Assembly (NCBI GenBank): GCA_964612595.1
Contig: CAZTFB010000001.1
Span: 3,058 to 67,057 of the forward strand
Direction: 5' to 3'
Source of the DNA: an uncultured Gammaproteobacteria bacterium
GTDB taxonomy: Bacteria; Patescibacteriota; Microgenomatia; UBA1406; HO2-37-13b
DNA length: 64,000 nt
In this document: in pieces, positions 1-64,000 of the stretch
Position numbering within the stretch: the stretch's first letter is position 1
How the letters are laid out: every line of letters begins with the position of its first letter
The notes under the pieces: generated by a model
Database searches by the model: none
What the model was told of the DNA's origin: nothing
Seen by the model: only the letters and a program-made list of their open reading frames with translations
Translations under genes and position numbers: made by a program

Positions 1-1548
1 AATGACTGCTAGTATCTTGGAAACATTGCTGAGAATACCTTCAAGGTATGCGATTTGCTCATGGAGCGCCTTAAGTTCTTCTTCGAGTTTTGCGCGCTCA
101 AGCCCTGTTAAGCGCTTAAGCTGCATATCGAGAATGGCTTGAGCCTGTAGATCACTAAAGCCAAACTTGCTCATGAGCGACGACTTTGCATCAGCTTCGG
201 TTTTGGCTTTCTTGATAATCGCTATGATTTCATCGATATGGTCGAGCGCTTTTAAGAGCCCTTCGAGAATATGCGCGCGAGCTTTCGCCTTATCAAGTTC
301 AAACATGCAGCGGTTTGTAATAACGCGGACGCGATGTTTTATATATTGTTCGAGGATTGTTTTGAGCGAAACTGTCTGGGGTGTATCATTGACCAGTGCA
401 ACCATATTCACCGGATAGCTTGTTTGAAGCTCCGTGTATTTAAAGAGATTGTTTAACAGCTTTTTATATACTGCATCGCGCTTTAGTTCGACAACAACGC
501 GAATACCATCTTTATCTGATTCGTCGCGCAGATCTGCAATACCAATAAGTTTTTTATCATGAACAAGGTCGGCAATCTTCATGACAAGATTCGCCTTATT
601 TACCTGGTATGGTAGTTCATCGATCACAATTTTTTCGCGGCCCTTTCCGCCTTCTTCATGGTGCACTGTGGCGCGTACGACGATTTTTCCCTTACCAGTA
701 GCGTACGCGCGCTGAATTTCTTCCTGACCATAGATATTTGCACCTGTCGGGAAGTCAGGACCTGTTACATGCTCCATAAGAGCCTGTAAATCGGTATTAA
801 ACATAAGTTTCTGTGTGTTGTTTTCGTCGAGAGGAGAGGTATATATAATGTGATTCAGCTCGTCAGTTTCGGTTTCCTCAGGGCTAACTGCAATATCATT
901 TTTTACTTCGCTGGTTTCGTCGATCATTCGTACCACCGCATCAATGATTTCAGTTAAGTTATGCGGGGGGATTTTTGTAGCCATACCGACTGCAATACCT
1001 TCGGCACCCATGAGAAGCAAGTTTGGAAGTTTTGCAGGAAGGAATACTGGTTCTTGGATCCTGCCATCAAAGTTATCCTGCCACTGGACCGTATCTTTAT
1101 CGATATCTTGTAACATTTCATCTGCAATAGCGGTCATTTTTGCTTCGGTATAACGCATGGCAGCTGGTGGATCACCGTCGATAGAGCCAAAGTTACCTTG
1201 GCCAAGAATAAGCGGATAGCGCATTGAGAAAAGTTGTCCCATTCTTACCAACGCGTCATATACGGAGCTGTCACCGTGTGGGTGGTATTTACCAAGCACC
1301 TCACCAACAACCGTTGCAGATTTTGAAAATCGTGCTTTATGGGTAAGTCCAATCTTATGCATTGCGAACAGCACCCTTCGGTGTACAGGTTTTAGACCGT
1401 CGCGCACATCTGGAAGTGCGCGCGAGACAATAACAGACATCGCGTAATTAAGATACGCGCGCTTCATCTCATCGACGATCGGCGCTATGCGTGTATCGTT
1501 ATGAGGTGGGACTATTTCTTCTGGTGCTTTATCGTTATCTTCATCCAT
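1..1548 (-). CDS. gyrA: DNA gyrase subunit A, N-terminal ~516 codons (gene continues beyond left edge)
   Basis: Absent from the ORF track because it has no stop in the window. My reverse translation from ATG at 1548 gives MDEDND...AMSVIVSRALPDVRDGLKPVHRRVLF...GKYHPHGD, which are GyrA signatures. Confidence 0.93.
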   Translation of the reverse strand, partial: MDEDNDKAPEEIVPPHNDTRIAPIVDEMKRAYLNYAMSVIVSRALPDVRDGLKPVHRRVLFAMHKIGLTHKARFSKSATVVGEVLGKYHPHGDSSVYDALVRMGQLFSMRYPLILGQGNFGSIDGDPPAAMRYTEAKMTAIADEMLQDIDKDTVQWQDNFDGRIQEPVFLPAKLPNLLLMGAEGIAVGMATKIPPHNLTEIIDAVVRMIDETSEVKNDIAVSPEETETDELNHIIYTSPLDENNTQKLMFNTDLQALMEHVTGPDFPTGANIYGQEEIQRAYATGKGKIVVRATVHHEEGGKGREKIVIDELPYQVNKANLVMKIADLVHDKKLIGIADLRDESDKDGIRVVVELKRDAVYKKLLNNLFKYTELQTSYPVNMVALVNDTPQTVSLKTILEQYIKHRVRVITNRCMFELDKAKARAHILEGLLKALDHIDEIIAIIKKAKTEADAKSSLMSKFGFSDLQAQAILDMQLKRLTGLERAKLEEELKALHEQIAYLEGILSNVSKILAVI

Positions 1549-1554
1549 AATTAT

Positions 1555-2064
1555 TTACTCCATTGCTTTCTTAACTGCTTCTACAGCCGCATCTTTACCT
1601 AAGAAATCCTTTGTCTTAACCCATTTGTTTGGTTCAAGATCTTTATATGTGTCAAAGAAATTTTTGATTTGTTGCTTAACCATATCTGGCACATCGTCAA
1701 TTGTTTCGATTTCTGCCATAAACGGATCAATTTTCTTCGTAGGAACGGCAATTATCTTTGTGTCAATCCCCTCTTCGTCTTCCATCTCAAGCATGCCGAT
1801 AATGCGTGAGGTAATAACAGTACCAGGCTGCACGGCGTATGTTGAAAGCACAATAACATCTAGTGCATCACCATCTTCAGCGTGTGTGCCTGGAACAAAT
1901 CCATAGTTGTATGGATAAAAAAGTGGGCCATACACAAAGCGGTCAACCATTAGAACACCGCTTTCTTTATCGAGTTCGTACTTAATAGAAGATCCTTTAG
2001 GAATTTCTATAAATACGTGCATTTTTTCTGGAAGTTCGCCCGCACCAAGTTTTTGTAGATCCAT
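1555..2064 (-). CDS. ppa: Inorganic pyrophosphatase (family I)
   Basis: 169-aa ORF with YPYNYGFVPGT and DGDALDVIVL motifs typical of soluble PPase. Sits between gyrB and gyrA. Confidence 0.9.
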   Translation of the reverse strand: MDLQKLGAGELPEKMHVFIEIPKGSSIKYELDKESGVLMVDRFVYGPLFYPYNYGFVPGTHAEDGDALDVIVLSTYAVQPGTVITSRIIGMLEMEDEEGIDTKIIAVPTKKIDPFMAEIETIDDVPDMVKQQIKNFFDTYKDLEPNKWVKTKDFLGKDAAVEAVKKAME

Positions 2065-2082
2065 AATAGTTGTAATAAATTG

Positions 2083-4170
<2,088 letters not shown>

Positions 4171-4181
4171 CTACAGGAAAG

Positions 4182-4469
4182 CTAGAATTCGATCGGCACG
4201 AGACCTTCGGGAATCGCGTCGACCTCCACGCGGCGATACCCGCCGTTACGTCCGTCCGGCATGCCGGCCTTGGCACCGATCTCGAGGTGCGTCTCGTTGT
4301 AGAGGTCGATCCCCTCGACGTCCACCCAGGCCGTGCCGTCCTCATCCCACCAGCCGCCGTGGACCGTGATTCCCGCAGCCTTGGCCTCAGCCAAGTGAGC
4401 GGGAAGAAAGTCCGTCAGACGGCCATCGTCGTCCAGGTAGTGCAACTTGCGCCGCGGCAGAAGGATCAT
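4182..4469 (-). CDS. Hypothetical 95-aa protein encoded in a ~65% G+C foreign-looking cassette
   Basis: AGGAG lies 5 nt upstream of the ATG (minus strand ...GAACAGGAGCTGAGATG). This frame has marked G/C preference at codon position 3. Overlapping ORFs on other frames lack an RBS. I recognise no family. Confidence 0.6.
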   Translation of the reverse strand: MILLPRRKLHYLDDDGRLTDFLPAHLAEAKAAGITVHGGWWDEDGTAWVDVEGIDLYNETHLEIGAKAGMPDGRNGGYRRVEVDAIPEGLVPIEF

Positions 4470-4562
4470 CTCAGCTCCTGTTCTTCAATCATTGTCTCTC
4501 CCCGTGGGTTCCGACACGGTTCGAGTTTCGGATGCGCAGCAATTTGCGCATTTGTGAGCGAT

Positions 4563-4591
4563 ATTGTATCAAAATGCATCATTTGATACAA
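4563..4591 (-). promoter_or_regulatory. Sigma70-like promoter embedded in a 10-bp inverted repeat, reading toward the 95-aa ORF
   Basis: Minus strand reads TTGTAT-17 nt-TACAAT. The same DNA is the dyad ttgtatcaaa-N8-tttgatacaa (4564-4573 and 4582-4591). The plus strand reads TTGTAT-17-TACAAC, so it could be bidirectional. Confidence 0.4.
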
Positions 4592-4609
4592 CTCACTATT
4601 ATTGAAATG

Positions 4610-4692
4610 TTATCGTGCTTCGATACGCGAAAGCACCATGGAATTTTGAGTGTAGATGTAGCTTTATTATCGTGCATCGATGCACGAAAGCA
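4610..4692. repeat. Two 26-nt direct copies of a dyad-containing motif, 57 bp apart
   Basis: ttatcgtgcttcgatacgcgaaagca (4610-4635) versus ttatcgtgcatcgatgcacgaaagca (4667-4692). The second copy contains the perfect 16-bp palindrome cgtgcatcgatgcacg (4671-4686). Confidence 0.55.
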
Positions 4693-4695
4693 ATT

Positions 4696-4723
4696 GAAAA
4701 AGGTGGGGAAACGTAGAACCCCA
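4696..4723 (-). terminator. Rho-independent-type terminator after the sortase operon
   Basis: Minus strand reads tgggg-ttctacgttt-cccca followed by CCTTTTTTC, about 15 nt after the sortase stop. Confidence 0.45.
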
Positions 4724-4738
4724 TAGTTCGCAAACCCG

Positions 4739-5350
4739 CTATTCAACAGGAGAGGCCTCGATAATAAGGCGTTTAAGCGTCGTTCCAGGAGGCCAACACG
4801 TCATCAGCGTCAGTTTCTTCGACTTCGCAACGCCACTCATATACGCAACACTCTCAGGATTAACAATACGCTTCGCATCAACCCTATACGCATATTTCTC
4901 CTCATCAAAATACAATAGAATATCATCCCCCTTCTCCAACTTCGTTAGTAGATAAAAAACCGAGTTATACCGGTTCGCGTTGTAAAAATTATCCGACGAA
5001 TGTGCAAATAAAAACACATTCCCCGCTTCATTCGGAAACGAAGACCCGCGAGCATGTGCCACACCCTTCGTCAGAGCTCGCTGATAAGCACTTTCATCCC
5101 TCGTGTTCACATTCTTAATAACCTTCGCATTCGCGTTAATTTTGGGCACTACAATACCGAATTCTTTATCGATAGGTTCTATAGCCTGTTCTTTGACGGG
5201 GACATTCTGTAGTTGCTTTGCATAATATCTAATTTCTTCTTGAGCGACAGGGTAAAAGATTAGACTTAACAAGATCACACCGAAGATCAATGCAAGAGCA
5301 CTGCCGTAGAGAATGAGATTAATTCTTTTGATATCTTTTGTACGCGGCAT
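4739..5350 (-). CDS. Sortase (transpeptidase)
   Basis: Has an N-terminal TM segment, an LFAHS histidine motif and the catalytic TLMTC(W) motif. I place the start at MPRTKD (ATG 5350) rather than 5386. Co-oriented with two surface-protein genes. Confidence 0.85.
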   Translation of the reverse strand: MPRTKDIKRINLILYGSALALIFGVILLSLIFYPVAQEEIRYYAKQLQNVPVKEQAIEPIDKEFGIVVPKINANAKVIKNVNTRDESAYQRALTKGVAHARGSSFPNEAGNVFLFAHSSDNFYNANRYNSVFYLLTKLEKGDDILLYFDEEKYAYRVDAKRIVNPESVAYMSGVAKSKKLTLMTCWPPGTTLKRLIIEASPVE

Positions 5351-6332
5351 ATCCAAGTATACCAAGCAGTCCAAGTATGCCAGCACCTAATGCGTAAAGC
5401 ATAGGTTTGCTCAAACCAGTCTGAATACCCAATACCGTACCTTCATCACCTTGGTTGACTTCCTCTTGTGTCGGCGCTGACTCCTCACCAGCACCTTCTT
5501 CAGTAGCACCCTCTCCTGCACCTTCTTCACCTGTCGTACCTTCACCGCCAGCGGCTCCACCCTCACCTGGCTGACCAACTTGAGCGCCACCAGCGACTGG
5601 AATAGCACCACCTGTTTGACCTGTTGTGGTTGTCGTCCCACCCGAAGTGGTTGTTGATGTGGATATGATGGTTATCTCAGCATCGCCAACGACACCTGAC
5701 GGAACTCCTTCAGCATTAAATGCACGCAGTGCATAGTAGTACGTCTTTCCACACTCTGGAAGGCTATTGTCGATGGTCTTGAAGGTGTTTGGTCCAACAG
5801 CGACTGATTCTACTCGCGTAGACGTATTAATGCCGAAACTCTTTTGATCAGAGCGATAAAGTTCTACGTAAGATGTTTCTCCGTCGTCAGCTGTTTTGAA
5901 TGAGATGCGATAGATACAACCTGGGCCTGAGCTCTTTGAATATTGTGTAGGTGTACCAGGGCCTGTTGTGTTTACATCAAGACTAACAACAGCGCTATTA
6001 ACCTCGTCAATACCAGCAGAAGCTCGAACAAAGAACTGATACGTTCCATCGACCGCGATATGAGAAGAAGAAACGTTACACACATCAGAATCTCCACCAG
6101 CTTGGAGTGCTACGCTATCGAACAGCGAAAATCCGCCATCTGCCGGGCCTTTTTTGAAGCACTGAACAGTAACTGGGCGGTCCTGAATATCTAGACTTAC
6201 GAACTTAATATCGAAATCTGGGCGGCCAATAATATCGCCTGGGTTTTCAATACGCACATTTAATCCGGCCGCATGTGCAGTCTGCGCAAACAGTCCAAAC
6301 ATCATTAGTGCGAGTATAAGTAGTTTTTTCAT
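5319..6332 (-). CDS. Secreted surface protein with Gly/Thr/Glu-rich stalk and C-terminal membrane anchor
   Basis: Signal peptide MKKLLILALMMFGLFAQTAHA. Beta-rich (FN3/Ig-like) body. Low-complexity TTSGGTTTTTGQTGG...GEGATEEGAGEE stretch. Hydrophobic tail plus KRYQKN. No canonical LPXTG; VLGIQTGLS precedes the tail. Confidence 0.7.
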   Translation of the reverse strand: MKKLLILALMMFGLFAQTAHAAGLNVRIENPGDIIGRPDFDIKFVSLDIQDRPVTVQCFKKGPADGGFSLFDSVALQAGGDSDVCNVSSSHIAVDGTYQFFVRASAGIDEVNSAVVSLDVNTTGPGTPTQYSKSSGPGCIYRISFKTADDGETSYVELYRSDQKSFGINTSTRVESVAVGPNTFKTIDNSLPECGKTYYYALRAFNAEGVPSGVVGDAEITIISTSTTTSGGTTTTTGQTGGAIPVAGGAQVGQPGEGGAAGGEGTTGEEGAGEGATEEGAGEESAPTQEEVNQGDEGTVLGIQTGLSKPMLYALGAGILGLLGILGYAAYKRYQKN

Positions 6333-6340
6333 AGTATTTA

Positions 6341-9300
6341 TTAGCTTTTCTTTTTTTTAAGTCGTAATCCGTAAGCTACACCGCCTGCACCTGCTGCAAC
6401 CATAAGAAGTGCTGCAAGAGCGAGAATGGTTGCAGCTCCTGTTGCTGGGAGTGTTGATGCACCAAGAACTTTACCTTCTTCTCTCTTTTCTTCTCTTCGA
6501 ATATCGAGTGAATCATTAATATAGTTGTCTGCAAGAATCTCTACTTCGGTTCCTACGAAGTTAGTGTCGACAAATCCTTCTGGCTGAGCTAAGGCTAATA
6601 CCTGTTCTCCACCGAGAGATTGGCCTTCTGACCATGCTAGGTCGGGATATACGCCTGTGTCTTGTGTCGCAGCTACTTTAGCTTGATAGGTTAAGACGAT
6701 CTCATCACCAATCTGAAGATCTCCTAATGACCATGTTCCTGGGGAAGCATATGTTGGCTCAGGTATGATGAATGGGAGTCCATTCTTAAGTGCTGTCCAC
6801 GAACCACCGACGTATTGGAATCCTTCTGATGGTACGTCGATGACGAGTGTGTCTTCTACACTGCTTTCAGCAACGGTAACGGTAAGTGTAAAGGTTACGA
6901 TATCGCCAGGTACGCGTGGTGCGCCGCCGGTATCATTTTTCTTTGCGATGGTTAATTCTGGGATGAGTGGTTTATTGCCGACTTCGCAGTTAACGGTTTG
7001 TCCAGAAGTGACTTCGACCGTTTCGGTATCAATTTGTTCATCGATTGCATCAACTTCGGCAGCTTGCACACGGTCAATTAGACCTTGAGTTTCAAAGTTT
7101 TGATTTGGGTCATTCTCTTCGCACCAATCATCGCCGGTCTGACTGTCTGGATGACCATTATCTTCTCTTGGTCCTTCGTATGGGAAGTCTAATTCATGAC
7201 CGACATGCCCTGGATTATCGATTTCGACTGCAAGTGCATTCCATTTATCGGCACCTTCATTCCAGTGACAAAGCCCACCAGTAAATATTCCCGGTGTCGG
7301 TGTTGCTGTTGGTTCACCTGTGACAGTTGGAGTTACAGTTGGATTAGTTTCTTCAACATTACATGTAATTGCTGTTTGTTCCCATCCTTTTTGTTGATCC
7401 TCACTTAGTACGTATGTTCCCGGTGTAAGGTCATCAAAGGTTGTTTGGCCATTTTCTTCGCCGGTTGTTTGTTCTTTAAGACTCTCACCTTGTGCAAGGT
7501 TCATTTCCCAACCACCCATTGCTTCTTCCCCTTTATCCCATACTCCATTCCCATTGTCATCACTGTATTTAGTTACAATGATTTCTCCATCTTGGTAGTT
7601 GCCAATTTCACAATCGATGACTTGGTCTGCTCCTACGGTAAGTGAAAGGCTGTCGTTTTCTTCGTTATATGAACCAATTCCTTCCTCATCAAGACTACAA
7701 GCGATGTTGGATTGAATCCAGCCCTCTGGGAGGTCTTCTGAGAGTTCATACTCACCTGTTACTGGGTTAAATGTTACCTCCCCATCTTCTCCGGTTAGTT
7801 CTGAATCCTCATCAAGATTAATAGTCCAGTCTGCAAGTACTTCTTCGCCTTCGTCACGAGTACCATCAGCATTCACATCATGGTATTTAGTAACGTTTAC
7901 CGTTCCTCTCTCTCGTGTATTTATAAAGGTACAAGTTGCGGTTTCATCAGTTGCTACTTCAACACCATAGACGATTTCTCCATCTTGACTACCCGTCGTG
8001 CACTCGGCCGATAGAAGCTTGTATCCTTCTTCAACAACCTCACCCACATTGTAGGTTCCGGTATTGAGTGGATCGACGGTGACTTCACCATTCACGTCGG
8101 TTGACAAAGGTCCAAGGTCTGGGGTGTCCGAAGACTGGCCATCAACATTAAACTCCCACTCGACTCCATCAGTCCTATCATCGGTTGTTTGTAGATTGCC
8201 ATCTTCGTCGAGAAGCTTATTAATAATGAGTTTGCCTGTATTGCGTGTATTTGTGTAGGTACAGTTAATTGACTCACCCGGGTCAAGATTAAAGTTAATT
8301 GAACCTTGATTAGAGGCAGTTCCTTCAACTCCACAGTCGATATCTGTTGCGTAAAGTTCTGATGTTTCTTCTGAAAGAACGTATTCACCGTTAACAAGGT
8401 CGGTAAATGTGTGACTTTCTGTATCTGCAAGAGATGTGCTGCCAACTGTCTGTTGACCAGCTTTGAGTGCAAAGTCCCAGAATGTACTGTCGTTTGGAAC
8501 AACATCCTTAGTTACAGTGATGGTACCTCTCGCTACGTTTGTGAACGTACAAGTTACTGTTTCTCCTGGGCTAAGGGTAATGTCGTCTATGTTGCGTCCA
8601 TTGCCAGATTGCTGGTTAGAACAAGCATACGAGCTGTCATAAATATCCTCAACAACTGTCTCATCTGGGTTTTCAACGACAGCGTACTCACCGGCTGGAA
8701 GGTCAAACTCTTGGGATTGATTATGTCCAAGGGTTGTCTCTTCGTCAACACCATCACCAGTAACGTCTATGTCCCATAGGGACGCATCATCGGTTGGGTT
8801 GAGCATTTTCTGTACGATAAGTGTTCCACGACCTTGGTTATAAAAGGTATGTGAATATTGGGAACCGCTTTGCGCGAGTCCGAACGAATGCGTCGTATCG
8901 CCTATTGCGTCGTATCCATTAACAGTACCTTCTTCTACACCATACGTGTGTCCTGGTCCAAGATTAGACCATGTATAACATCCTGTTCGTGCACCTGTTT
9001 CTTGTGTATCGATCACTTCACCATCTTCAAGAAGCATAACTGGCCATCCAGTGTATGGTGTTTGATCATTGGTGGTTGTTGTATTTCCGTCACGGTCAAT
9101 GACTTTACATACAGTTACAGATACGTTCTTAAAGTTTGTAAAGTTGTTGTTTGCGTCAGATTCGCCTGCGACGAGCTCCACATTTAGCTCATCTGTTGTT
9201 AGGTGTGTCCAACCGGCAACGAGCTCTTCCATTACTTTGTATAAATCAGGAACAAGATTGCTGAAGCTATAGAAACCACTAGCATCTGTGGTTGCTGAGT

Positions 9301-12300
9301 CGATTTTAGTACAGTCAACATAACCTGAGAGACAGCTGTAAAGATCTATGTTCCATCCAAGAACAGCTGAGAGATCATCGGTTGATGCAATATCTCCATC
9401 GGCGTCTTCGAATTTGTAGCCAGATATGGAGCCTCTCTGTGTGTTGGTAAAGGTACAGGTTACATTCTCGCCTGGCTCAAGATTTATGGTTGCTACTCTA
9501 TTTTCAAGGCTAACAGTACTGGGGACTGAAGATTGGCCATCGCTACAAGTGAGGCCAGTAAGATCCCAACCATCAACTGCTGCTTCTGTAAAGGTATAAA
9601 CACCATTTACTAAACTAGGGATGGTTATGCTGTTTGAAAGTGTGTTGTCTGCATCGTCATCTAAACTAAAGCTTCCGGTCCCTGTGGCGGTGAAAGCGAA
9701 GTCTTGTGCGCTATTTGGATTTGCATCTTTAATGATGGTGATAGACCCACGAGCTACGTTGGTGAATGTACAGGTGACGGTTTCGCCAGTGTTTACGCTT
9801 AGATCATCTATAATTCTTCCATTTCCGGCTTGTTGATTGGTACATGAATATGTGCTGTCATACAGATCGCCGTTCACACCTGTATCTGGGCTTTCGACAA
9901 TATCATACTCACCGTCTGGAAGAATATGCTGGCTCGTTTGGTTGTGACCAAGTGTTGAGGATGCTGTGGCATACTCACCATCAACCGCCATATCCCAGAG
10001 GGATGTATCGTTGGTTGGGTTGAGGACTTTCTTAATAATTAATGTACCTCTTCCTTGGTTTCCAAAGTCATTTCCTTGTGAGTTTTGACCTGATTCTGCG
10101 ACTACTGTGTGGCATGTTGGACTTGATGTTTGTGTCCATCCGCTTTGTGCGACCTCACAAACAACGTATGTTCCAGGTCCAAGATTGGTGAAGCTGTAAT
10201 TACCATTCGCATCAGTTGTATCGCTGACTTCTCCCTGATCTAGCGTTTGATTATCATTTGTATCGATAAAAATAGTCCAACCCTGAAGTCCAGGTTCTTG
10301 GTCACGTGAACCGTTTCCATTTAGATCATTATATTTGGTGCCGGTTATGTCAATGTTTTCAAAGTTGGCGAAATCAACCTGAGTTTCTGCTCCACTTACC
10401 ATTCCAATTGGCGTTGGGGTAAGACTTTGTGGTCCATATGTTTGTGTCCACCCGGCTTGTTGTTGCTCTTTGACATAGTATGTATTGCCGGCAAGTAGGC
10501 CAGTGAATTCAAAGAAGCCATCTGAAAGTGTAGTATAGGTATTGAGTAGAGCACTTGTAACTCCATCATAAAGTTCAAATACCCAACCACCAAGCGTATC
10601 AAGAAGATCGTCAGCATCTAGTTGACCATCCCCATCGTTGTCTTGATATTTGTAGCCATAGATTTGTGCATATTTTGCGTTTCCAAAGTCATTGTCTGTA
10701 TAAGAATTTCCACTTTCGACGGTAACATCATAATATTTATATGCTGGATATGTTTGATACCATGTATTTGCGTCAAGAGTGCCTTCAGCTACAACATGGA
10801 TTCCTGGTGTGCAAACTTTAAAGCTATAATTACCATTTTCATCAGTAGTTGTTTGATCTTCTGATTGTCCTGATAGATTAATCGGCCAGTCAGCAACTGT
10901 TGGCTCGTCTTGATCCCATTCACCGTTACCATTAAGATCTTCCCATTTACTACCCGAGACGGTTGCACATGCAAAGTTGCCAAAGTAAACGGTTTGATCA
11001 GACGAGCTTGTAAGCTCGACATTTTGAAATAGTGGTGTGGTGTTAGACCAGTCAGTTTTCTGAGTTTCAGTTACCGTATATTGTCCTGGAAGTAGATCAT
11101 TAAACGTTGTACATCCATTTTGGTCGGTAACTTGAACTACATTACCTGGGGTCAAGGTCATTGTCCAGTCACCGAGTAAAGTGTCTCCTGTTCTATTGCC
11201 ATCTCCATTTTCATCTTCGTATTTACATGCAGTGATATCTCGAAGGCGTGTGTTATTAAAAGTACATGTTATCTGATCGTTTGGACCGACGGTAATGCCT
11301 GTTACACCAGTCGAGCCTGATGTTCCAATTGGAGCACCAGCAGCATTCGTACATGAAGCAGAAGTAAGGCTCCATCCAGTTGGAACTGTTTCAGATACAG
11401 CATATGTGCCTGTGTTTACAGATACAAATCCCGTAGTACCAGTATTTCCTACTGTAGTGATTTGTGGTGTTGAGGCTGAAGGACCGGATACACTGAAATC
11501 AAACGTTCCATTGTCACCAGAAGTATTTTTTACGACTTTGAGTTGACCTTGGTTTACAGTGTTGGTTATTGTGCAGACAATATCATCATCTGGATCTACA
11601 TCTACATTCAACGGTCCCGTACCTGATGAAGTAGCTACGACATTGGTTGTTCCTCTATCGACACATGTTATTGTTGAACTATAATTTGAAATTGTAGTTC
11701 CTGCACAAGCAGTTTCACCAACAGTGTGTGTAGCACCAGGGTTTGCATTCGTTCCTGCAGTGACGTTTACTATGCCAGTTGTTCCAGCATCACTTACACA
11801 AGCTGCTTCGGTTGTGCTGTTGACCTGAAGATTAAATGTTCCACTGTCATTGGAAGGAACAAGATCTTTAACGACCTCAATTTTTGCGAATTCTGGCACA
11901 GTAATTGGTACTGAGAATCCATCCTCACAATTACATTTTGAAGGAGCACCTGGAACTGTATCGAGTGGGCCGGTACATGCTGTTGCATTTTGTTCCCAGG
12001 TTGTACAATACGGAAGATTTAGATAGTTATTTGCATCTGGAATACAAGCGACAGTTAATGTCAGTGAAGGGTTCACTGGAGCTGCACTTGATATGTCTCC
12101 GCACACATTGCTGTCAAAGTTGTACCAAGGTGGTACAGGTGAGTATGGAAGTGTTGATATTGAACAGCTGCCAGATAATGCGCTTGATTGTCCCCCAGTT
12201 GCAAACCAAAGACCTACATTGTATCGTTGTGTAGCTGTAGATTGAACTTGCCAATCAGCTCTGAATGTTACTGTATCACTAGGTGAGGTACATCCATCAT

Positions 12301-13651
12301 CCAATACTTCAATGTTGGTTACATTTGCGATAGATACATCATTCGCAGTACAGTTAATAGGTCCGTCAACGAGTTCGTCTATGCAACTATTTTGTACAGT
12401 CTGCCCGCCAACTGGAGCTCCGGTTGGTCCAGCCGTAGGTGTTGCTGTAGGAACAGATGTGGGCGTGACTGTAGGTGTTGCTCCAGGCTCAGTAAAGAAA
12501 ACCTTTATCTGAACATGATCCAAGTTAACTAAGTTATTGCCTCCGCTCGTTCTTGCTCTAAGTCTAAAATTTCCATCTGAAAAATCATTGTAGCTCCACG
12601 CACGTCCCCAAGTGTCTGTAGCGCCACCTAAAACTATTTGTGAATCTGTGCCACTAAACGCGACAGGGTCTTCAGCAGTAAAGTTTAGACCGTTCCAAGA
12701 AAGTGAGATATGTAAGTCACGATTACCTGTTCGATTACCTTCTGTACGAACTTCTATACCGTCAATCGTTGATCCAGCGGGTATTCCAAAGGTAAAGTTG
12801 ACATAGTCAACTTGATCATTATTTGCATCGAAAACAGCGTAAGAATTATCTGAACTAAAAGCATTGTTTGGATTGGTAACGTTGATGACAGTGGTTGAAG
12901 CTGTTGGAGATTTATAATTAGTGTCGCTGTCAGTAAACGTTTTTCTCGCAACTAATTCGTTGGCTTCGTTGTATATATTGACCTCATAATTTGGTCGATA
13001 CATACCATCAAGCTGGTAGCTTGCGCTAAATTCACCTAGTTCATCGGTAGTTATGTATGTTTCAAACGTTACAGCAGGAGCATCTGAAGAAGAAATCACC
13101 ATTCTATACATAGTATGTGGAGAGAAGCCAGAGCCCTTTAGCAACACCATTTCTGTTGGTGCATAGTCTTCTTTATCAGTTACAACACTCGCATTACATC
13201 CGTTGAGCGAATCAGCATAACATTGATTAGATTCAACAACCGTTGACTCAACATGCGCATTTTCATCACTTACCGTAGGAACAACTTCCACAGTAGGCGT
13301 TGCTACAGAAGAGCTTGTCGGCTCAGATGGTTGTGATGTCTGTTCAGAAGGATTACTCGTGTTTTCTGAAGGTGAAGATGTGATCTCTTGAGTTGGTTCA
13401 ACTGTTGGCTCTGATGTTGGTTCTACCGATGGCTCCGCTGTTGGTTCTGAAGTTGGCGATTCTTCAACAGGGGTAACTTGTGATTCTTGGGTAGGTTCCG
13501 CTGTTGGTTCTGTTACTTCTTGAGCGATTACATTTGCGACTGGTAGTGGTTGTGATGTTAAGACGAGGGCGTAAGGCGCTATTGAGTTAAAAAGAATGAA
13601 AGCCGATGAGACGGCTGAGACAAATTTCTGAGCAGCTGTGTTGTATCTCAT
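6341..13651 (-). CDS. Giant (2436 aa) LPXTG-anchored repetitive surface protein/adhesin
   Basis: N-terminal hydrophobic leader. Pro/Thr/Glu-rich linkers. Many SdrD-B/Cna-B-like repeats (KYEDENGDGNR, KWEDLNGNGEWDQDEP, KYNDLNGNGSRDQEPGLQGW). C-terminal LPATG followed by a hydrophobic stretch and KKKKS. Confidence 0.9.
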   Translation of the reverse strand: MRYNTAAQKFVSAVSSAFILFNSIAPYALVLTSQPLPVANVIAQEVTEPTAEPTQESQVTPVEESPTSEPTAEPSVEPTSEPTVEPTQEITSSPSENTSNPSEQTSQPSEPTSSSVATPTVEVVPTVSDENAHVESTVVESNQCYADSLNGCNASVVTDKEDYAPTEMVLLKGSGFSPHTMYRMVISSSDAPAVTFETYITTDELGEFSASYQLDGMYRPNYEVNIYNEANELVARKTFTDSDTNYKSPTASTTVINVTNPNNAFSSDNSYAVFDANNDQVDYVNFTFGIPAGSTIDGIEVRTEGNRTGNRDLHISLSWNGLNFTAEDPVAFSGTDSQIVLGGATDTWGRAWSYNDFSDGNFRLRARTSGGNNLVNLDHVQIKVFFTEPGATPTVTPTSVPTATPTAGPTGAPVGGQTVQNSCIDELVDGPINCTANDVSIANVTNIEVLDDGCTSPSDTVTFRADWQVQSTATQRYNVGLWFATGGQSSALSGSCSISTLPYSPVPPWYNFDSNVCGDISSAAPVNPSLTLTVACIPDANNYLNLPYCTTWEQNATACTGPLDTVPGAPSKCNCEDGFSVPITVPEFAKIEVVKDLVPSNDSGTFNLQVNSTTEAACVSDAGTTGIVNVTAGTNANPGATHTVGETACAGTTISNYSSTITCVDRGTTNVVATSSGTGPLNVDVDPDDDIVCTITNTVNQGQLKVVKNTSGDNGTFDFSVSGPSASTPQITTVGNTGTTGFVSVNTGTYAVSETVPTGWSLTSASCTNAAGAPIGTSGSTGVTGITVGPNDQITCTFNNTRLRDITACKYEDENGDGNRTGDTLLGDWTMTLTPGNVVQVTDQNGCTTFNDLLPGQYTVTETQKTDWSNTTPLFQNVELTSSSDQTVYFGNFACATVSGSKWEDLNGNGEWDQDEPTVADWPINLSGQSEDQTTTDENGNYSFKVCTPGIHVVAEGTLDANTWYQTYPAYKYYDVTVESGNSYTDNDFGNAKYAQIYGYKYQDNDGDGQLDADDLLDTLGGWVFELYDGVTSALLNTYTTLSDGFFEFTGLLAGNTYYVKEQQQAGWTQTYGPQSLTPTPIGMVSGAETQVDFANFENIDITGTKYNDLNGNGSRDQEPGLQGWTIFIDTNDNQTLDQGEVSDTTDANGNYSFTNLGPGTYVVCEVAQSGWTQTSSPTCHTVVAESGQNSQGNDFGNQGRGTLIIKKVLNPTNDTSLWDMAVDGEYATASSTLGHNQTSQHILPDGEYDIVESPDTGVNGDLYDSTYSCTNQQAGNGRIIDDLSVNTGETVTCTFTNVARGSITIIKDANPNSAQDFAFTATGTGSFSLDDDADNTLSNSITIPSLVNGVYTFTEAAVDGWDLTGLTCSDGQSSVPSTVSLENRVATINLEPGENVTCTFTNTQRGSISGYKFEDADGDIASTDDLSAVLGWNIDLYSCLSGYVDCTKIDSATTDASGFYSFSNLVPDLYKVMEELVAGWTHLTTDELNVELVAGESDANNNFTNFKNVSVTVCKVIDRDGNTTTTNDQTPYTGWPVMLLEDGEVIDTQETGARTGCYTWSNLGPGHTYGVEEGTVNGYDAIGDTTHSFGLAQSGSQYSHTFYNQGRGTLIVQKMLNPTDDASLWDIDVTGDGVDEETTLGHNQSQEFDLPAGEYAVVENPDETVVEDIYDSSYACSNQQSGNGRNIDDITLSPGETVTCTFTNVARGTITVTKDVVPNDSTFWDFALKAGQQTVGSTSLADTESHTFTDLVNGEYVLSEETSELYATDIDCGVEGTASNQGSINFNLDPGESINCTYTNTRNTGKLIINKLLDEDGNLQTTDDRTDGVEWEFNVDGQSSDTPDLGPLSTDVNGEVTVDPLNTGTYNVGEVVEEGYKLLSAECTTGSQDGEIVYGVEVATDETATCTFINTRERGTVNVTKYHDVNADGTRDEGEEVLADWTINLDEDSELTGEDGEVTFNPVTGEYELSEDLPEGWIQSNIACSLDEEGIGSYNEENDSLSLTVGADQVIDCEIGNYQDGEIIVTKYSDDNGNGVWDKGEEAMGGWEMNLAQGESLKEQTTGEENGQTTFDDLTPGTYVLSEDQQKGWEQTAITCNVEETNPTVTPTVTGEPTATPTPGIFTGGLCHWNEGADKWNALAVEIDNPGHVGHELDFPYEGPREDNGHPDSQTGDDWCEENDPNQNFETQGLIDRVQAAEVDAIDEQIDTETVEVTSGQTVNCEVGNKPLIPELTIAKKNDTGGAPRVPGDIVTFTLTVTVAESSVEDTLVIDVPSEGFQYVGGSWTALKNGLPFIIPEPTYASPGTWSLGDLQIGDEIVLTYQAKVAATQDTGVYPDLAWSEGQSLGGEQVLALAQPEGFVDTNFVGTEVEILADNYINDSLDIRREEKREEGKVLGASTLPATGAATILALAALLMVAAGAGGVAYGLRLKKKKS

Positions 13652-13707
13652 AGTTTTGCTAAGAGGCCATTATATTACAGAATTGAAATTAATGCAAGTG
13701 CTTTTTA

Positions 13708-14040
13708 TTATACCTCCCCCAGAAGATCACGAAGACTTTTTGACTGTTGTTGCTTTCTTTCTTCAGTGGACTTTTTCTTTTCAGCGAGGGATTTTTTGAA
13801 GGCTTCAGCTCTCTGCATTTTTTCTTGGAACTTACCCACTTGTCCCTGGCTATCGACGAATCGTTTTTCACCAGTATAGAGAGGATGGGTAAAGGAGCTT
13901 ACTTCCACAGGAATGACGTGGTGCTTGACGCCATCGATGTCGATGGTTTGGTCAGAGGTCTTTGTTGAAGTGGAAAAAATCTGATGTTTTCCATCAACAA
14001 AAACGACTGGATGAACTTGTGGATGAATACCCTTTTTCAT
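13708..14040 (-). CDS. rpmE: Ribosomal protein L31 (with Lys/Glu-rich C-terminal tail)
   Basis: MKKGIHPQVHPVVF...HPLYTGEKRFVD is an L31 signature. Start chosen at ATG 14040, which removes the 18-codon extension overlapping prfA. Confidence 0.85.
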   Translation of the reverse strand: MKKGIHPQVHPVVFVDGKHQIFSTSTKTSDQTIDIDGVKHHVIPVEVSSFTHPLYTGEKRFVDSQGQVGKFQEKMQRAEAFKKSLAEKKKSTEERKQQQSKSLRDLLGEV

Positions 14041-14072
14041 ATTAAGAATGTGATTATAACAATCTTTGTTCA

Positions 14073-14759
14073 TTAACGCAACACTGTTTCCCACTTACCC
14101 TGGTCTATAATCGCAGAGAGATTATGATAGCTTTTTCCCGTGCGATGATCGGTAAGGCGGTTCTGTGGGAAATTATAGGTGCGAATTTTCTCTGCGCGAT
14201 CGCCTGTGCCGCGATCTTTTACATAGGAGTAAACGAGCCCGCGGCGCTCTTCATCAGCGAGCTGATAGAGTTTTGAGGCCAAGAGTTGGAGCGCAATTTG
14301 TCTGTTGGCCTGTTGGGTGCGCTCCTGGGAACAGGTTACCATAATGCCTGTTGGTTTATGGATAAGGCGGACAGCTGTAGAAACCTTATTAACGTTTTGT
14401 CCGCCGTGGCCGCCGGCTCTATAAAACTGCCAGTCAAGCTCATGCTCATTAACCTGCGATTGTGTTTCGGCAATAAACGGATAGACGACAATGACGGCGG
14501 TCGATGTATGGAGGCGGCCTCTTTTTTCCGTTGCGGGTATGCGTTGTACGCGATGCACGCCAGTCTCATTCTTAAAAAGTGTAAACGCCTCATTACCTTT
14601 TATGCGGATAATATTGTCATCAAGCCATGTGACGGCAAATTTTTCTTTTTCTGCAAATTTGAGATAGGAAGCGAGTAGATCCTTCATCCAAATCTTCGCT
14701 TCCTCTCCCCCGACGCCGGGATTTACTTCGATAATGGCAATACTGTTATTTATTTGCAT
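14073..14759 (-). CDS. prfA: Class-I peptide chain release factor, RF1-type, lacking the N-terminal domain (228 aa)
   Basis: [20 protein letters not shown] (a PxT tripeptide, as in RF1) and [11 protein letters not shown] (GGQ) are present. Only 12 nt separate its ATG from the hisS stop, so there is no room for a domain 1. Confidence 0.8.
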
Positions 14760-14771
14760 GTTACTAGCTAG

Positions 14772-16016
14772 TTATTTTACTAAAAAATATGAGGCGAGTT
14801 TATCTTGTGCAATAGATTCTTGTGTATTTTCTTTAAGGTTCTTAACAACAACCGTATTATTCGCAATTTCATCGGGTCCAAGAATACACATATAAATAAT
14901 GTCTTTCTTAAGTGCGAATTTAATCTGTTTTTCTAATTTTTGCGTTGCATCAGGATAACAATCCGCTGCAATGCCACTTTTTCTGAGTGTGCTTGTCAAA
15001 GTAAGTGAGGCACTGATCTGTTCCGGCGAAAATATACTGACAAGTACACGATTTTCATTAAGTGGTGGAATCTTTCCAAGCTCCACAGCCGCCTCAAGGG
15101 TACGATCAAATCCGAGGCCAAAGCCGACAGCTGGCTGATCGACACCAACGAGTGAGTTAATGAGGTTGTCATACCTTCCACCACCACCGACAGAGCCAAC
15201 GATGTATTCAGGTACTGTACCTTCAAAGATCAGCCCGGTATAATAATCGAGGCCACGGGCTAGTGTAGGATCAAATTCAAGCACATCTTTTGGCACGCCG
15301 AGAGCAATAGCGGCATCCACGATGCTTTGGAGATGTTCAGAAGGCTTTGCGACCGCAAGTTTCTTTAAAAGCGCCATTCCCTCATTCTCGCTGATGCCTT
15401 TCGTAGCAAGCTCTTTAAGCAAATCATCTTCACTCAGCTTCTTTATCTTATCGATGGTTTGAATGATAGAAAGTACGTTCTCCTCTTTTACGCCAGCGCT
15501 TTTTACAGCTTCAATAAGCTGCTGGCGGTCATTTACTTGTATTTTTATTGAGGTGAGGCCAATTGCCTCGTAAATACCATAATATACCGCTAATATTTCA
15601 GCATCTGCGATATACGAATCAGACCCTATGATATCTGCGTCGCACTGGAAAAATTCGCGGTAGCGGCCTCTTTGTGGCTTATCCGCACGCCACACGGGCT
15701 GGATTTGATACCTTTTGTACGGAAAGACCAGTGAATTTTGATATTGCGCAACGACTCGGGCTGTTGGGACTGTCTGATCGTAGCGCATTGCAACGTTCCT
15801 TCCTCCTCTATCGCTGAATGTATAGATAAGCTTTTCTGCCTCAGCCCCATATTTACCCGTCAATAGTGATGCATACTCTAGAACAGGTGTTTCTAAAGGT
15901 TCAAATCCGTAGGCACTAAACACCCCGCGTATCTTTTCTATAAGCCATATACGCTTTTGGGCGTCGTACCCAATAAAATCACGAAAACCTTTGAGTGTCT
16001 GCATTTCTTGATTCAT
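14772..16016 (-). CDS. hisS: Histidyl-tRNA synthetase
   Basis: 414 aa with class II aaRS motifs (RYREFFQCD, GGGRYDNL). TATAAT (16023-16028, minus) ends 6 nt before the ATG, a leaderless-type arrangement. Confidence 0.9.
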   Translation of the reverse strand: MNQEMQTLKGFRDFIGYDAQKRIWLIEKIRGVFSAYGFEPLETPVLEYASLLTGKYGAEAEKLIYTFSDRGGRNVAMRYDQTVPTARVVAQYQNSLVFPYKRYQIQPVWRADKPQRGRYREFFQCDADIIGSDSYIADAEILAVYYGIYEAIGLTSIKIQVNDRQQLIEAVKSAGVKEENVLSIIQTIDKIKKLSEDDLLKELATKGISENEGMALLKKLAVAKPSEHLQSIVDAAIALGVPKDVLEFDPTLARGLDYYTGLIFEGTVPEYIVGSVGGGGRYDNLINSLVGVDQPAVGFGLGFDRTLEAAVELGKIPPLNENRVLVSIFSPEQISASLTLTSTLRKSGIAADCYPDATQKLEKQIKFALKKDIIYMCILGPDEIANNTVVVKNLKENTQESIAQDKLASYFLVK

Positions 16017-16096
16017 ACTGGAATTATATCAAATACAGACCGCAGTAGTGAACGAAGCCAGTTCTACTATAAGCTAGTCATTAGATAAGGAAAATC

Positions 16097-16125
16097 TTGA
16101 CAAACAGATGAAAACACGTTAAAAT
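16097..16125 (+). promoter_or_regulatory. Consensus sigma70-type promoter (TTGACA-17-TAAAAT) on the plus strand
   Basis: TTGACA at 16097-16102, a 17-nt spacer, and TAAAAT at 16120-16125. It points at a terminator only ~20 nt downstream. Confidence 0.45.
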
Positions 16126-16143
16126 ATCCCTAATAATTCTAAA

Positions 16144-16172
16144 AGAGCCACCTTCGGGAGGCTCTTTTTTTT
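16144..16172. terminator. Bidirectional hairpin terminator (UUCG loop)
   Basis: agagccacc-ttcg-ggaggctct is followed by T8 on the plus strand and preceded by A4. It serves the NYN gene on the minus strand and any plus-strand transcript from the 16097 promoter. Confidence 0.7.
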
Positions 16173-16180
16173 GACTACTC

Positions 16181-16777
16181 TTACTTACTATTATGCTGGA
16201 CCAAGCTTTCTAAGGGTAGAAGCCTGATCATCCCAGATTTAGCTAGATTCTTCACCTTTGTGCTTGTGATTCTACTCTCGCGTTTAAGCACAGAATACAC
16301 AGTAACAGATTTCTTTTTTTCGTTCACTAAAAACTCATACACTTTGATAAAATCACCATCCCCAGAAAATATGATTGCCTCATCGAATGTATTTTCGCAT
16401 GCCAAGCGCACAACATCCAGGGTGAGTTCGGTATCGCAATTTGCCTTCTTTTTGTCACGAGGATATACCTTTCTTGCAAAAGTATGCTTACATTTTGGAC
16501 ATGTTGCAGATAAATTCCATGGTTTTTGCTTGTATGCAACTACATACTTGATATTCACAATTACATCTTGTCGCGACAATCCAAGGTACTCACTTTCCTT
16601 TTCAGTATCACCAATTTCTACTCCCACGTAAATATAGACCTGCATTGCCTTTTTCTTGGCCTTTAACCACGATATAAGTTTCAGATAATCGAGATTAATG
16701 TATCCGAGTTGTTCATCGGCATTACGAACATTTTCAGCATCAATAAATACCACTGTTCTTTTGTGTTTCATTCGCAC
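16181..16777 (-). CDS. NYN/LabA-like (PIN-related) domain protein with CxxC insertion
   Basis: The pattern VVFIDAENV...IIFSGDGDF is typical of NYN/DUF88 nucleases. An internal CPKCKH segment is present. Confidence 0.6.
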   Translation of the reverse strand: MRMKHKRTVVFIDAENVRNADEQLGYINLDYLKLISWLKAKKKAMQVYIYVGVEIGDTEKESEYLGLSRQDVIVNIKYVVAYKQKPWNLSATCPKCKHTFARKVYPRDKKKANCDTELTLDVVRLACENTFDEAIIFSGDGDFIKVYEFLVNEKKKSVTVYSVLKRESRITSTKVKNLAKSGMIRLLPLESLVQHNSK

Positions 16778-16821
16778 ATTCTACTCTTGGATATTTTTGA
16801 AATCAACGAAAAGTTTTAGAG

Positions 16822-17958
16822 TTATTCAAACGTATCTAGCGTCATTGTTTTCTCAATCATTTCCTCATTTCTCCATAGTTTAACCTTAACTTTATCTCCC
16901 ACCTTCTTCTTCGCAATTAATTTCTGTAAGGTTTCCTGATCTGCGCCATTTACTTTTTGTCCATCAAACTCTGCGATAATATCTTCAGGCAGAATATCTG
17001 CCTTTGCTGCTGGTGAGTTTTCTACCACTGCAACAATAAACGCCCCCTCGGGAACATTGTTTAAAATCGCAGCCTGTTTTGATACCATCTGGTAACGCAC
17101 CCCGATATACGGGCGCAAAATCTTCCCCCCACCCTCATTAAAGTTTTGCACAAGCTCCTTTACGACATTAACAGGAATTGCGAAACCAATATTCTGGCTA
17201 TCTGACGAGACGGCAGTATTAACACCAATAACTTCGCCTTGCGAGTTTAAGAGCGGTCCTCCCGAGTTTCCTGGATTGATTGCTGCATCAGTCTGGATAA
17301 CATTATCAAGACGCTCTACAAACCCCTCAAGCGGCGATCCTGCAGTAATACCTCGCCCCAACCCAGAAATGATGCCTGTGGTGACGGTGTTGGTAAATTC
17401 GCCGAGTGGCGTACCGATCGCTATAACAATTTGTCCTAGCTTTAGATTGCTTGAATCGCCCAGCGATATAGGCTTGAGCACTTTCTTCTCTATGCGCACG
17501 ATAGCAAGATCATTAAGCGGATCGCGCGAAATCTGTGTAATCTTATAGGTTTCTTCTCCGACAATAATATGGTATTCAGCCGACGTATCGCTGACAACAT
17601 GTTTATTCGTCACGACGAGATCCTCGCCGATAGCAAAACCGCTACCGATGTTGCGTTCAATTGTCTCTGGCGTACCCTGGCGCTGTCGAAATGAGCCAAA
17701 CGGATCAAAGGGATTGATCTCAAAGACATTTTGATTCTGCGTCTTTGTTATAGATACAGTAACGACAGAAGGCACAGCTTTCTCTATTGCCTGGATGATG
17801 ACCGATTCTTCAGATAGTACGGTTACCTTTTTAGTGCCTTGATCAAGCGTAACCGTAGAAGGGCTACGAAGTTTTGATGTAACATCGTCTAAGTAGCCAT
17901 TATCATACGCCCAAAGACCAATGACTGCTAAGAAAAGCAGTAAAAGCACCCTTTTCAT
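16822..17958 (-). CDS. htrA: HtrA/DegP-family serine protease with PDZ domain
   Basis: TNKHV, DLAIV and GNSGGPL form the catalytic triad context. C-terminal PDZ-like region. N-terminal signal/anchor. Confidence 0.88.
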   Translation of the reverse strand: MKRVLLLLFLAVIGLWAYDNGYLDDVTSKLRSPSTVTLDQGTKKVTVLSEESVIIQAIEKAVPSVVTVSITKTQNQNVFEINPFDPFGSFRQRQGTPETIERNIGSGFAIGEDLVVTNKHVVSDTSAEYHIIVGEETYKITQISRDPLNDLAIVRIEKKVLKPISLGDSSNLKLGQIVIAIGTPLGEFTNTVTTGIISGLGRGITAGSPLEGFVERLDNVIQTDAAINPGNSGGPLLNSQGEVIGVNTAVSSDSQNIGFAIPVNVVKELVQNFNEGGGKILRPYIGVRYQMVSKQAAILNNVPEGAFIVAVVENSPAAKADILPEDIIAEFDGQKVNGADQETLQKLIAKKKVGDKVKVKLWRNEEMIEKTMTLDTFE

Positions 17959-19214
17959 AGATATACTGCAGAGTTTTCTGAATTGCTAACGCTACTTTTC
18001 AGTATTTCGATAGCTTTGTTAAGTTGAAGATCGTCCTCTCGCTTCATCGTATTGCCTTCTTTTATTTCGAGTTTGACTTCTACGTCAGGCTTTATACCTG
18101 TTTCTTGAATCCAACTTCCACCAGGAAGTACCCACTTTGAGATGGTGACATGGAGTCCAGCATTATCATCAAGATCAAGTGCCTGTTGTACAGTCCCCTT
18201 CCCGAAAGAGTTCTCCCCGACAATAGTCGCCTTTTTATGGTCACGTAGCGCACCAGCGACAATTTCTGATGCTGATGCCGAGCCTTTATTGAGAAGGATT
18301 GTAACGGGTATGTTCTGTAGTTTTCCATCGCGTTTTGCAAAGTATTTTTCTGGTTCTTTGTCAGCATATTCTTGTTTTACGACCAAGTCGCGAGCAGATA
18401 AAAATTCAGAAGCGACATGGATCGCACCATCAAGATACCCCCCCGGATTACCACGCATATCTATAACAATACCCTTCAGACTCCCTTTATTTTTTCTTGC
18501 GAGTAATTCTTGCACCGTTTTATCCCAGAGTTCGTTTGTGGGCTCGCCAAATCGTGAAAGCTCAATAATGGCAATGTCGTTTTCGTACGTTGTTTCCACA
18601 AAAGGAATATTTATTTCATCTCGAATAACAGCAACATCAACCTCTTTATCTACACGAAACATTGTCAAAACAACTTTCTCACCTTTTGGTCCACGAATCT
18701 TTGCAACCGCCTGTTGCAGCGTCCAGTTTTTTGTTGATTCATTATCAACCTTTACCACAATGTCGCCCGCCTTAACGCCTGCCTTTTCGGCTGGAGAGTT
18801 TTTAAGTGGTGTCACAACGACAATCTGATTATCATTCATCCCAAGCTCTGCGCCAATACCAAAGAAAATGCCTTTAAGGTCGTCTTTCGATTGTTTATTC
18901 TCTTCGGGAGTTAAAAAGAATGTATAGTTGTCTTCAACAGAGGCGACCATGCCTTTTATAGCGCCATAGTACATTTTCATGGGGTCTAGTTTTTCCTTAT
19001 CTACATAATATTCTCCTAGTGTGTCCCATGTCTGCCAAAAAAGAGAAAAATCGAGATTGGTTGTGTTACCTTTTTCGAGATTTGTTACGTTAATATCTTT
19101 AGATGAAATGGAGCCACCCCTTGTTCGGGACTCGCCCACTTTAATACCAATAAGTAGAATAATCATACCGACACAAATAAGAAGAATTTTGTGTGTAGTT
19201 TCATTCATTTTCAT
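17955..19214 (-). CDS. ctpA: Carboxy-terminal processing (S41) peptidase
   Basis: PDZ region plus the GSASASEI...K S41 catalytic region. Its TGA stop overlaps the htrA ATG (ATGA). Confidence 0.85.
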   Translation of the reverse strand: MKMNETTHKILLICVGMIILLIGIKVGESRTRGGSISSKDINVTNLEKGNTTNLDFSLFWQTWDTLGEYYVDKEKLDPMKMYYGAIKGMVASVEDNYTFFLTPEENKQSKDDLKGIFFGIGAELGMNDNQIVVVTPLKNSPAEKAGVKAGDIVVKVDNESTKNWTLQQAVAKIRGPKGEKVVLTMFRVDKEVDVAVIRDEINIPFVETTYENDIAIIELSRFGEPTNELWDKTVQELLARKNKGSLKGIVIDMRGNPGGYLDGAIHVASEFLSARDLVVKQEYADKEPEKYFAKRDGKLQNIPVTILLNKGSASASEIVAGALRDHKKATIVGENSFGKGTVQQALDLDDNAGLHVTISKWVLPGGSWIQETGIKPDVEVKLEIKEGNTMKREDDLQLNKAIEILKSSVSNSENSAVYL

Positions 19215-19241
19215 AAGGTATCTGCCATTATAGCATGTATT

Positions 19242-19964
19242 TTAGTACGCAACAGCTTTCATATCGAGCTTTGAGAAAGCGCAATGTTTTTTCTTTGTAT
19301 GAAGAAGTTCTTCAAAATCTTTTTTTGACTTTAACGTCGCTGATGGCACGTCGGACAATGGAAATTCGTTTGGCGAAAGGCATCCCCCAGCATCGAGCGC
19401 ATCAAGCTTTGACATGATATGTACTTGAGGATTCTCGAGTAAAATGACGCGCTTCCCTATTTCGTCGGAACCAATAGTAAAAAAATCTTTTTCATCCATA
19501 GTAAACAGCTCACCTCCGCCATCCATGTTGACAGACGTAAGCGGGTATTCATGTCCTTCTTTAAATGAGACAGTGAACGTATTCTTATCTGGATTAATAG
19601 CGTGAATAGTACCTGTGAACCATGACGCTTTTTCTTTTCCAGTTGCTTGAGAACCAAACCGCACGATGATTTCACCCGTATCAAGCTGAATACGATCAAC
19701 AACACCTTCAATATCACTCTCAGCTCGTTTTTTTCCTATAAACGATTTTTTTTCGGCGAGTACGGTACCTGGTGAAACCTGTTGACCGACTACTATGGTG
19801 AGGAAATTAAAAAGGTTGTCGGGTTTAATTGAAAGTGCGTCCGCTATGTCGAATATTTTCAGCTCAGAAGAGTGGTAGGTAATAAGTGGGTCGCCAACCT
19901 TAACCGAGGCTCCCTTTTCTGGAATAAGTACACCATCCGACGGAAGTGCAAACGTTAACTGCAT
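19242..19964 (-). CDS. Hypothetical protein with biotinyl/lipoyl-like barrel-hybrid segments
   Basis: 240-aa ORF. GASVKVGDPLI and GQQVSPGTVLAEKK resemble hybrid-barrel motifs. No confident family. Confidence 0.4.
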   Translation of the reverse strand: MQLTFALPSDGVLIPEKGASVKVGDPLITYHSSELKIFDIADALSIKPDNLFNFLTIVVGQQVSPGTVLAEKKSFIGKKRAESDIEGVVDRIQLDTGEIIVRFGSQATGKEKASWFTGTIHAINPDKNTFTVSFKEGHEYPLTSVNMDGGGELFTMDEKDFFTIGSDEIGKRVILLENPQVHIMSKLDALDAGGCLSPNEFPLSDVPSATLKSKKDFEELLHTKKKHCAFSKLDMKAVAY

Positions 19965-19990
19965 ATAAATGATTATATATCATTCAGAAG

Positions 19991-20224
19991 TTATTCTGAA
20001 TCTTCATCATTATGCGAGAGTTTCTCCTTTTGGTAGGAGGTATAAGGAAGAAGGCCAAGATAGCGAGCAAACTTTATCTGTTCAGCCAACTTGCGCTGAT
20101 TCTTAGCAGTAAGGCCACTTTTTTCTGTAGAGACAATTTTTCCTCTTGATGTAAGGAATTTCTTAAGTGTTTCAACATCTTTAAACGATGGTTCTGTGTT
20201 GTATGTTTTGAAATAGTCTTTCAT
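19991..20224 (-). CDS. rpsR: Ribosomal protein S18
   Basis: The 77-aa sequence ...GKIVSTEKSGLTAKNQRKLAEQIKFARYLGLLPY is an S18 signature. Conserved rpsF-ssb-rpsR order. Confidence 0.88.
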   Translation of the reverse strand: MKDYFKTYNTEPSFKDVETLKKFLTSRGKIVSTEKSGLTAKNQRKLAEQIKFARYLGLLPYTSYQKEKLSHNDEDSE

Positions 20225-20237
20225 AGGTTAATGGTTT

Positions 20238-20717
20238 TTAAAATGGAATATCGTCTGGGTCAACTTTTTCATCACGCATTGGTTCTTCTGCATCAGCGAC
20301 AACTTCCGCTTCATGTTCGTGTGCTGGTGTTGCCATATCTGCTTCTTCGTGAGGTTCGCCCATATCTTCGGTTCCTTTGCGTCGGTCATCGAAGAGGACA
20401 AAATCGTCCATAACGATTTCTGTTATCTGTTTTTGTTGGCCATCTTTGCCCTCGAAACTTCTGTAAGTAATTCTGCCTTCGAGATAAAGTTTTCGTCCTT
20501 TGCTTAATAGATTTGCTGCTAATTCAGCGAGCTTCTGCCATGCGACGACTCTATGAAACTGTACATCTTCTTTTGTGTCGCCTGTTTTTGTGGTCCAGCT
20601 TCGGTTTGTTGCAACGCCGAAACTACAGACAGCTGTTCCCTGTGGGGTGTATTTCAGCTCTGGATCTCTGGTGAGATTGCCGATGAGTATTACTCTGTTG
20701 AGTGATCGTGATGCCAT
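20238..20717 (-). CDS. ssb: Single-stranded DNA-binding protein
   Basis: OB fold begins SLNRVILIGNLTRDPELKYTPQG. Acidic C-terminal tip DDIPF. Confidence 0.9.
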   Translation of the reverse strand: MASRSLNRVILIGNLTRDPELKYTPQGTAVCSFGVATNRSWTTKTGDTKEDVQFHRVVAWQKLAELAANLLSKGRKLYLEGRITYRSFEGKDGQQKQITEIVMDDFVLFDDRRKGTEDMGEPHEEADMATPAHEHEAEVVADAEEPMRDEKVDPDDIPF

Positions 20718-20721
20718 GGTA

Positions 20722-21006
20722 TTAGCTTTTCTTTTTCAAAAGGAGGTAACGAATAATGCCTTCTTCGAGGTTAAGCTTTGCCTTGAGTGCTTTGATTTCT
20801 GCACCCAAAAGACTGACGGTCCAGATATGATAAAAACCTTCAGAAAGGCCGTTCATTTTATAGGTAAAGTTTTTCTTTCCCCAGTCTTCTTTTGCGTCAA
20901 CAGTGCCTTTAAAAGTCTTAAAGATACCTTCTGCTGTTTCAAGCAATTTCTTGCTGCCGTCTTTTGAAATAAAAACAAACTCGTATGCATTCATAAGTTT
21001 TCCCAT
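20722..21006 (-). CDS. rpsF: Ribosomal protein S6
   Basis: YEFVFI... S6 pattern. The true start is probably ATG 20994 (MNAYEF), because the first ATG lies inside a TTGATT-16-TACAAT promoter. Confidence 0.85.
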   Translation of the reverse strand: MGKLMNAYEFVFISKDGSKKLLETAEGIFKTFKGTVDAKEDWGKKNFTYKMNGLSEGFYHIWTVSLLGAEIKALKAKLNLEEGIIRYLLLKKKS

Positions 21007-21212
21007 TGTATCAAACTAGCACGGAAAATCAAGTGTTTGATATAATTTGTATCGACTCATCAGTCGGAGTCGCCGCATCAAAAAGATACCGAGGTTAATG
21101 TGTCACCGGTTACGTGCAACGGTTGCGGAAATGAGGTCCAGGATTGGGGGGGGTCTTCGAAGGCTTGATCAGAATCGAACCAAGTAGGGTCCACAGCCAC
21201 TCCCAGCTACTT

Positions 21213-22619
21213 TTACTTTAGAACAGTTCCTTCGCTTGTGTCGAGGACAATATAACCCTCTTTTTCGATCTCGACACGCAAACGATCCGATTCTGCATAG
21301 TTTTTTTCTCTCCTCGCAGCGTTTCTTGCATCAACAAGCTTTTGTATATCTTCGGGAATTTCTTGCAAAATTTTTTCGATGCCCTTATCTATATCTAAAC
21401 CAAGCACTCTATCGAACTCAATAATCAGATCGTACTTATCTTCTGAAGGAATATTTGATTTTAGTACTTCCCAAAGGACCGCGACAGCTTGTGGTGTTTG
21501 AAGATCGTTCGCAAGCGCATCAAAGAATTTATTGCTGAACGCTGCTGTCGTTTCTGCTTTTTCAGTGGACATCTGACTTCTTTGTGTCTGGGATTTTGCT
21601 TGTTGTACAGCTTCTCTTAGGCGCTTTAGCGCGTTCTGTGAGGCCTGGAGCGCGTCCCACGTAAAATTCATTTCTTGTCTGTAATGAGTTTGAAGGAAAA
21701 GTAGTCGAAGTGCCGCCGGTTCAATACCCTTTTTTTCAATATCATCAATCGTTAATAAGTTACCAAGTGATTTGCTCATTTTTTGTCCCTCGATCATAAG
21801 GAATTCGCAGTGAAACCAGTGGCGTACAAATTGTTTTCCTGTTACTGCCTCCGACTGAGCAATCTCATTTTCATGATGAACAGGAATATGATCGATACCG
21901 CCTGTATGAATATCGATGGTCTCGCCAAGATACTTCATGCTCATCGCTGAACATTCAATATGCCAACCCGGAAATCCATCACCCCACGGTGAGTTCCAAT
22001 GCAGTGTGTGGTCTTTATAGCGGCCGACGCGTTTTAGCCATAGCGCAAAGTCGGCCGGATGTTTTTTATTGGGATCAATATGAACATCCTCTCGCATCTG
22101 TTGTTTATCCTCTAATTTTTGTCCAGATAACTGACCATACGTAGCAAATGTTGAGGTGTCAAAATACAATCCCTCCTCCGTTTCATACGTAAAACCCTTA
22201 TCCACCAATGTTTTATTAAGTGCGATCATATCGTTAATATGTTCCGTAGCTTTCGGAAACATATCAGGCAATGCAATATGTGTTTTTTTAAGTGATAGCA
22301 TAAAAAAATCTGTAAAGTACGAGACGACTTCATCAATAGTTTTTCCAAACTTTTTTGCTCCTTTATCCATCTTGTCCTCTCCCGTATCGTCTCCATCCTC
22401 ACCAACCAAATGTCCCACATCAGTAATGTTCATCACATGAGTAACGCTCAGTCCTTCCGCTTTCAGAGTTCTCTTCAATATGTCGGTATTTATATACGTA
22501 CGAAGGTGACCAATATGAGTAAAATCGTAGACTGTTGGTCCACAGGAATAAATAGAGAGCTTATCTGCAACAGGCTTTATCTCTTCAACCTGTCGAGACA
22601 GTGTGTTATATAGCTTCAT
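21213..22619 (-). CDS. cysS: Cysteinyl-tRNA synthetase
   Basis: MKLYNTLSR...CGPTVYDFTHIGH (HIGH) and KMSKSLGN (KMSKS). Start set at ATG 22619 rather than 22652. Confidence 0.92.
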   Translation of the reverse strand: MKLYNTLSRQVEEIKPVADKLSIYSCGPTVYDFTHIGHLRTYINTDILKRTLKAEGLSVTHVMNITDVGHLVGEDGDDTGEDKMDKGAKKFGKTIDEVVSYFTDFFMLSLKKTHIALPDMFPKATEHINDMIALNKTLVDKGFTYETEEGLYFDTSTFATYGQLSGQKLEDKQQMREDVHIDPNKKHPADFALWLKRVGRYKDHTLHWNSPWGDGFPGWHIECSAMSMKYLGETIDIHTGGIDHIPVHHENEIAQSEAVTGKQFVRHWFHCEFLMIEGQKMSKSLGNLLTIDDIEKKGIEPAALRLLFLQTHYRQEMNFTWDALQASQNALKRLREAVQQAKSQTQRSQMSTEKAETTAAFSNKFFDALANDLQTPQAVAVLWEVLKSNIPSEDKYDLIIEFDRVLGLDIDKGIEKILQEIPEDIQKLVDARNAARREKNYAESDRLRVEIEKEGYIVLDTSEGTVLK

Positions 22620-23307
22620 GTTGAGTAAGTTTTTTCTGTTGACGTAAGGCAATTTCTAGAACTATGCGGAAATATGGGACGAACAATGCAAAAATAAATA
22701 TCACTAAACCGATTGAAGGCATAGTTTTCATGCCCCCCTGTATCCATTTTAGCCAGTATGGAAGACCTTTTAGTCCAAAATGAATGATGGTAAATATATA
22801 CGCTATATAGCCTATTCTCAAAAGTCTCCTCCAACGTTGTCCGCCGATTTCGTGCACAGCATAATTATTCGAAATACTTGTCATAAAAGCGAAATACAAA
22901 AATGCCATCAGCGCAAATACGAACGATATGATATTTTTTTCATCTAGGTAATAGTCTGGAAAGGGAAATTCCTGGCGCATAACAACGAGCGAAAAAAATA
23001 CGTGAATAGTAGCTATGACAAATCCGGATACACCAACATGTTTTCTGAACATGATGTAGTGATCAAACGCATTCCAGAAATAACAGATCGCACTAAGCAA
23101 CATCGACAGTCCTATAAGGACGACTGCTGTCCACGCGGTGCCGATGTTAATAAGTTCAGAACCTGTAACGTGACGCTGACTAAAAAGCCCGAGTGTAATA
23201 AGTAGGTAAAGAATCGTACTGAATCCTATGGTTTTAAGCCATAATGATAATGACGGATTTTCGGGTATGTGTCGTTTGCCAGACTCGAATGTATCAGTGA
23301 ATGCCAT
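22606..23307 (-). CDS. Polytopic membrane protein (ferric-reductase/MsrQ-like fold suspected)
   Basis: 233 aa with ~6 hydrophobic helices and conserved-looking His residues in the helices. Assignment is weak. Confidence 0.4.
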   Translation of the reverse strand: MAFTDTFESGKRHIPENPSLSLWLKTIGFSTILYLLITLGLFSQRHVTGSELINIGTAWTAVVLIGLSMLLSAICYFWNAFDHYIMFRKHVGVSGFVIATIHVFFSLVVMRQEFPFPDYYLDEKNIISFVFALMAFLYFAFMTSISNNYAVHEIGGQRWRRLLRIGYIAYIFTIIHFGLKGLPYWLKWIQGGMKTMPSIGLVIFIFALFVPYFRIVLEIALRQQKKLTQHEAI

Positions 23308-23331
23308 ATACTAATATTGTAGCACGTTTAT

Positions 23332-24159
23332 TTATAGGCCGTGAACTGAAAGATGAAAGTTTCCTGTACGAAGTCGTGGAAGTATATATCGGTCTGAGAG
23401 ACAGTGTTTTGTTCCTTTTCTATCGGTAAAAGCAGCATCGAACTTTTGCTCTGCGAGAATATTAATGACTGTCTCCCCTGTTCTTCCGTAAGGGTATATG
23501 AATATTTTTCTGGAACCAGGAATGCGTTTTTCTAGCTGTTCTTGGGCAACAGTCACTTGCTTGAAGATGGTATCTGTGTTTGTACCATGAAGTGATTGGT
23601 GTGACCAGGAGTGGTTGTAGAAATGTATAAATCCTGAGTCGTGCATAATTTTAATTTGTCCCCATGATAGTTGATTATAGCTACTAGCAAACCCGGTAAC
23701 CATGCCTATGTTTATTGGCACATCGTTTCGCTTAGCGATGGGATACGCGTAAGAGTAGTTATTAACATAGCCGTCATCGAGGATAATTGCAGCAACTTTT
23801 CCAGGGTCAGTTCGTGATAGCAGGCTGTCAACGATTTTTTCGAGTGAAACGAGTGTATAGCCTTTTGCTTTTAAGTAGTGGATATGGGATTCAAAGTTTC
23901 CAGGAGCAACGGTCAGATTTCGTTGGTTATCATCCTCGGCGTTGTCGAAGGGTTGGATATGATGGTAAAAAAGAACGGGAGCGTCGATACAGAAGTCTGG
24001 AATGGGTGTTGGTGTATAAGTTGGCTTCTGTATTGAGTCAGCAAGTTTGTTGGTGATCACAGGGCTGATAACTCTGTGGGCGCGCTGAACCACGCGCAGT
24101 GCGACTACCCCACCAAGTATAAAACCGATCAGGCCAATGATGAATAGATTTTTGTTCAC
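23332..24159 (-). CDS. Polysaccharide deacetylase (NodB-homology) with N-terminal anchor
   Basis: ILDDGY...YNHSWSH motifs and an N-terminal TM segment. Confidence 0.8.
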   Translation of the reverse strand: MNKNLFIIGLIGFILGGVVALRVVQRAHRVISPVITNKLADSIQKPTYTPTPIPDFCIDAPVLFYHHIQPFDNAEDDNQRNLTVAPGNFESHIHYLKAKGYTLVSLEKIVDSLLSRTDPGKVAAIILDDGYVNNYSYAYPIAKRNDVPINIGMVTGFASSYNQLSWGQIKIMHDSGFIHFYNHSWSHQSLHGTNTDTIFKQVTVAQEQLEKRIPGSRKIFIYPYGRTGETVINILAEQKFDAAFTDRKGTKHCLSDRYILPRLRTGNFHLSVHGL

Positions 24160-24706
24160 TAACTATATTATAGCTATGATGAGAAGATTTATCGGCAGTC
24201 ATTGACTACTTTCGAACTTTTCTTCGATTTTATCAAAAAACTGGTACAGCTCCCACAACTAGAAGAAGATATGCGTGATTATGCCTTATTGATTCAAAAT
24301 CAGGATGGAAGCAGGATGTTCTTTGTATTGTGATGTAATAATGTCAGACCAGAGTAAACCTACTAGCGACAAGCCTTGTATAGTTCAATTCGTAGCTATG
24401 CTGATGAAGTTATCCAACGATTAGTCGAACCATTCAAAAGCAAGAATGGAAATGTGGCTCTGAGAGCGTGTAAAACATTACTCAATATGACACTCCCAGA
24501 TGTGAAAAGTGTGGAAGTCACTCAAAGCTACTAAAACCGTCCCTGAGACTACCTTCTCGAATATGACTGCGGAGCAGAAAAAAGCCTATGCCCACGAGTT
24601 GATAGAAATTGGTGAAACATAACTCGGTATAGGTCGCTACTCCCCAAGAGACATAAAAAATGGTATAATGCAACGAGTTACAAATTAGATAAAAAGGAGA
24701 TACCTT

Positions 24707-24910
24707 ATGTCTGAACAACCACCAGTTGACCACAGGGTACTAGAAGTAACAAGTGGTGAAATTATTTCCATTCCAGCGTTAGCAAACAAGTCACCATTTC
24801 AATGTTTAGCTGATATGGCAGAGCCTTATATGGCTACTGCTAGAAGATACAAAATTCCTCAACTTACTTTTTCTGTTGGACAATATGAAGTAACAGTAAG
24901 AAACAAGTAG
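24707..24910 (+). CDS. Hypothetical 67-aa protein (island-borne)
   Basis: RBS AAAGGAGA 7 nt upstream, TGGTATAAT-type -10 at ~24661, and a clean terminator downstream. Confidence 0.5.
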   Translation: MSEQPPVDHRVLEVTSGEIISIPALANKSPFQCLADMAEPYMATARRYKIPQLTFSVGQYEVTVRNK

Positions 24911-24931
24911 TTTCCGTTTTTTCATTGATAA

Positions 24932-24958
24932 GAGCCGACTAACCCTCGGCTTTTTTTG
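24932..24958 (+). terminator. Rho-independent terminator
   Basis: agccga-ctaaccc-tcggct followed by T7. Confidence 0.7.
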
Positions 24959-25091
24959 TTTCATTGAAGCGGGTATAATGCTACGTATAGATACTTTTTG
25001 AGATACTCGTATGTCGTAAGACTATAAACAACAAGTCTTTGAGATTGCCAAGTCAATCATTTACTTCAAGTTGGAATAAGATGGTAAGCTT

Positions 25092-26801
25092 GTGCCTGAT
25101 GGTAAACCACCTGTGTACGTGATTTATGATTGTAAATCGACTAGAGGCAAGAAGAAAGATGACAAGGGCAAAGATTTAGAGCGACAGGAAGGCTTAATCC
25201 CCGATTAGATAAAGGATTGCCAGAAGTACGCAAAAGAACTGGGTATTGTTCCCGCTCAGATCTTCAAAGAAGAAAAGTCAGCCCGCAAGTTAGCCAATCG
25301 TTAAGTGTTTGAAGAAATGATGGATGGCATTCGAGCCAATAAGTACACGAGTATTATCTGTTGGCATCTTGACCGCTTAGGTCGAAACATGTAGGGTGCA
25401 GGTGAAATCATAGATCTATTCGACCGAGCCATCATCAAAGATCACAAGTTCCCACAGTTTTCATTCCAAAATGATCCAAATGGATTACTCACGCTCGGAC
25501 TACAGTTTTTACTCGCCAAAGCCTACAGTGATAGCTTGTCACGCAATGTCACATGGGTCAATGTCAACATTATCTCCGAGGGTAAAGCTATCGGCGATAA
25601 AGCACTTCGAGGTTATAAAGTAGAAAACAAGAGAATTCGCCCCGATGGTCGAAACTACGACCTCATCAAACAAGCCTTCCAGATGGCAGTAGAAGGGGTG
25701 ACGCAAGAAGATATTGCCAACTGGCTGAATACAGAGGGATATAAACAGAGGGGTAAAATCGTAGCCATGAACAAGCAGAAAGTCTTCGAAATGTTGTCAG
25801 ACCCCTCGTACACGGGTTGTTACATCTACTGCAAAACAATGGTGGATTTGATCAAACAAGACGCTCTGTTCCAGCCAATGATCACCGACTTAGAGTTTTT
25901 GAGACTTCGCAATGTGGTAGATCGTAAGTGTAGTTACATCAAAAAAGGCATGACTAACCAGATGTTCAGCAAAATGGTGTTTTGCTGGTACTGTGGCAAC
26001 CTGATGACACTAGCTATATCACAAAGTAGTGGCAAGTCAAAAACACGTTATCTGCGTATCAGATGCTCCAAAGCAACCCGTGAATCTACCAAAGTCAAAG
26101 GACTCCGAGAAACACGAGGGTACGTCATTTTTGACTTTACTTACGAAGTATTGAATGGCGGAGTCGGTATAGGTAAACTTTGTTTGATCAATACATCAAA
26201 CAGACAAGTGAGTATCTCAAGGTCAAGAGCGATGACTTGGCCAAACAACAACGTCAGATCAAACGTCAAATGACCGAGGTTGAACAGAGTATTAGTGAAC
26301 AATCTCTGATTCTGGCAAAATCAGAAGGTAAAACCATTACTGAAACTAAAAACGAATAGAAACCTTCGAAATCAGTATGACAGCCTCGAAGTCAAGTATG
26401 CTGAAACCAAGTCACAACGGATCGACATTGACTCATTATCCAAAGAGCACGAGATGAGCTACGAGGAGTTTTTGAACTTCTTCAACAACATTGAACTGAC
26501 GCTGAAAAATGATAGAAACCACTATTTAGTTAACAAGGTGATCAGAATGTTCTTTTTGAACTTTATTTACGAGGACAGAAAAATACTGACACATCAATGG
26601 AATCCTGACTTCGAAAGACTCCTAAAACTGCATTCTATCATGCTAAGTCGAGATAAGGCGATAAAGATCGAACTACTAAAACCAGTGTACGAGTCAGTTA
26701 TCTCTAACTGGGATTATAGCTCATATGACAAAAATCTGCTCTATTTATCGCTACAAAACCAAGCTCAAATAAAGTATAATCAGGTTAGGTATGAATACTA
26801 A
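25092..26801 (+). pseudogene. Large serine recombinase, degraded
   Basis: Frame 0 reads ...VYVIYDCKST...LIPD*IKDC...ANR*VFEE...CWHLDRLGRNM*GAGEIID..., with in-frame TAG 25206, TAA 25302 and TAG 25392. It is collinear with the recombinase at 28484. There is at least one frameshift near 26170-26280 and further stops before the C-terminal segment (ORF 26454-26801). Confidence 0.8.
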
Positions 26802-27132
26802 TGGGAAGATGCAAATCTTCTATGGAGTAGACAATCCAGCTAGTATCAAGAAGCCTAACCAAGCTGGCAACATACCATCAAACACTACAAGTGCGCCAGA
26901 TGTCGCACATTCCCCTCAACAGAGACCTCCTCAACCTTCAAATCAACCAACAATCACTCAGCTTGTACAGACAATGAAACATGTCAAAACAGACACGCCA
27001 GAGGCAAAGCTCAACAAAGATAGCATGGTCGACAATCACGGCAATCGAATAACCTTTAATGACGAGGCAGTACGCTCTCAAACATTCAAAGGCGTGGAAG
27101 ATCCGAGCAGGCTTCCTATTAAGAAGAAGTGA
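26791..27132 (+). CDS. Hypothetical 113-aa Pro/Gln-rich protein
   Basis: Intact ORF starting at the end of the degraded recombinase. No family recognised. Confidence 0.4.
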   Translation: MNTNGKMQIFYGVDNPASIKKPNQAGNIPSNTTSAPDVAHSPQQRPPQPSNQPTITQLVQTMKHVKTDTPEAKLNKDSMVDNHGNRITFNDEAVRSQTFKGVEDPSRLPIKKK

Positions 27133-27147
27133 TGCGAACTATGTACT

Positions 27148-27672
27148 ATGACAACACAGGCACAAATATTAGCAAATAGGATAAACGCACAAAGTGCAGG
27201 AGTCAAAACTGATGCAGGTAAAGATATTTCAAAGTATAACACTATTCGTCACGGTGTACTTCAAAAGACTTTAATTGCCACAGAAAAAGATGAGGCTCAA
27301 ACCATGCTCTCACTTCTTTTAGCAGAGTATGAGCCACATGGAGTCACTGAGGACTTACTCATTGAGTCTATGGTACTTGCCTATATGCGTATGCAACGAG
27401 CTATACAAGCTGAAAAAGCCTTTTTAACACAGGGTATGATTATGCCGGTAATCCGCTATGCTTCAGAGGAAACCGACAAAACCGACAGTGTTATTCAGGT
27501 TGGTAACTCGGAGTACTCAATACTGGACAAAACTTACATGCGATACATCACAGCTTGTGAGAGGCAGTTCTATAGAGCTTTGCATGAACTTCAACGAGTA
27601 CAATCCTTGCGCAAAGGAAGTAAACCAACATCTATAGCAGTTGATGTGTTTCGAGATTTAGCAGATCAATAA
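27148..27672 (+). CDS. Hypothetical 174-aa protein
   Basis: Intact ORF 15 nt after the previous one. Predicted helical. No family recognised. Confidence 0.45.
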   Translation: MTTQAQILANRINAQSAGVKTDAGKDISKYNTIRHGVLQKTLIATEKDEAQTMLSLLLAEYEPHGVTEDLLIESMVLAYMRMQRAIQAEKAFLTQGMIMPVIRYASEETDKTDSVIQVGNSEYSILDKTYMRYITACERQFYRALHELQRVQSLRKGSKPTSIAVDVFRDLADQ

Positions 27673-27707
27673 TTGGATTTGTTTGGTAAAATAAGGATAA
27701 TAATACT

Positions 27708-28385
27708 ATGGATAATTTTGACATGCCAAGACCACGATTAGGATCTGAAAGGCCTGCTCGTACGCAAACAGAAGTGCTTTATGAGAGACAGAGCTGGAAG
27801 TTGGAGGGTGAAAAAATGTCGGAGTTTGCTAGGCTGATTAGTGATATTTCTGCACTATCACCTCGTAGATTAACTGAAGCTGATATGGATATTGTTCAAG
27901 GTCAAAGCTTTCGAGGAACTTCTTTATTCTTAACACTACTCTCGTTATATGCATCAGGGAATATCCAAAGCATAAATGATTTTAGTGTTTATAATCCTGA
28001 AAATAGAGGTATACAGATAAAGGCCTTCTTGGCGTCACCAAATAAATATGTAGCAGGTGGTTATGCTAATAAGTATTTGGAACAGGATAACACAAGTTTG
28101 GTGCGAGCTTTTGTAGATATTGAGGGTAAGATTTTTGACAGATTACTAGCAGATAACGCATTAGACCATATAGATTTTCCACCAGCATTATTACAGCCAG
28201 TGTTATTAGGTTTCAATAACTCACCATGGAGAAATGAGTATGAGCATAAAGCTTATGAAGGTGTCTTGTATGGCGCAAAACCTAATAGAAGCACTATGCA
28301 ATCTTTGGGAAATATAACAGGTATATCTGAGGATGATCTTGCAAATAAATATCCAATATTGGCACAACAGTTTGAAAAAGAATAA
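27708..28385 (+). CDS. Hypothetical 225-aa protein
   Basis: Intact ORF followed by a terminator. No family recognised. Confidence 0.45.
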   Translation: MDNFDMPRPRLGSERPARTQTEVLYERQSWKLEGEKMSEFARLISDISALSPRRLTEADMDIVQGQSFRGTSLFLTLLSLYASGNIQSINDFSVYNPENRGIQIKAFLASPNKYVAGGYANKYLEQDNTSLVRAFVDIEGKIFDRLLADNALDHIDFPPALLQPVLLGFNNSPWRNEYEHKAYEGVLYGAKPNRSTMQSLGNITGISEDDLANKYPILAQQFEKE

Positions 28386-28431
28386 ATAAATGGTTGATAC
28401 AACCAGCCAGAAATAAATAAAATACAATAAA

Positions 28432-28466
28432 CCGTTCTTTTGGTTGTATCAAAAGGGCGGTTTTTT
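28432..28466 (+). terminator. Rho-independent terminator
   Basis: ccgttcttttg...caaaagggcgg stem (two G-U pairs) followed by T6. Confidence 0.6.
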
Positions 28467-28483
28467 ATTGGGTCAATAAATAT

Positions 28484-30063
28484 ATGTACGACGATGTCAT
28501 TAATTATTCAAAACTCAGGTATGTGCTTTACGCTCGTAAATCCACGGAAGACGAAACACGACAAGTAAAATCTAAAGAGGATCAAATCGCAGAGTGTAAA
28601 ACTTTTGCAGAACGCATACCACTTCGTATCGTTGACATTCTTGAAGAGTCAAAATCTGCCAAGCGTCCAAATAACCGTCCAGTTTTTACTCAAATCTTCA
28701 AAGATATTCGTACAGGTAAATATGATGGGATACTAGCCTGGCATCCAGACCGTTTAGCACGCAATATGCTTGAAGGGGGTCAGATTATAGATATGATTGA
28801 CGAAGGGATCATTAAAGACCTCAAGTTCGTTACTCACCACTTCACCAAAGATGCTAACGGAAAAATGTTACTCGGAATGGCGTTTGTGTTATCCAAACAA
28901 TACAGCGACAAACTATCACAAGATGTTACTAGAGGAGTTAAAAGTGATTTTGCAGAAGGTAAATCACCAGCACCAAAGTATGGTTATTTTCGTGACGAGA
29001 GCGGATTAAATCGTCCAGATGGTCGAAATCATGAGTTGATATGCGGTGCATGGAGTATGCGTGTAAAAGGTGACTCCATTCGATTAATAGATACTTAAAC
29101 GATCAGGGATTTTATCGTGAGATAAAATCGACTAACCGAAAAACTTTTATGACCAAACAAAAACTCAGCGATATGTTTAAAGATAGTTTTTATTATGGAT
29201 TGATGCAACAAGCTCAACAAACTACGGATTTACGCCTCATTTATGATTTTGTACCAGCAACTACTGAGGAGGACTTTATCACCATCCAGCAAATGTCATA
29301 TCGTAGGATCAAACCATCAAGCCCACATAGAGATAACTATTATCCGTTTAGATTGATGATTTTATGCTACTACTGTAATGAGTCTATGCGTGTTGCACCT
29401 TCCACAAGTGGAACAGGCAAGAAAAGATACTTGTATGCCAGATGCGACAACAAAAGTTGTGCACGCCTTAAAAAATCCATCAGAGTCAAAGTTATTCTTG
29501 ATTTCGTTACAGAGCTGTTAAAGGACGGCTTAAACTTTAAAGAAAAAGAATATCAACAATACCTAGATGGCATGAAATACCTCTCAGATGACCGTAAAAT
29601 CAGTCTACGAGGCGAGTTAAATACCAAACGAGGATTACTTAAACGCAAAGAACGAGAGGTATCAGAGTCCAGCGTAGCCATTCTCAAACTTAATCCCAAA
29701 AGTGTTATTTACCAACAGAACGAAAAACATATTGCTGAACTAGACAATGACTGTAAAGTTCTAACTAAGGATATAGCTACACTTGAGGAACAACTAAAGA
29801 AGTCCGAGACTGAACCTATGACTCTTGAAGAGTTTGCGAACTTATCAAAAAATGCCGCCACCATAGTCCAATCTGCTGATGCAATAGGTAAAGATATGAT
29901 TTGCCGTCATATCTTTGCGAACTGGACAGTTGATGAAGAGAAAGTGGCGTCTTATCAACTAAAAGAGCCGTTTGCCACCCTCTTAAAACAGAGGCAATTC
30001 CTATTTGGTCGGGGTAGGCGGACTCGAACCGCCGACCTCGTCGTCCCGAACGACGCGCGCTAG
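28484..30063 (+). pseudogene. Large serine recombinase split by one frameshift (~29070-29080)
   Basis: The N-terminal resolvase domain (YARKSTEDE...WHPDRLARN) ends at 29098. The shifted frame continues SINRYLNDQGFYREIKS...MTKQKLSDMF..., collinear with the degraded copy. Zn-ribbon CYYC...C..KSC and a coiled coil follow. The last ~19 codons are the antisense of tRNA-Pro. Confidence 0.75.
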
Positions 30064-30082
30064 CCATCTGCGCTATACCCCG
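30006..30082 (-). tRNA. tRNA-Pro (anticodon CGG), CCA encoded
   Basis: CGGGGTA/TACCCCG acceptor, GCGC D-stem, CGTCG-TTCGGGA-CGACG anticodon arm, GGCGG-TTCGAGT-CCGCC T-arm, and ACCA 3' end. Confidence 0.93.
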
Positions 30083-30101
30083 TGTGAAAAACAAGTATAT
30101 C

Positions 30102-30617
30102 CTATTGCTTGCCGAATGAAGCCTTATTTTCCATTGTTTTGTCAGGCATTTTGCGCTTCTCTTGACCCCTACTTGCTTTCGTAACTGGTTCGTCGCCACC
30201 AGCCATAGCTTGTGCTCGTTGAGCTGCCTCAATCCTCTTCATCTCCTCCTCCTCTGCTTCAGCTTGTTTTCGTTCGTCTTCTTTTCTCTTTAAATAGTCG
30301 CGAGCTTCTTGTTCCTCTTTTCGCATAAAGTTCATTTGCGCCTTCAGAGCATCAAGTTCGCTTCTTGTTGCATCAAGCTTTGGCTTGTCTTGCTCACTAA
30401 ACGCAATACCAAGCTGTGCGCGTATTTCCTCATTAAATGACGTGTAGTTATGTTGTTCAGGTTTTTTTTCCGTCTTCGGTTTTGGTCCAAATGCTTGTTC
30501 TAAAAGGTACTCAGGAAGTTTTGAGAAGTTTTCGCGTGCTTTTTCGACTGATCGTTCTCGCAACTGCTCTAATTTTTCAGTTGCTGTATCGGCAATCTTT
30601 TGTTGTATGTTTCCCAT
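30102..30617 (-). CDS. Hypothetical charged coiled-coil protein
   Basis: 171 aa, Glu/Lys/Arg/Ala-rich (KRKEDERKQAEAEEEEMKRIEAAQRAQ). Confidence 0.45.
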   Translation of the reverse strand: MGNIQQKIADTATEKLEQLRERSVEKARENFSKLPEYLLEQAFGPKPKTEKKPEQHNYTSFNEEIRAQLGIAFSEQDKPKLDATRSELDALKAQMNFMRKEEQEARDYLKRKEDERKQAEAEEEEMKRIEAAQRAQAMAGGDEPVTKASRGQEKRKMPDKTMENKASFGKQ

Positions 30618-30628
30618 AATGAGTAGTG

Positions 30629-30940
30629 TTAAATTCCCATCATTGCCTTACCACGTTCTGACATACGTTCAATGTCCCATGGTGGATCAAACACAAGATC
30701 GACATACACTTCGTCGACCCCATCAAGCTCTAAAACATTCCTCTGAATTTCTTTTTCAATGATGGGTAACAATGGGCAGCCAATTGTCGTAAGGGTCATT
30801 TTTACGGTAACCTTTCCCTTTTCGTGCGTTACACCATACACAAGTCCCAAATCAACTATTGAGATATAGAGCTCTGGATCAATTACGTTCTCGAGTTTTT
30901 TCATGATTTTGCTCTTTATATTGCTTGTTTTTACCGTCAT
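30629..30940 (-). CDS. DUF59/SufT-like Fe-S assembly-related protein
   Basis: VIDPELYISIVDLGLVY...TLTTIGCP motif. Start set at MTVKTS (ATG 30940) to avoid overlap with the divergent rnj. Confidence 0.75.
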   Translation of the reverse strand: MTVKTSNIKSKIMKKLENVIDPELYISIVDLGLVYGVTHEKGKVTVKMTLTTIGCPLLPIIEKEIQRNVLELDGVDEVYVDLVFDPPWDIERMSERGKAMMGI

Positions 30941-30973
30941 ATCTGCATTATACATGGTGTATACTAGGTTCGT

Positions 30974-32647
30974 ATGTATCGAGTACGCTTTGTTCCGCTT
31001 GGTGGCATCATTGGTGTGACCAAGAATATGTATGTCTATGAACTGTATAACGACGATAGACTTCAGGATATTATCATCATAGATTGCGGCATTGGTTTCC
31101 CACGCGAACAGGAGTTTGGGGTTGACCATGCTATTCCAGATATTTCATACCTTTTAGATAAGAAGGATAAAATACGCGCTATTTTATTGACGCATGGTCA
31201 CGAAGATCATATTACTGCACTGCGTTTTCACTATGAGACTCTTGGCAAACCTCCTGTATATGCAAGCAAGCTAACGTCAATGCTTGCGCAGCATAAATGT
31301 GATGAATTTAATGTGAAGCTGCGCATGAATTTGATTAACTTCGACAATACCTATCATTTGGGAGGATTTAAGGCAAAGTTTATTCGTATGACGCATTCTA
31401 TTCCTGATACCACGCATATTTTACTTAAAACACCTATCGGTTCATTCTATCATGGTAGTGATTTTAAGATGGATTTAACACCTCCTTTCGGATATGCGCC
31501 TGATTTTTATGAAATTGCAAAGGCAGGTAAAGATGGTGTGCTTGCTCTTATGTCAGATTCTTTAGGATCAGACAGAGAGGGATTTACCCTTTCAGAAAGC
31601 ATTGTCGGTAAAACATTCGAGGATGAAATCCGCTCAACAAAAGGTCGATTTATTATGACAACTTTTGCAAGCAATATTTCTCGTGTGCGACAGTGTGCTG
31701 AGGCAGCAGTGAAACTTAATCGAAGAGTATGTTTGCTTGGCCGTTCGATGAAAGAGATTACGAAGCTTGTAAAAGATATCGGCTACTTCCCTATTCCGCC
31801 TAAGTTCCTTATTGATGAACGACAGCTCTCAAAATATAAACCACACGAGATTTGCATTATTGCAACGGGATCTCAAGGGCAGTATGGTTCTGCACTTTCT
31901 CGACTTGCAACAAATCAAAACAAGTTTGTAAGGATCCAAAAGGGAGACAAAGTGCTCTTTTCATCTGATCCTATCCCAGGAAATGAAGAGGAAGTATATG
32001 ACATTATCGAACATTTATACTTGCTTGGCGCGGATGTCCGCTATTCTGATGTTGCCGAACAACTCCACGCATCAGGCCATGGAAGCCAAGGCGATATGTT
32101 GCTCCTGATGCGTTTAACATTACCTAAAACACTTATTCCTATTGGCGGCACAATTAGACACCAGCGACTATATCTTGATTTGACAAAGCAGATGGGCTAT
32201 CAGGATAAAGATGTCTTTTTATTGCGCGAAGGAGAGACGGTGTGGTTTGATCAAGGCGGAAGAACATCGCTTGGTGATGTTATTGTAACGAAGAATGTGT
32301 TTGTTGATGCATATGGCGTAGGGGATGTTGGGGATACAATTCTGCGCGATAGAATGGCGTTATCGACAGAAGGTATTGTTATTGGAATATTAAAAGTCGG
32401 GCGCGACAATATATTGGCTGAAAAACCGGAATTTACCTCGCGCGGATTTATCCATGGTGCCACGGGCACCGATACAAGTAGCAAGGATAAAATTTTCGAT
32501 GGCGCCGCGGAGCTTATTGGAAAGGTTTTCGATCAAACCCGCGGCACAACGCCACTTAAGAAAGAATTGGTGAATCAATTAGAGAAATATTTCTTCAGAG
32601 CTACGAATAAACGCCCTCTTGTCGTGCTCGAGACAATACAGGTATAA
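30974..32647 (+). CDS. rnj: Ribonuclease J (beta-CASP metallo-beta-lactamase)
   Basis: 557 aa with PLGG...GKNMYVYE, HGHEDH and the beta-CASP region. Confidence 0.9.
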   Translation: MYRVRFVPLGGIIGVTKNMYVYELYNDDRLQDIIIIDCGIGFPREQEFGVDHAIPDISYLLDKKDKIRAILLTHGHEDHITALRFHYETLGKPPVYASKLTSMLAQHKCDEFNVKLRMNLINFDNTYHLGGFKAKFIRMTHSIPDTTHILLKTPIGSFYHGSDFKMDLTPPFGYAPDFYEIAKAGKDGVLALMSDSLGSDREGFTLSESIVGKTFEDEIRSTKGRFIMTTFASNISRVRQCAEAAVKLNRRVCLLGRSMKEITKLVKDIGYFPIPPKFLIDERQLSKYKPHEICIIATGSQGQYGSALSRLATNQNKFVRIQKGDKVLFSSDPIPGNEEEVYDIIEHLYLLGADVRYSDVAEQLHASGHGSQGDMLLLMRLTLPKTLIPIGGTIRHQRLYLDLTKQMGYQDKDVFLLREGETVWFDQGGRTSLGDVIVTKNVFVDAYGVGDVGDTILRDRMALSTEGIVIGILKVGRDNILAEKPEFTSRGFIHGATGTDTSSKDKIFDGAAELIGKVFDQTRGTTPLKKELVNQLEKYFFRATNKRPLVVLETIQV

Positions 32648-32689
32648 AATCCAAAATCTATTGCCTCATAGTATATGACTTTCCAATGA

Positions 32690-33034
32690 TATAAGCCTAC
32701 GAATTTGTTTTGTACTTCAACCGAATCTCTGTGAGGTGGTCATATGACAATGCAACAAGCACTTTGCGGTGTGGCAAGACGGTGGAACCAGGTAACGATG
32801 TAGCCATTCTCATGAATCTTTTCGACGGCATTAAGAAGGATTTGATGGTGGCTCATTGTCACATTCTCCCGGTAAGGGGTGCGAAGACTCACCTGCAAGA
32901 GCCCAACATATCAAGGGTCAGAAACGCGATAGTCGGTTTTTGTATTATCCAGAACATGAGGGATGTTGACGTGCGACTTACGTGCAAGCACAAGTGCCTG
33001 CATTACGATCGATATACATCAGTAAGAATGGATG
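32690..33034 (+). ncRNA. Candidate structured RNA with RNase P RNA-like specificity-domain motifs (boundaries approximate)
   Basis: ~50% G+C block in a convergent intergenic gap. In order it contains GGTGGAACCAGGTAACG (32781-32797), CCGGTAAGGGGTG (32869-32881) and CACCTGCAAGAGCCCAACATA (32890-32910). These resemble the bacterial RNase P segments GGUGCCAGGUAACG / GGUAA..CCACC.GGAGCAAG.CCAAAUA. No canonical GAGGAAAGUCC was found. Confidence 0.35.
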
Positions 33035-33059
33035 CGGCACATGCGTGTCGGGGCTTTTT
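33035..33059 (+). terminator. Hairpin plus U-tract terminator
   Basis: cggcac-atgc-gtgtcg followed by GGGCTTTTTC. Confidence 0.5.
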
Positions 33060-33237
33060 CATTTAAGGCTTCATATTTTCTTGTATTTTTTTATACCCCT
33101 TTTCATGTACTAGTGCATGAAAGCAGTTTTCACTAGTTTTAGTTCAAAAAGTTGCACAATAACAATCGTGTACTAGTGCGTAATGATTGGTGGTCTGGAA
33201 GAACAGTACCAAGATCCAAGGTCCTATAGAATTACGC

Positions 33238-33864
33238 TTAAAAATCCTTTCTACCTTCAAGTGAGCGCTTGAGAGTCATATAATCTGCAAATTCAAGTTC
33301 AGCACCTATTGGAAGTCCATATGCAAGGCGCGTAATAGTAATACGTTCTGCACCACCATTCAGCTTATCCATAAGCTCCTTTTTTATATACATTGCCGTC
33401 GCTTCCCCTTCAGTATTCGGATTCGTAGCCAAAATAATTTCGTTAATCGTATCCTGCTCTTTTATCACGCGCTGAATAAGTTGAGGGATAAAAATATCAT
33501 CAGGCCCGACATAGTTTAGTGGGTCAATACGTCCGTGCAATACGTGATATACGCCATTAAAATGATTTCCCGTCTCAAAAGATAGCAAATCTAGTACATC
33601 CTCAACAATCGCAATAGTTCGCTGATCGCGCTGAGGGTTATCACATATGCTACACAGCTCATCGTCGGTAAGATTAAAGCAGTGCGTACAGTAATGTGTA
33701 TTCTTTTTTAACTGCGAAAGATGTTCTGCAGCCTTTTCTAAATCTGCCTCGGGCATACGGAGCAAGTAAAATCCTAATCGTTTTGCAGATTTTGGCCCAA
33801 TGCCAGGTAGCTTCTCAAAAAATTCAATGGTGCGCTTCAGATCTTGGGGTATAGACATATGCAA
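33238..33864 (-). CDS. recR: Recombination protein RecR
   Basis: LPGIGPKSAKRL HhH motif, C4 zinc finger (CTHCFNL...CSIC) and a Toprim region. Confidence 0.92.
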   Translation of the reverse strand: MHMSIPQDLKRTIEFFEKLPGIGPKSAKRLGFYLLRMPEADLEKAAEHLSQLKKNTHYCTHCFNLTDDELCSICDNPQRDQRTIAIVEDVLDLLSFETGNHFNGVYHVLHGRIDPLNYVGPDDIFIPQLIQRVIKEQDTINEIILATNPNTEGEATAMYIKKELMDKLNGGAERITITRLAYGLPIGAELEFADYMTLKRSLEGRKDF

Positions 33865-33867
33865 CCC

Positions 33868-34797
33868 CTATTGTATAAGATGTCGTAGCTCATCTGCAAC
33901 AAGCGGCGCTAAGGAGACCTCTTGAAGTTTCTGCATTTTTATTGAGGCATCGAGCTTTATAGAATCACTTGCGATAATAGTGTCGATGATTGAGGATTCG
34001 AGCTTTTCTGGAGCTCCTTTTACAAAGTCGTGATGTGTGGCAACAACGGTCAGCGACTCAATCGTATATTCTTTTTTTAGCGATTCTACGGCACTTATAA
34101 TCGTTCCACCCGTCACAATCATGTCATCAACAACAACGACATGTTTTCCTTTTATGTCGCCGTGAATGCCAAAAGATTGAACGGTCTCGCCGGTACGCTG
34201 TTTTTCAATAACAGCCATAGGAAAATCGTTATTGCCATAGAATTCCTCACCAAAAAAACGTCCTTGTTCGATACCGCCTTGATCTGGAATGAGGAGTGAT
34301 ACGTCAGTAAGATCGATACCCTTTTTTTTAAAGTGCTCTGCGGTATGTTTCGCCAGAACTTTCATAGCAGTCATATTTTTAAACGGTATCGAGAAGACGG
34401 CGCTTGTGGCTTCGTTATGGAGATCGATAGTATAGATTTTACTGAAGCCTACTGTTTCTAAAAAGCGAATAACCATATGGGCGGATACAGATTCGCCTTC
34501 GAAATGTTGCATATCTTGGCGCGCATAGCCGAAAAATGGAATGACGCCAATAACTTTGCGCGCTTCTTGGCGACGCAGTGCGTCACAGAAGAGGAAAAGT
34601 TCCATAAGGTGTGTGTCGGTTGGATTCGATGTACTTTGTACGACCACACAAACCTCATCACGGACGTCTTCTAAAATTTGAACCTTGGTTTCTGAATTGC
34701 TGAAGCGAGTAATTTTAGAAGCCGACAATGAAACTCCCAGCTGTTTAGCTATATCCTCTGCAAGGGTAACGTTGCTTGATCCACAAAATAGCTTCAT
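33868..34797 (-). CDS. prs: Ribose-phosphate pyrophosphokinase
   Basis: 309 aa with a PRPP synthetase pattern (GYARQD, VVVDDMIVTGGT). Confidence 0.9.
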   Translation of the reverse strand: MKLFCGSSNVTLAEDIAKQLGVSLSASKITRFSNSETKVQILEDVRDEVCVVVQSTSNPTDTHLMELFLFCDALRRQEARKVIGVIPFFGYARQDMQHFEGESVSAHMVIRFLETVGFSKIYTIDLHNEATSAVFSIPFKNMTAMKVLAKHTAEHFKKKGIDLTDVSLLIPDQGGIEQGRFFGEEFYGNNDFPMAVIEKQRTGETVQSFGIHGDIKGKHVVVVDDMIVTGGTIISAVESLKKEYTIESLTVVATHHDFVKGAPEKLESSIIDTIIASDSIKLDASIKMQKLQEVSLAPLVADELRHLIQ

Positions 34798-34800
34798 TTT

Positions 34801-35064
34801 TTATTCTGATGCTTGCGATATCTCAATGAGTTTCTTTGCCGCAAGCTCTTGGGTTTTTTTAATGGCTTCGTTGATAGCGTCGGCAATACGATTTTCAAGC
34901 ACACCATCTACGGTGACCTCTTTAACCTGCTGATCGCCTCTAAGGACAACGGTAATACCATTTCTTTCAACTGTTACTTCTTCTTGTTGCAACGCTTGTT
35001 GCATACTGCGAGCTTGTGCTTGTAACTTCTGAATGTCTCCTAAACCTTTGAGTGGATTAAACAT
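34801..35064 (-). CDS. ybaB: YbaB/EbfC nucleoid-associated protein
   Basis: 87 aa. Conserved dnaX-ybaB-recR neighbourhood. Confidence 0.85.
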   Translation of the reverse strand: MFNPLKGLGDIQKLQAQARSMQQALQQEEVTVERNGITVVLRGDQQVKEVTVDGVLENRIADAINEAIKKTQELAAKKLIEISQASE

Positions 35065-35073
35065 AATGATTTT

Positions 35074-36126
35074 TTAATTTTTAATGGGTGCTTCTTGCTG
35101 TGAGCAATACTCAACTACTGCAATTTCCAAAGGCAAAGATGCAATTGGACTAATTTTAAGCTGACCGTACGCCTTTTGCAAGAGCGATATGAGGAGGGCT
35201 ATCTGTTTAATTGAAAACGAAGCAAGTTCTTCAGAGCCTTTGTCTATATTGTGTTTCGCCAATAGTTCAGTGTGAAGCGTGCCAAGCAACTGCTCAATAA
35301 TAAATTTAAAGTCACTCCCCTGTTCCGCAGCTTTTGTTATCCATTGCAAAGCGCTTGTGTCGTCGCGTTTTATGCATGCGACAAGAAGCTCGTTTGTTTG
35401 AATGGTTATGCCTAGTGCCTTTTGAACAGCCAATGGACTCATATCGCCACCTAATGCCACGATTTCAAACATTTTTGCTGCGTCACGAAATGATCCTTCA
35501 GCAATATGTGCAATAAGATCAAGGCTTTCTTTTTCGAGCGAAAGCTTCTCTCCCTTTGCGATGCGTTCCAACATATGAATAATGTCTTTGCGCTGTGCCT
35601 TATTAAAATTAATCCTGATACAGCGCGATACAATGGTCTTAGGTAATGCATCTACTTCTGTTGTCGCAAGAATAAAAATAGTATGTGCAGGGGGCTCCTC
35701 CAAACTTTTTAGAAGTGCATTAAACGCTTCTTTAGTCAGCATGTGAACCTCATCAATTATATATACCTTGTATTTTGCTGCAAGTGGCGAAAACTTTAAC
35801 TGTGCAATAAGTTCGCGAATATCATCAATTTTTCTATTGGATGCTGCATCAATCTCGATAACATCTGCAGAGTTTCCTTCTGCAATAGCCTTAACGTTTG
35901 GATCAGTCGTATCGACTTGAAGTGACGTAATGCCATCTTTATTAATCTCAGCATTTACAATCTTTGCAACAATACGAGCCGTTGATGTCTTTCCTGTTCC
36001 GCGTGGCCCAGTAAACAAAAAAGCATGTGGAATAACGGGCGATTTTAAAATTGAAGTGAGTTGTTCCTTAACGTCCTCGGTATCTAATTCCGTGAGATGT
36101 TGAGGTCTGTATTTTCTATAAAACAT
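35074..36126 (-). CDS. dnaX: DNA polymerase III gamma/tau subunit (short, 350 aa)
   Basis: YRPQ...FTGPRGTGKTS Walker A, IIDEVHML, SRC motif. Confidence 0.9.
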   Translation of the reverse strand: MFYRKYRPQHLTELDTEDVKEQLTSILKSPVIPHAFLFTGPRGTGKTSTARIVAKIVNAEINKDGITSLQVDTTDPNVKAIAEGNSADVIEIDAASNRKIDDIRELIAQLKFSPLAAKYKVYIIDEVHMLTKEAFNALLKSLEEPPAHTIFILATTEVDALPKTIVSRCIRINFNKAQRKDIIHMLERIAKGEKLSLEKESLDLIAHIAEGSFRDAAKMFEIVALGGDMSPLAVQKALGITIQTNELLVACIKRDDTSALQWITKAAEQGSDFKFIIEQLLGTLHTELLAKHNIDKGSEELASFSIKQIALLISLLQKAYGQLKISPIASLPLEIAVVEYCSQQEAPIKN

Positions 36127-36483
36127 TTATGAGAGCAATAAATTATTTATGCCGTGTTCAATCATATCAATCATCATTGTATCAACAGATTTGTCTTTTT
36201 CAGCAGCTAAGAGTACAACTTGGGGATGACAAATATATATTTCTCCAAGAAGTTTTTCATTTTCTGGATTTTCTTCTGACGCATATGAAAATGTTAAAAC
36301 AGGCAATGCTACGCGCTCATTTTTATATTTAGTGGCTATCTCAGTCATCTTCCTTTTGCCCACAAAAATAATATTAACCTGTGCGTCCGCTGGGACGCCT
36401 TTTAGGTCTAAGTAGCTTTGCGCTGCTGTTGTATACTTTTTTCTTTGAACTTGATATCTATTTCCAACAACAATATGTATCAT
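36127..36483 (-). CDS. YbeY-like protein lacking the C-terminal His-triad
   Basis: VNIIFVGKRKMTEIATKYKNERVALPVLTFSY and LGEIYICHPQV match the YbeY N-terminal and central pattern. The protein ends ...EHGINNLLLS, where YbeY normally has HGxLHLxGYDH. Confidence 0.5.
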   Translation of the reverse strand: MIHIVVGNRYQVQRKKYTTAAQSYLDLKGVPADAQVNIIFVGKRKMTEIATKYKNERVALPVLTFSYASEENPENEKLLGEIYICHPQVVLLAAEKDKSVDTMMIDMIEHGINNLLLS

Positions 36484-36486
36484 AGG

Positions 36487-36684
36487 TTACTGAGAAAATC
36501 TCTTTCTCGCTTGTGCTTTACGACGCAACCGTTCTTTTTGCTTTTCCTTTTTGAGTACCGCAGGCTTCATGAAAAACTTTTTCTTATTAACATCCCAGTT
36601 AATATTTTCCTCCTTCGTCACTTTTGTGAAGCGTTTCAGCATTGAATCTGCGTTTTCTCCTCGTTTCTTAGTCACCACTACCAT
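36487..36684 (-). CDS. rpsU: Ribosomal protein S21
   Basis: 65 aa, basic; ...SMLKRFTK... plus an Arg/Lys-rich tail. Confidence 0.8.
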   Translation of the reverse strand: MVVVTKKRGENADSMLKRFTKVTKEENINWDVNKKKFFMKPAVLKKEKQKERLRRKAQARKRFSQ

Positions 36685-36741
36685 TACTGTGCACCTCCTT
36701 GGATCAATGAATTTTTAATGAAGAATGGTATAGGTATTATA

Positions 36742-37575
36742 TTACAGTCCTTTGATGAGCGCAATGACCGAAGGAAGCGATAGTGAAGATGGCTGTGAAT
36801 CTTTTGCCTTTGAAGAACCGTTTAATAGCATACGCCCGGATGAGTGATAAAACCATCGCGCATCTTTGTCAACGATTAGAATTTTTTCATATAGTGTCTT
36901 TAAACTCTTCTTTACACGCGGATGAGTTTTTATGCGCACATATTTATAGCTAGTTGAACGACGTACCACAAGATCAAAGCCTTCTTTTAACGCAAGTTTC
37001 ATAGTCTCATCGTTCTCTGATTCAAATGCAATGCTCTTTCCCCACGCAGATTTAAATTCAAAACCTGTCATAATAGTGCTTTCCGCGTTGATTTTATTTT
37101 TGAAATTAATGAATAGGCCATCCAACATTGTCTCAACATAATGTACAACTTGCATATCATCCTGGAGTTTTAGTTTTATGCCATTTATCAAACAAGCAAG
37201 TGAAAAATCGTATATATCATCATTTGCTGGTTCTAGAAACACCTCTTTAAAATGGTCATAGCGATTGACAACCGCCACTATCCGCTCTAAAGCAATTGCG
37301 TCAATCGCCTTCAAACTTTTCTTTTTTTGGATAAGTTTAAAAACTTTTTCTGATGCACAGGTCTCGTCGTTAGTCTGATGATGATCATATTTTCCAAACC
37401 CAGTATCGACATGCATAATGTCTGGGTGTATATCAGGATCTGCTTGATCGAGTGTTTCGCCGGCGGGTACAAAGACACAATGTGCATCTTTCCATCCAGT
37501 GAGGAACCTCCTAACGAGCCATACGGCAGTTATGGCGTCAATATCTGGAGATTGATGAGTAACAACGGTTTTCAT
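36742..37575 (-). CDS. DHH-family phosphoesterase
   Basis: HQSPDIDAITA (DHH motif I) and DHHQT (motif III). Confidence 0.65.
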   Translation of the reverse strand: MKTVVTHQSPDIDAITAVWLVRRFLTGWKDAHCVFVPAGETLDQADPDIHPDIMHVDTGFGKYDHHQTNDETCASEKVFKLIQKKKSLKAIDAIALERIVAVVNRYDHFKEVFLEPANDDIYDFSLACLINGIKLKLQDDMQVVHYVETMLDGLFINFKNKINAESTIMTGFEFKSAWGKSIAFESENDETMKLALKEGFDLVVRRSTSYKYVRIKTHPRVKKSLKTLYEKILIVDKDARWFYHSSGRMLLNGSSKAKDSQPSSLSLPSVIALIKGL

Positions 37576-37581
37576 AAAAGA

Positions 37582-39036
37582 TTAATAGGATTGTGCAAAA
37601 AGCCATTTTCTTCGGGCTTTGTTTCCAGAGTAAATACAGGTTCCCTCATCATTGCCAAGTAAATGGTCTATTTCAACAACGCGCGTCGTAGCCTTCGTCT
37701 TTTCTTTTATTTTTGCTTCAACAACTGCCGATTCGTCCCAATAGGCTCGAATAAACTTTTTGTCTGTACTCATGACTTTCTCGAATTCATCAAAATCTTT
37801 AACTTCTACTGTCATTTCTTCCTTCATGCGTCGTGAGTTGGCAAGCAAATCTAACTGCATTTCGTCTAAATGATCACGAATAAATTCGCCAAGACCGTTA
37901 ATGCGTACCTTTTCTTTTTCTGTCGTTTTATCTCTTCGTGAGAATGTCACATATTTTTCCTCATACTCTGACATGCCGATTATAAGTCTTGCTGGAATCC
38001 CACGTACTTCTGCTTCGTTAATACGATAGCCAAGACCCTTATCGTTGTTGCTATCGACAATGTAGCGGATGTGTGACTTCTTAAGTATGTCTTCTATTGT
38101 GCGTGTGTAGGCACGAATTTTGCTGTCCATTTCTTGGTCCTTTGCATTTACCGTTATGATAATAACCTGATATGGTGCCACACGTGGAGGTAAAATAAGG
38201 CCATTATCATCGCCGTGCACCATAATTAATCCACCAAGTGAGCGTGTTGATAGCCCCCACGAGGTTTGGTGGGCAAATTGACGTTTATTATGTTCGTCAG
38301 AATACTGAATATTGAAAGCTTTGGAGAAATTCTGACCTAAATAGTGTGAGGTAGCTCCTTGAAGTGCCTTTCCATCAGGCATTACAAGTTCAACCGAAAA
38401 TGTTCTTTTTGCACCTGCAAATCGTTCAGTTCCACTTTTTTCACCAATATACGATGAGATGGCAAAATATTCTTCATAAAATTTTTGATACCATTCGAGC
38501 GCTTTCAAGGTCATAGCCATTGCATCTTTTTCGGAAGCATGTACGGTATGTCCCTCTTGCCATAAAAACTCCGAGGTTCGAAGGAAAGGAAACGTGCGAA
38601 GTTCCCATCGAACAATGTTTGCCCACTGATTAATTTTGAGAGGAAGTTCCTTGTAGGAAGATATCCACTTTGAGAACATTTCATACATAACAGTTTCTGA
38701 AGTTGGGCGTACAACGAGCGGTTCTTCTAACTCTTTACCTCCTCCAATAGTAACAACGGCAAGTTCAGGACTAAAGCCTTCGACGTGACTTTTTTCTTTT
38801 TCGAGGAGCGAAGATGGGATAAGCATTGGAAAGTAGGCGTTTTGGACTCCATCTGCTTTAAACCAGGTGTCGAGTGCTTTCTGAGCAAATTCCCAAATAG
38901 CATACGCATATGGTCGGATGACTATAGACCCTTTTGCCGGTCCGTAGTCAGCGAGTTGTGCCATCTCAATGAGTGAAAGATACCATTTAGAGAGATCCTC
39001 GCTTTTTTTTGGGAGACGTTCCTTTTCTTGTTTCAT
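37582..39036 (-). CDS. proS: Prolyl-tRNA synthetase, archaeal/eukaryote-like type
   Basis: 484 aa. Class II core without the bacterial INS domain. C-terminal Zn-type extension ending ...WLFAQSY. Confidence 0.88.
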   Translation of the reverse strand: MKQEKERLPKKSEDLSKWYLSLIEMAQLADYGPAKGSIVIRPYAYAIWEFAQKALDTWFKADGVQNAYFPMLIPSSLLEKEKSHVEGFSPELAVVTIGGGKELEEPLVVRPTSETVMYEMFSKWISSYKELPLKINQWANIVRWELRTFPFLRTSEFLWQEGHTVHASEKDAMAMTLKALEWYQKFYEEYFAISSYIGEKSGTERFAGAKRTFSVELVMPDGKALQGATSHYLGQNFSKAFNIQYSDEHNKRQFAHQTSWGLSTRSLGGLIMVHGDDNGLILPPRVAPYQVIIITVNAKDQEMDSKIRAYTRTIEDILKKSHIRYIVDSNNDKGLGYRINEAEVRGIPARLIIGMSEYEEKYVTFSRRDKTTEKEKVRINGLGEFIRDHLDEMQLDLLANSRRMKEEMTVEVKDFDEFEKVMSTDKKFIRAYWDESAVVEAKIKEKTKATTRVVEIDHLLGNDEGTCIYSGNKARRKWLFAQSY

Positions 39037-39557
39037 GATTGCATCTTTGCAATAATCTGATCGCCTATTTCTTCAATGGTCAGATTAGTGGTGTCGACGA
39101 CGATATTATAATGCTTCGGGTCTAAAATATCATCTACACCGTACATTAATGCCAATTTTGATAATAGAGCTTGTTCACGGCTAAATATGCGTTCGCGAGC
39201 TTCTTCGGAGGTAACCTCTTCGCGATCCATGAACCGCTGAATACGCACATCATCATCGCAAGTTAAGAGAACTTTGTATACATGCTTTAATGGTGCTGAA
39301 AGTACGCCATTTATCCACGTATCAATAACTAAATGTTCTTCTTCCTTTAATCGCTTTTGGATCATCGCATCGACTTCTCTGCCAATTTTATCCTGCTCTT
39401 CGACTCGTTCAAGTTGCAGATTATTTTCTTTTATGTATGTTCTAAATATTTCGCCAGTTGAAAAGCCTTCCCAACCAAGCGTATTTTGGAGATATTCACG
39501 AACCGTCGACTTTCCCGTACAAATCTTACCTGCAATGGTTATATGTAAGTAGTTCAT
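39033..39557 (-). CDS. P-loop nucleotide kinase (cytidylate-kinase-like)
   Basis: ITIAGKICTGKST Walker A. Paralogous to the next gene. Confidence 0.55.
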   Translation of the reverse strand: MNYLHITIAGKICTGKSTVREYLQNTLGWEGFSTGEIFRTYIKENNLQLERVEEQDKIGREVDAMIQKRLKEEEHLVIDTWINGVLSAPLKHVYKVLLTCDDDVRIQRFMDREEVTSEEARERIFSREQALLSKLALMYGVDDILDPKHYNIVVDTTNLTIEEIGDQIIAKMQS

Positions 39558-39561
39558 AGTA

Positions 39562-40116
39562 TTAAAGTTGTCCTTTGTAGCCTAATGCGTCGAGAACTTT
39601 TCCTAGAGTTTCGAGAGGACCGGATGAATAGGTATCAACTACGAGATCATAATCTTTTGGATTCCAAAAATCATCGGTGCCATAGAGTTCTTTCCATTTC
39701 TCGATATTTTCACCTTCTCGGATGCGAATATAGTCTTTAGCAGTCTCAAGATTCACGTTTTCTCTATTCATAACACGGTCAACTCTCACATCGTCTTTTG
39801 AACATATGACCAAAACCTTTAATACGTCAGGAATTTCTCTTGCAACAAATCCAGAGAGCCATGCCTCATATACAACATGGTGGTCTTCACGCAAGACCTT
39901 TTTTGCTTGCTCCTCCATTGCTCGCTCATGTTCATCCGATCTCTTTGCTGCACCTTGTAAATTTTCGTCATTCCCTTGCTGGCGATCGTATTCTCTTTGC
40001 AGAGCGCCTGCGTTAATATACTTCCAATCCAAAATCTCTGCTACTTTTTTTGCAAGTGTTGTTGAACCAACGCCAATTTTTCCCGATATTGTAATATTTT
40101 TGTAGTTTGTGCTCAT
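39562..40116 (-). CDS. P-loop nucleotide kinase (archaeal-type cytidylate kinase-like)
   Basis: ITISGKIGVGSTTLAKKVAEIL...INAGALQRE. Confidence 0.55.
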   Translation of the reverse strand: MSTNYKNITISGKIGVGSTTLAKKVAEILDWKYINAGALQREYDRQQGNDENLQGAAKRSDEHERAMEEQAKKVLREDHHVVYEAWLSGFVAREIPDVLKVLVICSKDDVRVDRVMNRENVNLETAKDYIRIREGENIEKWKELYGTDDFWNPKDYDLVVDTYSSGPLETLGKVLDALGYKGQL

Positions 40117-41195
40117 AAGCCTTTAAACAACTTAATAATGTCATTAATGGTCACAAGCACGATAAGTGAGAGTAAGAAGGCAAAGCCTATCATATTAAGC
40201 TTTTGTTCTATGCGTGGATTTATTTTTCTTCGTGCTACCATTTCGTATACAATAAGCGCCAGGCGCCCACCGTCGAGCGCGGGGAATGGTAGTATATTGA
40301 TAACAGCAAGGTTAAGCGAAAGTAAACCAATCATCTGTAGTAACGCATCTGTACCCTGTCGTGCTGCAGCTGATGTTAGTCGGGCAATACCAACTGGGCC
40401 AGCAATTTCTGCTTCCTGCTTCTGGAAGGTAATGAATTTAAAGAGCGTCTTCGAAAGCTCTGTAAATATAAGTTTTGTCATGTTCGCAGACTCGACAAGA
40501 CCCAAAACAGGAGCCTCAGTTAAGGAGTATTTCTTTAAGACATAGTTGCTTATAACTAACCCCAATGCCCCTTGGCCTTCGGGTGGGCTTTTGCGAGGCG
40601 TAATCTGGAGGGTTAATGTTTCTGATCCTCGCTCAATACCGAGTTCAATTTCCTGATCACCATGTGCTTTTGCATATGCGGTAAGCTCCTCTGTGGATGT
40701 AATTTTTTTTACTTCATTCTTAAATTCAACAGTTCGAATTTTATCTCCCTTCTGTAATCCAGCCTTTTCTGCCGGTGATTCTTTAACTACACTCTCAACA
40801 GAGACGATATCGCTTGGTACGGGGACTCCTCGAGTAAACAAGTATGAAACAATTGCCCATCCTAGTAAAAAATTACATACAACACCTGCAACTATAACCA
40901 CAATTTTCTGCCAGTTTTTTTTGCGCGAGAATGTTCTGTCAAGATCTGTTTCAGATAGTTTTTTACCGTTAAGTTCTTGTTCTTCTTCGCCTAAAAGTTT
41001 GACAAATCCGCCAAACGGTAGGGCGTTGAGACTATAGAGGGTTTCGCCAATATGAATACCAAATACTCTTGGTGGTAGTCCAAATCCAAACTCCTCTACT
41101 TTAATGCCGTTAATTTTTGCCGCTAAAAAATGTCCAAGTTCATGGATAATGACAAGAATGCTGAGAACAATAAAAAATATTAGTACGGTATACAT
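40113..41195 (-). CDS. rseP: Site-2 (M50) intramembrane zinc metalloprotease with PDZ
   Basis: HELGHF zinc motif, PDZ insert and NILPFPALDGG motif. Confidence 0.9.
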   Translation of the reverse strand: MYTVLIFFIVLSILVIIHELGHFLAAKINGIKVEEFGFGLPPRVFGIHIGETLYSLNALPFGGFVKLLGEEEQELNGKKLSETDLDRTFSRKKNWQKIVVIVAGVVCNFLLGWAIVSYLFTRGVPVPSDIVSVESVVKESPAEKAGLQKGDKIRTVEFKNEVKKITSTEELTAYAKAHGDQEIELGIERGSETLTLQITPRKSPPEGQGALGLVISNYVLKKYSLTEAPVLGLVESANMTKLIFTELSKTLFKFITFQKQEAEIAGPVGIARLTSAAARQGTDALLQMIGLLSLNLAVINILPFPALDGGRLALIVYEMVARRKINPRIEQKLNMIGFAFLLSLIVLVTINDIIKLFKGL

Positions 41196-41205
41196 AGTAA
41201 AGATG

Positions 41206-41772
41206 TTATAGACTCATAATTTCTTCCTGTTTCTTTTTTTTCAGATCATCGAGAGCATCAGAAAACTCTTTAGTTTTTACGTCAATACTTTTTTCTATGC
41301 GAAATTTATCATCTTCAGTTATGGCTTTATCGTCAAGAAGGGTTTTTATACCTTTTCTTGCATGATCACGGTGATAGCGAATATTATTCTTAGTTTCCTC
41401 AACTTTTTGATTGACTAACTTAGCGAACTTTTCACGTTGTTCAGTCGTGAGTGGTGGTGTGATAATACGAATCATCTTTCCCTCCACGCGTGGACTTAGT
41501 TGCAGTGGTGACGTAAGAAATGCTTTTTCGATGTCTTGTACGGTGGAAGGATCAAATGGATCGATTAAAATGGCAGAAGGTCCGTCTGTGGCGATACTCG
41601 CAAGTTCCTTTAAGCGCATTTTCATCTGACCACCATACGTAAGAACCTCAAGGTCCTCTACGAGCGATGGGCTTGATTTCCCCGTGCGGATTTGACGAAG
41701 ATCTTCTGAAAGTTGTGCTGTGGCACGCTGGGATTGTGAGCTAAATTCTTGTTCGATTGATTGGATATCCAT
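41206..41772 (-). CDS. frr: Ribosome recycling factor
   Basis: LRQIRTGKSSPSLVEDLEV... Start set at MDIQS (ATG 41772), which avoids overlap with tsf. Confidence 0.88.
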   Translation of the reverse strand: MDIQSIEQEFSSQSQRATAQLSEDLRQIRTGKSSPSLVEDLEVLTYGGQMKMRLKELASIATDGPSAILIDPFDPSTVQDIEKAFLTSPLQLSPRVEGKMIRIITPPLTTEQREKFAKLVNQKVEETKNNIRYHRDHARKGIKTLLDDKAITEDDKFRIEKSIDVKTKEFSDALDDLKKKKQEEIMSL

Positions 41773-41788
41773 AGATAGACCAATTGTA

Positions 41789-42238
41789 TCAGATTTCGAA
41801 TCGGACAAACTCACCAAGTGCTATATTTTCTCCAATCTTTAGGATGTCGTTCTTTATTAACTGTTCAACCGTTAAACTAGGATCTTTAATAAACGGTGTT
41901 GTCATAAGAGAATCCTTGTCACTTGGATTCGTTGACGCGATATGCATTGCGATATCACCGCCAAGCTTCTTAAAATCCTCATTCATTGCGACAAAATCAG
42001 TTTCACACAGAAGTGTTACCATTGCACCAATGCGTTTATTATGGTGAATATAGGTAAAGATTGCACCCTGACCTGTTTCTCTATCTGATTTTTTTTCTGC
42101 AACTTCAGCACCTTTCTTTTTTAGAAATTCTCGTGCTTTTGCCATGTCACCTTCGGCCTCTGTAAGTGCCTGACTGCACATCGCGTAAGAAACACCTGTT
42201 TCTTCACGAAGTTGTTTGATTTTTTCTATGTCTTTCAT
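41789..42238 (-). CDS. tsf: Elongation factor Ts (short, 149 aa)
   Basis: IKQLREETGVSYAMCSQAL UBA-like N-terminus plus the core TDFVA. Conserved rpsB-tsf-frr order. Confidence 0.85.
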   Translation of the reverse strand: MKDIEKIKQLREETGVSYAMCSQALTEAEGDMAKAREFLKKKGAEVAEKKSDRETGQGAIFTYIHHNKRIGAMVTLLCETDFVAMNEDFKKLGGDIAMHIASTNPSDKDSLMTTPFIKDPSLTVEQLIKNDILKIGENIALGEFVRFEI

Positions 42239-42963
42239 GCTTTTTTCTTTTTTTCTTCACTTTTAACAGCTGAGACTTCTCCCTTTGTTCGTGCGTCTGC
42301 GTAGCTTTTGATAATGGCCTCTGAAACATATTTTATGCTAAGTACCGCATCATCATTCGCTGGGATAGGATACGCAATGTGCTCAGGGTTGACGTTTGTA
42401 TCAACAATGGCAATTGATGAAATACCCCTTTGATGTGCTTCAATGACTGCGTTGTGTTCTTTGCGGATATCAACAATAAAAAGCGCATCGGGTAGAGCTG
42501 TTAATGTTGCGACACCGCCGTAGATGGTCTCAATTCTGTGAAGTTTTTTGTGTTCAGCTGTACGTTCATGCTTAGGCATATCTGCCCAGCCGCCTGATGC
42601 TTCGGCTTCGCGCATGGTATTCATTTTTTGAATATTCTTTAAAACTTGGTCGAAGTTTGTGAGGAATCCTCCAACCCATTTGTTGGTCATATAAGGAACA
42701 TTGTTTTCTTTACATATCTCTGTAACAATCTCACGAGCTCCCCTCTTTGAGGCAACAATAAGAAGTGTTTTATTTTCTTTTCCAAGCTCGGCTGCATATG
42801 CCTTTGCTTTATCAAGCAACTCTGCTGTTTGGAATAGATCGATAATTGAGACGCCTTTTTCAATACTATGAATATAGCGCTTTGATTTTGGATGAATTTT
42901 ATTCTTTTTATGGCCTAAATGAAGACCATAGGTTAGCAGTTCAGATGGATCTGTACTTTTCAT
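42235..42963 (-). CDS. rpsB: Ribosomal protein S2
   Basis: LLTYGLHLGHKKNKIHPK... S2 signature. Its stop overlaps the tsf start. Confidence 0.92.
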   Translation of the reverse strand: MKSTDPSELLTYGLHLGHKKNKIHPKSKRYIHSIEKGVSIIDLFQTAELLDKAKAYAAELGKENKTLLIVASKRGAREIVTEICKENNVPYMTNKWVGGFLTNFDQVLKNIQKMNTMREAEASGGWADMPKHERTAEHKKLHRIETIYGGVATLTALPDALFIVDIRKEHNAVIEAHQRGISSIAIVDTNVNPEHIAYPIPANDDAVLSIKYVSEAIIKSYADARTKGEVSAVKSEEKKKKA

Positions 42964-43063
42964 AGGTATATCTCCTTAATAATAAATCTGTTTTCAAATC
43001 CGCGTACGGACAGGAGATACGTGAAAACAGGAATGCTTTAGATAAACAATTACACGTATTATA

Positions 43064-43954
43064 TCATAAGGAAATGCCTTTTAGGAAGTCCCTAAGATCG
43101 TCTTTTATTTCTTCGTGTTCAAGACCAAGCTCGATTATTGTTTTCATATATTCAAGCTTATTTCCTGTGTCATAGTACTTAGCGTCTTCTATTTCTTTTG
43201 CATACACGTCTTGTCCTCTTTCTCTAAGAAGATTAAGAGCATCAGTATATACATATTCCCCACCATGACCAACCATTTTATTTTTAATCATATGGTCTAT
43301 GCAATCAAAAATCTCTGGGGTAAATATGTAGCCAGAAATTATTGCCATATCTGAGGGCATATTGTCTGGACCGGGTTTTTCGATAATGTCTGAAACTTTG
43401 TAGACACCTTTATCGACTTCTTGTCCTGCAACGTAGCCATATCTTTTTGAGTCTTCAGGAGTTGGCTTTCGCATGGACGAAAGAACAGAAGCGCCATATG
43501 TCTCATATGCCTCAATTAACTGTCGTGCACGACTTTTCGGGCGCGAAATAATAAAATCATCGCCAAAAAGTACCATAAACGGCTCATCACCAATTATATT
43601 TCGCGCGTTCCATATTGGTGTTGCATTACCCAAAGGTCCCTTTTGACGGATATAAATAAAATTCGCCATCTCAGCAACGCTTTTAACGACCTCCACCTGT
43701 TTTTCTTTTCCAGATTCTTGAAGACGCATTATGAGTTCATAAGGATAGTCAAAATGATCTTCAATTGAGCGCTTGTTCCAGCCAGTAACAATAACAATAT
43801 CTTCTATGCCAGCCTCAACAGCCTCTTCAACGACATACTGAATGACAGGCTTATCGACAATAGGAAGCATCTCTTTAGGCATAGCCTTAGTTTGAGGGAG
43901 AAAGCGAGTACCAAACCCAGCTGCAGGAATAACTGCTTTAGTGATCTTTTTCAT
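43064..43954 (-). CDS. galU: UTP--glucose-1-phosphate uridylyltransferase
   Basis: KAVIPAAGFGTRFLPQTKAMPKEMLPIVDKP. Confidence 0.9.
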   Translation of the reverse strand: MKKITKAVIPAAGFGTRFLPQTKAMPKEMLPIVDKPVIQYVVEEAVEAGIEDIVIVTGWNKRSIEDHFDYPYELIMRLQESGKEKQVEVVKSVAEMANFIYIRQKGPLGNATPIWNARNIIGDEPFMVLFGDDFIISRPKSRARQLIEAYETYGASVLSSMRKPTPEDSKRYGYVAGQEVDKGVYKVSDIIEKPGPDNMPSDMAIISGYIFTPEIFDCIDHMIKNKMVGHGGEYVYTDALNLLRERGQDVYAKEIEDAKYYDTGNKLEYMKTIIELGLEHEEIKDDLRDFLKGISL

Positions 43955-43959
43955 AAGTT

Positions 43960-44349
43960 TTATTGGGTAAATTGACAGCTAACTTGCGTAGGGATCTGAA
44001 AGAGGCCGGTAACTTGAGCAGTAAGATTGCCTGATCCAGGCGTGTTTGAAGTTACAACAACTTCTGCAATGCCTGATTCATTCGTGGTTGCACATGGGGG
44101 ATTTACTGTTCCTTGCGTACTATTAACACAAACTTCTTTATTTGGCACTCCCTTTTGGGCGTCATCACGGACAATAACATTAACTGTACACTCATTGCCT
44201 TTCGATGATACGATCATAAACGACTGTACAGCGACAGGTATTTGGTCGGCTGCTCGTATTTGGCGTCCTTCACTGTGAAGAATGACTGATGCAAAGGCAG
44301 AAAGTACGAGGAAAAATACGAGGACCAGGAATGACAATTTTTTATCCAT
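43960..44349 (-). CDS. Small secreted Ig-like (Big-type) domain protein
   Basis: Signal/anchor followed by a single beta-rich domain (GIAEVVVTSNTPGSGNLTAQV). Confidence 0.5.
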   Translation of the reverse strand: MDKKLSFLVLVFFLVLSAFASVILHSEGRQIRAADQIPVAVQSFMIVSSKGNECTVNVIVRDDAQKGVPNKEVCVNSTQGTVNPPCATTNESGIAEVVVTSNTPGSGNLTAQVTGLFQIPTQVSCQFTQ

Positions 44350-44372
44350 TCTTCAAGTTAGAATAACACATT

Positions 44373-45479
44373 CTATATAAATGTCAACTTTGAGAGTAAA
44401 ATACGATGAATTTCATCAATACTGAGGAGTTTACCATCAACTGTGCAATTGATCTGAATCCACCCCTTCTCTTTTGCAAGCTGCAGATACATCTTCTCTG
44501 CGGCTCGACGATGTTTCATATCTTCCTCCTGAATATCGTTCGCTTTTCCATTTAAGTAGGCTCGAGCATCCTTATTCTTTGTAAGTTCGTAGCCAATTTC
44601 CCAAGGAACATAGAGATAGACAACGGCGTCCTCTTTAGGAATTTTCAATACTTTATATTCAAGCTCATATACCCAGTCCAAATACTTTTTTCTATCAGCT
44701 GATGAAGCTATTTTAGCTGACTGATGTGCCATATTCGATGTCGCATAGCGATTTGCTATGATGATGCCACCTTTTGCAAGGAACTCTTCCATTTCTTCTC
44801 TAACTGAGGCGCGGTCGAGGGCGTAAGGTAAAGACGCGAGATATGGTGAGACCGCATCGAGTTGTCCAAACTCGCCTCTAAGGAACATGGCAACTGTCTT
44901 GCCTGAAAATGACGAGTAGTATTGAGGAAAATCGACAGATTTTACCTTAAATTTCTTTTTTTTAAGATAATCGATTAATAATTTTGCTTGTGTTGCTTTT
45001 CCCGAACCATCACCGCCATCAATTACTATCAATTTTCCTTTCTTTTGCTTGGACTTCTTTGTATGATCAATAAAATTCTGAAGCTTAATATGAATATTCT
45101 CTAACGTGTAGTGTTCGAGATATAGATTATCTGATGTATTTCCTTGTAACATTGGGGAAATTTCATCTTCCTGTTCCTCAAAAATAAGTGCAAGAACTGG
45201 CTTTTTTTGGATAAGGCTATAAACGATTTCTCCACCAACACCTGTTGATGGCTGTGTTACTTCGGCAATAACAACGTCTGCTTTGTTTATGAGTGATTTC
45301 TCTCGAGCAAAAATTTTCTCGCTTGATAGCCTTTTGTCTTGAGAAAGCAGGGATTTACTGAGTATTTGTTTACCAGAAATAATGTTTACCTCAGGTATTT
45401 TCTCGAGTTTTTGCAAAATAGTTCGATAATTCTTTTTGTAGGTATCCTGTGATGTTGTTGCTGTGAAATAGATTTTCAT
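44373..45479 (-). CDS. tmk: Fusion of a nucleoside 2-deoxyribosyltransferase-like N-domain with thymidylate kinase
   Basis: N-terminal ~150 aa reads IYFTA...ADVVIAEVTQPSTGVGGEI (NDT-like Rossmann). C-terminal part reads IVIDGGDGSGKATQ...DRY-like Tmk. Confidence 0.7.
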   Translation of the reverse strand: MKIYFTATTSQDTYKKNYRTILQKLEKIPEVNIISGKQILSKSLLSQDKRLSSEKIFAREKSLINKADVVIAEVTQPSTGVGGEIVYSLIQKKPVLALIFEEQEDEISPMLQGNTSDNLYLEHYTLENIHIKLQNFIDHTKKSKQKKGKLIVIDGGDGSGKATQAKLLIDYLKKKKFKVKSVDFPQYYSSFSGKTVAMFLRGEFGQLDAVSPYLASLPYALDRASVREEMEEFLAKGGIIIANRYATSNMAHQSAKIASSADRKKYLDWVYELEYKVLKIPKEDAVVYLYVPWEIGYELTKNKDARAYLNGKANDIQEEDMKHRRAAEKMYLQLAKEKGWIQINCTVDGKLLSIDEIHRILLSKLTFI

Positions 45480-45481
45480 TG

Positions 45482-47722
45482 TTAAAACAAAAGAGTTCGA
45501 TTTTTTAAATTGGGAGAGGACAACAAGATTTTTGCTATTTTCCCCTCTACTTCGTTTTGAATAATTCTTTGCATATTTCTTGCTCCAAAGCGAGCATCAT
45601 ACCCCTGTTTAATTAAATTGTCAATAAAGGTATGTGAGAATTCGATGGTGAGACCATGTGTTTTAAGCATATCTGCTTTCAATATGTTAAGCAGCCGCTG
45701 CGCGATTTCATAGACAGCATCAGCTTGCAGCGGCCTATATACAATAACGCCGTCGAAACGGTTCAAAAACTCAGGAGAGAATATATGTTGAGCCACTAGA
45801 TAATCAATGAGTTTTTTTGATAGTGTGCGGTTAATTCCTTCTGGGTCGTTAGTAGTTAGTGCTTGGTAAATAAAGTCTGCACCCGCATTTGATGTTGCGA
45901 CTACAACAAGGTGGGTGCAGTCAACCCTATTGCCAAACCCGTCTGTAAAGTAACCTTCATCAAGAACTGTTAAAAATATGTTGAGAAGATCTTTATGAGC
46001 CTTCTCGAGCTCATCAAGCAACAGGGTACCATATTTTTGTTGGCGAACTGCTTGTGAAAGTAAGCCTGGTTCACCCGTCTGCGAGGAGCCTATTAGTGTA
46101 GCAATGCCTTCAATAGTTTGATATGTCGACATATCAAATCTCATCATATTTTGTTCATGTTCAAATAATATCTGTGTTAATGCTTTTGCCGTCTCTGTCT
46201 TACCTACACCCGTTGGACCTAAAAATAGAAATGAACTAATTGGTTTTTTATGGCTTCCCACGAGTACAAACGATTTTCTCAATGTAGCAGCGATTTCAGT
46301 AATAGCCTCATGTTGGCTGACGACCCGCTTATGGAGTTCCTGCTCAACACCGAGGAGTTTTTGTTTGAAGGATGCGCTCAATTCTGTTGGAATATGGGTA
46401 ATATTTTCAAGCACTTCATTAACATGTCGTGATGCTACAATTTTTTCTTTTTTTTGTTGAGTAAGTACACATGCCTGATCGAGCAATTTTATGGCTTTCT
46501 CAGGATATGGTCGATCGCTTATATACATCCCCGATTGTACAACAGCTTGTTTTACTGCCTCATATGTAATGAAAAGCTTATAGCGCTTCTCGAACTCAAG
46601 CGCCTCATCGAGGAGAATAGAAAGTGTCTCATCTTGCGTCACTTCTTGTATATCTACTTTCTCAAAATAGTTAGTGACGCTTTTGTTTCCCTGTATAAAT
46701 TTTTGATAGTGATATGGTGTGGTTATGCCAATAAATTGAAGAGTTGGTAGCTGTGCATATTTTTCAAACACTGGTGTAAAGTCAACGTCACCCGCTTCTT
46801 CTGATATATAGCGCTCAAAGTTATCGATGAGCAAAATAACATTTTTTGCTTGTACTGCTTCCTGAAATAGTTCAGACAAAAACTCCTGACGCGCTATGGC
46901 ATCAGTTTTTTCAGCGAGAATTTTTTCCATATTTAAATGAAGTATGCGTTTGAAGGCAAGAAGTGGAATTGAGCGACCTTCATAAATTGCTTTACCGAGA
47001 GCCTCAACCACAGTCTTTCTTCCCGTTCCTGGCTGTCCTGCAATTATCGCATTAGATTCAGCTGATTTGGATAAAATTTGTTGCAATACATTAATTTCTT
47101 TTGTGCGACCAATTAAATGCACATAATGAGGTTTCATTTTTGTAAACTCCTCCGCGTAATTATCAAGATGTGGGGTGTATCCAGCAGTAAGATCTCTTCC
47201 AAGAGGCAGCTGTTTCATTAGCATTTCAAGGGACCACCAAGGCTTCTGGCGCGATGCAGAGTAATAGGCTGTGAACCATGCCTCTACCGCCTTTGTGTCT
47301 TCGGTATCAGCTAAATGTGCCTTCATAAACTGTGTGAATAGTTGCTTTTTTTGTTCCTCCTCGGTTGATCTACCCAGGTAGAATGCATACTGTAAGGGTA
47401 AAAATAAAAAGAAACACAGATAGGCAAATGGGAGAATAATCAGAAATAGTATTTGAATGGTAAGATATGCTGACACAATACTCGAACGAACAAGAAACCC
47501 CATAAGTCGAGAAACAAAATTATCCATTGAGCGCTGGAAAACTTCGTTAAAAGAGAATCCTGGTGTTTTTTTTACAGTAATTATATTTTTCCACGGTTGA
47601 AAAAGCGTTTTGAGAAGATACTCCACCGAGAAAAAGTGTGGCATCCACATAAATAGATTAACCACAGCGGTATTAAAATCACTCAGCCTTTCCTGCAGAA
47701 ACTGATTGAACGGGACATGCAT
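45482..47722 (-). CDS. Membrane-anchored Clp/Hsp100-like AAA+ ATPase (two AAA modules)
   Basis: N-terminal hydrophobic helices. The D1 P-loop is atypical (GQPGTGRKT). D2 reads GPTGVGKTETAKAL, with ARNMQRIIQ in the sensor region. Confidence 0.7.
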   Translation of the reverse strand: MHVPFNQFLQERLSDFNTAVVNLFMWMPHFFSVEYLLKTLFQPWKNIITVKKTPGFSFNEVFQRSMDNFVSRLMGFLVRSSIVSAYLTIQILFLIILPFAYLCFFLFLPLQYAFYLGRSTEEEQKKQLFTQFMKAHLADTEDTKAVEAWFTAYYSASRQKPWWSLEMLMKQLPLGRDLTAGYTPHLDNYAEEFTKMKPHYVHLIGRTKEINVLQQILSKSAESNAIIAGQPGTGRKTVVEALGKAIYEGRSIPLLAFKRILHLNMEKILAEKTDAIARQEFLSELFQEAVQAKNVILLIDNFERYISEEAGDVDFTPVFEKYAQLPTLQFIGITTPYHYQKFIQGNKSVTNYFEKVDIQEVTQDETLSILLDEALEFEKRYKLFITYEAVKQAVVQSGMYISDRPYPEKAIKLLDQACVLTQQKKEKIVASRHVNEVLENITHIPTELSASFKQKLLGVEQELHKRVVSQHEAITEIAATLRKSFVLVGSHKKPISSFLFLGPTGVGKTETAKALTQILFEHEQNMMRFDMSTYQTIEGIATLIGSSQTGEPGLLSQAVRQQKYGTLLLDELEKAHKDLLNIFLTVLDEGYFTDGFGNRVDCTHLVVVATSNAGADFIYQALTTNDPEGINRTLSKKLIDYLVAQHIFSPEFLNRFDGVIVYRPLQADAVYEIAQRLLNILKADMLKTHGLTIEFSHTFIDNLIKQGYDARFGARNMQRIIQNEVEGKIAKILLSSPNLKNRTLLF

Positions 47723-47756
47723 GATATTTCAGTATAGCTAATTTTGAGAATGTCTG

Positions 47757-48254
47757 CTAGTTTCGCGTAAGTTCAATCCACGAGAATCCGAGACCATTTT
47801 CCTGATCTTCGATGCGGGAAGTTTCAGTGAATTGAGTTTTATATGAGGGGAAAAAGGCGTCACATTCATATTGTCTTTGCACCTCGGTAATGTAGAGTTT
47901 GTCAGCTATCGGTAGTGCAGATGTATAGAGCTGTGCGCCACCTATAATGAATACTTCTTTAAAATGCTCCTGCACTGCAATAGCGATAGCCTCTTGAAGA
48001 GATGAGGCAGATAACACATTTCCGTATGCAGGCATATTTCTTGATGTGATAACAATATTTAATCGATCCGGAAGTGGTTTATTCAGTCGATTCACAATTG
48101 AGTCAAACGTATTTCTCCCCATAATAACAGGTTTACCAAGGGTGATTTTTTTAAAGTGTTGTAGATCTTTAGAAATATGCCAAGGTAAATCATTATTAAT
48201 GCCAATACCTAGATTTTTATCGTGAGCCGCAATCATGATGATCGTAGGTTTCAT
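47757..48254 (-). CDS. folA: Dihydrofolate reductase
   Basis: [10 protein letters not shown]...GRNTF...IIGGAQLY. Confidence 0.9.
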
Positions 48255-49174
48255 ACAGCAACCGGTGCCTTTATGGCCGGATAAGGATCATAATTCTCAA
48301 GCGCAAAGTCTTCAAGTTTAAATTTAAAGATGTTGTTTACCTTTGGATTAATGCGCATGCGCGGCATTTTTTTTGGTGTGCGACGTAGCTGTTCTTTGAC
48401 TTGTTCCATATGGTTGATATAGATATGTGCGTCGCCGAATGTATGGACAAAATCACCAAGTTTTAGATTGCAGACATGTGCGACCATCATAGTGAGTAGT
48501 GCGTATGAGGCAATATTAAACGGAACACCTAAAAACATATCTGCACTTCTCTGATACAGCTGGCAGGAAAGTTTGCCATCTTTAGAAACATAAAACTGGA
48601 ACAGTGAATGGCAAGGCGGAAGTCCAGCTTTCGCCATCTCATCGATATCGGCGACATTCCAGGCACTCACAATGAGCCGTCGGTCATGAGGTGTTTTCTT
48701 TATTTTTTCGATGACCTGAGTAATCTGATCAATAGGCTTTCCATGAGGCGTTCTCCATTTTCTCCACTGAACGCCGTAGACAGGACCTAACTCTCCCCAT
48801 TTTTTTGCAAACCGACCATTCGATTTAATATTTTCAAGAAATTCATCCATATCCAGGGGTTTTTGACCCTTTTTTTCAAGTGTTTCTTTATAGTGTCTGT
48901 ATGGCCAAGAGTCCCAGATATGGACATTGTTGTCGACAAGATACTTTATATTCGAGTCCCCTTTTAGAAACCATAGAAGCTCGACAATTATTCCTCTGAG
49001 GAAAAGTTTTTTTGTGGTAAGAAGTGGAAAGCCCTTGCTAAGATCAAAACGAAGTTGTCTGCCAAATACGCTTATAGTACCTGTATTGGTGCGATCATCC
49101 TTAAATTCATTTACCGAAATGATATCTTTTAACAAATCTAAATATGCTTGTTCAGATGGATTCGTGATTTTCAT
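48251..49174 (-). CDS. thyA: Thymidylate synthase (ThyA type)
   Basis: DRTNTGT...LPPCH...[17 protein letters not shown]. Confidence 0.93.
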
Positions 49175-49614
49175 GAAGCGTGACCTCCCGTTGAGCCAAA
49201 TCCCCCACGGGAAACTTCTGACATTGACTCGTGTTGCACAAATTCCTCTACTTTATCGATTTTGATCAGCATACCTTGAGCAATGCGTTCTCCTTTTTCT
49301 ACTTTTACCGGCTCCTGTGAAAAGTTTACTACTTGCAGTTTAATTTCGTCGTCATCTCCGCAATAATCCTGATCGATAATGCCAATGCTATTAGCTACCA
49401 TGAGATTTTTTTTGAGCGGGAGCGAGCTACGTGCAGCAAGCAAAAAAAAGTATCCTGGTGGCGTTTTAACAATTATATTAAGTGGAATGAGGGTTGGTTT
49501 TCCTGGTTCAACAATGGTTTCCTCACGAACATAAAGATCAAAAGCTACTGCGCCGTCCGTTTGGTACTCGGGAGCTGGAAGTGTTGTATCAATAAGTTTT
49601 ATGTCTAATTTCAT
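49171..49614 (-). CDS. dut: dUTP diphosphatase
   Basis: GAVAFDL...RSSL...GIIDQDY...RGGFGSTG. Confidence 0.9.
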
Positions 49615-50180
49615 AGATCTTCAGTTATCTTACTGACTGTCGGACCCTTTTGGTTATTGTACTTAGCATTTTTTTTCATGTGGTAGGGAACTTCTGCTGG
49701 TGACGATAGCTCCTCAAAAGATATGGCACAAATGCGCATGCCTGGATAGAGAGCAACGGGCATTGAGCCGATATTACCGAGCTCAAGCGTGAGTTGTCCG
49801 CGAAAACCTGGATCAAAGTGTGGCGCGGTTGAATGTATGACAATCCCAAGTCTACCGAGGGATGAACGACCTTCAACGCGACCCACTAAATTATCAGGAA
49901 GCTCAATATGCTCAACTGTTGAGCCAAGTACAAATGCGTTTGTTTGCATAATAAATCGTTCACCATCCTTTACGGTTACTTTTCTGACGGGCATGTCAAT
50001 ATCTTTATTCATAGGGTCAAGAAAAGGCATTTTTGAATATTCAAAGACATAAAAATCGTTTGAGAGATGGAGATCGATGGAAAAGCTTGAGATGTGGTTG
50101 TCCTCAGGCTGAGGGTCAAGAATGATACTTTTGTCGTGGAGTTTCTTTTTTATGTCGCGATCTGAGAGAACCATGGCCAT
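49611..50180 (-). CDS. dcd: dCTP deaminase
   Basis: LSDRDI...EGRSSLGRLGI..H..A..DPGF.G.LTLE. Confidence 0.9.
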   Translation of the reverse strand: MAMVLSDRDIKKKLHDKSIILDPQPEDNHISSFSIDLHLSNDFYVFEYSKMPFLDPMNKDIDMPVRKVTVKDGERFIMQTNAFVLGSTVEHIELPDNLVGRVEGRSSLGRLGIVIHSTAPHFDPGFRGQLTLELGNIGSMPVALYPGMRICAISFEELSSPAEVPYHMKKNAKYNNQKGPTVSKITEDL

Positions 50181-50237
50181 GAGTATACAGGAGTGATGGG
50201 TACGTTTTCCACAGGAATTTCAAATATGTTGCTTTCA

Positions 50238-50266
50238 TTGCATTTTGTTTCTCTCACCACTATAAT
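50238..50266 (+). promoter_or_regulatory. Consensus-like promoter for tRNA-Ile
   Basis: TTGCAT (50238-50243), a 17-nt spacer, and TATAAT (50261-50266), 15 nt upstream of the tRNA. Confidence 0.6.
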
Positions 50267-50281
50267 TGGACTGTTGTGAAT

Positions 50282-50355
50282 GGGTGTGTAGCTCAGCTGG
50301 TTAGAGCGCAGTCCTGATAAGACTGAGGTCCATGGTTCGAGTCCATGCACACCCA
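50282..50355 (+). tRNA. tRNA-Ile (anticodon GAU), CCA not encoded
   Basis: GGGTGTG/CACACCC acceptor, GCTC...GAGC D-arm, CAGTC-CTGATAA-GACTG anticodon arm, CATGG-TTCGAGT-CCATG T-arm. Confidence 0.93.
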
Positions 50356-50383
50356 CCCTCGAACTGATCTTCTCTGAACGGCT

Positions 50384-51304
50384 TCAAAAGAAATCTTTCT
50401 TAATGAAGAGATAGAATGTTATTCCTGTGAGTACGGCAATTATTCCAACAACAAACACAAATGCAAGTGGATGACTTTCAAATGGCAAATGAACATTCAT
50501 GCCGTATAAACTTGCGACCATAGTTGGAATGGTAAAAATGACGGTTAGAGATGTGAGAAGTTTAATAACTTGGTTCAAGTTATTCGTCATTATTGTCGTA
50601 TAGGCTTCTCTAATATTCTTTAGCGTACGAATGCTATCGTCTGTTTGTTCAATGAGCTGTCTATTGCTCAACATAATATCTTCAATGAGATCTCGATCGT
50701 TTTCTCTGAATGTAAGATAACGGCCAGAGGTAAGCGATTCGAGAATGCCGTTTGTGCGTATTAATGCAGGTCGGAAATCATTCAGTACCCCCTCAAATTC
50801 CACAAATCGCACAATATCGTTATTTTTTATTTTCTGCAATCTAACCTCGAAAGCTCTAATTTGTTTGTTCATTTTTGTGAGATATGCGTTGTATGAGTGG
50901 TTAATTTCAAAGAGAAATTCTAGGAGAGCTTTATTAGTTTGGGTTGTTATGAGAGGTTTCTTCATACGCGTAAACACCTCAAGAAAATCAGCTTCTCCGA
51001 TACATATTGTTGCAATAAATCTTTCTGCAACAACAAAAAGTACCGGCATAGTGACAATCTGATCTTTATCAGTGCGTGGATAGCGGGTAAATATGTATGC
51101 AGTTTTTCGTACAATTTCAAGACGTGGGACCTCATATAAGTCGACTCCGTCGATAAGTAGATCGAGTTCGAGGCGATAGTTTTTCGCAAGTGTTTCTAAT
51201 TCTTCCTGCGTCGGCGATTGGAGATGAATCCATGAACCAACTTTTGGGAGATTAGTTTCTATGATGCGACGATCCTTAATATTACGATAGTAGTTAATAA
51301 CCAT
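50384..51304 (-). CDS. corA: CorA-family magnesium transporter
   Basis: The YGMN motif (LYGMNVHLPF) lies between the two C-terminal TM helices. Confidence 0.88.
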   Translation of the reverse strand: MVINYYRNIKDRRIIETNLPKVGSWIHLQSPTQEELETLAKNYRLELDLLIDGVDLYEVPRLEIVRKTAYIFTRYPRTDKDQIVTMPVLFVVAERFIATICIGEADFLEVFTRMKKPLITTQTNKALLEFLFEINHSYNAYLTKMNKQIRAFEVRLQKIKNNDIVRFVEFEGVLNDFRPALIRTNGILESLTSGRYLTFRENDRDLIEDIMLSNRQLIEQTDDSIRTLKNIREAYTTIMTNNLNQVIKLLTSLTVIFTIPTMVASLYGMNVHLPFESHPLAFVFVVGIIAVLTGITFYLFIKKDFF

Positions 51305-51319
51305 ACAGGGTATTGTACA

Positions 51320-52762
51320 TCAGAAGTTGTTCCAGAGCATCTGATTATATACCTCGTGATGGTACAGAACCTCACCGTTCTTTACCCTTGTACCTAATTC
51401 TGCTGGACTTCTTTCAGCAGCAGTCTGTTTTAAATCAATGTATTTTCGTTTCAGCTCCTCTCCAAGTACTTTTGTCATTGCTTTACTTTGACGACATTGT
51501 ACGATTGCTGTTTGAATATTCGCGGGTAGATATTTGACACGAGGTCTTTTTGTGGCATCGTTTCTACTCAATGGTCCTTCAAGTCCAATTTTGATAATTG
51601 TATATAAGGTGAGGTACGGATTCGCGTCTGGTCCCACACTTCGGACTTCAATGCGTGCGGATCGTTCATTAAAGAGAGGGATACGAATCATCGATCCGCG
51701 ATCTACTTCAGAAACTTTTATTTCGTTTGGAGCCTCATAATGTGGATCAAGTCTGCGGTACGCATTCACACTCCCATTGAGTACAAGGCACATCTCTGCG
51801 GCACTACTTAGTATGCGGTGTACCATGTCCCATCCAAGAGTTGACAAAGCAGCGCGGCCTTTTTTATCGTAAAAAAGGTTTTTTGCACCTTTCGCTATGG
51901 ATAAGTTTGTGTGCATACCGCTACCATTGATGCCTACTATTGGTTTTGGTAAAAATGTTGCGGTCATTCCCATATTGCGTGCGATTTGGCGCGACACAAG
52001 TTTATAAAGCTGTATTTGATCAGCTGCTTGAAGAACTTCGGTGTATGAATAGTTAAGTTCAAATTGAGATGGCGCGACCTCTGGATGATCTTTTTCGTTT
52101 TCAAAGCCGAGGGCGCGCTGGGCTTCTGCACTGCGGTCGATAAATATACGAAGTAAATCAGAAGGGAGCGAATGATAGTAACCGCCCGCTGATGCCAGGT
52201 CAAAACCTTTGCTTTCTCGAAAGTTTTTCTCGGCGTCTTCACCTTTGAGCAAAAATCCTTCAACCTCATTGGCAGCATATACGGTGTAGCCTTTATTTTT
52301 GGCTAGTTCCATAGCATAGTTTTTTAACAGCCCACGCGTATCCATAGGATACGGTTTCCCATTGCGATCATATATCTCCCCCATCATTAAAATTTTCCCA
52401 GGTCCAAAAATATCGCTCGGAAGCCACCAAAATGCACCCCAATCGGGTTGTAATCGTAAATCCGATTCTGCCTGTCGTGAAAATCCACGGATTGAGGATC
52501 CATCGAATGTAAGATTGTCATAGCTAGAAATGAAGAATTTTTTGTCATAATCGAGCATATGGAAACGCCCTTCAATATCAGAGAATCCAATGGATATTGC
52601 TTTCAACTTCTTTTCCTTGGAAATCTGTTCCAAAAAATATTTCTTTTGATCGTCATTCCTTGGTGACAAACGCCTTCGTTTAATTTCAAGATTGCGTTTC
52701 TCGAGTTCATCATAGGGAATTTCTAAGAAGGATTTAAGATGAGACACTTCATTATTCTGCAT
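51320..52762 (-). CDS. glnA: Glutamine synthetase
   Basis: FSDIEGRFHMLDY beta-grasp region and the NGSGMHTNLS, NAYRRL catalytic-domain motifs. Start set at MQNNEV (ATG 52762). Confidence 0.88.
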   Translation of the reverse strand: MQNNEVSHLKSFLEIPYDELEKRNLEIKRRRLSPRNDDQKKYFLEQISKEKKLKAISIGFSDIEGRFHMLDYDKKFFISSYDNLTFDGSSIRGFSRQAESDLRLQPDWGAFWWLPSDIFGPGKILMMGEIYDRNGKPYPMDTRGLLKNYAMELAKNKGYTVYAANEVEGFLLKGEDAEKNFRESKGFDLASAGGYYHSLPSDLLRIFIDRSAEAQRALGFENEKDHPEVAPSQFELNYSYTEVLQAADQIQLYKLVSRQIARNMGMTATFLPKPIVGINGSGMHTNLSIAKGAKNLFYDKKGRAALSTLGWDMVHRILSSAAEMCLVLNGSVNAYRRLDPHYEAPNEIKVSEVDRGSMIRIPLFNERSARIEVRSVGPDANPYLTLYTIIKIGLEGPLSRNDATKRPRVKYLPANIQTAIVQCRQSKAMTKVLGEELKRKYIDLKQTAAERSPAELGTRVKNGEVLYHHEVYNQMLWNNF

Positions 52763-52830
52763 ATTTAATATAAATAATGAGTAATTAAGATTAAATATAA
52801 AGAAAAATAAAAAAAACACAACCATTAAAT

Positions 52831-53586
52831 AACCTCGGGGGTTGTATAGAGCAGGAATACGCGCTAATCTGATTTTAACTTATTCTTAATATCAGTTGTG
52901 TATCATCATGGCTATATGCCAAGCAGAAAAGATGTGTTCAAGAATTTAAATTACTATCATATTTACAATAGAACTATCGATAAAAAACTCATCTTTTTAG
53001 ATCATAATCTTGCTTCGATTTTTCTTGATACAGCAAACTTTTATAGATATATCAACCACAAAATTAGTTACTCTGTCTTTAGGAGAATGATTACTAAAGA
53101 TAGCCAGAAGTATAAAGAAGAGCACTTTATGAATCCGGGAATAAAGATCGTTTGCTACGTACTTATGCCTAATCACTATCACTTCATGAGACAACAAGCC
53201 GATGCCGGTATCGTGAAATTTATTTCTAATCTGACAAACTCTTTTACACGTTACTTTAATGTATTACACAACAGGAGAGGCCCACTCTTCCTTACACAGT
53301 TTTGCTCTGTGCATATTCGCACGCCAGTGCAGCTTACTTATACAAGCAAATACATACACTTAAATCCTTTAAAGGCAAAAATTATTTCGAGTACTAATGA
53401 GATAGTAAGCTATCGCTGGTCATCACTTCGTACATATCTATATGGTCTCCATTCTGAGGCTGTTGATCCTAGCTACGTAATGAAATATTTTCAGAATTCA
53501 TCAGAAGAATATTTGAAGTACTTAAAATTAAAAAAAAGTTAAATCCAGATTGAATTGTGGAGGCGCTCTAAATCACCCCCGAGGTT
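52831..53586 (+). mobile_element. IS200/RAYT-like unit bounded by 49-bp imperfect inverted repeats
   Basis: Left end: aacctcgggggttgtatagagc...aatctgattttaac (52831-52879). Reverse complement of right end (53538-53586): aacctcgggggtgatttagagc...aatctggatttaac. The outer 12 nt are identical and the inner 14 nt match at 13/14. The right end lies 3 nt from tRNA-Ala. Confidence 0.65.
52898..53542 (+). CDS. Y1 HUH transposase-like protein (IS200-like / REP-associated tyrosine transposase family)
   Basis: YHIYNR..., LMPNHYHF (HUH) and YIHLNPLKAKI (catalytic Tyr region). GTG start at 52898, or ATG at 52916. Confidence 0.75.
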   Translation: MYHHGYMPSRKDVFKNLNYYHIYNRTIDKKLIFLDHNLASIFLDTANFYRYINHKISYSVFRRMITKDSQKYKEEHFMNPGIKIVCYVLMPNHYHFMRQQADAGIVKFISNLTNSFTRYFNVLHNRRGPLFLTQFCSVHIRTPVQLTYTSKYIHLNPLKAKIISSTNEIVSYRWSSLRTYLYGLHSEAVDPSYVMKYFQNSSEEYLKYLKLKKS

Positions 53587-53589
53587 GTG

Positions 53590-53660
53590 TGGACCCGGGG
53601 GGAATCGAACCCCCGCCTCCGCAATGCGAATGCGGCATTTTACCACTTAACTACGGGCCC
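53590..53660 (-). tRNA. tRNA-Ala (anticodon CGC), CCA not encoded
   Basis: Acceptor GGGCCCG/CGGGTCC with the G3:U70 Ala identity pair. CCGCA-TTCGCAT-TGCGG anticodon arm. GGGGG-TTCGATT-CCCCC T-arm. Confidence 0.88.
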
Positions 53661-53697
53661 ATTGAAAATTAAATACAGATCATATTATACTTCATAC

Positions 53698-54528
53698 ATG
53701 AAGAGACTTATTGTTATCGGTGACTATTGCAATGATACGCTTGTCTGTCAGGAGCTCCGCTCAGCCGTCACTGGATTTCTTAAAGACGCAACTTGCGTAC
53801 AGATTTCGTTTGTCCATTCCTATCCATCCACCATTCACACCTCCTTCCTCCTCAACCAAGTTGTCCAAACAGAAGAGCGATACGGTGTGCCGCGCGAACT
53901 TGTGATTTTTGTAAATACTGACCCGAGGATTGCTGGCGAGGCTGGAGTAGCAAAGGCCGAGGGTGCCAAAGGTGTCATTCTAAAGCTCGCCAACGGCATT
54001 ACTGTGATCGGACCTAATGCAGGATACTGTTTTTCATTCATTAAATCAAAGATCGAGACACTCTATACGTATGAGGGTCTTGAAAAAGGAAGTCAATTTA
54101 GATCACGCGATCTTTACCCGCCGGTAATAGCATATTTAATGGATTATCTCGATGATGAAATGGATCTTACAGACGGCGATAGAGCACTGATTCCTGACTA
54201 TAGAGGAATGCATGTCGCACACGTAGACAACTACGGAAACATTAAAACAACAGTAAAACATTCGGATTTTAAGGGAAAATATGAGTATGGTGAGGAAGTT
54301 AAGGTTGAAATAAGAGGTATTAAAGCAAAAGCGACATATGTAGATAATCTATTTGGTGGTGGGGTTGGTACATTGGTTATTTACCCAGGCTCGTCTGGAA
54401 ACCCAGATGATAATTTTCTTGAAGTGAGTGCGTGGAGCCATTTTGCTGATACAAAGACACAAAAAGTAGCTAAAACAGGAAAAGATTTCTTTCCAGGTGT
54501 AACTCCAGGTGATGCGATTTCATTCTAA
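53698..54528 (+). CDS. SAM hydroxide adenosyltransferase-family (DUF62) protein
   Basis: Pattern FVNTDPR..., VIGPNAGY, FRSRDLYPPVIAYL, HVDNYGNIKT matches the DUF62 consensus (VDPGVG / PDNG / FHGRDifAPvAA / iD.FGN). Start set at MKRLIV (53698), downstream of the tRNA. Confidence 0.6.
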   Translation: MKRLIVIGDYCNDTLVCQELRSAVTGFLKDATCVQISFVHSYPSTIHTSFLLNQVVQTEERYGVPRELVIFVNTDPRIAGEAGVAKAEGAKGVILKLANGITVIGPNAGYCFSFIKSKIETLYTYEGLEKGSQFRSRDLYPPVIAYLMDYLDDEMDLTDGDRALIPDYRGMHVAHVDNYGNIKTTVKHSDFKGKYEYGEEVKVEIRGIKAKATYVDNLFGGGVGTLVIYPGSSGNPDDNFLEVSAWSHFADTKTQKVAKTGKDFFPGVTPGDAISF

Positions 54529-55676
54529 GGAATCAAGAAAGCTATTTACTTTATTGACAACACGACTGTGGCTGGAACGCTTGTTTTTTTACTTCAGCTA
54601 AACGCCAAAGATTTGTTTAAAAAAATAGAAAGGAGGTGATTCACCCGCTCCTTCCAGAACGGGTACCTTGTTACGACTTAGTCCCCATCGCCAGTCTTAC
54701 CTTCGTCCCCTTAACAGAGCCTTCAGGCACTACCGACTTTGTTGGCTTGACGGGCAGTGTGTGCAAGAGATAAGAACGTATTCACCGCAGCTTGGCTGAT
54801 CTGCGATTACTACCAATTCCGCGTTCATGAAGTCGAGTTGCAGACTTCAATCCCCACTGAGAGACCGTTTATGAGATTAGCTTCACGTCGCCGTTTCGCA
54901 ACTCTTTGTCGGCCTCATTGTAACATGTGTGTCGCCCAGAGCATAAGCGTCATGCTGACTTGACGTCTGCTTCTCCTTCCTCCCCCGCATAGCGAAGGCA
55001 GTCCCCTATGACAGATATAACATAGGGCGAAGGTTACGTTCGTTGTCCCACTTAAGGGCACTCCTCACGGAACGAACTGACGACAGCCATGCAACAGCTG
55101 TGCAACGCCCTCGAAGGCGGCCTGGGTTTCCCCAAGCTTGCAGTTGCATGTCAAGCCCTGGTGAGGTGCTTCGGTTTGTCTCGAATTAAACCACATGTTC
55201 CACTGGTTGTGTATCTCCCCGCCAATTCCTTTGAGTTTCAGCCTTGCGGCCGTACTCCCCAGGCGGCTCGCTTAACGCGTTAGCTTCGCCACACCCCTTA
55301 AAGATAAACTAAAAGAAATGCAACTAGCGAGCATCGTTTAGGGCTAGGACTACCCGGGTCTCTAATCCGGTTCGCTCCCCTAGCTTTCGTCTTTCAGCGT
55401 CAGTTTTCTTCCAGTAATCTGCCTTCGCCATTGGTGTTCTTGATAGTATCAACGCATTTCACTACTCCTCTATCAATTCCGATTACCCTAAAGAAAACTC
55501 CAGTTTAACAGTATTACTTCCCTTCCCTCGAGTGAGTCGAGGTCTTTAAAAAGTAACTTGGAAAACCGCCTACAGACCCTTTACGCCCAGTCACACCGGA
55601 TAACGCTTGTAGCCCCCGTATCACCGACGCTTCTGGCACGAAGTTAGCGGCTACTTTCTAGCGAGGTACCGTCAAC

Positions 55677-56072
55677 CCAGCTCTATTTACTCTTATAGGT
55701 CTTTCAAAAATGTATTTCCATTAGATGCCACTAAAGGTACAGATTTGAGAGAGTGAACTATTCGTTTTTTTAAATGGCACTTGTTTGCACCATGGTCTTT
55801 AAGACCAGCTTCTCTTTTTTGTGCATCTATTTTTGAAGTAAATGCTTCATAGTATATGAGTTTTAGAGGCACGTGTTTCGAAGTGAAAGTGCTTTCACCT
55901 CTATTGTGTTGCGCCAGACGTCTTTTGAGATCGGATGTGTATCCATAATACACAGTTCCGTTCCTCAGACTTTTTAAAACATACACATAATACATATACA
56001 CGCATACTAACATGCACGTATTAAAGGAAGATTAATTTAATGAGAATAGCTCATAAGAAAAAATAGAGCTGG
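55677..56072 (-). mobile_element. 396-bp insertion at the apex of 16S helix 17 with 23-bp terminal inverted repeats and a GIY-YIG ORF
   Basis: Plus-strand ends are ccagctctatttactcttatagg (55677-55699) and ctcataagaaaaaatagagctgg (56050-56072). The outer 12-13 bp are perfectly complementary, and 19/23 match overall. Flanks are conserved 16S sequence (...GGGAAGAAG | insert | TTGACGGTACC...). Confidence 0.8.
55693..56013 (-). CDS. GIY-YIG nuclease-family protein encoded inside the 16S insertion, same orientation as the rRNA
   Basis: YYVYVLKS..GTVYYGYTSDLKRRLAQHN...YYEAF...AQKREAGLK are GIY-YIG hallmarks. The start could be ATG 55995 (MYYVYVL). No SD sequence. The stop codon lies inside the TIR. 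Confidence 0.75.
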   Translation of the reverse strand: MLVCVYMYYVYVLKSLRNGTVYYGYTSDLKRRLAQHNRGESTFTSKHVPLKLIYYEAFTSKIDAQKREAGLKDHGANKCHLKKRIVHSLKSVPLVASNGNTFLKDL

Positions 56073-56424
56073 GCTTCTTCCCTCGCCACAGCGGTTTACG
56101 CCCCTAGAGGCTTCTTCCCGCACGCGGTGTCGCGTGGTCAGGCTTTCGCCCATTGCCAACGATTCCTGATTGCTGCCATCCGTAGATGTGGAGTCCGTAT
56201 CTCAGTACTCCTCTGACTGATCACCCTCATGAGGTCAGTTACCCGTCATAGGCTTGGTGCGCTATTATCACACCAACTACCTGATAGGCCGCAGGCCCCT
56301 CCCTTGGCGAGCAGTTACGCCCTTTAATCCGGGGATATTATAAGGGATTACCCCCGATTTCTCGGGGCTATTCCTTACCTAGGGGTAGGTTCCTACGTGT
56401 TACTCAGCCGTCCGCCACTACCTA

Positions 56425-56476
56425 CCAGCCCTATTTAATACTATAGGGATTTACCTATAGTATTAAATAGGGCTGG
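56425..56476 (-). repeat. Perfect 23-bp-stem/6-nt-loop palindrome forming 16S V1 (helix 6); arms homologous to the helix-17 insertion TIRs
   Basis: ccagccctatttaatactatagg-gattta-cctatagtattaaatagggctgg. The arm matches the left TIR ccagctctatttactcttatagg at 19/23 positions. Confidence 0.8.
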
Positions 56477-56631
56477 CAAGACGTTCGACTTGCATATCTT
56501 AGGCACACCGCAAGCGTTCATCCTGAGCCAGGATCAAACTCTTAAAATAAATAATGTTTCCAACCACACTCGTATTGTCAATGCGCTCTCCAAGGCAACG
56601 AAGACTCTCCCAAGGCCACTGGAGTTTAACT

Positions 56632-56659
56632 ATTATAATGATTTTGTGAAGAAATGCAA
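56632..56659 (-). promoter_or_regulatory. Candidate 16S rRNA promoter
   Basis: Minus strand reads TTGCAT (56659-56654), a 16-nt spacer, and TATAAT (56637-56632), about 90 nt upstream of the mature 5' end. Confidence 0.5.
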
Positions 56660-56882
56660 CACTTAATAAGATGCTTAGGATGAAGCTAGTTGTGTGTCCT
56701 GTAACGGAGAAGTGTACATAGATGCGCCACACTTCTGCTGTTTTGGTCCAGTAGGCACCATACATCTCACACTCTTTCGTTGCAAAGCGAACAAGCTCCG
56801 CCGAGCTTGTTGTCGCAGCGCATGCGCTGCACGTCTTAGCCTCACAGTATATCACACCATATCAGCAAGGACAATCAAAGTC

Positions 56883-57950
56883 CTATGAATATATGATGAC
56901 TCGCTTGAGCAATGCAGGTTCTTCGATGAGTTTCATAATGCCAAGCACTGTTGCATCCTCAGGCTTTCGTGCTCGGATTACAGGAAGTTTTACCTCATTG
57001 CTTATGTACTTATCAAGTCCAGGGATGTATGCCATATTCCCCGTCATCACAATGCCACTTTTGATAAGTCCATCAACAATTTCCGGTGGAATTGTTTCAA
57101 TCAATTCTTTAATACCGTCTACTATTTGATTTACACATGTTGCAAGGGCCTCGCGAATATCACCAGCAGTTACGCGTACTGATTTTGGTAGACCATTTTC
57201 AAGCGACTTTCCTCGGACAGGGAATATCTCCTTAGAATCCAATAATGAAAAAAGCTTAATTTTTAGTGTCTCTGCAGTTTGTTCACCCACAATCAATCCG
57301 TACTTAAGATGTAAGTAGTTATATATGAGTTTATCCATATGATCACCTCCAAGTTTCAGTACTTTTGAGGTAACAATTCCCCCCATAGTAATAACGGCAA
57401 GTTCAACAGACCCAGCGCCAATATCCATAACAAATGCCGGTTGGTTCGAAAAGATCTGTATATCAGCACCGCACGCTGCTGCTATAGGCCGCTCAATTAA
57501 GTGTGCATGCTGAAAGCCCGATTTGATAAGTGCTTCCTGGAGGGCTCTTTGTTCAACTTCTGTCGAACTTGTGGGAACAATTGAGTAGGCAGCAAGCCCC
57601 TTTTTTATAAGTGATGTTCTATAGTAGGGTAATACAGATTTCTTTAGCAATGCAGACAGAAGAGAGACAGTTGCATCAAAATCAGAAATAATTGAATGCT
57701 CAAACGGCTTCGAAATAACGATGTATTCAGGTGATTTACCCAATATATCCTTTGCTTCTGATCCAAAGAACATAACTTGGTTGGTACGTGTATTTTTTCC
57801 CACGAATGTCGGCTCGCGAAGGACGATACCTTTTTCTTCAATACCAAAGCGCGTCATTGCAGTGCCAATATCAACAGCCACCGATGTGGGTTTAAACAAT
57901 AGACCGGTATTAAAGTTTATCTGCTTTAGTTTTGATACAATATTTCTCAT
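56883..57950 (-). CDS. mreB: Rod-shape/actin-like protein MreB
   Basis: VAVDIGTAMTR..., DIGAGSVE..., actin-fold phosphate motifs. Confidence 0.88.
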   Translation of the reverse strand: MRNIVSKLKQINFNTGLLFKPTSVAVDIGTAMTRFGIEEKGIVLREPTFVGKNTRTNQVMFFGSEAKDILGKSPEYIVISKPFEHSIISDFDATVSLLSALLKKSVLPYYRTSLIKKGLAAYSIVPTSSTEVEQRALQEALIKSGFQHAHLIERPIAAACGADIQIFSNQPAFVMDIGAGSVELAVITMGGIVTSKVLKLGGDHMDKLIYNYLHLKYGLIVGEQTAETLKIKLFSLLDSKEIFPVRGKSLENGLPKSVRVTAGDIREALATCVNQIVDGIKELIETIPPEIVDGLIKSGIVMTGNMAYIPGLDKYISNEVKLPVIRARKPEDATVLGIMKLIEEPALLKRVIIYS

Positions 57951-60135
57951 GGATGCAAAATTACTGCGTGCATTGAACTATTTATATAGTGCACTTTTTC
58001 TTGTTACGCCACTTCTTATGTTTCATAAAACATCCGAACTCTTTGAGTTTAATAAGATGTTGTTTATTTATCTTATCTCAGGCGCGGTAGCCACGATCTG
58101 GCTTTCTCGTATGATCGTTCACAAAAGAATTATACTCAAGAATACACTTTTTTCTCCACTCTTATTGGCATTTCTCTCAAGTCAGATACTTTCTACTGTC
58201 TTTTCAATTGACAAATGGACTTCGTTTTTTGGCTACTATGGAAGATTTAATGGCGGACTACTTTCAATTATTGCTTATATTGTGTTGTATCAGGCGTTTG
58301 TATCCAATTTTTCTGGAGATCAAATCAAAAAAGCAGTACATAATATCTTTAATTTTTCGCTCATCGGATCAGTACTCGTCATGTTGTGGGGATTGCCAAG
58401 TAAGTTTGGATACGATTTCTCGTGCCTGCTTTTTACAGGGAATCTTGATGTAGGTTGTTGGACTGAACAGTTTAAGCCAACAATCCGCGTATTTTCAACA
58501 CTAGGCCAACCAAACTGGTTCGGCGCGTATCTAGCGATTAACTTTTTCATCGGTCTCTACTTCTATACACGTGCGGCACGTAACAACAAGAGAGTACCTA
58601 TATACGCTGTGTATATGTTGCTTACAACAATAATGTTGTTCTATACCCGCTCACGCTCAACACTTTTGGCTGTTGCTGCGGGTCTAATAATGTTCATGTT
58701 GTATATATTTGTAAAACATAGAAAGAAACTGGTCGATAAAGCGTTCAGAATGCCGATTGGTTTGCTAATTGTCTCGATGTTATCTGCTGTTATTATCGCT
58801 AAAACGGGTATTTCTTCAATCGACAAACTCATACCGTTCTCAAGTAAACAACCAACAGGAACCACACAGCAAGATGTGCGTGGTGGAAGCGTGAAGGAGC
58901 CACAAAATCTACTTATAACCGATTCCTTCACCATACGAAAAATTGTGTGGCATGGCGGCTATACACTTGGATTGAAGTATCCATTCTTTGGTACAGGTGT
59001 TGAAACGTATGCGTATGCATATAACTTTGTACGACCAACAGCGCATAACAACACCTCAGAATGGGATTATGTCTACAATAAAGCACATAATGAATTTATA
59101 AATTACTTTGCAACAACAGGATTTATTGGATTGGGAACATACACACTGTTCCTTGGCGTAGTACTTTCGCAAGTGGTTTATATATTAAGAAAAAAGAATG
59201 ATCTATCAACAAGTGAAGAGTTAGTCGTTGTGACATGTTTATCGGCGTTTATCACCATTATTGTGACAAACTTTTTTGGCTTTTCTATTACAGTCACAAA
59301 TCTGTATTTATATATACTTCCGGCATGCATGATTTCAATAACGTCAAAAAAGCTATTTGAGCTTCCACAAAAGAATACTGGATCGCTTTCCACACAACAA
59401 AAAAGAATGCTTATGGGAACAGCGGTTGGTATGGTGTTGTGTGTCGTCTATGTTATGCGTTACTTCTTCGCCGACGTGGATTATGCCTATGGTGATAATC
59501 TCTCTAATGTTCAAGACTATGGAGGCTCATTAAATAAACTTTACAGCGCATATAATGCGCGAAACGAGCACGTATATGCTGATAAAATATCCTCTGTGCT
59601 CGCCCAACTTGCCCTCATCCAGGCTTCTACTGAGGGTGACATGAACTGTGTTTCACATAAGAATGAACTAAAACCATGCCCTGAACTTGTTGCGTATTAT
59701 GAAAAGGTGGCTCTTGATGGTTCACCTATGAACCCACTATATTATCGAACTATTTCAAGAAACGGCATCTTGCTGTATCAGGCAACAGGAGATGAAAGTT
59801 ATTTCAATACCGCAGTTGAAGCTCTTCATAAAGCAAGACAACTCGCTCCAACAGACCCTCGCTACCCCTACACGTTGGCACTTTTCTATCTCGCAAAAAT
59901 TGAAAATACAAAGTCACCAACACAAGATGAAGTAAGATTATTTGAAAATAAAGCACTCCCTACTATAGATTTTGCGATTCAGCTAAAACCTGACTATCGA
60001 GATGGCATATATGCGAAAGTGCTCATTCTCAAACAACTAAAACGAAATGCTGAAGCAAAACAACTTATTGAAAGCTACCTCGACACATACAATGCGAGTG
60101 ATGAACAGTTTATAGAAGAACGTAATGGCCTTTAA
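57949..60135 (+). CDS. O-antigen ligase/polymerase-like polytopic membrane protein with C-terminal TPR region
   Basis: The track ORF from 57721 is antisense mreB. The first ATG is at 57949 (MDAKLL). About 12 TM helices. GTGVETYAYAY...KAHNEFINYFATTGFIGLG is a Wzy_C-like motif. TPR-like tail. Confidence 0.75.
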   Translation: MDAKLLRALNYLYSALFLVTPLLMFHKTSELFEFNKMLFIYLISGAVATIWLSRMIVHKRIILKNTLFSPLLLAFLSSQILSTVFSIDKWTSFFGYYGRFNGGLLSIIAYIVLYQAFVSNFSGDQIKKAVHNIFNFSLIGSVLVMLWGLPSKFGYDFSCLLFTGNLDVGCWTEQFKPTIRVFSTLGQPNWFGAYLAINFFIGLYFYTRAARNNKRVPIYAVYMLLTTIMLFYTRSRSTLLAVAAGLIMFMLYIFVKHRKKLVDKAFRMPIGLLIVSMLSAVIIAKTGISSIDKLIPFSSKQPTGTTQQDVRGGSVKEPQNLLITDSFTIRKIVWHGGYTLGLKYPFFGTGVETYAYAYNFVRPTAHNNTSEWDYVYNKAHNEFINYFATTGFIGLGTYTLFLGVVLSQVVYILRKKNDLSTSEELVVVTCLSAFITIIVTNFFGFSITVTNLYLYILPACMISITSKKLFELPQKNTGSLSTQQKRMLMGTAVGMVLCVVYVMRYFFADVDYAYGDNLSNVQDYGGSLNKLYSAYNARNEHVYADKISSVLAQLALIQASTEGDMNCVSHKNELKPCPELVAYYEKVALDGSPMNPLYYRTISRNGILLYQATGDESYFNTAVEALHKARQLAPTDPRYPYTLALFYLAKIENTKSPTQDEVRLFENKALPTIDFAIQLKPDYRDGIYAKVLILKQLKRNAEAKQLIESYLDTYNASDEQFIEERNGL

Positions 60136-61483
60136 TCTAGCAATAGCAGCATACATGCTCACTATTCTTGGTGTTACCTTTACCCATGGTTTCTATAGCT
60201 TTGCTGGTGTGGTAATATTGATTGTTGGCTTACTTCTTTTAACCTTCGTCAGAAAACTTTCGTTTGCAGAAACTGATGTCATAGATCAGCAGTCATCATA
60301 TTACCTGCTTACCAACACACTTGTATTATCTGTTTCACTAAGTCTGATTGTTTATGGAGGTCTTTATCAACGTGATATCTTTGGCATACCCTTTATATCG
60401 AAAATACTTTTAGGAGGTTCTTTAGTTCTTGCAACGTCCTATTTAATGCAGCTTCCAACAATAAAGACCAGTTTTCAGAGGTATAGATTTTACCTATTAC
60501 TCAGCAGTATGGTGTTGGTGCAGCTGTTAATGATTCTTTCTTCTCCCGATCCAAAGATTGACATTTTCTATTCATTGAAATATGGAGCACGTGCACTAAT
60601 TAATTTTGAGAATCCCTACCAAGCTGTGTATCCACAGGTGTATGAAGGTAAAGTTCTGAACTACTTTGCTTACTTTCCCACAACACTCGCCTATTATTCA
60701 TTTTTTTCATTCTTGTTTGATCCAAGATTGGGAATAATATGTGCTCACGTTTTAATTGTTTTTCTTATAAGAAGGATTTTTACTCTGTTTCCGCATATTC
60801 CAAAAAATACGAGTGAAGTTGCATCGCTACTGTTTTTGTATTACCCTCTGCTTCCTTTTATTACAGAACAATCATTCACAGATAGTCTTACAGTATTACT
60901 TTGTACATTACTTTTCTATTACATCGTTAAGAATAGTAGGAGCAAAATTCTCTATGTTATTGTACTCATTATGAATATAAAGCAAGTCTATTTTGTTTTT
61001 TTTCCACTAATGATGTATAAAATGAGAGCTCTAAAGAATCTAATGTCAGTTGTTAAAGCATATATGCTTGGCTTAGTACTGACAGCACCTTTTTTACTAT
61101 TCTCTTTAAAAGACTTTCTTTATGACACAGTCTTTATTTATCTCCAACCCCCACAAGGAACAGTATATTCGGCATCGCTTAACCTGCGTGCATTGCTTGA
61201 TAATGCTTTTTCACTCAACATAAATCCGAATGTGCTTTTTGGATTAACGATACTATATTTTGCACTGCTATTTTTTCGTAGAGATAAGAAAATAGTGCAG
61301 GGATATGACATATGGTTATTACCTCAGTTTTTCTATGGATTATTTATTTTAGGGGGATTTGCATATCTTAACCACTATTTTTTGGTATCTCAGCTTCTAC
61401 TATTATATTGTGTAAGTTTACTTCTTAACTCTTATAACGGTAACCCAGGCAAATCGCCTACAATAAGGAAACAGCGAAAATAA
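60125..61483 (+). CDS. Polytopic membrane protein (GT-C-like glycosyltransferase suspected)
   Basis: 452 aa with more than 10 hydrophobic helices. Overlaps the upstream gene by 11 nt. Sits in the envelope-glycan cluster. Confidence 0.45.
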   Translation: MAFNLAIAAYMLTILGVTFTHGFYSFAGVVILIVGLLLLTFVRKLSFAETDVIDQQSSYYLLTNTLVLSVSLSLIVYGGLYQRDIFGIPFISKILLGGSLVLATSYLMQLPTIKTSFQRYRFYLLLSSMVLVQLLMILSSPDPKIDIFYSLKYGARALINFENPYQAVYPQVYEGKVLNYFAYFPTTLAYYSFFSFLFDPRLGIICAHVLIVFLIRRIFTLFPHIPKNTSEVASLLFLYYPLLPFITEQSFTDSLTVLLCTLLFYYIVKNSRSKILYVIVLIMNIKQVYFVFFPLMMYKMRALKNLMSVVKAYMLGLVLTAPFLLFSLKDFLYDTVFIYLQPPQGTVYSASLNLRALLDNAFSLNINPNVLFGLTILYFALLFFRRDKKIVQGYDIWLLPQFFYGLFILGGFAYLNHYFLVSQLLLLYCVSLLLNSYNGNPGKSPTIRKQRK

Positions 61484-62227
61484 TAATGCATCAATCTTAC
61501 TAAGGAGGGTAATCATTTTTTTGTGTCTATGACCTTCTTTAAGTATCTTTTTCCAGTATCGCTCTGAGTTTGGGTGTACTCTCTCAACAAAAAAATAGTA
61601 TAAAAATACAAGTAAAGTGGAGAAATGAAACTCATAATGACCTCCGATTGAGAACTTTGCGATGAATGATGCAATATCATTCATCGATAATGGCTGTTCA
61701 TCAACGGTTCTAACGCCCGAAGCCATGCGACGATACACATTAATAATTGGATTGTATGATAAGGGTTCAATAAAAAATGCTTCACCGCCTGGTTTGAGTA
61801 CACGCTTTATCTCCTTTTGGGCTTTGTTAATATCTACGTGATGAAGTACTCCATTACCATACACCACGTCGAAACTATTATCAGCATATGTGATGTTCTC
61901 AGCCGGGCAGACTTTGGTCGAAATTCTGTCTTTCACACTATACTTCGCTCTCATTTTGTTTAGAAATGTGATCATCTTATCAGAAACGTCAATGGCACAT
62001 ACTTTTGCGCCTTTCTTTGCAAAATAAATAGAAGCATCGCCAATACCACATCCGAGATCGAGGATTTTTTTGTTGCGTAGTGGTCCGATGGATGAAAGTA
62101 TAAATTTGTTCTCAAGTGCTGCTGGGGATTCAAACATTTCCCTGTAGAAAAAACCTCTTTCATTCTGATGTATAGCCCAATTATTATGAAACACTCTTTC
62201 CCTCTCTTGCCTTTGTGATAATTTCAT
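61418..62227 (-). CDS. Class I SAM-dependent methyltransferase
   Basis: ILDLGCGIGD motif I. The 3' end overlaps the convergent gene by 66 nt. Confidence 0.75.
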   Translation of the reverse strand: MKLSQRQERERVFHNNWAIHQNERGFFYREMFESPAALENKFILSSIGPLRNKKILDLGCGIGDASIYFAKKGAKVCAIDVSDKMITFLNKMRAKYSVKDRISTKVCPAENITYADNSFDVVYGNGVLHHVDINKAQKEIKRVLKPGGEAFFIEPLSYNPIINVYRRMASGVRTVDEQPLSMNDIASFIAKFSIGGHYEFHFSTLLVFLYYFFVERVHPNSERYWKKILKEGHRHKKMITLLSKIDALLFSLFPYCRRFAWVTVIRVKK

Positions 62228-62267
62228 TTTTTGATTATACCCTATATTATATCCATAATTAGCTATA

Positions 62268-62897
62268 ATGAGCTCTATGAGTAGATATATTAGTACACTT
62301 CGTAGACTCAGTCATAGTATCTTTTCAAATGAGTTTGCATATAAGTATCTGCGCATACTTATCGCAGGAAACCAGGATGGGGTTAAAGATTATGTTCGAG
62401 AGCATCTGCAGAAATATGCTGTTACTTCGGTAGTAGACATATGTTGTGGGACAGGTGATTTTGTTGATGCTCTTCCAAACAATGTCACCTATCTGGGTTA
62501 TGACAGCAATGCAAACTACATACGATTTGCAAGAAGTAAGTATAAGAACAAAAATGTGCAGTTTTTGTGCGAAGACGTATTACGACTAAAGAAGCTCAAA
62601 AAACACGATGCTACCCTTTTAATTAGTACAATGCATCACTTTGGTAACAACGATATGCAGAAATTACTTTCTGCGATCAAGCAATCATCAAATATTCTTA
62701 TAGTTGCTGACCTACTACCCAATCCGCCCAGCCCCATAGCAAGACTATTTGTGCTGCTCGATAGAGGAAACTACATCAGACCACCTAAAGATAAGATTGC
62801 ATTACTGCGCAAGGATTTCGACATTATTGCAACAATGACCATTAAATGTGGTTGGGCATACCAATACTGCATTGTTGCAAAAAACAAGAATGTATAA
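62268..62897 (+). CDS. Class I SAM-dependent methyltransferase
   Basis: VVDICCGTGDF motif I. Confidence 0.7.
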   Translation: MSSMSRYISTLRRLSHSIFSNEFAYKYLRILIAGNQDGVKDYVREHLQKYAVTSVVDICCGTGDFVDALPNNVTYLGYDSNANYIRFARSKYKNKNVQFLCEDVLRLKKLKKHDATLLISTMHHFGNNDMQKLLSAIKQSSNILIVADLLPNPPSPIARLFVLLDRGNYIRPPKDKIALLRKDFDIIATMTIKCGWAYQYCIVAKNKNV

Positions 62898-64000
62898 TCG
62901 TCCGCTCATATATCCGCTACTTATTGGTGTTATTGTGCTTGCCTTCTTTGCTAGGATGTTCTATCCAGATCTCGCAGTGTTTATAACACCTGAATTTGGC
63001 CAAAGCGATCTCTTTCATCTTAACTATCCAATGAAATTTTTTCTAAGTGATTCGCTTGCCCAAGGCCATCTTCCACTATGGAACGACTATATAGGAACCG
63101 GATTTCCTCAGTTAGCAGAAGGGCAAATTGGCGCACTGAATATGACTAATCTATTACTCTATACATTTATCCCCTTTCCCTATGTAATAAACGTTGCCTA
63201 CGTTGTGATGTTCCTTACGGCAGCATTAGGGAGTTACTTCTACTTGAGGTTTTTACATTTTGAACGTATTGTTGCGTTTTTATGTGCCATTCTCTTCTCA
63301 TTCTCTGGCTACTTTATTACGCATGCTATTCATATTAATGTTGTTCATGCGTCATCATACTTGCCGTGGATTTTTCTCCTAGCCCACGCGTTCATCCGCA
63401 CGAATAAATTATTTTACGCACTAATTCTTTCATTAGTAGTGTCACAACAATATTTTGCAGGACATCCCCAGACGACATTTATTACGCTTTTGGGAATAAC
63501 ACTTTTATATGTACATGCTCGTAGAAAACAATTGTTTCATTTGGGCACATATTTCATCCCTTTAGTAACTCTGCTTATTGTGTGTGGTCTCATCGCCGTA
63601 CAGTTTATGCCCTCACACGAGTTACTTAATATATCTAATAGGAAGGATGGATTTAATCTTGATCAGGCAACACGATTCAGCTTCCCGATTGGTCATGTTA
63701 TGGGATTTATAGACCCAAATTTTTTAGGTAGTCCTAAAGATGGTACATACCCAGACTTCAATACACTCAAGGGTAGCATTTATTGGGAAAATACCGGATA
63801 TATAGGTATTCTGCCACTTGTTTTAATTATGCTTGCATTACTGATGAAGAAAAAATCATCATTGCACGTATTCTATGTTTTTTTACTCACCGTTGCATTT
63901 GTGCTTATGCTTGGTAAGCATTCTCCTTTTCATCCGATATTTACTATTCCTCCGTTTAGCATGTTTCGTGTTCCATCTCGATTCATGCTTTTGCTTGTTT
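62890..64000 (+). CDS. YfhO-like polytopic membrane glycosyltransferase (partial, continues past right edge)
   Basis: Not in the track because it has no stop in the window. ATG 62890 overlaps the previous stop. It reads MYNRPLIYPLLIGVIVLAFF...HLPLWNDYIGTGFPQLAEGQIGALN, a YfhO-family N-terminal pattern. Confidence 0.6.
   Translation, partial: MYNRPLIYPLLIGVIVLAFFARMFYPDLAVFITPEFGQSDLFHLNYPMKFFLSDSLAQGHLPLWNDYIGTGFPQLAEGQIGALNMTNLLLYTFIPFPYVINVAYVVMFLTAALGSYFYLRFLHFERIVAFLCAILFSFSGYFITHAIHINVVHASSYLPWIFLLAHAFIRTNKLFYALILSLVVSQQYFAGHPQTTFITLLGITLLYVHARRKQLFHLGTYFIPLVTLLIVCGLIAVQFMPSHELLNISNRKDGFNLDQATRFSFPIGHVMGFIDPNFLGSPKDGTYPDFNTLKGSIYWENTGYIGILPLVLIMLALLMKKKSSLHVFYVFLLTVAFVLMLGKHSPFHPIFTIPPFSMFRVPSRFMLLLV

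Follow-up and report, generated by a model that had tools for sequence, protein, structure and literature searches.

Two tandem elements at tRNA-Pro(CGG)

The window (the whole 64,000-nt stretch of DNA that was analysed) comes from a Patescibacteria (CPR) genome and contains, at the 3' end of a tRNA-Pro(CGG) gene, a 5.8-kb island (24193-30009) composed of two mini integrative elements in tandem (Table 1). Both belong to a phylum-wide family in which a large serine recombinase (LSR) is the sole recognisable gene. E1 (24193-26648, 2456 bp) is decayed and E2 (26649-30009, 3361 bp) carries one frameshift, and they share the same layout, that is, a putative C-terminal exon (C-exon), cargo, a terminator and the recombinase. 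This agrees with the initial annotation, which had recognised the tRNA gene at the end of the array and two separate small elements at this one tRNA, each terminated by an LSR reading toward the tRNA side. The bounds it gave, 24170-26800 and 26790-30005, have to be replaced by ours, the true E1/E2 boundary lying ~145 bp further left. The left chromosomal flank is a host polysaccharide deacetylase gene, syntenic with sibling loci (L091-L095 and L098-L100), and the stretch between its start and the E1 core shows no conservation with the elements. The body of the tRNA is host-derived, and the element replaces nothing beyond the CCA end and trailer side. L083, a locus from the same host species, has the identical tRNA (100%), and the empty-site sibling L091 has one with 93% identity.

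Table 1. Features of the island and its flanks, in window coordinates
Feature	Position	Strand	Basis
Polysaccharide deacetylase gene, host, left chromosomal flank	23332-24159	-	Pfam PF01522, E = 1.3e-18
B-arm (host-side) flank of E1 left junction	24160-24192	+	Between deacetylase start and core
attL of E1: core (A)TCG 24191-24194, P' arm 24193-24217	24191-24217	+	Motif match
Putative detached C-terminal exon of E1 (RQSLTTFELFFDFIKKLVQLPQLEEDMRDYALLIQNQDGSRMFFVL, then stop)	24193-24333	+	Open frame, phase from core
E1 cargo remnant, short ORFs	24334-24929	+	ORF list
Terminator-like hairpin 5' of rec1 (E2 laid out alike)	24930-24954	+	Predicted
rec1 pseudogene, N-part, LSR of second subfamily	25012-26648	+	Sequence comparison
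E1/E2 junction, hybrid attP-like site: E1 P arm and E2 P' arm	26647-26673	+	Homology start
Putative detached C-terminal exon of E2 (RDKAIKIELLKPVYESVISNWDYSSYDKNLLYLSLQNQAQIKYNQVRYEY, then stop)	26649-26801	+	Conservation, dN/dS
ORF-113, conserved core gene of E2-type elements	26791-27132	+	ORF list, relatives
ORF-174, conserved core gene of E2	27148-27672	+	Homologues
ORF-225, variable cargo of E2	27708-28385	+	Locus comparison
Promoter-like site (28394-28423) and strong terminator-like hairpin (28429-28463), cargo/rec2 gap	28394-28463	+	Consensus matches only
rec2, N-part, about 508 codons	28484-30009	+	Pfam, AF2, Foldseek
attR of E2: core GTCG 30008-30011 (tRNA positions 74-71), B' arm 30010-30029	30008-30029	+	tRNA alignment
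Antisense-tRNA tail of rec2, integrated state (RGRRTRTADLVVPNDAR, then stop)	30010-30063	+	ORF translation
tRNA-Pro(CGG), target	30006-30082	-	tRNA call

The E2 recombinase (rec2) displays, according to Pfam, a catalytic domain, a recombinase domain, a zinc ribbon and a coiled coil. Its AF2 model matches the full-length SPbeta, Bxb1 and phiC31 integrases in Foldseek (E = 6.5e-19 to 3e-13), and it is about 14% identical to LSRs of solved structure. The previous reading of 28484-30063 as an LSR that carries a single frameshift and ends antisense to the tRNA is confirmed. The antisense part comprises the final 19 codons (GRGRRTRTADLVVPNDAR plus stop), and the frameshift, at ~29070-29095, is identical in three independent Logan assemblies. 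As for the E2 cargo, ORF-113 starts within the end of the C-exon, overlapping its stop. ORF-174, which matches no family in Pfam, PHROGs, PADLOC or NCBIfam, shows about 67-74% amino acid identity in five relatives (L085, L087, L088, L096 and L097), and the slot of ORF-225 is taken by other genes in L083, L084 and L085.

Much less remains of E1. Its C-exon, with no start codon at the junction, shares an x5-[LF]-E-L pattern with the C-exons of other elements. Of its two cargo ORFs (24376-24534, 52 aa; 24707-24910, 67 aa), the second is preceded by a purine-rich Shine-Dalgarno-like run; neither has a family match in Pfam, PHROGs, PADLOC or NCBIfam, or a homologue among the loci that we retrieved. 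All the lesions listed previously for the E1 recombinase (rec1) are present: stops at 25206, 25302 and 25392 among the several in frame, an Arg-to-Cys change in the Y-x-R-x-S context (YDCKST versus YARKST) and later frameshifts, near 26180-26270 and 26360. However, the pseudogene begins near 25012 and not at 25092, which fits the N-terminal extension of its subfamily and adds further stops inside that extension. Its family-homologous part ends at 26648, and 26649-26801, formerly read as its C terminus, corresponds to the putative detached C-exon of E2. No replication or transfer gene is recognisable in the array (Pfam, PHROGs, PADLOC, NCBIfam), and since both recombinases in the window are pseudogenes, the array contains no element that is at present mobile on its own.

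Aligned at the protein level, as the initial annotation had suggested, rec1 and rec2 fall into different subfamilies. It is thus extremely unlikely that they are paralogues born of a local tandem duplication, one of which then decayed, even though the two copies are collinear, co-oriented and embedded in the same layout. Identity of rec1 to rec2 and its clade amounts to about 30-35%, versus 52-79% for the more than 100 relatives of rec2. Its own best relatives (46% and 36-40% identity) are members of the other subfamily, in which antisense-tRNA tails also occur, and it has an N-terminal extension that rec2 lacks; moreover, neither the C-exons nor the cargo of the two elements are related. The two recombinases, being of different subfamilies, therefore represent independent arrivals.

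Junctions and half-sites

The only sequence common to all junctions is the (G)TCG core of 3-4 bp, equivalent to tRNA positions 71-74. Homology of E2 to the elements in L083, L084, L085, L096 and L097 starts at 26644-26649, at GTCGAGAT..., which places the E1/E2 junction at a GTCG core (26647-26650) followed by a TCGAAC motif (26668-26673) occupying nt 20-25 counted from the core C. The same motif occupies nt 20-25 in the P' arm of E1 and nt 15-20 in the B' arm of E2, which is the tRNA. This difference is general: TYGAAC takes up nt 20-25 in all P' arms and nt 15-20 in all the tRNAs. The left end of an element is, in other words, a tRNA mimic in which TYGAAC lies 5 bp further from the core. A family-wide scan gave 11 matches at offset +5, versus 0-4 at each other offset. 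Nine of the 11 lead into an open frame of ~45-50 codons in the phase of the recombinase, among them matches in elements at Leu, Ile and Ala tRNAs. Within 23001-31000, TCG-N17-TYGAAC occurs only twice, at ~24190 and 26646, where about 0.06 matches are expected by chance according to our own estimate. That the zinc-ribbon motif of LSRs is displaced by 5 bp in attP relative to attB has been established (PMC3783163). On the other hand, no mirror copy of TYGAAC is present in the P arms or B arms, and the dyad symmetry of the reconstructed attP sites around the core, at 0.40-0.46, only modestly exceeds the background of about 0.25, with an equally high peak within P'.

The initial annotation had proposed looking for attL-like half-sites near 24170 and 26790; the attL of E1 lies at 24191-24217 and the attP-like E1/E2 junction at 26647-26673. 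It had interpreted the element ends as in classical tRNA-targeting islands, where the element supplies the tRNA 3' end and the displaced host end is left at the far border, here as a decayed 16-nt relic at 26777-26792. The elements do stack at the tRNA, the older one being more distant, and in distant tRNA-Leu relatives 18-22 nt of the tRNA 3' end are repeated exactly upstream. Nevertheless, we regard this model as largely refuted and highly improbable for this array. The 16-mer, which falls inside the C-exon of E2, matches at 9/16 positions, a level reached or exceeded at 18 positions within 24001-30000 and at 214 over the window as a whole, and is thus a chance similarity. Strict local alignment revealed no duplicated tRNA 3' end, that is, no significant upstream copy in the window. 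The tRNA-like sequence at the left end, including its 5-bp insertion, is kept across elements whose host tRNAs differ in their T-arms, and must therefore be element-borne, as a P' arm. The host T-arms, for their part, co-vary with their own 5' strands, the 3' strand of each T-stem pairing with the 5' strand of its own host. We likewise rejected 26647-26673 as a decayed host tRNA end, since it is under coding constraint in addition to being shared across differing T-arms. The tRNA-like left ends are coding sequence of the elements, and the junctions have no more than the 3-4 bp core in common.

In some tRNA-Leu elements, moreover, 22 nt of the tRNA 3' end are repeated exactly at ~180 bp upstream of attL, which a model of recombinase splitting does not predict.

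The left-end reading frame and the recombinase

The arrangement seen here recurs throughout the family, whose elements measure 2.5-7 kb. All the rec2 homologues terminate in [SG]RG followed by a tail that is short and variable. Of 48 genomic loci, 41 have a tRNA on the minus strand whose start precedes the end of the recombinase ORF by 10-60 nt. They comprise Pro, Leu, Ser, Met, Lys, Gln, Val, Ile, His and Ala tRNAs, and most loci show one constant reading phase of the recombinase with respect to the tRNA. The putatively split layout is found across Patescibacteria, at tRNAs for Pro, Leu, Ile and Ala, and one locus (L020) holds another tandem array organised in the same way.

At their left end, E2-type elements encode a 50-residue peptide of constant length but without a start codon, conserved at equal length in the five loci to which E2 homology extends and preceded in most loci by in-frame stops a few codons upstream; in our window it forms one continuous frame with the rec1 remnant. 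This frame continues the reading frame of the recombinase for 46-50 codons, the attL frame being that of the attR recombinase in about 20 loci at four tRNA types. It evolves under coding constraint, with dN/dS of about 0.2 for codons 11-50; of the 15 pairs, 14 give values of 0.12-0.47 and the other gives 0.70. We consider it likely, with a probability of roughly 0.78, that attP lies inside the recombinase gene and that integration splits this gene, moving its C-terminal exon to the far end of the element.

According to this scenario, attP would be located within the recombinase reading frame, about 46-50 codons upstream of the true stop, and crossover would take place in the (G)TCG core. The B' half-site would be the acceptor and T-arm of the tRNA, imitated by a P' half-site with its T-loop-like TYGAAC 5 bp further out, as expected from the attP/attB offset of the zinc-ribbon domain. 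Integration would leave the tRNA body intact and place about 508 recombinase codons beside it, the frame continuing into the antisense of the tRNA until a stop, and the C-terminal exon would end up at the opposite (left) end, where it has no start codon. We infer that a circular form exists, from which the full-length protein would be made. Neither a circular form nor an intact single-element attP (P|P') was found, the E2-type attP pattern giving 0 matches in JGI metagenomes and IMG/VR. A junction-spanning profile search returned only fragments and array remnants, the relatives in IMG/VR are integrated as well, and the predicted junctions are absent from every retrieved locus. Since no circular form was found, the split is deduced entirely from comparison.

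Could the junctions be as described but the frame of 46-50 codons be foreign to the recombinase, the tRNA-coded tail being its natural end? The frame would then owe its conservation to a DNA-level constraint, such as an att site, a promoter or a leader for the first cargo gene, or would encode a small peptide translated separately. All the family proteins that we inspected in databases are of the short (truncated) form and look intact, arrays and remnants were the only places where any unsplit gene was encountered, an att arm makes up the first 25 nt of the frame, and the C-exon is modeled by AF2 with low confidence (pLDDT 38-67). However, the coding constraint at codons 11-50 lies beyond the att arm, the length is constant with a stop overlapping the start of the next gene, a start codon is missing and stops occur just upstream. 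In addition, the frame agrees between attL and attR across tRNA types, and unsplit tails survive, those in L020, L101, L102 and P0191 (in the last three, at array junctions or in remnants) continuing from the recombinase tail directly into a C-exon. On this evidence we judge a non-recombinase frame unlikely and favor a recombinase gene split by integration. The apparent splitting, which is the main feature of the locus, had been missed by the initial annotation.

Order of arrival and relation to known systems

Related elements are abundant, and the tRNA-Pro site is empty in five siblings (L091-L095), syntenic on both sides, with 490 bp between tRNA and deacetylase. In L083, where the host flank is 100% identical over 1046 nt, the site holds a different E2-type element, 75-80% identical to ours and with different cargo. 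The more decayed element lies farther from the tRNA, as the serial integration proposed previously predicts, and the order of arrival may be read from it as follows. E1, of a different LSR subfamily, would have arrived first, and E2 would later have integrated at the right junction of E1, which is workable because the conserved half-site is the tRNA-side one. This would have pushed E1 inward and joined the rec1 remnant to the C-exon of E2, E1 then decaying heavily and E2 acquiring one frameshift. Left of attL in L083, there is neither rec1 nor the host deacetylase, which makes this order tentative for the species. Alternatively, an E1-E2 heterodimeric circle, a cointegrate formed by attP x attP recombination or replication, could have integrated once, and a cointegrate of this kind should contain precisely the P|P' structure that is seen at the E1/E2 junction. 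We find this very unlikely: E1 is far more decayed than E2, the different E2-type element at the same tRNA in the same host species points to turnover at the tRNA-proximal position, and attP x attP recombination between different subfamilies is not expected given the site selectivity of LSRs (PMC3783163).

With the LSRs of A118/LI, Bxb1, phiC31, SPbeta (SprA) and TP901-1, the recombinases described here share the order of their domains (catalytic domain with Y-x-R-x-S, recombinase domain, zinc ribbon, coiled coil), as well as short att sites with a tiny common core and an attP half-site 5 bp longer than that of attB, its outer motif shifted accordingly. They differ from them in targeting the 3' end of tRNA genes, in having a putative attP within the recombinase's own ORF, so that integration would remove a C-terminal exon, in using as one half-site a coding tRNA mimic with no recognisable mirror-image motif on the other arm, and in residing on elements of only 2.5-7 kb. 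No recombination directionality factor (RDF) was identified in these elements. An attP within an ORF, with integration altering the C terminus of the encoded protein, is reportedly also found in the integration-dependent immunity of mycobacteriophages (Broussard et al., 2013), but there a tyrosine integrase is said to act on a repressor gene, whereas here the recombinase would cut its own.

The array itself is reminiscent of the tycheposons of Prochlorococcus, in which repeated tRNA integration leads to arrays with older decayed copies distal to the tRNA, in populations heterogeneous in occupancy (bioRxiv 10.1101/2020.12.28.424599). Tycheposons are, however, larger, often carry replication genes, use tyrosine recombinases in 910 of 937 cases and duplicate part of the tRNA (bioRxiv 10.1101/2020.12.28.424599), while our array has no recognisable replication or transfer gene. 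Another parallel is offered by the "suicidal" tyrosine integrases of the SSV1 type, known from viruses and plasmids of archaea (SSV1, pTN3, pT26-2), whose attP lies within the integrase gene, whose target is a tRNA gene, and whose integration partitions that gene to both ends of the element, trapped copies then decaying (PMC8371274). The likeness would extend to all these traits, but the enzyme here is a bacterial serine recombinase, and only the last 46-50 of about 560 residues would be removed, which keeps all known catalytic and DNA-binding domains together. Self-disrupting recombinases were described as exclusively archaeal in a 2021 review (PMC8371274), and a self-split serine integrase in bacteria would, if true, lie outside the archaeal tyrosine-integrase limit drawn there.

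Two elements in tandem beside tRNA-Pro(CGG)

Two genes encoding large serine recombinases (LSRs) lie on the plus strand upstream of tRNA-Pro(CGG), each in a mini integrative element of its own: rec1 in the distal element E1 and rec2 in E2, which abuts the tRNA (see the table). The initial annotation had read these as elements stacked one after the other at the same site, which was essentially right, except for a 16-nt tRNA relic that it proposed and for the mechanism.

Once its single frameshift is corrected, rec2 is a 526-residue LSR with a readily recognized catalytic domain (PF00239, E = 4.6e-21, residues 14-160), while PF07508 and PF13408 score just under their curated cut-offs (19.8 vs 21.1 bits and 21.8 vs 25.3 bits, respectively). 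The AF2 model of the reconstituted protein (mean pLDDT 77.6) displays the standard domain order of a full LSR and, together with Foldseek, reveals a C-terminal recombinase domain, a zinc ribbon, and an inserted coiled coil. Foldseek aligned ~540-610 columns of this model to the integrases of SPbeta, Bxb1, and phiC31 (E = 6.5e-19 to 3e-13), at ~14% identity to these solved structures. The C-exon, that is, the detached C-terminal recombinase exon found at the left end of an element, is modeled with low confidence as two helices.

Both recombinases in the window are pseudogenes. In rec1, the in-frame stops at 25206, 25302, and 25392, and YDCKST in place of the YARKST of rec2 in the active-site context Y-x-R-x-S, are exactly as initially reported, and further frameshifts follow; across 22 family members, R18, K19, and S20 do not vary. 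The one frameshift of rec2 recurs in every assembly, and its identical form in three independent Logan assemblies marks it as genuine in that population. Integrated copies are commonly broken by single frameshifts at differing sites, near 29070-29095 in the window, and at ~4005, ~706, and ~9978 in the related loci L083, L101, and L102, a scatter more in keeping with decay of integrated copies than with a programmed shift. The Logan contigs L081 and L082 (the latter beginning at window position 26463), assembled from separate runs, both end inside tRNA-Pro at 30062; these ends are probably assembly-graph branch points and not evidence of excision.

Rec1 shares ~30-35% identity with rec2 and with every member of the rec2 clade. 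Among 1.84 billion representative proteins searched, its best relatives reach 46% and 36-40% identity; these LSRs, 540-570 residues long, have antisense-tRNA tails and an N-terminal extension also seen in rec1. They form a separate subfamily, and the tandem is thus not an in situ duplication but two elements that arrived independently. The heavier decay of E1 would fit the order of events in serial integration; that an E1-E2 cointegrate integrated in one step appears very improbable.

Within 23001-31000, TCG-N17-TYGAAC is present at two sites only, 24190 and 26646, against an estimated ~0.06 occurrences by chance. At the first site, 31 nt from the start of the deacetylase gene, opens a 46-codon frame (RQSLTTFELFFDF...) with its stop at 24333. 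These are E1's own P' arm and C-exon (P and P' being the element half-sites of attP, B and B' the host half-sites of attB). The E1/E2 junction is a hybrid P-P' site, so that the rec1 remnant reads on into the C-exon of E2 up to 26801, which is why the initial annotation placed the end of rec1 there. Transition-tolerant alignment to the tRNA end ranks 26630-26700 in the top 1.7% of windows and the left end of L083 in the top 0.7%. The region 24160-24240 gets no higher than the top 28%, and the left end of E1 was recognized via the offset pattern instead. A repeat search of 23-31 kb returned chance-level pairs only. Nor did strict local alignment with the whole tRNA find a significant upstream copy in 10 kb, which speaks against a displaced tRNA 3' end as the element border. 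As for the 16-mer at 26777-26792, proposed as a relic of such an end, its 9/16 matches are at chance level, since at least 9/16 is reached at 18 positions in 24001-30000 and at 214 window-wide.

ORF-113 and ORF-174, both conserved, have no match in Pfam, PHROGs, PADLOC, or NCBIfam, and neither do ORF-225 and the ORFs of E1; recombination directionality factors (RDFs), the separate proteins that LSRs use for excision, are too diverse to be recognized by sequence. Elsewhere in the window, the 16S rRNA gene measures 1921 nt against a 1533-position model, corresponding to ~390 nt of insertions, which are typical of CPR bacteria (Patescibacteria), the group from which the window derives. No 23S match at the gathering threshold was found within the window, and the GC content of 4001-5000 is 0.52 vs a window average of ~0.41.

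Features of the window and of the compared loci (L handles)
Locus	Position	Feature	Remarks
Window	24193-26648	E1	C-exon, short cargo remnant, terminator-like hairpin 24930-24954, rec1 pseudogene from ~25012
Window	26649-30009	E2	C-exon, ORF-113, ORF-174, ORF-225, terminator-like hairpin 28429-28463, rec2
Window	28484-30063	rec2	plus strand
Window	30006-30082	tRNA-Pro(CGG)	minus strand (ARAGORN and Rfam)
Window	53589-53660	tRNA-Ala(CGC)	just downstream of the 16S gene
Window	54629-56549	16S rRNA gene	minus strand
L083		same tRNA-Pro(CGG)	same locus as the window
L084		tRNA-Pro(CGG)	different host
L085		tRNA-Pro(TGG)	solitary; host MOSC gene on the left
L096		tRNA-Pro(GGG)	integrated copy
L097		tRNA-Pro(TGG)	integrated copy
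L020	8568-14708	second tandem array	
L020	9929-11651	upstream recombinase	frameshifted, decayed, fused to the C-exon of the next element
L020	13247-14643	downstream recombinase	frameshifted too; ends in tRNA-Leu(CAG)
L014	4723-4744	extra copy of the tRNA end	tRNA-Leu
L016	6204-6225	extra copy of the tRNA end	tRNA-Leu
L103	5109-5284, 6578-6661, 10781-10856	repeated tRNA-Ser/tRNA-Val region	
L104, L105	6001-7626	recombinase relatives	end inside tRNA-Gly(GCC)

Antisense tRNA tails and a coding left end

The final 19 codons of rec2 are antisense to tRNA-Pro, and such an overlap is found family-wide. More than 100 database proteins are 52-79% identical to rec2; these homologues have 510-555 residues and all end with [SG]RG followed by a short variable tail, which in several is plainly an antisense T-arm (e.g., ...SRGERTRTSDLCFPKAAL). 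In 41 of the 48 loci with a near full-length relative, the recombinase frame ends 10-60 nt beyond the point where a minus-strand tRNA begins, the tRNAs concerned being Pro, Leu, Ser, Met, Lys, Gln, Val, Ile, His, and Ala. The usual recombinase stop is a TGA from the antisense T-loop, 22 nt into the tRNA, and with a TTCGAA T-loop it mostly falls at 58 nt. The homologues belong to Microgenomates, Woesebacteria, Roizmanbacteria, Saccharimonadia, and related groups, and their spread across Patescibacteria covers Microgenomates, Saccharimonadia, Peribacteria, and Gracilibacteria. Two IMG/VR contigs predicted to be viral (L104 and L105, 13.6 and 38 kb) carry relatives at 30% identity that likewise end inside a tRNA gene, and larger, possibly prophage-like elements may use the same arrangement.

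When attB, taken from the empty site of a sibling genome (L091), is compared with attR and attL, the only sequence common to all three is (G)TCG, corresponding to tRNA positions 71-74. The crossover is therefore expected there, which would leave the tRNA body host-derived, only the CCA side and the trailer being replaced. In every pair examined, TYGAAC is found at nt 20-25 from the core C in the P' arm vs nt 15-20 in the tRNA, and an offset scan of all loci (core match plus motif, offsets -3 to +11) gave 11 hits at +5 vs 0-4 at each other offset. An LSR half-site is ~5 bp longer in attP than in attB. In a Listeria LSR, the zinc-ribbon motif occupies bp 16-24 of the 25-bp attP half-site and lies 5 bp nearer the center in attB (PMC3783163). 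Since the TYGAAC offsets match this rule, the tRNA acceptor and T-arm correspond to B' and the left end of the element to P'. The 5-bp offset is displayed on the P'/B' side only: neither P nor B shows a mirror motif. LSR att sites are pseudo-palindromes around a 2-bp crossover dinucleotide; reconstructed attP sites have a modest peak of dyad symmetry at the core, and a peak within P' equals it.

A crossover centered in the T-loop, with GTCG as an outer motif, fits the 5-bp offset too, and was first suggested by the 18-22 nt tRNA-end repeats that strict local alignment finds in some tRNA-Leu relatives. We rejected it for the Pro elements because the left junction has the inserted arm and the working tRNA the uninserted one, and because the frame is continuous across GTCG. 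In two tRNA-Leu loci (L014 and L016), the first 22 nt of the tRNA 3' end are found once more, exactly or almost exactly copied and without the +5 offset, at a distance of ~175-190 bp on the upstream side of the attL core; in L014, this copy sits after a terminator hairpin. The acceptor-end crossover model does not predict these extra copies. An encoded CCA end (TGGTCG) comes from the P arm of the element in the window (30006-30011) and in L083, and CCA is not encoded at the empty sibling site (L091, 8770-8776) or at the L084 and L085 junctions.

The homology of the five tRNA-Pro loci in the table to the window begins exactly at 26644-26649, with nothing conserved to the left of GTCG, and the shared left-end sequence, GTCGAGAT(G/A)(G/A)(A/G)GCGAT(A/T)AA(G/C)(A/C)TCGAAC..., resembles the tRNA end (GTCGGGGTAGGCGGAC-TCGAAC) but with a 5-bp insertion. 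It is the same across these E2-type elements while the T-arms of their tRNAs differ, and hence belongs to the element rather than being a displaced host tRNA end. The 3' strand of the T-stem of each tRNA pairs with its own 5' strand.

The left end is also coding. A frame is open for exactly 50 codons from the core CG in 6/6 E2-type elements (RDGAIKLELLKPVYES.IS.WDY.SFD.NLL.LSLQNQAQ.KYNQ.RYEY), and its stop overlaps the start of the first cargo gene. None of the six has a start codon at or near the left boundary of this frame, and most loci have an in-frame stop 4-15 codons upstream of the boundary. Over the part of the frame beyond the att arm (codons 11-50), 14 of 15 pairs give a dN/dS of 0.12-0.47, and the remaining pair gives 0.70. 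The phase of the frame relative to GTCG is that of the recombinase frame at the GTCG of the tRNA, and joining both at the core yields a single ORF of ~560 codons (...LKQRQFLFG joined to RDKAIKIELL...). The same arrangement is seen in more distant tRNA-Pro elements (L002, L003, L005, L007, L009, L010, L043, L046, and L049), and in others at tRNA-Leu, tRNA-Ile, and tRNA-Ala (L014, L016, L017, L035, L038, and L042). In L103, a rec1-type relative at tRNA-Val(CAC), the offset pattern identified no C-exon or P' arm; this locus has a complete second tRNA-Ser(GGA)/tRNA-Val(CAC) pair 5.5 kb upstream and another tRNA-Ser copy.

A proposed split-gene model and turnover at the site

The C-exon, located at the left end, in the recombinase phase, devoid of a start codon and under purifying selection, has the properties of a self-partitioning gene, and at array junctions the recombinase reads through into it. 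From sequence, we infer that attP lies inside the recombinase ORF and that integration would part the gene to opposite ends of the element. We consider it highly probable that the junctions have this anatomy, with attP in the recombinase gene and a P' arm that is a coding tRNA mimic, and that it is widespread in Patescibacteria. What the gene split means functionally is a matter of hypothesis. Tentatively, with roughly one chance in three of being correct, we propose that these elements represent a large Patescibacteria family of self-splitting integrases. In the circle, one promoter would give a single transcript running through the recombinase, across attP, and into the C-exon and the cargo, to end at the terminator upstream of the promoter. 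The resulting full-length enzyme (~560 residues) would insert the element into a tRNA gene at its acceptor end, an event that would exchange the last 50 residues of the enzyme for a tRNA-coded tail and cut the cargo off from its promoter. Whether the element is circular or integrated would in this way determine the enzyme form, and with it directionality or activity, as well as how the element genes are expressed.

The predicted attP junction of E2 is CTCTTAAAACAGAGGCAATTCCTATTTGGT joined to CGAGATAAGGCGATAAAGATCGAACTACTA. The chromosome would read CTCCTAAAACTGCATTCTATCATGCTAAGT joined to CGGGGTAGGCGGACTCGAACCGCCGACCTC after the loss of E2, and CTATATTATAGCTATGATGAGAAGATTTAT joined to CGGGGTAGGCGGACTCGAACCGCCGACCTC after the loss of both elements. 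The organism is present in the raw runs SRR15237800, SRR15237813, SRR15237815, SRR15237816, and SRR26809237; P0001 and P0003 are examples of intact family members, P0003 occurring in the SRR29850203-213 series. Pattern, profile, and junction searches found no circle or intact single-element attP in JGI metagenomes, IMG/VR, or the compared loci. The attP pattern gave 0 matches in JGI metagenomes and 0 in IMG/VR, where relatives are integrated at tRNA-Gly; the P' pattern returned two more integrated copies, and the junction-spanning profile only short fragments and three unsplit remnants.

Comparison of sibling tRNA-Pro sites, a check proposed at the outset, revealed both empty and differently occupied ones. 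In five siblings (L091-L095), syntenic on both sides at ~75-78% nucleotide identity, the tRNA and the deacetylase gene are only 490 bp apart, with no recombinase. L083 (1-6400, compared with window 26648-31085), on the other hand, matches the window at 100% identity across the tRNA and the next 973 nt of host genes on the right, yet its element is only 75-80% identical and has a different cargo, a PGDYG protein and a 301-aa ORF. Differing E2-type elements therefore occupy the site within one host species. To the left of attL in L083 are an HTH gene and a 258-aa ORF, and neither rec1 nor the deacetylase.

The second tandem array, in L020, follows the same logic, and unsplit tails also mark L101, L102, and P0191 as remnants. 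Since E2-type elements in different hosts show no conservation of their B arms, target recognition seems to rest on the tRNA half-site. A newcomer could then use the right junction of the resident (P arm plus tRNA) as its target, and the resident would be pushed inward. In the very small CPR genomes, these elements of 2.5-7 kb seem often to be behind gene turnover and the pseudogene arrays beside tRNA genes.

Comparison with known integrative systems

Serine integrases are valued for genome engineering, and CPR bacteria are very hard to manipulate. Integrases needing little beyond a conserved tRNA end are obvious candidates for integration vectors, and, if our model is true, they would offer a ready-made tRNA-targeting tool for these bacteria. 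The att site is unusually compact, since one attP half both encodes protein and mimics the acceptor and T-arm of the tRNA, with the canonical 5-bp offset, and att sites can thus be read directly from genome sequence. The two element states would correspond to two enzyme forms, which makes a link between state and recombination directionality testable.

These elements differ in several respects from a classical tRNA-gene island, in which a tyrosine integrase lies beside the tRNA, a segment of the tRNA 3' end (usually 15-60 nt) is directly repeated, and the element supplies the new 3' end. Here, the recombinase is a serine one, only the 3-4 bp core is common, and the tRNA-like left end, with its 5-bp insertion, is element-borne. 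Tandem arrays with decayed distal copies are also known in tycheposons, another tRNA-targeting group. We found no description of such CPR elements in the open-access full-text literature, which is not proof that they are undescribed.

The gene-splitting logic is shared with the SSV-type suicidal integrases, tyrosine recombinases described as exclusively archaeal in a 2021 review (PMC8371274). The Patescibacteria elements are alike in splitting but not members of that group, which is of the archaeal Phage_integr_3 type, and they detach only the last 46-50 residues, all known domains staying together. If the model is true, the archaeal suicidal integrases would have in them a first counterpart in bacteria and a first one among serine recombinases, at many types of tRNA.

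Follow-up and report, generated by a model that had tools for sequence, protein, structure and literature searches.

Intervening sequences (IVSs) of bacterial rRNA genes lie at helix tips and are cut by RNase III; examples are those of helix 25/45 of Salmonella 23S rRNA and the 428-nt IVS of Coxiella, which carries an S23p ORF. In CPR bacteria, GIY-YIG ORFs in rRNA insertions that are not introns have already been published (Tsurumaki et al. 2024, PMC11270868), and such inserts were treated there as rare, recently acquired and outside homing. Ssn proteins, which cut single-stranded DNA beside flanking hairpins (Chenal et al. 2025, PMC11893778), are single-domain GIY-YIG proteins of ~95 residues. 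Their genes are flanked by hairpin repeats (NTS/SRM) that also occur as gene-less copies; each protein has its own repeat variant and is strand-specific, and the architecture has been likened to that of an insertion sequence (PMC11893778). The REPIN/RAYT and IS200/IS605 systems likewise combine an autonomous gene with spreading, non-autonomous hairpins and hairpin-based, strand-specific recognition. Finally, I-TevI-type homing endonucleases have a GIY-YIG domain and are encoded within a sequence that interrupts a host gene.

The locus analyzed here lies in a 64-kb stretch of DNA (the window) from a Microgenomates-group CPR bacterium, the MreB of which is 86% identical to that of Ca. Woesebacteria and 82% identical to that of Microgenomates OLB23. 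The window contains a complete bacterial 16S rRNA gene on the minus strand (54629-56549; Rfam RF00177, 1301.9 bits, model positions 1-1533) and, within its 64 kb, no 23S gene. At the apex of helix 17 (h17), where the Rfam 16S consensus has 7 nt, this gene has 388 extra nt. Alignment with near-identical, insert-free 16S genes of three relatives (L104, L120 and L122) fixed the edges of the insert between GGGAAGAAG and UUGACGGUACC. A 398-nt element on the minus strand (55676-56073) stands in place of the native 16-17-nt apex hairpin, the three relatives reading GGGAAGAAG-AUCYRRUUUAYYRGAU-UUGACGG at this site. A replacement of the h17 apex had been proposed in an earlier reading made from the letters of the DNA and its open reading frames (the sequence-only reading), and both the Rfam alignment and the insert-free relatives confirm it. 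With 388-398 extra nt at h17, the gene belongs with the CPR rRNA genes whose insertions measure 100 bp or more against the E. coli gene. As in IVSs, the apex of a variable helix is replaced, the termini are paired and the distribution among close relatives is sporadic.

The 16S genes of L104, L120 (Ca. Woesebacteria GCA_018062135.1) and L122 (Microgenomates OLB23) are 98.2-99.2% identical to that of the window outside two apexes, those of h17 and of helix 6 (h6), where the window gene carries a second, smaller hairpin. L104 differs by 7 substitutions in ~830 aligned nt, while L120 and L122, at 98.2-98.5% identity, have the Wzy-MreB-16S-SAM_HAT-GlnA neighbourhood in common with the window. In the alignment, the h17 element and the h6 hairpin were both missing from all three relatives (3/3). 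The insert is recent, since relatives with 98-99% identical 16S genes keep the native 16-17-nt hairpin, and the alignments show the h17 element to be a discrete gain, the site being empty in near-identical 16S genes within the same gene neighbourhood. Short h17 hairpins were also present in five more relatives (L097, L103, L108, L110 and L114), and L106 has at h17 a 47-nt gene-less hairpin that resembles the arms of the window element. A gap of the same size at h17 was seen in L113, by BLAST match alone. A lineage-wide, vertically inherited expansion segment, the alternative that the sequence-only reading had kept in view, is ruled against by the absence of the segment from these relatives and by related copies elsewhere. 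A weak Y1_Tnp ORF located 2.1 kb away (52898-53542) was considered as the mobilizing enzyme and was set aside because L122, which is without both hairpins, has the same ORF in the same place.

The identical ORF and 16S gene were assembled independently from 8 other samples and are essentially equal to the window. Six of these contigs are 100% identical over the aligned span, L006 has one mismatch, and L002 deviates only in its last ~40 bases; the deviations, at L002 positions 1293-1331, are at the contig end and were disregarded. The population also occurs in the metagenome runs SRR15237799-816, SRR26809237, SRR29243453 and SRR35845086. An assembly chimera or misjoin would be in keeping with the frequent misassembly of metagenome rRNA regions and with the contigs of relatives that break at 16S (e.g., L119), but the eight independent assemblies agree essentially across one or both junctions and dozens of unrelated genomes show this architecture as well, so that the probability of an artifact is negligible.

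The repeat search returned the ends of the h17 element as a terminal inverted repeat of 21 nt with 90% complementarity (repeat pair I2), comprising a 5' arm, CCCAGCUCUAUUUUUUCUUAU (56053-56073, minus strand), and a 3' arm, AUAAGAGUAAAUAGAGCUGGG (55676-55696, minus strand). On the rRNA strand, 13 pairs are perfect (CCCAGCUCUAUUU / AAAUAGAGCUGGG), and over the 23 end positions there are 19 Watson-Crick pairs and 2 G.U pairs, in agreement with the 13 bp and 19/23 counted in the sequence-only reading. The C-rich outer end of the 5' arm agrees with the family consensus. In the predicted structure, the pre-rRNA context has a fold z of -8.5 and the terminal stem dominates.

The apex of h6 is replaced by an ORF-less, perfect hairpin of 52 nt (56425-56476, minus strand; repeat pair I1, 100% complementary) with arms of 23 nt and a loop of 6 nt. 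Its 3' arm and that of the h17 element agree at 19/23 positions, the two 5' arms at 16/23. When the 64 kb were searched with 0-1 mismatch, the 13-mer CCAGCYCTATTTA was found only in the four h17 and h6 arms, and with up to 2 mismatches the arm motif was found at h6, at h17 and at two chance-level sites only. The search with CCAGCYCTATTT that the sequence-only reading had suggested led, within the 64-kb window, to the related h6 hairpin. Judged by its arms, the h6 hairpin is probably a gene-less miniature of the h17 hairpin that replaced the h6 apex. It is the one gene-less copy in the window, and tblastn with 30 family members detected no further cassette copies there.

Between the arms of the h17 element lies an ORF of 321 nt (55693-56013, minus strand) encoding 106 residues, a single-domain GIY-YIG nuclease by its clear Pfam match (PF01541, E=3.6e-16). 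As predicted in the sequence-only reading, the ORF has the orientation of the rRNA, it terminates within the 3' arm (stop codon at 55693-55695), and no Shine-Dalgarno site precedes it. The family-typical start, MYYVYVLKS, corresponds to the ATG at 55995-55993 and would give a protein of 100 residues; conservation extends to about 55744, and the last 16 codons form a tail that runs into the arm. In the family alignment (A1), residues Y11, Y22, G24, R32, H36 and E68 are invariant, the catalytic Y, Y, R, H and E included. There are 172 homologues of the ORF, mostly of 84-86 residues, and all named homologues among the 120 matches listed belong to CPR/Patescibacteria. The family proteins, of 84-106 residues, consist of the catalytic domain alone, and neither the Pfam match nor the family alignment revealed a DNA-binding domain in the protein. 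NCBIfam offered no family of use, its group I intron endonuclease model reaching 12.6 bits where the cut-off is 56. Ten related pairs gave dN/dS values of 0.05-0.22, and these ratios show the nuclease to be under purifying selection, which implies that the ORF is translated. Only 8/82 loci among the matches listed have a Shine-Dalgarno-like motif ahead of the start.

GIY-YIG enzymes are classic examples of homing endonucleases encoded in introns, and group I and group II introns with endonuclease ORFs are abundant in CPR rRNA genes. The possibility was therefore considered that the insert is spliced and religated as a homing-endonuclease intron, which might belong to group I or II in degenerate form or represent a new kind of self-splicing RNA. 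However, as the sequence-only reading had expected, no Rfam intron or ribozyme family matched within 55600-56150 even at E<=10. Permissive Rfam searches over the insert returned only snoRNA and miRNA matches at chance level, and only ~75 nt of the insert is non-coding. The protein amounts to a bare catalytic domain, and the insertion lies at a variable helix tip, not in conserved sequence; the element thus differs from the I-TevI type in having no intron RNA, no DNA-binding domain and no conserved target. Moreover, Tsurumaki et al. place all GIY-YIG ORFs in insertions unlike both intron classes (PMC11270868). Lacking a ribozyme core and a DNA-binding domain and occupying variable helix-tip sites, the element is very unlikely to be an intron of either group; its PF01541 domain and the blank intron models instead place it in the non-intron GIY-YIG class.

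The family was surveyed in 80 relatives from other genomes, among the matches listed, the window's own genome not being one of them. Among these matches, inverted repeats with a common C-rich end tightly bracket most of the ORFs, and in ~55/81 loci the best inverted repeat around the ORF exceeded the maximum of 30 shuffles. In the listed loci, the median distance between the start codon and the outer left end is 23.5 nt, the stop codon is in or adjoins the right arm, and the outer right end is a median of 13 nt past the stop. The cassettes measure ~275-400 nt, the window copy 398 nt. The survey shows a large family whose ORFs are tightly enclosed by arms with a common C-rich outer end.

The 80 listed relatives comprise 13 copies in rRNA, 4 in RNase P RNA, 24 that are tRNA-adjacent and 39 elsewhere. 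The 13 rRNA copies sit in helix apexes, and all of the RNA-embedded copies (13 in rRNA and 4 in RNase P RNA among the 80 listed) are in the sense orientation. A same-strand tRNA gene begins right after the ORF stop in 23 of the 80 listed loci, and in 15 of the 80 the tRNA start is at most 10 nt from the stop. By their flanks, L020, L024 and L047 are located at h9, and only L065 is at h6; further occupied sites are h44, H25, H63 and P3. The P3 placement in RNase P RNA is based on the ...GGGG/AGGAAAGUCC flank together with the textbook structure and, for L074, on the flank alone; in the Rfam local alignments, the RNase P RNA begins inside the right arm of the cassette. These positions show that the copies are sense-oriented at the apexes of variable helices in 16S, 23S and RNase P RNA or lie immediately 5' of tRNA genes. 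The sequence-only reading needs correction here, since the unit is not confined to rRNA: it also occurs within RNase P RNA, by tRNA genes and at other locations.

Hairpins that have these arms but no ORF were found in the same RNA gene as the cassette in 16S of L020 and in 23S of L016 (three hairpins) and L036, as well as within the RNase P RNA of L062 and L027. Comparison of the arms thus shows gene-less hairpins accompanying a gene-bearing copy inside one RNA gene. Near-identical arms occur across RNA genes and phyla, in h44 of L066, in RNase P RNA of L074 and in 23S of L016. CCCCGCACC is an example of an arm type that is non-cognate relative to the window hairpin. Protein and arm distances are correlated (Mantel r=0.33, a value reached in 0/2000 permutations), and this correlation shows that arm sequence co-varies with the protein phylogeny. 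In that phylogeny, the rRNA copies are polyphyletic and interspersed with RNase P and other-context copies. Stem mismatches on the sense strand are G.U in 21 cases vs. A.C in 6 (p=0.006). Direct repeats of 4-7 nt are frequent at the non-rRNA copies, whereas at the rRNA copies no target duplication is visible and the native apex is replaced, and the insertion chemistry may therefore vary by context.

These observations bear on whether the unit is mobile or is simply a place in which a host gene is kept. The nuclease could be a host-useful enzyme of the UPF0213/YhbQ type, parked in stable-RNA units for their strong promoters, the arms serving only as RNA-processing signals and the similar hairpins arising through gene conversion or convergent selection for stable stems. 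The strong purifying selection is compatible with such a role, and the strict sense orientation and the location directly 5' of tRNA genes would suit a need for expression, as the sense-strand G.U excess would suit a stem that acts at the RNA level. In addition, the family profile gives B. subtilis YazA 59 bits and the solved UPF0213 proteins 51 bits, on par with the Ssn proteins (53 bits for both SsnA and the S. meliloti homologue). A parked host gene is nevertheless at odds with the variable presence of the insert among 98-99% identical 16S genes, with the polyphyly of the rRNA copies, which are intermixed with those of RNase P and other contexts, with the near-identical arms in different RNA genes and phyla, with the direct repeats around many non-rRNA copies and with the co-variation of arm type and protein clade. 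Since presence and absence, polyphyly, cross-phylum arms, direct repeats and arm-clade co-variation are signatures of mobility, we favour a mobile unit and regard the host-enzyme explanation as unlikely.

Among the known hairpin-associated systems, the Ssn/NTS pairing of hairpin and nuclease is the closest functional analogue. The window protein is likewise a single-domain GIY-YIG protein of about the ~95-residue size of the Ssn group (cd10448), and gene-less cognate hairpins occur elsewhere (h6 in the window; L016, L020, L027, L036 and L062). The window ORF is 42% identical to a bona fide SsnA of N. gonorrhoeae, which nine NTS repeats flank, 45% identical to the S. meliloti Ssn homologue and 35% identical to YazA. 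However, in Neisseria a complete hairpin stands on each side of the gene, whereas here one hairpin is split around it, and the C-terminal region of Ssn differs from that of the window family. NTS repeats are reportedly rare inside genes (PMC11893778), whereas the present arms lie inside structural RNA genes. The published SRM motif (HGTCWY..RNCYNB) occurred 0 times in the window and was absent from 79/80 of the loci listed, as compared with 9 occurrences in the control N. gonorrhoeae locus, and the element was consequently not filed under Ssn. Because the profile scores UPF0213 and YazA proteins as high as Ssn, the proposed Ssn-like activity is an analogy rather than a sign of membership. The REPIN/RAYT and IS200/IS605 systems differ in relying on a Y1 (HUH) transposase, the GIY-YIG gene being the sole ORF of the window element.

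The published CPR GIY-YIG rRNA insertions resemble the window element in host group, gene type, Pfam family and absence of a group I or II intron (PMC11270868; Brown et al. 2015), and they are likewise located at the tops of stem-loops, in poorly conserved regions, with a sparse distribution (PMC11270868). The novelty is therefore narrower than the sequence-only reading implied, GIY-YIG ORFs in non-intron CPR rRNA insertions being on record; what stands of that claim is the hairpin design, for which no description was found. In the main text of PMC11270868, the term 'inverted repeat' is absent, and no account was found there of complementary arms or their consensus, uniform sense orientation, gene-less hairpin copies, a cassette in RNase P RNA or beside tRNA genes, or a resemblance to Ssn. 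The bracketing by C-rich inverted repeats, the sense placement in RNA genes, the tRNA starts after the stop codon, the ORF-less hairpins with the same arms and the tracking of arm and protein appear to be undescribed so far.

The fate of the insert in the RNA can be considered in the light of the IVSs, with which it has in common the replacement of a helix tip, a long end-paired stem, a sporadic distribution, the absence of a ribozyme and, in some cases, a sense ORF. It differs in that the IVS protein is the four-helix S23p and the protein here is a nuclease under purifying selection, in that the host helix is h17 of 16S rRNA and in that the arms are shared with non-rRNA sites. By analogy with the IVSs, we infer an RNase III-type excision. 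The 398 nt could instead be kept in mature 16S rRNA as a long extension of h17, with the ORF translated rarely or never. The occupied sites, h17 and h6 among them, are solvent-exposed variable helices, and in the predicted fold the terminal stem stacks on the host helix; h17, h6, h44, H25, H63 and P3 are peripheral, and a retained extension might be tolerable there. On the other hand, a perfect or near-perfect duplex of ~21 bp is the usual kind of substrate for RNase III, IVSs at helix tips undergo excision in other bacteria, and the purifying selection implies that the ORF is translated. Furthermore, the passage of PMC9698310 that cites Brown 2015 reports that CPR rRNA insertions are missing from transcripts. 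Retention of the whole segment is thus improbable.

Taken together, the element is probably a selfish cassette of compact design, with its GIY-YIG gene enclosed in an inverted repeat, that has recently entered h17 of this Microgenomates-group CPR bacterium. In the precursor rRNA, the arms would pair to form a ~21-bp helix that prolongs h17 coaxially, and because of this coaxial extension the ribosome could presumably still fold. RNase III would cut the arm duplex, as in classical intervening sequences, and the ends would not be religated, so that a 16S rRNA in two pieces would result. The released RNA, or the precursor, might serve as the nuclease message in spite of the missing Shine-Dalgarno site. 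At the DNA level, the nuclease may recognize its own hairpin on the sense strand, as Ssn does on single-stranded DNA, and its activity may favour the spread of hairpin copies, whether they include the gene or not, to other RNA genes that form hairpins and are heavily transcribed. Recombination in the conserved rRNA flanks would then permit spread from cell to cell.

A broader proposal can be put forward only tentatively: the cassettes may constitute an undescribed mobile class, composed of a hairpin and a single-domain GIY-YIG nuclease, that is specialized in the apical loops of structural RNAs (16S, 23S and RNase P RNA) and in tRNA leaders. Such elements would be expressed from, and removed by, the stable-RNA processing of the host. 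Their nuclease would choose targets by recognizing hairpins that the non-template strand extrudes where transcription is heavy, and the gene-less hairpins that they seed would account for a large share of the intervening sequences and helix extensions typical of CPR rRNA.

Non-intron insertions and short hairpin extensions make CPR rRNA genes unusual and defeat universal 16S primers. Should the nuclease turn out to be an ordinary enzyme of the host and the insert to be retained as an extension, the locus would be one more case of a published class. The selfish cassette raises the questions of whether the CPR 16S rRNA is fragmented at h17 and of how a processed rRNA spacer is translated without a Shine-Dalgarno site. 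The many natural pairs of nuclease and hairpin with differing arms are what the authors of the Ssn study seek for single-stranded-DNA tools. If the selfish cassette is real, it would give a concrete origin to part of these otherwise unexplained insertions and extensions of CPR rRNA genes, and it would tie hairpin-directed nucleases of the Ssn kind to a selfish life cycle inside stable-RNA genes.

The complete bacterial 16S rRNA gene of the window (54629-56549, minus strand) is 1921 nt long compared with 1533 positions in the Rfam model, and the Rfam alignment places two apical insertions in it, 388 nt at helix 17 (consensus 7) and 39 nt at helix 6 (consensus 3). The sequence-only reading had proposed that the apex of helix 17 (h17) bears an insert with complementary ends, 13 bp of them perfect, and a sense-oriented GIY-YIG gene whose stop codon lies inside the terminal repeat. 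This observation was confirmed in every detail. The boundaries of the h17 element are 55676-56073 (398 nt); read along the rRNA strand, the left junction joins GGGAAGAAG to CCCAGCUCUAUUU and the right junction joins AAAUAGAGCUGGG to UUGACGGUACC. Its ends form a 21-nt inverted repeat (56053-56073 / 55676-55696, minus strand) with 90% complementarity, in which the first 13 pairs are perfect. The 106-aa ORF (55693-56013), on the minus strand like the rRNA, matches the Pfam GIY-YIG profile with E=3.6e-16, and its stop codon is located in the 3' arm. A ribozyme core was not expected, and comparison of 55600-56150 with Rfam at E<=10 gave no credible match besides the 16S itself. Folding of the precursor context gave z=-8.5 relative to shuffled sequence, with the insert closed by the terminal stem. 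Other sequencing runs contributed eight short contigs that encode the identical protein, each of them a 16S fragment essentially matching the window; six were 100% identical over the aligned span, one (L006) had one mismatch and one (L002) differed only in the last ~40 bases.

The 530 loop of the window 16S, GUGCCAGAAGCGUCGGUGAUAC (55618-55639), has an unusual sequence, with four changes, at E. coli positions 522, 526, 527 and 532, from GUGCCAGCAGCCGCGGUAAUAC, the near-universal sequence. The altered loop would defeat 515F-type primers. When it was used as a lineage tag in a metagenome collection, 20 contigs with the exact sequence were recovered; where their 16S could be matched to that of the window, identity ran from about 68% up to near-identity. 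The adjoining MreB gene, used as query, identified two named genomes, Ca. Woesebacteria GCA_018062135.1 (L120) and Microgenomates bacterium OLB23 (L122). The window 16S is solitary, no 23S or 5S gene being present within the 64 kb. Its 5' neighbour is MreB (56883-57950), and a SAM_HAT-domain ORF, tRNA-Ala(cgc) and glutamine synthetase lie beyond its 3' end. The gene order Wzy-MreB-16S-SAM_HAT-GlnA is common to the window, L120 and L122. A 214-aa ORF (52898-53542, plus strand), 1.1 kb past the 16S 3' end, showed a weak match to the IS200-like Y1 transposase, just at the cut-off (PF01797, E=7.7e-5); OLB23, which lacks the GIY-YIG cassette, has a faint Y1_Tnp ORF at the same syntenic position (L122 7849-8478).

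Alignment to the 16S of insert-free relatives fixed the limits of the insert. Between the window and contig L104, about 830 aligned nt of 16S show only 7 substitutions, and the 408 nt beyond h17 on the downstream side match completely (100%); L104 reads GGGAAGAAG-AUCUGGUUUAUCCAGAU-UUGACGG at h17 and has a short GCAA hairpin at h6. L120 and L122, whose 16S shows 98.2-98.5% identity to that of the window once the two apexes are set aside, have 16-nt native h17 hairpins (AUCUAAUUUAUUAGAU and AUCCGAUUUAUCGGAU), and h6 is short in both. Compensatory changes distinguish these three native hairpins from one another, which makes the small hairpin the ancestral state. Since the insert-free relatives have short native hairpins, the 398 nt at h17 and the 52 nt at h6 (56425-56476) are gains, or very recent losses elsewhere. 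The event falls within about 1% of 16S divergence, and the arms, the two halves of the inverted repeat, are part of the insert and not of the host helix. The alternative that the segment is a conserved, vertically inherited expansion segment is contradicted by its absence from 98-99% identical 16S. Short h17 hairpins were also present in the 16S alignment of five further relatives (L097, L103, L108, L110 and L114). In L106, whose 16S is about 88-90% identical, h17 carries a 47-nt gene-less hairpin, UCCAGCGCCGUAUAUUUGAAAACUUUUUCGAGUAUAGAGCGCUGGA (region about 4410-4460), with arms resembling those of the window; this hairpin could represent either the remains of the cassette or its forerunner. 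A gap of the same size at h17 is seen by BLAST in L113 (junction about 11286-11292).

The search for further arm pairs recommended in the sequence-only reading yielded a second structure in the same gene. The h6 apex is replaced by a perfect 52-nt hairpin (56425-56476, minus strand) with 23-nt arms and a 6-nt loop. Its 3' arm, CCUAUAGUAUUAAAUAGGGCUGG, equals the 3' end of the h17 element, CCUAUAAGAGUAAAUAGAGCUGG, at 19/23 positions, and the 5' arms agree at 16/23. The 13-mer common to the h6 and h17 arms occurs in the 64-kb window, with 0-1 mismatch, at these four arms only. The helix-6 hairpin thus appears to be a miniature of the h17 element. Gene-less hairpins with the same arms co-occur with a gene-bearing copy inside one RNA gene in five other loci (L020, L016, L036, L062 and L027). 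The 16S of L020 mirrors the window arrangement, its gene-bearing copy being at h9 and a perfect hairpin of 42 nt at h17; the 23S of L016 has three further gene-less hairpins, and in the 23S of L036 a copy of 129 nt is placed at about helix 45. In RNase P RNA, gene-less copies with the arms of the cassette lie further along the RNA (125 nt in L062, 60 nt in L027). In L075, from a genome labelled Verrucomicrobiae, the cassette arm 14-mer CCGCGTAAAAGGCT occurs four times over 8 kb (1017, 1100, 4246 and 6730), which suggests REP-like amplification outside CPR.

A pattern and tblastn scan of species-representative genomes gave at least 600 candidates, at least 592 of which encode relatives of the ORF. 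The best 80 were examined: 13 lie in rRNA, 4 in RNase P RNA, 23 just 5' of a tRNA, 1 just downstream of a tRNA gene and 39 in other contexts. The 16S copies are at h6 (L065), h9 (L020, L024 and L047), h17 (L034 and L067) and the h44 apex (L066), and the 23S copies at about position 270-300 (L036), H25 (L031 and L072), about 1363 (L016 and L017) and H63 (L058); metagenome contigs L013 and L014 are extra H25 copies outside the 80. The RNase P RNA copies (L027 3984-4288; L062 95-396; L074 3980-4272; L077 969-1267) directly precede the flank ...GGGG|AGGAAAGUCC, which puts them at the apex of P3; Rfam called RNase P RNA in L027, L062 and L077, and L074 was assigned on the flank alone. In the 23 tRNA loci a same-strand tRNA gene starts between 2 nt before and 106 nt after the stop codon. 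In 15 of the 23 it starts within 10 nt. The ORF stops 1-10 nt ahead of a same-strand tRNA gene (Ala, Ser, Trp, Cys, Glu or His) in L021, L023, L025, L026, L028, L038, L041, L042, L046, L048, L076, L078-L080 and L091, its end being near 4250-4265 in most of them. All copies embedded in RNA genes read in the sense direction, which makes 18 independent cases with the window counted; from these counts, a single uniform orientation would arise by chance roughly 1 time in 130,000. In L060, a family member (3999-4265) lies 145 nt downstream of a same-strand tmRNA gene (3454-3854), another stable-RNA neighbourhood. Several cassettes in other contexts (L056, L069, L071, L073 and L087) have T- or A-runs directly outside the arms; they may be located on intrinsic terminator hairpins or themselves serve as terminators of that kind.

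In about 55 of the 81 loci that could be scored, the top ungapped inverted repeat surrounding the ORF surpassed every one of 30 shuffles. Element length has a median of 298 nt (range 275-398, the window copy being the longest), with a median of 23.5 nt from the start codon to the outer left end and 13 nt from the stop codon to the outer right end; only 8 of 82 loci have a Shine-Dalgarno-like motif ahead of the start. The outer ends follow a loose consensus, CCC, then C/G/A, then C.C, plus its complement (for example CCCCGCACCUUUU, CCCCGCCCUUUU, CCCAGCACUUUA and CCCCUCACC; CCCAGCUCUAUUU in the window). One arm type is found across different RNA genes and hosts: CCCCGCCCUUU is common to L066 (h44), L074 (RNase P RNA), L015 and L016 (23S), and CCCGCACCU to L034 (h17), L058 (H63), L062 and L077 (RNase P RNA). 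Arm distance correlated with protein distance (Mantel r=0.33, reached by 0 of 2000 permutations). In a neighbour-joining protein tree, copies from rRNA are interspersed with RNase P and other copies, the three h17 copies are not mutual closest relatives, and the tRNA-adjacent copies group by their tRNA, with separate clades for tRNA-Ala, tRNA-Ser and tRNA-Trp/Cys. Stem mismatches on the sense strand were G.U in 21 cases and A.C in 6 (p=0.006), a bias which means that selection for pairing acts on the sense strand, whether in RNA or in non-template DNA. Non-rRNA copies are frequently bordered, beyond their arms, by short direct repeats (AGGCGTG, ATGAAT, TTGA, and the 7-nt CCCGTAG flanking tRNA-Ala cassettes, which duplicates the 5' end of the tRNA). 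No target duplication was seen at the rRNA copies; the native apex is replaced instead.

A word-indexed protein search with the window ORF returned 172 relatives, mostly of 84-86 aa; the named relatives among the 120 matches listed are all CPR/Patescibacteria, and the best non-self matches are 56-63% identical. Across the family alignment no variation was seen in the catalytic Tyr, Tyr, Arg, His and Glu. MYYVYVLKS, with which family proteins begin, aligns at the second Met of the window ORF, whose last 16 residues overrun the usual family end and reach into the arm. Values of dN/dS were 0.05-0.22 in ten pairs of related genes, one pair being 23S-embedded. Such values mark functional proteins rather than genes in decay.

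Knowledge of GIY-YIG and LAGLIDADG ORFs within CPR rRNA insertions dates from 2015. According to Tsurumaki et al. (2024; PMC11270868), every GIY-YIG ORF is in an insertion unlike group I or II introns, these ORFs are sparse and at several poorly conserved sites, and most insertions are at the tops or bases of stem-loops; the term "inverted repeat" has zero occurrences in the text searched. The h17 element is a member of this published class. The literature searched, which included few subscription journals, gave no account of complementary arms with a family-wide consensus, uniform sense orientation, arm-matched gene-less hairpins in the same RNA genes, arm-protein co-variation, the cassette in RNase P RNA and tRNA leaders, or a link to the hairpin-linked Ssn nucleases. 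Because most subscription journals lay outside the search, this absence is weak evidence of novelty.

The closest characterised enzymes to the window ORF are the Ssn nucleases, described in PMC11893778 as ~95-aa single-domain GIY-YIG proteins, with genes flanked by hairpin repeats, that bind a hairpin in single-stranded DNA and cut beside it strand-specifically, each protein being matched to its own repeat. A bona fide N. gonorrhoeae SsnA was located, with nine NTS repeats flanking it; it shares 42% identity with the window ORF, and its score against the CPR family profile is 53 bits. The arm-protein co-variation, the gene-less copies and the strand asymmetry all agree with an Ssn-like model. 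However, the published SRM motif of Ssn is absent from the window and from 79 of 80 loci, UPF0213/YazA resembles the CPR family as much as Ssn does, and Ssn genes have a whole hairpin on each side whereas the CPR cassette has one hairpin split around the gene. For these reasons the element is described as working like an Ssn-hairpin pair and like a classical rRNA intervening sequence, and is not filed in the Ssn family.

The h17 element is a compact, recently acquired unit of arms and nuclease gene, with sequence signatures of mobility. Gene-less derivatives occur in the same RNA genes, and the cassette shows a strong association with stable-RNA genes, its orientation being sense throughout. 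In RNA genes that are rich in hairpins and heavily transcribed, hairpins may become exposed on the non-template strand, which, as a speculation, could explain the target preference. The arms would pair into a long duplex continuing the host helix, such that the precursor can fold. In classical intervening sequences, helix-tip duplexes are RNase III substrates and are removed without religation (PMC11270868, among other sources), and CPR rRNA insertions are reported missing from transcripts (PMC9698310, citing Brown 2015). By analogy, the h17 element might be removed from the precursor by RNase III-type cleavage, and RNase P might likewise free the copies directly upstream of tRNA genes. Either the excised RNA or the precursor would then serve as a message without a Shine-Dalgarno site. 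The cassette would in this way borrow strong promoters, while host processing would remove it.
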